From: Thermoplasmatota archaeon
GTDB lineage: Archaea; Thermoplasmatota; Penumbrarchaeia; Penumbrarchaeales; Penumbrarchaeaceae
Length of the DNA: 11,424 nt
Assembly (NCBI GenBank): GCA_965234725.1
Contig: CBDDUX010000102.1
Span: 1-11,424 of the forward strand
Direction of reading: 5' to 3'
Shown one piece after another: positions 1-11,424 of this stretch (the first letter of the stretch is position 1; every line of letters begins with the position of its first letter). The notes under the pieces were generated by a model, which worked only from the letters and a program-made list of their open reading frames with translations, made no database searches and was not told the origin of the DNA. The translations under genes and the position numbers were made by a program.

Positions 1-103
1 CGTCCAATTTCGGCAACGTTCATTTCGCTGTTCTCCTCGATCTTTCCTCCAATTCTTATAACACCTCATTCCCTTATGAAACTTGCCGTATTCGGCGAAA
101 AAT
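1..103. repeat. Imperfect hairpin element, copy A
   Basis: cggcaacgttcat (11-23) pairs with atgaaacttgccg (76-88) at 11/13 positions. Bases 1-21 match 1540-1560 at 17/21. Confidence 0.6.
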
Positions 104-110
104 GGAATCC

Positions 111-839
111 TCAATAAAAAAGACTTGCTGACATTGAATATTCACCTGATGCACCTAGTTCAACTATTATCACAACATGGACTCTATATATCGAACCCTC
201 TGGAGGTACAGGTGTGTCGTAATATGATTCATCAATTCTTATACCCCCTCGGATCTCTGTATGGGTTTGTCTGTAATACTCCTTATTGAATCCATCAGGA
301 TTGTTTGGATCATCTACAAATATGACTATCTCAAAATTACCAGTTGCACGTTTAACTTGAACATATGCATCCAAAATTGGTGCAAGGCGTCCAGGAAGGA
401 CATCACAAGTAATTTCAACTTCTCTACGACCACTTGACCCAATATCATTGATAATTGATCCTGTCTTTGATACATCAACCGGATGATTTCTGGCAGTAAT
501 GAGGTCGTAATCGAAACCATGTTGTGATCCTTTAGTTACATTTACTGTTATATTGTAGTTATAAGGTGATGTAAAAATATGTGTAATGTGGTCTCCATTC
601 TTGATTGTTCCATCACCCATATTCCAAGTAACATTAGCTCCATCAGGGCAATTTGCAATCCATAAATTAAAAGGTACATTGATTAATGGAGTTCCTTCAT
701 CAGATTTAATTTCCACATCCAATGGAGAAGTAGGATCCTCGTCATTACTATTTGAAATGATTATTATTGAAAATATAACTATCAAAGCGATGATGATTGC
801 TGATCCAATGATTATTATCTTACGCTTATTCAATTTCAA
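111..839 (-). CDS. Membrane-anchored PKD-domain surface protein
   Basis: Basic N-terminus followed by a long hydrophobic helix (KRKIIIIGSAIIIALIVIFSIIII), then a PKD signature (VTWNMGDG...ITHIFTSPYNYNITVNVT) and a beta-rich C-terminal domain. TTG start. Confidence 0.85.
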   Translation of the reverse strand: MKLNKRKIIIIGSAIIIALIVIFSIIIISNSNDEDPTSPLDVEIKSDEGTPLINVPFNLWIANCPDGANVTWNMGDGTIKNGDHITHIFTSPYNYNITVNVTKGSQHGFDYDLITARNHPVDVSKTGSIINDIGSSGRREVEITCDVLPGRLAPILDAYVQVKRATGNFEIVIFVDDPNNPDGFNKEYYRQTHTEIRGGIRIDESYYDTPVPPEGSIYRVHVVIIVELGASGEYSMSASLFY

Positions 840-906
840 CCCTTCTATCGATTTTCTTACTCCTCTTCTCTACATTTTTTAATTCTGGTCTTTAGGTCCA
901 GTTTTA

Positions 907-1485
907 CTATGATGCATGTGCTAGTACTTTCCAAGTACAATTACAATGAACTATATTCCCTCGATCCTCAATACTACCAAAGGATGTACCTATATCTGGT
1001 TGTTGATCTCCTGCAAACATTATTTCTGCTGAGATAACTATCGATCTTGCTCCTTCTAATCTTTTATTTTCGAAATCATCCATCGGGTAATTCACTATAA
1101 TTTCACCTTCTTGTCCCTGTGAGTTCTCACCATATCCTGATTCATGATATCCCATTTTATCATCCATATAAACCTGAACAGTATCTGGTTCGTTTGTGTA
1201 TGACCTTCTATTGGAGATATCATCTTCATCCTGCCAAGTTGCACGTACTGTGAATTCAATTAACACAGTTGACTCTTTCATGAAAATAGAAAGAATCTCC
1301 TTAGTTTGATCTTCTTCAATATATTCTTCACCTTCCATGTATAATATTTTTTCAATATATTTTGGTTCATTTATTTTCTCATTATTTGATTTTATACAAC
1401 CTTGCGAAGTTATAAGAAGGATTATCGGAACAATTAGAATAATCAGTTCATGAAATTTTTTTATTAAAGAAGTATTATAATTCAA
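907..1485 (-). CDS. Putative lipoprotein / exported beta-rich protein
   Basis: The track ORF is 907-1536. The in-frame TTG at 1485 is preferred because it has GGGGAG just upstream and gives KK + hydrophobic stretch + lipobox-like TSQG-C. The mature region is acidic. Confidence 0.75.
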   Translation of the reverse strand: MNYNTSLIKKFHELIILIVPIILLITSQGCIKSNNEKINEPKYIEKILYMEGEEYIEEDQTKEILSIFMKESTVLIEFTVRATWQDEDDISNRRSYTNEPDTVQVYMDDKMGYHESGYGENSQGQEGEIIVNYPMDDFENKRLEGARSIVISAEIMFAGDQQPDIGTSFGSIEDRGNIVHCNCTWKVLAHAS

Positions 1486-1525
1486 ATAATCTCCCCTTTT
1501 CCGAACATTATGTTCTGTCCTGAAA

Positions 1526-1583
1526 ATTTTTGCCAATTACGTCCAGTTGCGGAAACTTTCCTACTTCCGCCACAAGTCGGAAA
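1526..1583. repeat. Imperfect hairpin element, copy B
   Basis: cgtccagttgcggaaactttc (1540-1560) matches 1-21 at 17/21. Stem gcggaa (1549-1554)/ttccgc (1565-1570); alternative stem tttcctactt/aagtcggaaa (1557-1583, 9/10). Confidence 0.6.
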
Positions 1584-1892
1584 CGATTTTTCACCATTAA
1601 TAATTTATCTCCATTATGTGGGAGGGATATGGAATTGATTTTTTGCTGATGTTAAATCGACAATGAATGAGATAACCGAACCGTGTATCGATCATACTGA
1701 ATACTGATTAAATCAGTCCTCGTATGTGATATCCATAGGTGATGAAATAAAAAACATTTCTTTACTGAATAGGAATATATATGGCTCTTCAAAAATAATT
1801 TGAGGGTCAGGATGGACAGGATTATTGATAGTCTTGTTAAAAAAAATGACTTTTTCGGCCTTCATTTACAGACATATTACCTTGAAAAAAGT

Positions 1893-1931
1893 GGATTAGC
1901 CCAAAATATTTAGTGGGCCCGCCCGAGTCCA
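1893..1931 (+). repeat. 39-bp direct repeat, copy 1 (att-like)
   Basis: ggattagcccaaaatatttagtgggcccgcccgagtcca; 34/39 identical without gaps to 4692-4730; internal GCCCA...TGGGC inverted repeat. Confidence 0.85.
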
Positions 1932-1995
1932 CATAAAGTTCTTAATACGAGAAAAACTGACTTTAACCGCATTTAAGTTGGGAAAACTGATCTCT

Positions 1996-2011
1996 TAAAA
2001 ACGATTAAATA
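1996..2011 (+). promoter_or_regulatory. Archaeal BRE/TATA promoter of the Lrp/AsnC gene
   Basis: aaaaacg-attaaata ends about 28 nt before the ATG at 2040 (leaderless geometry). It is nearly identical to the motif upstream of tRNA-Thr. Confidence 0.7.
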
Positions 2012-2039
2012 TTTGCCATTGATTTGATTAACGAATATC

Positions 2040-2927
2040 ATGGATGAAATAGACATCAAGATCAGTTATGAACTGTATTTCAACGGGAGAATGCCATATC
2101 GAGAACTTGCTGATAAGATGGGGTTGTCCTCCATAGCTGTGCATAGAAGGGTTCAGAATCTGATGGATATCGGCATTATCAGAGGATTCAAAGCGGGTTT
2201 GGACCTCCATTCTATGATGGGGGTGTCTGTTGCAGTTTGCGGATCATCAAAGTTCGAGGATATTGAAAAGGTGCTGAAACTCCTTGAAGATGACGGAAGA
2301 ACATCCAAGATTATCAGATCACCAGGTGATTTCCTTTTCGTTGAAGGTGCTTTAAAAGACATCTCCCAACTTGACGGGTATTCAAGGAAGATTAAGGAAA
2401 TATGCGAAATGAAAGATCCCCGGATACTGATCCCGCACATGGTAAATTCCACACTTACGAAGGAAATCACCATTTCCGCTACTGATAAATCTATCGTTAG
2501 GTCTTTGAAAGACGATTGCAGGAAATCACTTTCAGAGGTAGCTGATGAACTGAACATAGCCACGAGAACCGTGAAAAGAAGATTAGACAGGTTATTGGAG
2601 AATGGTGCGATTTTTCTCCGAGCAGAGATGGTACCAACTGCCTCGGGGGATATCATCTCATTCATGTTCCTGCACCTAGAAGAGGATTCCGATAGAGATG
2701 TCATCGCCCACAGGATCTGGAAGGATAAATACCCTCATGTAATGAGCATGATACCTTTATCGAATGAACCGCGGCTACTAATTGCGAATTGCTGGGCAGG
2801 TTCCATGAAAGAGACCGAAGAGCTGAAGAAGGATATTCTATCAATATATCCCATCGACAGAATCAACCTCAACGTCCTCTATGACATGCACTTTCTGGAA
2901 ACCTGGCTGGACCGATCCATCCAATGA
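2040..2927 (+). CDS. Tandem Lrp/AsnC-family transcriptional regulator (two HTH+RAM units)
   Basis: Two AsnC-type HTHs: MDEIDIKISYELYFNGRMPYRELADKMGLSSIAVHRRVQNL and SATDKSIVRSLKDDCRKSLSEVADELNIATRTVKRRLDRL. Each is followed by a ferredoxin-like effector region. Confidence 0.92.
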   Translation: MDEIDIKISYELYFNGRMPYRELADKMGLSSIAVHRRVQNLMDIGIIRGFKAGLDLHSMMGVSVAVCGSSKFEDIEKVLKLLEDDGRTSKIIRSPGDFLFVEGALKDISQLDGYSRKIKEICEMKDPRILIPHMVNSTLTKEITISATDKSIVRSLKDDCRKSLSEVADELNIATRTVKRRLDRLLENGAIFLRAEMVPTASGDIISFMFLHLEEDSDRDVIAHRIWKDKYPHVMSMIPLSNEPRLLIANCWAGSMKETEELKKDILSIYPIDRINLNVLYDMHFLETWLDRSIQ

Positions 2928-3079
2928 TGTATTGTCTGGCTTCAAGATGGATGTTCGATCCATTAACAATAGGATTACGAAAATGGACAATAACCCATCA
3001 AATCCTGTCATTAATGAGAATTTTCCTGTTAACATGCTTCTTTATGCCACAAATGACAGTGGTATCCGGTGACAGAGAT

Positions 3080-3415
3080 ATGCCGAATAAAAAGATAATG
3101 AGGTATGGATCGGATGAATATGACCTTCAATACAGAGCCCCGGGGATCAGGATAGGTTCCTCATTACCAGAGGACATTGAGTCCTCTGAGGTGATATTGG
3201 AGGTGGACCTTTTTCTAGATGAGAATGGTGACCTGATTAATGAACTGAGATCTCTCCTCTCTAAGGTGGAAATTGCCCAGGGATCTGGATTTGGTATAAC
3301 AATGCATCAGGGATTCGGCCTGACATGTTCCAAGAGGTTGGATATCCATGTACTTAGGGAAGAGGTCCAACAGGTGATATCGACATTATCATCAATAAAG
3401 GTGGTCGAGAAATGA
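3080..3415 (+). CDS. Hypothetical protein (about 111 aa)
   Basis: The track ORF is 2924-3415. The ATG at 3080 is preferred because GGTGA lies at 3068-3072. The stop overlaps the next start (ATGA). Confidence 0.7.
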   Translation: MPNKKIMRYGSDEYDLQYRAPGIRIGSSLPEDIESSEVILEVDLFLDENGDLINELRSLLSKVEIAQGSGFGITMHQGFGLTCSKRLDIHVLREEVQQVISTLSSIKVVEK

Positions 3416-4089
3416 AGGTTGATCGGACCGATCTGAGGGTATTTTTCTGGCTGATCACAATCGCAGTCATCAGTCAGATGATGATCACACCGTTCCTTTG
3501 CAAAGATCCCCAATTATTGGTCAACTGGTTGGCCATTCCGATCTACGGGGGGCTTGGTTTTCTGGGAATGAAATTCTTCCTAAGAAGATCGGGATTCAAG
3601 GGGATGATAGACACCGGCAAAGGAGTTTCAAAACATCTATTACCGGTAATACTGGGAGTTGGATTTTCAGTGTTGGCAATTATTTTCGACCTTCTTTCCA
3701 CTGATAGGGTCCCTCAATTACCATTTCCGGTTTCCATCATGGCTTACATACCGATTGCGATCATGGACAACATGTTCTGGAAGCTGTTCCTGCTGACCAT
3801 GGTGGTCTTCCTGGTCTCCGAGAAACTGATGAAGGGAAGGAATCAGGAAGAAGTGTTCTGGTCTGCATCAGTGGTCTATTCGATCATTTACATACTGATC
3901 CAGTTCGGACAGTATACCACGCTTGTGGGAGAGGTCACCACTTTGACCGTGTTACAGATCCTTCTGGTATCTGGAGGTTTCATCATCTCCTCATGCTTGA
4001 TGTTCAGAAGATACGGTTTTCTGGCACCTGTTCTGATGCATATCACCCAGTACCTGATCTATCATGGTCTCTACGGAGGATTATCCTAG
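3412..4089 (+). CDS. Multi-pass membrane protein, CPBP/Abi (CAAX protease)-like, degenerate
   Basis: Multiple hydrophobic helices and a C-terminal RRYGFLAPVLMH motif typical of CPBP proteins. The EExxxR position reads DNMFWK. Confidence 0.7.
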   Translation: MKVDRTDLRVFFWLITIAVISQMMITPFLCKDPQLLVNWLAIPIYGGLGFLGMKFFLRRSGFKGMIDTGKGVSKHLLPVILGVGFSVLAIIFDLLSTDRVPQLPFPVSIMAYIPIAIMDNMFWKLFLLTMVVFLVSEKLMKGRNQEEVFWSASVVYSIIYILIQFGQYTTLVGEVTTLTVLQILLVSGGFIISSCLMFRRYGFLAPVLMHITQYLIYHGLYGGLS

Positions 4090-4105
4090 GACGGGAGTGA
4101 TTGAA

Positions 4106-4528
4106 ATGATTGCAAAGAAAGAGAAAGCACTAATGTCATTTGATATAGACATAAAGAATAGGACCATCTGGGAATGGGCGAACGCGCATACATCCCTTGC
4201 CAAACCATTGCACCGATACGAAGGAGAGATCATTCTCGAGGAGGATAGGATTATTTTCCAAGGGATTAATAAACAAAGCAAGAAAAATTTCGAGAAGGTC
4301 GTAATAAAGGATGCCATAACCGGAATAAAAATGGGATTTGATCGGATTTTCAAAAGAACGGAGGACAGATCTCTAGGGCTCGCTTTCAAACCTCTTAGGA
4401 TCTCTTTCATGGAAAATGGGAAGATCAGAATGATGTATCTCATTATCTCGTTCAGTCCACTTCGTAGGTCCAGTAACAATCAGGAATGGTGTAACACCTT
4501 GATCAGATGGAAGAAAAACGAGAGTTAA
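4106..4528 (+). CDS. Hypothetical protein, PH/GRAM-like fold candidate
   Basis: ATG at 4106 follows GGAGTGA. YEGEIILEEDRIIFQG resembles the G-x-L-x-L-x-x-x-R-hydrophobic-F pattern of PH-like domains, and the protein ends in a Trp-containing helix (QEWCNTL). Confidence 0.65.
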   Translation: MIAKKEKALMSFDIDIKNRTIWEWANAHTSLAKPLHRYEGEIILEEDRIIFQGINKQSKKNFEKVVIKDAITGIKMGFDRIFKRTEDRSLGLAFKPLRISFMENGKIRMMYLIISFSPLRRSSNNQEWCNTLIRWKKNES

Positions 4529-4545
4529 TATTAGGATTTATGGAT

Positions 4546-4566
4546 TTTTTACCTCTTCTTTTTTTT
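4546..4566 (+). terminator. Oligo-T archaeal terminator
   Basis: tttttacctcttctttttttt shortly after the stop at 4528. Confidence 0.55.
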
Positions 4567-4599
4567 AACTGATCAAATTGGACTTTAACTAAAAATAGA

Positions 4600-4620
4600 G
4601 TGGGCCCGCCTAGATTTGAA
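4600..4620 (-). repeat. tRNA 3'-half fragment (att scar)
   Basis: Minus strand TTCAAAT-CTAGG-CGGGCCC-A-C corresponds to T-loop + 5-nt T-stem + 7-nt acceptor strand + discriminator, followed by TCTATTTTT. No 5' half is present. Confidence 0.75.
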
Positions 4621-4691
4621 TTGTATAATTATTGCTTGTCAAGAGTGATTATTTCTACTTACAAATATTTATACATTTCTTAAAAAAATCA

Positions 4692-4730
4692 GGGTTAGCC
4701 CAAAATGTTTGGTGGGCCAGGCCGAGTCCA
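4692..4730 (+). repeat. 39-bp direct repeat, copy 2 (att-like)
   Basis: gggttagcccaaaatgtttggtgggccaggccgagtcca; 34/39 identical to 1893-1931. Confidence 0.85.
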
Positions 4731-4796
4731 GATCAGATCATGTTTAGTTCTTTATTTTCCTTGGTAACTTATAAATGGCTTCAATAATAAATAGGC

Positions 4797-4839
4797 GAAG
4801 CCCCTTGCGACGCATTGAAAGGGGCTTCTTTTTCTTCTT
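4797..4839 (+). terminator. GC-rich hairpin plus T-tract (intrinsic-terminator-like)
   Basis: Perfect 10-bp stem gaagcccctt/aaggggcttc with a 12-nt loop, followed by tttttcttctt. Confidence 0.55.
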
Positions 4840-5254
4840 GGTCCGGACCGCTTCCATCCGACATCCGCTCGGAAATCTTTTCTTGAAAAGGGGTTTTTCG
4901 GGACTATTTTTGATATTAATACCATTATCGCTTAAACCCCGATCAACATTTTTTTATAGTGATGTCCGACACTAAACCCCTTGATTTGCGATACAATTGA
5001 GATCGATCGTGACAGTAATTCTGTCATGTTCCAAAATGAAATTCATTCGACATATAGATTTATACATATCGAATGAATTTTCATTGGCCTGCAGACCAGA
5101 TTTTATGCTTTAGCATAAAATCGGTTAATTGATGGCTCATGAACAAATCATGTCATTTAAATAGGATGGAGGGAAAATAGAAGTGATTTTTGCATCAGAT
5201 TCACTGCATATGTATATTTCTACATATCCGATCAATGATTGTTGTGAAATAAAA

Positions 5255-5282
5255 ATGGGATATAACTAAAGTTACATATATA
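5255..5282. other. dif-like 11-6-11 tyrosine-recombinase site
   Basis: ATGGGATATAA-CTAAAG-TTACATATATA, with the inner TAA-N6-TTA register of Xer/dif sites. Confidence 0.5.
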
Positions 5283-5400
5283 GATTTTACAAATGTAATT
5301 AATTTATTATCTGGCGGTGTCAAATTATGTATATTCTTCTAATTTGAAAGGGGTTTTTGGCTTTGGGATTTTAGCAATGTGTACTTTTCTACATATCTCA

Positions 5401-5940
5401 TCACTGGTCATCGGATGGGAGGGGATACTTCAGTTTCGGATACTTCGATCTGCCCATAGAAGATTCTTCTTCCTTTCTCTTTTTGATCTCTTCCTCTGAG
5501 GGTGTTCCGTTGATGTAATCCGTTATGTACTTGGTGATTTCCTTGGATCTTACCTTGAAGGTGTCCGAGTGATAACGAAGGTGGAAATTCGGAATTCCTT
5601 CAGTGTCAAATCTTGCCACTGATACCTTCTCGGAGAATATTATTTCCTTGTCCTTATCCCACCGCTTGAATACCTTCTTCGGATCATAGATCCTGACCTT
5701 GGTGAGCTGGTCTCCGACCTCCATGAAACAGTAGCCCAATGTGGGATCCTTGGGATCTATGGAGATGAGCATCAGGGTACCCGTGACCTCTTCGTGATCC
5801 TTCAGTTCATGGATCACTATCTCGTCCTGGATATTCTCGTAATTCTCGAAGAAATCTGTGTACTTCCTCTCAAGGAGCTTCAGTGAAGAGACGTAAATAT
5901 GGAGGTCACCCACTCTGTCAAGCTTGTTGACATCTATCAT
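5401..5940 (-). CDS. Hypothetical protein (179 aa)
   Basis: ATG-initiated ORF with protein-like composition; no family recognised. Confidence 0.75.
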   Translation of the reverse strand: MIDVNKLDRVGDLHIYVSSLKLLERKYTDFFENYENIQDEIVIHELKDHEEVTGTLMLISIDPKDPTLGYCFMEVGDQLTKVRIYDPKKVFKRWDKDKEIIFSEKVSVARFDTEGIPNFHLRYHSDTFKVRSKEITKYITDYINGTPSEEEIKKRKEEESSMGRSKYPKLKYPLPSDDQ

Positions 5941-6021
5941 AGATCGGGCATGGACGCAGAGTTACTTATCTTTTAGTGCTGCCAAGAAAATATATACCTC
6001 CAATAAACTATATTAAAATGG

Positions 6022-6741
6022 GTGAAGGGAATGAAGTTAATATTCGATCCTCAGGAGGAAATGGATTTCAAACGGATATACCATCAAGAATATAACAATA
6101 TAATCTGTGATGCATTGAAAACATATGAGAAAATAAAATCTTGGATAGAATCCAACAATGATATGAAAAATTATTATGCAATAAAATTCTATAAGGGTAC
6201 GATTTCATTCAGATTGAATAATTCGAGGGAAATGACATTTGATATCACTTTATACGAAGATAATTTTTTCATTTCTATCAGCGAAAAGTTACTTGAATTA
6301 ATTGAGTTTAAACTGGATAGGGAAAATATAAAATTCAAGTCATTTCTTGTCAAAGAAAAAGATCAATTTATGATGAATAATTTCAATAAGTTGGTTTTCG
6401 ATATCGTTCATAAATCATTGACTTCAGATATTCTTTTAAAGAACGATGATTGGTCAAATCGATTAAGAAGAGATATGAGAAAGAAGGCTAATGCAAAATT
6501 CTATGAAGGTGAATACTATGATTTCCTAAGAGAGGAAACGGATTTCTCCGACACAGAAGAAGGAATTCATCAATATATCAGAGAAGTTGAAACCTACATA
6601 AGATTGCATATCAAACAATATCCTGTCAGTCCAGAGTATTTAAAAGAAAATGTAAGATTGTTCTACCATAAAAAGACTGTTGAATCTGTTCTACGCAATA
6701 TCGAAAAATATGTACCCTTTTACATCAAGAAGTATCATTGA
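6022..6741 (+). CDS. Hypothetical protein (about 239 aa; start may be ATG 6031)
   Basis: Long AT-rich ORF divergent from 5401-5940, with TATA-like motifs at about 5987-6018; no family recognised. Confidence 0.75.
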   Translation: MKGMKLIFDPQEEMDFKRIYHQEYNNIICDALKTYEKIKSWIESNNDMKNYYAIKFYKGTISFRLNNSREMTFDITLYEDNFFISISEKLLELIEFKLDRENIKFKSFLVKEKDQFMMNNFNKLVFDIVHKSLTSDILLKNDDWSNRLRRDMRKKANAKFYEGEYYDFLREETDFSDTEEGIHQYIREVETYIRLHIKQYPVSPEYLKENVRLFYHKKTVESVLRNIEKYVPFYIKKYH

Positions 6742-6774
6742 TTAATTTTTATACCATCCAGGTTTCTTTTCTGA

Positions 6775-7707
6775 TCATAGGTTAAACCTCGGGATATGCT
6801 CCAGGTAAGACCTTTTAAGCTCTTCAGGTGTTATGTGATTATAGATGTCGATTGTCTCGGTCCTTGAGTCTCCTCTGAGTTCCTTGACATAATCCCTAGG
6901 CATTCCAGAGTTCAATAATTCTGTTGTGAAGAAGTGTCTGAAGCAGTGTGCTGTGAACCTTTTTTCGAGTTCCTGGGTATCGGGATCATGAATACCCGAC
7001 TCTGTAGCATATTTCTTTAGTCTCTTGTTCAGGATCGTATGGGACATCCTGTGCCCAACATCAGTGACAAATAGGGCTCTCTCACCTTTGTTGGCCCTTT
7101 CATCCCTTATACTCATCCAGGTTTCGATTAGTCTCCTTGTCTCAAGATCGAAGTAGACATCCATGTTCTTGCGTTTTCCTGTAGCCTTGATGGATATGGT
7201 CATCTCTTCAAGGGAAACATCCTCAAGATCAATGGATAATAGCTCCTGAGCCCTGAGACCGGTCTTTGCGAGCAGGGTATACATTGCCCGATCCTGAGGA
7301 TCTAGAATCATTCCTACGAATACTCTCATTTTCGGAAGATCGATTATCTGTCTCTTTTGCCCCTTTTTACCTGTCCTGTAGTTGTTTGATATATATCGTC
7401 GTCTGAACTTGGGGATCGGAGATTTGACAATATAGTCCTCGTCCTCTATATATTCATAGAACGAAGCTAGATTATTGATGTGCTTTCTGATGGTCTCCGA
7501 GGACACCTCTCCGTTCCTTCCCTTTCTGTTCTTGATATCCTTCAGGTACTGCTTCAGGTCATGCTGGTCGATATCTACAAATGACTTATCCTTGATGCAT
7601 TCCCTGAAGATCTTCAAAGTATACTTGCATCCCCGGGTCGTCCAATTGCTCCATCCTCGAAGCTCAACATCGTCGAAGAATTCCTCCTCCAGTGAATCGT
7701 TATCCAA
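6775..7707 (-). CDS. Tyrosine recombinase/integrase (XerC/D-like), full length
   Basis: N-terminal core-binding region (SSETIRKHINNLASFYEYI...SPI). Catalytic motifs TGLRAQEL, ATGK, HCFRH, LRGD (in place of LGH) and IYNH. Confidence 0.95.
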   Translation of the reverse strand: MDNDSLEEEFFDDVELRGWSNWTTRGCKYTLKIFRECIKDKSFVDIDQHDLKQYLKDIKNRKGRNGEVSSETIRKHINNLASFYEYIEDEDYIVKSPIPKFRRRYISNNYRTGKKGQKRQIIDLPKMRVFVGMILDPQDRAMYTLLAKTGLRAQELLSIDLEDVSLEEMTISIKATGKRKNMDVYFDLETRRLIETWMSIRDERANKGERALFVTDVGHRMSHTILNKRLKKYATESGIHDPDTQELEKRFTAHCFRHFFTTELLNSGMPRDYVKELRGDSRTETIDIYNHITPEELKRSYLEHIPRFNL

Positions 7708-8221
7708 CCCACTTCCACCCCCTTTTTGTATACTTGATCAGGCCGTATCCTTTCAACGCTTCCAGTTGATTCCTGATACCATTGACCGCTTCAGTATCCG
7801 TAGGATCCACCCCCAATAAAGAAAGGATATTATGGTTTGGGACCGGATTTTTAGACTCCTTCAGTAATCCTGTGAGGTCCTTGTTGAACATTCTATAGCC
7901 ATCACCGGTCTCTTCAAAGGAGATATGTTGTGCTCTCTTCATGTCATGTTCCAGGATCTCGATAAACTTTTCATGCCTCTTGTTCTGGATCTTAAGAACA
8001 CGATTTTCTTCCTTGAGAGCATTATTCTCTTTCGTCAAGGTCTCCTTTGCTTCTAACTGCTTCATCAGGTTTCCCATGATCCTTGCTTCAACCGTTTCGA
8101 TGATGAACTTGGAAAGAGAGGTTTTTTTCTCCTTCGCATACTTCTGCCACCTCTCCTTTTGCCCTTCTGTAACTAGGTAGACCTCGACCTTTCTTTTCTT
8201 GATTGTTTCGGTCTTTCCCAT
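7700..8221 (-). CDS. DNA-binding partner of the integrase: RHH-like N-terminus, coiled coil, wHTH-like C-terminus
   Basis: KVEVYL...QKERWQKYAKEKKTSLSKFIIETVE (ribbon-helix-helix pattern), a heptad region (LTKENNALKEENRVLK) and LEALKGYGLIKYTKRGWKW. Overlaps the integrase gene by 8 nt. Confidence 0.8.
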   Translation of the reverse strand: MGKTETIKKRKVEVYLVTEGQKERWQKYAKEKKTSLSKFIIETVEARIMGNLMKQLEAKETLTKENNALKEENRVLKIQNKRHEKFIEILEHDMKRAQHISFEETGDGYRMFNKDLTGLLKESKNPVPNHNILSLLGVDPTDTEAVNGIRNQLEALKGYGLIKYTKRGWKWVG

Positions 8222-8271
8222 GGACTCCGATCTACTTACTGGCCTAAATATATTTGCATGTAAAAAAAAGG

Positions 8272-8345
8272 AGCCACCGAGGGGATTCGGACCCCCGACC
8301 TTCTGATTACGAATCAGACGCTCTACCAGGCTAAGCTACGGTGGC
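8272..8345 (-). tRNA. tRNA-Thr(CGT)
   Basis: GCCACCG/CGGTGGC acceptor stem, D-arm GCTT-AGCCTGGTA-GAGC, anticodon arm TCTGA-TT CGT AA-TCAGA, T-arm GGGGG-TCCGAAT-CCCCT, U73. No CCA; T8 terminator at 8262-8269. Confidence 0.96.
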
Positions 8346-8372
8346 ATTTTTTGAGCTGATAGTGGATAATGA

Positions 8373-8387
8373 TAATTAATCGTTTTG
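8373..8387 (-). promoter_or_regulatory. BRE/TATA promoter of tRNA-Thr
   Basis: Minus strand caaaacg-attaatta, about 28 nt upstream of the mature 5' end. Confidence 0.65.
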
Positions 8388-8454
8388 TAGATGATCGGAT
8401 TACTGGTTAGTTCAGAAGGTCGGGGAATTCTAAGAAGTATCCTTTATTCGAGAT

Positions 8455-9717
8455 CTATGTTTCTTCTTCCGGGTCCTCTTCAATGGAATGGAACATCTCC
8501 CTGGACCTCTTGAGAGCGGTAAGGACAGGCATCTCCTTTCCAGAAAGGTAATTGATAAGGGCCCCTCCACCTGTTGAGACATGATCGATCCCTTTCATCT
8601 TCAGATCCTTGATGACCTGGGTCGTCTCACCTCCGCCCATTACGGAGTAACCATCCGAATCGTTGATGGCCTTGAATATCTCGATGGTCCCCTCGGAGAA
8701 TTCTGGTATCTCGTACACTCCTGCAGGTCCGTTCGCTATAATCGTTTTCGCTTCCTTGATCATTATTGAATACCTGGCGATCGTATCGATGGAGATGTCA
8801 TAGATAGGGAACTCGGTTGGAAGCTGGGATAGATGTACTCTTTCCCTCTCTCCATCCTTGTTCACAGCCATATCGGTGGGATAGAATATCTTTCCACGGT
8901 TATCTGCGATCATGTTCTTGCATCTCTCAATGAGTTCATCAGCGTCAGGAAGTTCCGATCTGATGAAATTGATATTGGGTGTTCCCAGATCGTATCCGTC
9001 CGCCCACTGGAACATTGAACCAACGACACCAACGGTCAGGAGCTTGTCAATTATCCCGTTTCCAAGCAAATTCTCAGCTACCTTGATGGAATCATCAACT
9101 TTCAGACCACCTAGGATCGCTATACAGGGCCTTTCCGGAGATTCGGTAACCTTGGCAAGGGCCTTTAATTCCTTTTCCATCAACGGACCTGCTCCGCTTG
9201 GTTTGATCTGGCAGAAACCGACAAGAGAGGGCTGCGACCTATGAACAGCTGAAAATGCATCATTAATGAAGAAGTCGGATACCTCCGCGAGTGTCTTTAC
9301 AATATGACTGTTCTCCTGGGTGACTATCGGGGCATCATTTAGTACAACATCCTCGGAATAGAACCTGGTGTTCTCAAGAAGGATGATCTCTCCCACCTTC
9401 ATGGACCTGATGGCTTCCACTGCTCTGTTGTGAAAAAGACTGTCGATATATTTCACGTCCCTTTCCAGGAGGTCGGAGAGGACCTTCGCATGCTCATTCA
9501 AGCTCACGAAATCCTTCTTTCCGGGACGGCTCTGATGGGCTAAGAGTACCAGTTTGCAGGGAGGGAACCTCTTGATGGAACTGGCATGCTCTTCGATCCT
9601 CTTTAGGGAAAGTATCTCTCCCGTATCAGGATTGATAGGAGAGTTGATGTCCACTCTCATCAGGACCGTTTTATCCTCGAGATCCAGATCGTCGATGGTA
9701 TTGAACGGCAGGACCAT
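8455..9717 (-). CDS. pgk: Phosphoglycerate kinase
   Basis: Motifs RVDINSP, AHQSRPG, LLENTRF, NDAFSAVHRSQPS, ILGGLKVDD, NGPAGVYE, GGGET and HVSTGGGA. The ATG at 9717 is preferred over the GTG at 9741 because BRE/TATA aaaactttaaa lies at 9750-9760. Confidence 0.98.
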   Translation of the reverse strand: MVLPFNTIDDLDLEDKTVLMRVDINSPINPDTGEILSLKRIEEHASSIKRFPPCKLVLLAHQSRPGKKDFVSLNEHAKVLSDLLERDVKYIDSLFHNRAVEAIRSMKVGEIILLENTRFYSEDVVLNDAPIVTQENSHIVKTLAEVSDFFINDAFSAVHRSQPSLVGFCQIKPSGAGPLMEKELKALAKVTESPERPCIAILGGLKVDDSIKVAENLLGNGIIDKLLTVGVVGSMFQWADGYDLGTPNINFIRSELPDADELIERCKNMIADNRGKIFYPTDMAVNKDGERERVHLSQLPTEFPIYDISIDTIARYSIMIKEAKTIIANGPAGVYEIPEFSEGTIEIFKAINDSDGYSVMGGGETTQVIKDLKMKGIDHVSTGGGALINYLSGKEMPVLTALKRSREMFHSIEEDPEEET

Positions 9718-9879
9718 TGGGAAGCACCGTGGTTTAATCACAGGTCTCCTTTAAAGTTTTTCCTCGAAGTGGCTCAGAAGGGAATTTGAAGGACCAAAAT
9801 ATGATTTTATTTCATAGTTGATTTGGAAACGTTAATATTTGAAGCAAGTTTATGGTGAACTGCAATACGGGGGCAGTCC

Positions 9880-11238
9880 ATGGCCAAATACCCAATAATG
9901 GTGGAGTACAGCTATGATCTCAAGGAGAATCTAGCCAGAAGGACGATCGCCCTTTTTATTGACCTTTTCATTGTCGGGATCCCGGTTTTCATCTTGTATG
10001 TCTTTTTCGGCCTGGGTGTTCTCCAGGCAAATCCAATGACGGTCCTTCTGGGCCTGATCGGACCTTTCTTCTATAAACAGCAGGTCCAGGGAGTTCAGGA
10101 GACCACTCCTTTCCTTTCCATGCTCGTGATGGTCATATTCCAGTCATTCCTGCTTCCCATCTACTATTCCTGGAGGGAATCCAACTCGAGGAGGACCGTT
10201 GGAAAATACTTGATGCATCTTGATCCCATCAGGAAAGATGGTATGTTCCCGACCAGGTGGGACGCCCTCCAGAGGAACTACATCAAATACATTGCTGGAG
10301 CCCTTGGTGCATATACGTTCGGTATCCTGGGTTGGTTCTTGTTCATCGGTGTGGCAAGTCTGATCGACCTCAAAGTGGCTCCTGAATACAAACTGGATAT
10401 CAGACAGAGGATCACAGAGGTCCCCTTCGGAACTGCAGTCCTGGTAGAGGACCCAAAGGTTGGATTGGGAAAGATCTCCATTGATGGCGGAAAATGGGCC
10501 AAGCTCAAGGATAAGGAGAAGAAGGCCAAGAAATTCGCCAAAAGGCTGAAGAAGGAAGAGAAAGCCACCCACAAAATGGAGATCGTCAACACCAAGTCCG
10601 CAATAAAGAAGGAGAAGATCAGAGAAACATTGGGAAAGTCCCATGAGAAGAACCTGTCCCTGATCCATGAGGCCGAAGAGGAAGTAAAAAGTGACCATCA
10701 CGAAAAGAAAGGGCACACACTCCTTGGAACGCCTTCCAAACCGAAGAAGGAGAAGGTACTTCTTGGCAAGGAAAAGGATGAGGATGAGATCGAAGAAGAC
10801 CTTGAGATAGATCTATCATCCGAGCCAGAGACAGAGAAGAAAGCGGAAGGGATGGAACTTTCAGCTCCCAAGAAGATAGAGAAGAAGCAAGAACAAGAAG
10901 AGGAAGCTCCAGAAGAGGAAAAAGAGGAAAAGGTATCCTTCTTCAAGAAATTATTCGGTGGATTCGGGAAGAAACATGAGGCGGAAACCGAAGAGAAAAA
11001 GGAGACAACAATCCTTGGATCCGGACTCCCTTCACTCAAAAAGGATGCTAAGAAAGATGAGACCATTCTCCAGTTCATGATGGACTTTGATATCGATGAG
11101 AAGAGGGCAGAGGGCCTCTATGGAATGGGATACAGAAGAAAAGAGGACCTGATCGATGCCATTCCCCAGGACCTGATGATAATCGAGGGCATGAATCCCA
11201 CCATCGCCAAGAGGATTATTTCAAGGGCCAGTAAGTGA
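9880..11238 (+). CDS. RDD-family membrane protein with charged linker and C-terminal helix-hairpin-helix domain
   Basis: RDD-type motifs LARRTIALFID, RTVGKYLMHL and RNYIK; a long K/E-rich region; C-terminal KRAEGLYGMGY...DLMIIEGMNPTIAKRII (HhH). Confidence 0.8.
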   Translation: MAKYPIMVEYSYDLKENLARRTIALFIDLFIVGIPVFILYVFFGLGVLQANPMTVLLGLIGPFFYKQQVQGVQETTPFLSMLVMVIFQSFLLPIYYSWRESNSRRTVGKYLMHLDPIRKDGMFPTRWDALQRNYIKYIAGALGAYTFGILGWFLFIGVASLIDLKVAPEYKLDIRQRITEVPFGTAVLVEDPKVGLGKISIDGGKWAKLKDKEKKAKKFAKRLKKEEKATHKMEIVNTKSAIKKEKIRETLGKSHEKNLSLIHEAEEEVKSDHHEKKGHTLLGTPSKPKKEKVLLGKEKDEDEIEEDLEIDLSSEPETEKKAEGMELSAPKKIEKKQEQEEEAPEEEKEEKVSFFKKLFGGFGKKHEAETEEKKETTILGSGLPSLKKDAKKDETILQFMMDFDIDEKRAEGLYGMGYRRKEDLIDAIPQDLMIIEGMNPTIAKRIISRASK

Positions 11239-11326
11239 TTTTTCACACTGATCCATCTCTGTAAGGTTCAAATAAGAGTTCGTTCTTGGGTTGAAATGAC
11301 CCAGTTTTAAGTTAGTAATGATCAAT

Positions 11327-11400
11327 GGGCCGGTAGATCAGTTCGGTAGATCGCTTGCTTCGCAAGCAAGAGGCCTCGGGTTCAAATCCCGACCGGTCCA
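11327..11400 (+). tRNA. tRNA-Ala(CGC)
   Basis: GGGCCGG/CCGGTCC acceptor stem with G3:U70, GATC/GATC D-stem, CTTGC-TT CGC AA-GCAAG anticodon arm, TCGGG-TTCAAAT-CCCGA T-arm, A73. Confidence 0.97.
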
Positions 11401-11424
11401 CTCCTATTTTGGTTTAGAACCATA

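Follow-up and report, generated by a model that had tools for sequence, protein, structure and literature searches.

The window analysed here is the entire contig CBDDUX010000102.1 (11,424 nt), from the genome that we label G000. A tRNA-Thr(CGT) gene lies at 8270–8345 on the minus strand (ARAGORN; Rfam 66.7 bits); it is absent from an earlier note on this DNA, made from the sequence alone. The tRNA gene is directly upstream of, and co-directional with, rhh173 (7700–8221), an open reading frame of 173 amino acids, with 48 nt between them according to ARAGORN, Rfam and sequence reading. This is followed on the same strand by int310 (6775–7707), which encodes a tyrosine integrase of 310 amino acids and overlaps rhh173 by 8 nt. 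The tyrosine recombinase and RHH partner claimed in the earlier note are both real. The 48-nt spacer (8222–8269, minus strand) comprises a T-run and then an AT-rich, TATA-like stretch, and is a candidate promoter of rhh173; similar spacers follow tRNA-Thr(GGT) on contig C44 and tRNA-Thr(TGT) on contig C20 of the assembly. Farther from the tRNA is a plus-strand block of four genes (2040–4528), encoding a double AsnC/Lrp-type HTH regulator (2040–2927), o163, a 225-residue membrane protein and o154, with Pfam matches (HTH_24 and HTH_AsnC) in the first gene only. A left block on the minus strand (111–1865) holds a 50-residue open reading frame, o209 and a secreted protein with a Pfam PKD domain (111–839). 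Neither block was found in the same-genus genomes G001–G004.

The integrase has a simple, Xer-like architecture of core-binding and catalytic domains, matching Pfam Phage_integrase (PF00589, 8.2e-28) and a SAM-like N domain (PF13495). It can be aligned to the catalytic domains of XerD and XerA, and residues R152, H254, R257 and Y289 are invariant in all eight sequences compared; the copy in this window may be active. Against the curated NCBIfam models, int310 scored 162.8 bits for XerA_Arch (cut-off 220) and 54.8 bits for the integron integrase (cut-off 265), with the latter match confined to residues 219–293, which upholds the earlier suggestion that the enzyme is not of the IntI type.

The partner, rhh173, has no family in Pfam, PHROG, NCBIfam or PADLOC. 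From N- to C-terminus it runs through an RHH-like strand with helices, an extended coiled coil and a winged helix; the AF2 model (pLDDT 80) places helices at residues 19–31 and 36–103 and a domain of three helices and a β-hairpin at 114–171. The top Foldseek matches were wHTH regulators, with E-values of at least 8.7e-3, and sub-threshold RHH-type Pfam matches occur in the family (RHH_5 in 4 of 21 sequences, NikA-like in 5 of 21). None of the 28 homologues is named, and 26 of them are 173–183 residues long.

Many archaea have modules of this partner–integrase family immediately behind tRNA genes. The order tRNA, partner, integrase was found at all eight loci with int310 homologues. The partner family is present in 38 of 401 Thermoplasmatota genomes, and at the 30 loci sampled from this phylum a tRNA lies just upstream of the partner in 27 and an integrase just downstream in every case. 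Among species representatives from several archaeal phyla (29 loci), a tRNA was present in 18 and an integrase in 20, and six of the nine loci lacking an integrase end within 37 nt of the partner match. An upstream tRNA went undetected at 11 of these 29 loci and at 3 of the 30 in the phylum scan. Homologues of int310 itself are patchy, occurring in 5 of 41 relatives and none of the four same-genus genomes, and the module was found on no viral contigs. G000 carries a paralogous module on C44 behind tRNA-Thr(GGT), with 82–85% nucleotide identity, and a 49%-identical partner on C20 behind tRNA-Thr(TGT). Paralogues within one genome or genus are 85–94% identical, and copies at the same tRNA across genera 68%. 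The unit duplicated within genomes comprises only the tRNA, partner and integrase plus ∼290 nt, and the duplication could alternatively reflect gene conversion between resident modules.

A complete element is found in a relative, G037 (contig C29), where 15 nt of the tRNA-Ser tail recur 13.4 kb behind the tRNA and close an element carrying partner, integrase, methylase, helicase and nuclease genes. In G004 the tRNA-Thr(GGT) site is empty and tRNA-Thr(CGT) has tail-bounded inserts, and on C25 of G000 the tail of tRNA-Thr(TGT) type is present three times. Two loci in G039 had no tail copy within ∼30 kb (C5) and ∼11.6 kb (C1) of the tRNA. Because the order of tRNA, partner and integrase recurs and a relative holds this tail-bounded element, int310 is, on its sequence, a tRNA-targeting Xer-like simple integrase, and by the curated cut-offs neither IntI nor XerA.

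Downstream of int310, the Thr-type module contains a third gene, o179 (5401–5940, minus strand), which is 84% identical to a copy on C44 and 57% identical to one in G015, both likewise placed behind the integrase. It falls in just three protein clusters in a large database, and its AF2 model is poor (pLDDT 44); the atlas gives a weak OB-fold lead (0.87). Between o179 and int310 lies a low-GC (29%) insertion of a single plus-strand gene, o239 (insertion 5978–6778; gene 6022–6741), which has zero family or atlas matches and which neither the C44 paralogue nor G015 contains. The earlier note had proposed a two-gene module between related hairpins here. The hairpins concerned (5376–5397 and 6760–6789) are unrelated in sequence, and the single indel in the comparison with C44 is the o239 gene alone, its breakpoints coinciding with none of the proposed sites and with no tRNA tail.

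The cluster of N6-spacer palindromes noted downstream of the recombinase does exist. Three palindromes following the pattern CATATGTA-N6-TACATATC lie in AT-rich non-coding DNA at 5049–5070, 5207–5228 and 5376–5397, and a perfect hairpin with 11-nt arms (5099–5122) falls within the same region (5049–5397). A pattern search gave six strand-hits against 0.12 expected, a number reached in 0 of 200 shuffles. A stricter genome-wide scan (7-nt arms, at most one mismatch per arm) returned 17 matches, with the only non-degenerate ones at window positions 5208 and 5377 and the other 15 spread across other contigs. The palindromes are not conserved in the equivalent stretch of the paralogous module on C44. 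Their inverted arms and 6-nt spacer bring to mind dif sites, with int310 as the XerA-type chromosome dimer resolvase of the cell. Archaeal XerA (NCBIfam NF040815; PDB 5hxy) does share the two-domain architecture and catalytic residues of int310, XerA_Arch is its best curated match, and no G000 open reading frame outscores it for XerA. In family f1, moreover, the three genomes with int310 lack a XerA-like gene of ∼170–230 bits and seven without int310 possess one, although these MAGs are incomplete and the counts small. We regard this identification as highly improbable, since int310 falls below the family cut-off, occurs in two genome copies, each behind a tRNA, has a patchy distribution and a dedicated partner, and the three palindromes crowd into 350 bp here with none at the paralogous copy.

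Comparison with close relatives places the edge of the accessory DNA at the tRNA. Homology to the same-genus genomes G004 (91% over 2896 nt) and G003 (76% over 3188 nt) stops at window positions 8264–8266, and the last 15 nt of tRNA-Thr(CGT) differ at two positions from those of these integrase-less relatives. A DNA search with window 1–8269 against G001–G004 turned up nothing beyond the two repeats of its non-coding DNA and a pair of weak matches of short length. Judged from these alignments, the 3′ end of tRNA-Thr(CGT) is the island boundary, and it is presumably also the attachment site. A search of the window for a further copy of this tail (up to three mismatches in 15 nt allowed) found none, and nothing convincing turned up elsewhere in the assembly, the best match being on C69 with one mismatch in 15 nt, where by our estimate ∼0.3 would be expected by chance. 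No circle junction was found in the contigs of the probable source run, which are unable to show rare forms. It is likely that a strain-specific genomic island lies behind tRNA-Thr(CGT) and that window 1–8269 is its portion nearest the tRNA.

One of the non-coding features in this interval, absent from the earlier note, is a dispersed intergenic repeat of ∼170 nt (4790–4960, plus strand) with ten copies in G000, laid out as a terminator-like hairpin, a T-run and a conserved core; paired changes support the first hairpin only. Copies share one orientation within each G000 contig, and the repeat also occurs in G001 (two copies), G003 (one) and G004 (one), genomes without int310 or rhh173.

Direct repeats had been noted on either side of the four-gene block, and this holds: D1a (1883–1934) and D1c (4682–4735) are 83% identical over 52 nt, with a weaker third copy, D1b (4570–4620; 71% over 4570–4610), all on the minus strand. 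Further site copies also turned up, with D1c copies on C72 and, on contig C31 of G003, a D1 unit in an array behind a genuine tRNA-Met(CAT). Each repeat carries a copy of a tRNA 3′ tail. In D1c, a 12-nt tRNA-Met(CAT) tail (4713–4724) accompanies a conserved AT-rich motif, and a tRNA(CAT) on C58 has as its tail exactly the reverse complement of this stretch, CGGCCTGGCCCA. D1a has a 12-nt tail of Pro/Met-CAT type (1914–1925) with the same conserved motif and also heads the minus-strand genes on its left. D1b holds a 20-nt tRNA-Pro-type tail including the T-loop (4601–4620), identical at 18 of 20 positions to the tRNA-Pro(TGG) tail TTCAAATCCGGGCGGGCCCA. None of the tails bounding the block is that of the adjacent tRNA-Thr; they belong to other tRNAs. 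The D1 repeats thus appear to be att-type scars, made up of reverse-complement tRNA 3′ tails (Met-CAT and Pro types) and an AT-rich motif. The block recurs in the same order in one of 23 other genomes of the family, G018 (amino acid identities of 62, 32, 63 and 54%), where D1-type repeats were not found beside it.

The same repeats could be read as promoter or regulatory motifs containing a tRNA-like dodecamer by chance, in which case the four-gene block would be a plain operon with a duplicated control region. The TATA-like AT-rich stretch inside D1, its conservation across the genus and its place on C72, at the end of a ∼145-nt repeat that precedes a giant gene, all speak for such a role, and 12-mers that match one tRNA tail or another are not uncommon across the genome. 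We consider it unlikely, as the D1b match is long and takes in the T-loop, the co-oriented array in G003 begins at the real tRNA-Met(CAT) with bare tail copies interspersed, all three copies in the window are co-oriented with tRNA-Thr, and both D1b and D1c look towards the 3′ end of a gene running convergently, where a promoter would be badly placed.

The partner–integrase pair might also be a resident, tRNA-anchored platform that captures and stacks tail-bounded cassettes and the gene-less mini-cassettes found behind tRNAs in this family, with tRNA tails, heterologous ones included, serving like attC and attI. Consistent with this, the module alone is duplicated within genomes, no distal Thr tail was found, heterologous tails occur together in one island, a gene-less 107-nt unit lies between two tails (4620–4713), and the genus is rich in tail-bounded cassettes and mini-cassettes. 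The locus also resembles an integron in that a tyrosine recombinase adjoins gene blocks with repeated bounding sites, but its sites consist of tRNA tails, where an integron has attC hairpins, and the promoter side of the integrase borders the tRNA and not a cassette array. With rhh173 adjoining the tRNA, cassettes are not added beside the integrase as at attI, and given the same abutment at 27 of the 30 phylum-scan loci, no new DNA is being inserted at the integrase-proximal site. G003 and G004, moreover, have mini-cassettes with neither partner nor integrase of this family, the G037 element is an ordinary tail-bounded one, and the o239 indel is not broken at a tail. A capture platform of this kind is therefore quite unlikely. 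The earlier reading, of a locus acquiring modules stepwise through non-canonical sites, is partly supported, and the observations behind it partly confirmed: accessory DNA has been gained in pieces and the repeats are probably recombination-site remnants, but the integron-like platform does not stand, with the module directly behind the tRNA here and in most relatives, the tails around the four-gene block derived from tRNAs other than the neighbouring tRNA-Thr, the palindromes missing from the paralogue and the o239 breakpoints elsewhere. The fallback offered in that note, a hotspot with decayed insertions, is the better fit, and the tRNA-then-module layout is the already known arrangement of tRNA-targeting integrases that it named as an alternative.

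A close parallel in arrangement is SNJ2 of the haloarchaeal pleolipoviruses. SNJ2 integrates through a 14-bp core in tRNA-Met, and integration requires accessory genes for coiled-coil and wHTH proteins that overlap and are co-transcribed (PMC5861418), making Orf2 and Orf3 an experimentally shown precedent for an accessory role. Shared with the present family are an archaeal tyrosine integrase, a tRNA target, a short core (a 15-nt repeat in G037) and an overlapping operon with small coiled-coil and winged-helix proteins, which in SNJ2 promote integration (PMC5861418). Here, in contrast, coiled coil, winged helix and N-terminal RHH are fused in one 173-residue protein, which is encoded immediately behind the tRNA and ahead of an Xer-like integrase. 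Among the 15 of 69 phage-collection matches listed, none is to a haloarchaeal virus. The tycheposons and tRNA-anchored islands of Prochlorococcus differ in belonging to bacteria, in having hallmark replication genes of their own and in their integrase lineage; the accessible portion of that report describes no RHH, coiled-coil and wHTH partner, and those islands keep snippets of their own tRNA, unlike the tails of other tRNAs behind tRNA-Thr here (bioRxiv 10.1101/2020.12.28.424599). Archaeal integrated elements offer a further parallel: several insert in tandem at a single locus, integrases are lost once integration has occurred, and tandem elements recombine into mosaics, much as proposed here; these elements share one target, however, and mixed tails of different tRNAs in one island do not figure in the part of the paper available (PMC8371274).

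From these features a mechanism can be proposed. The leading edge of the island, from 8269 down to ∼5400, would be the integration module: rhh173, int310 and, in the Thr-type lineage, o179. The integrase would exchange strands in a short core (∼15 nt) of the tRNA 3′ tail, and therefore the element would bring a fresh tail and come to lie with its integrase facing inward at the tRNA end. By analogy with SNJ2 Orf2 and Orf3, the partner may supply in trans the DNA-bending or arm-binding functions and the directionality that a two-domain integrase lacks. The tRNA-distal part would be a patchwork of the o239 insertion, the four-gene regulator and membrane block and the minus-strand genes at the left, these pieces being probably remnants of other tRNA-targeting elements joined by tandem accretion and later reshuffled between islands. 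CIME-like remnants are att-flanked, and the patchwork can be likened to them. The heterologous tails around the four-gene block, which may have arrived by such reshuffling, are not predicted by simple tandem accretion and count against it. The patchwork nonetheless reads best as the product of a tRNA hotspot where elements accreted in tandem and were reshuffled, rather than of integron-like capture, and the int310–rhh173 pair is a little-known but widespread archaeal integrase/partner type.

The recombinase locus lies directly behind a tRNA gene. The earlier note, which had proposed a candidate non-IntI locus accumulating cassettes, placed the recombinase and its partner correctly and overlooked a tRNA-Thr(CGT) gene at 8270–8345 on the minus strand, and this gene changes the interpretation of the locus. 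On the same strand, 48 nt past the tRNA 3′ end, begins the gene of the partner protein rhh173 (7700–8221, minus strand), which overlaps by 8 nt the gene of the tyrosine recombinase int310 (6775–7707, minus strand), and thus a tyrosine integrase module adjoins the 3′ end of a tRNA. The window is a complete contig (C102, 11,424 bp) of an archaeal MAG (G000) of 3.54 Mb in 114 contigs. Counting the larger reading frames and RNA genes only, it continues on the far side of the tRNA with phosphoglycerate kinase (8455–9741, minus strand), an RDD/HhH protein (9880–11238, plus strand) and tRNA-Ala(CGC) (11327–11401, plus strand). On the integrase side lie o239 (6022–6741, plus strand) and o179 (5401–5940, minus strand), then a plus-strand block of four genes, encoding a double AsnC/Lrp-type regulator (2040–2927), o163 (2924–3415), a 225-aa membrane protein (3412–4089) and o154 (4064–4528), and finally o209 (907–1536) and a PKD-domain protein (111–839), both on the minus strand.

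Comparison with the other genomes of the genus (G001–G004) places a boundary at the tRNA. Homology to G004 (91%, 2896 nt) and to G003 (76%, 3188 nt) covers the kinase gene and the tRNA, and ends at window position 8264–8266 in both cases; a DNA search with 1–8269 against the four genomes returned nothing beyond two non-coding repeats and two short weak matches. In G000, partner, integrase and o179 occur a second time, immediately after tRNA-Thr(GGT) on contig C44 (82–85% nucleotide and 84–87% amino acid identity). The corresponding tRNA-Thr(GGT) site of G004 is empty: about 100 bp past the tRNA begins a stretch with homology to the final part of contig C67 of G000, a contig that ends 49 bp on. 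Since homology stops at tRNA-Thr(CGT), with the breakpoint of the missing DNA at the tRNA, and the G004 site is empty, both tRNA-Thr genes of G000 are followed by strain-specific island DNA. Two further contig ends of G000 have a similar appearance, C20 with a 49% identical partner gene behind tRNA-Thr(TGT), and C75 with tRNA-Pro(CGG) followed by an ORF beginning MGKNGTSK (compare MGKTETIK at the start of rhh173). At the tRNA-Thr(CGT) locus of G004 (C15; extracted locus L014, 5560–6310), the intact tRNA is preceded by a partial 5′ tRNA copy and two direct repeat units of ∼150 nt and followed by a ∼130-bp unit without genes, at the end of which is a 23-nt copy of the tRNA 3′ end (hereafter a tail); a degenerate tail (CTCCGGTGGCTC) closes an 8.8-kb island right before the conserved flank.

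A distal direct repeat of the tRNA-Thr(CGT) 3′ fragment was not found for the window island. No 11-mer of 8225–8360 recurs in 1–8200, no 22–23-mer of the tail recurs at up to three mismatches in the G000 genome other than in the tRNAs themselves, and a 15-mer scan of the window and the G000 assembly gave chance-level matches only. The window contig may end before the distal tail copy. A 48-nt match on contig C32 was rejected as an att site, as it is part of an intron-bearing tRNA-Lys. This tRNA-Lys(TTT) gene (C32:4140–4250) has its intron in the D-arm region and was missed by the default ARAGORN run.

The 310 residues of int310 are filled by a SAM-like core-binding domain (PF13495, residues 8–92) and a catalytic domain (PF00589, residues 138–295). 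The catalytic part can be aligned to those of XerD and XerA. In an alignment of eight sequences, Arg152, His254, Arg257 and Tyr289 are invariant. Simple tyrosine recombinases are described, in the excerpt of PMC8138268, as having core-binding and catalytic domains only and no arm-binding domain, and int310 is therefore a 'simple' (Xer-like) tyrosine recombinase in the sense of that excerpt. Against the integron-integrase model TIGR02249, int310 scores 54.8 bits with a cut-off of 265, over residues 219–293 only, and against NF011946 it scores 26.2 bits with a cut-off of 435. The layout differs as well: in integrons, attC-bounded cassettes insert at attI next to intI, whereas here a tRNA lies upstream of a partner-integrase operon, and in place of attC hairpin sites the repeats of the window are copies of tRNA tails.

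Among curated models, archaeal XerA fits int310 best, with a score of 162.8 bits where the cut-off is 220. That int310 fills the XerA role itself is very unlikely in our estimation, given this score below the cut-off. Archaeal XerA is a single-copy, broadly conserved housekeeping gene, whereas G000 has two copies of int310, and a search at E ≤ 1e-20 found homologues in 5 of 41 relatives but not in the four other genomes of the genus. No ORF of G000 passes the XerA model. In favour of the role, within one family (f1) the three genomes with an int310-type gene (G000, G005 and G015) lack the ∼170–230-bit XerA-like gene of seven sister genomes without int310, although these are few and incomplete MAGs.

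The partner rhh173 matches no family in four libraries (Pfam, PHROG, NCBIfam and PADLOC), and its 28 homologues, nearly all equal in length, are likewise unnamed. An N-terminal pattern and sub-threshold Pfam matches (RHH_5 in 4 of 21 sequences, NikA-like in 5 of 21) suggest a ribbon-helix-helix (RHH) region. The AlphaFold model, built from 21 sequences with a pLDDT of 80, has two helices, the second of which is prolonged to 68 residues, and, at the C terminus, a domain of three helices and a β-hairpin. The best Foldseek matches are winged-helix regulators (NiaR, LexA and MarR-type) with weak E-values of at least 8.7e-3, which support, and do not prove, a winged helix in the predicted fold. In the excerpt of PMC5861418, the SNJ2 integrase needs two co-transcribed, overlapping small genes for integration, encoding a coiled-coil and a MarR-like winged-helix protein. 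As judged from gene order and model, the int310–rhh173 pair resembles this arrangement, with overlapping genes and a predicted coiled-coil and winged-helix accessory protein; rhh173 looks like a fusion of the two SNJ2 accessory proteins to which an RHH was added. By analogy, we infer that rhh173 may work like the SNJ2 accessory proteins. Matches of int310 in the phage collection, where 15 of 69 are listed, reach only 22–27% identity and are to bacterial phage integrases, with no archaeal virus among those 15. The partner has no match in the phage collection, and the IMG/VR contigs hold no confirmed relatives of int310 or of the partner family, nor the core of a 170-nt repeat found in the window. 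The literature searched, as far as its text was accessible, has no description of the partner-integrase module, which does not prove that the module is unpublished.

All eight loci with int310 homologues have the order tRNA, partner, integrase, at tRNA-Thr(CGT), Thr(GGT), Leu(CAA), Leu(GAG), Ser(GGA) and Ser(TGA) genes. With a partner profile, the family was detected in 38 of 401 genomes and 26 of 162 genera of a phylum sample. At 30 phylum loci, an integrase follows just downstream in every case (gap −7 to +56 nt) and a tRNA stands just upstream in 27, of which 26 were found by ARAGORN with the 3′ end 50–216 nt upstream, and one, cut by a contig end, by Rfam. A survey of species representatives across the archaea gave 29 loci, with a tRNA just upstream in 18 and an integrase just downstream in 20; of the nine without an integrase, six end at most 37 nt from the match and three are partial partner matches. 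The tRNA-upstream rule is not absolute, because 11 of these 29 loci lack a tRNA. The loci come from MAGs labelled Thermoplasmata, Bathyarchaeia, Hadesarchaea, Methanophagales, Archaeoglobi, Methanosarcinales, Methanocellales, Halobacteriales and Thorarchaeota, and the full order recurs in Thermoplasmatota and in MAGs labelled Bathyarchaeia, Hadesarchaea, Archaeoglobi, Methanosarcinales, Halobacteriales and Thorarchaeota. The partner-integrase module is apparently an undescribed variant that is widespread across archaea. Integrase identity is 85% between C102 and C44, 92% between G015 and G005, 92% for the pair in G039 and 93.5% for that in G037, and integrases at the same tRNA in another genus (68%) fall below copies within one genome or genus. 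Two histories fit this pattern: movement from one isoacceptor tRNA to another inside a lineage, and concerted evolution.

In one relative, both ends of the element can be seen. On contig C29 of G037, the tRNA-Ser(GGA) tail recurs in the same orientation 13.4 kb farther on, as a 15-nt copy (15/16 nt; ∼2.5e-4 chance matches expected, as a rough estimate) that is similar in length to the 14-bp integration core of SNJ2 in the excerpt of PMC5861418. Between tRNA and tail copy stand the partner, the integrase and a small ORF, along with three large genes on the opposite strand, which encode a DNA methylase, a ResIII-type helicase and a UvrD-type helicase with a PD-(D/E)XK nuclease. The whole is an ordinary integrative element, bounded by tails and carrying cargo. 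In G039, the search for a tail copy was negative over about 30 kb from the tRNA on C5 and over about 11.6 kb on C1. In both G039 copies (L037, ∼9900–10020, and L038), the integrase gene is immediately followed by six to seven 12-nt iterons (GGTGCCTAGGGR), possibly protein-binding arm sites. On G000 contig C25, three tails of the tRNA-Thr(TGT) type, at 1888, 2790 and 3004, delimit a cassette of ∼900 bp with two ORFs and a unit of ∼200 nt without genes (1888–3018); they look like the far end of an island whose beginning is on C20.

The direct repeat that the earlier note saw around the four-gene block was confirmed, as copies D1a (1883–1934) and D1c (4682–4735) of 52 nt with 83% identity, and a weaker third copy, D1b, lies at 4570–4610. 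Read on the minus strand, which is that of tRNA-Thr, each copy contains a tRNA tail. That of D1c (4713–4724) is CGGCCTGGCCCA, the last 12 nt of a tRNA(CAT) on contig C58; that of D1b (4601–4620) matches 18 of 20 nt of the tRNA-Pro(TGG) tail, T-loop included; and that of D1a (1914–1925) is CGGGCGGGCCCA, the dodecamer of the Pro type, which differs from the CAT type at two positions. Behind the tail, D1a and D1c share an AT-rich motif of ∼25 nt, and D1c and D1b are separated by a gene-less unit of 107 nt. In G003 (C31), the D1 unit occurs twice in a co-oriented array that is headed by a real tRNA-Met(CAT) and includes a bare tail copy. Since the D1 repeats are tRNA-tail copies, arrayed in G003 behind a real tRNA-Met(CAT), the four-gene block is bounded by att-type scars. 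Orphan copies of the unit occur in G004 and G001, and on G000 contig C72 two D1 copies, 22.4 kb apart, terminate a ∼145-nt repeat. Reading D1a as a decayed junction of tail, promoter and partner gene was rejected, as the alignment has no homology beyond AT-rich DNA.

The four-gene block moves as a unit. Its gene order is found in one of 23 other family genomes, G018 (62, 32, 63 and 54% amino acid identity), without adjacent repeats; the flanks there map to two different G000 contigs, giving no clean empty site. The D1 tails belong to tRNAs other than the adjacent tRNA-Thr; the sole explanations that we offer are that islands may have reshuffled their pieces or that an att-flanked remnant may have been captured whole. 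That a resident platform at the tRNA captured such modules is improbable: G003 and G004 carry tail-bounded mini-cassettes, short gene-less units, with no int310-type enzyme, and the partner gene stays directly attached to the tRNA. The end motif of these mini-cassettes has no copy in G000.

Further features lie behind the integrase. The three palindromes with an N6 spacer (5049–5070, 5207–5228 and 5376–5397), reported in the earlier note, were recovered, with six strand-hits at up to three mismatches where 0.12 are expected, and in a stricter genome-wide scan with 17 matches the only non-degenerate ones were two of these three sites. A search of the corresponding stretch after the C44 module recovered none of the palindromes, which are thus not a conserved part of the module. 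The two-gene module between related hairpins could not be reproduced, the hairpins there being unrelated; the actual indel is a single low-GC gene, o239 (5978–6778, GC 29%), missing from the modules of C44 and G015. Neither o179 nor o239 matches a family; the predicted fold of o179 is poor and its atlas lead weak, and the atlas search with o239 returned nothing. The ∼170-nt repeat at 4790–4960 has ten copies in G000 on five contigs, co-oriented within each and often between or ahead of very large genes. It also occurs in genomes of the genus that have neither integrase nor partner, and is therefore not a private site of int310. As a structured RNA or known family it was rejected: Rfam gave nothing, paired changes support the first, terminator-like hairpin only, and the consensus structure is weak past it. 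On C44 (9079–19420) and C72 (18211–29431) lie very large genes of 2122, 869, 2144 and 1422 aa, 42–43% identical in pairs; between them stands the 170-nt repeat on C44 and, on C72, the 145-nt repeat that ends in D1. The C44 array reaches the integrase module.

Unitigs from Logan (probable source run) are interrupted at 4815–4844, 5282–5314 and 5912–5940. The first break is the longest exact run (30 nt) common to the window and the C44 copy of the 170-nt repeat, and can be bridged by a longer-word assembler or by reads; the alternative join would place the left part of the window again behind a tRNA-Thr module. A joint in the Logan contigs that 'goes back 104' falls within the same repeat. No circular junction was seen in the Logan contigs of this run, which are assembled contigs and not reads. 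One unitig extends 409 nt past the left end of the window. A second run, X2, contains little of the sequence, and no claim here draws on it. A similar 85-nt stretch opens both the window (11–96) and C72 (11–95; 78% identity), a likeness that suggests a repeat that broke the assembly at this end. At the right end, the contig stops 23 nt past tRNA-Ala(CGC) (11327–11424); in G004 the same tRNA is followed by units of ∼170–180 nt, copies of which lie on G000 contigs C28 and C38.

The locus is a tRNA-anchored island headed by an integrase and holding remnants that have been accreted and reshuffled. Islands of this kind are already known, and in itself the locus is ordinary. A far broader proposal, which we consider a long shot, is that partner and Xer-like integrase form a pan-archaeal tRNA-anchored system that moves its own element and mobilises in trans the enzyme-less tail-bounded cassettes and mini-cassettes that accumulate behind the tRNA genes of these archaea, heterologous tails included. 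If true, the pair would be the missing enzyme of the mini-cassettes and a functional analogue of the integron on tRNA tails. The conserved partner, lying outside curated families, offers a simple marker for integrated elements and their cargo in uncultured archaea, of which the restriction and helicase set of G037 is an example, and the module is a test case of two-domain Xer-like recombinases gaining site choice and directionality from a separate protein. Tails of several tRNAs in one island suggest that tRNA-anchored islands trade pieces with one another, a point of relevance to the way in which flexible gene pools build up in these archaea.
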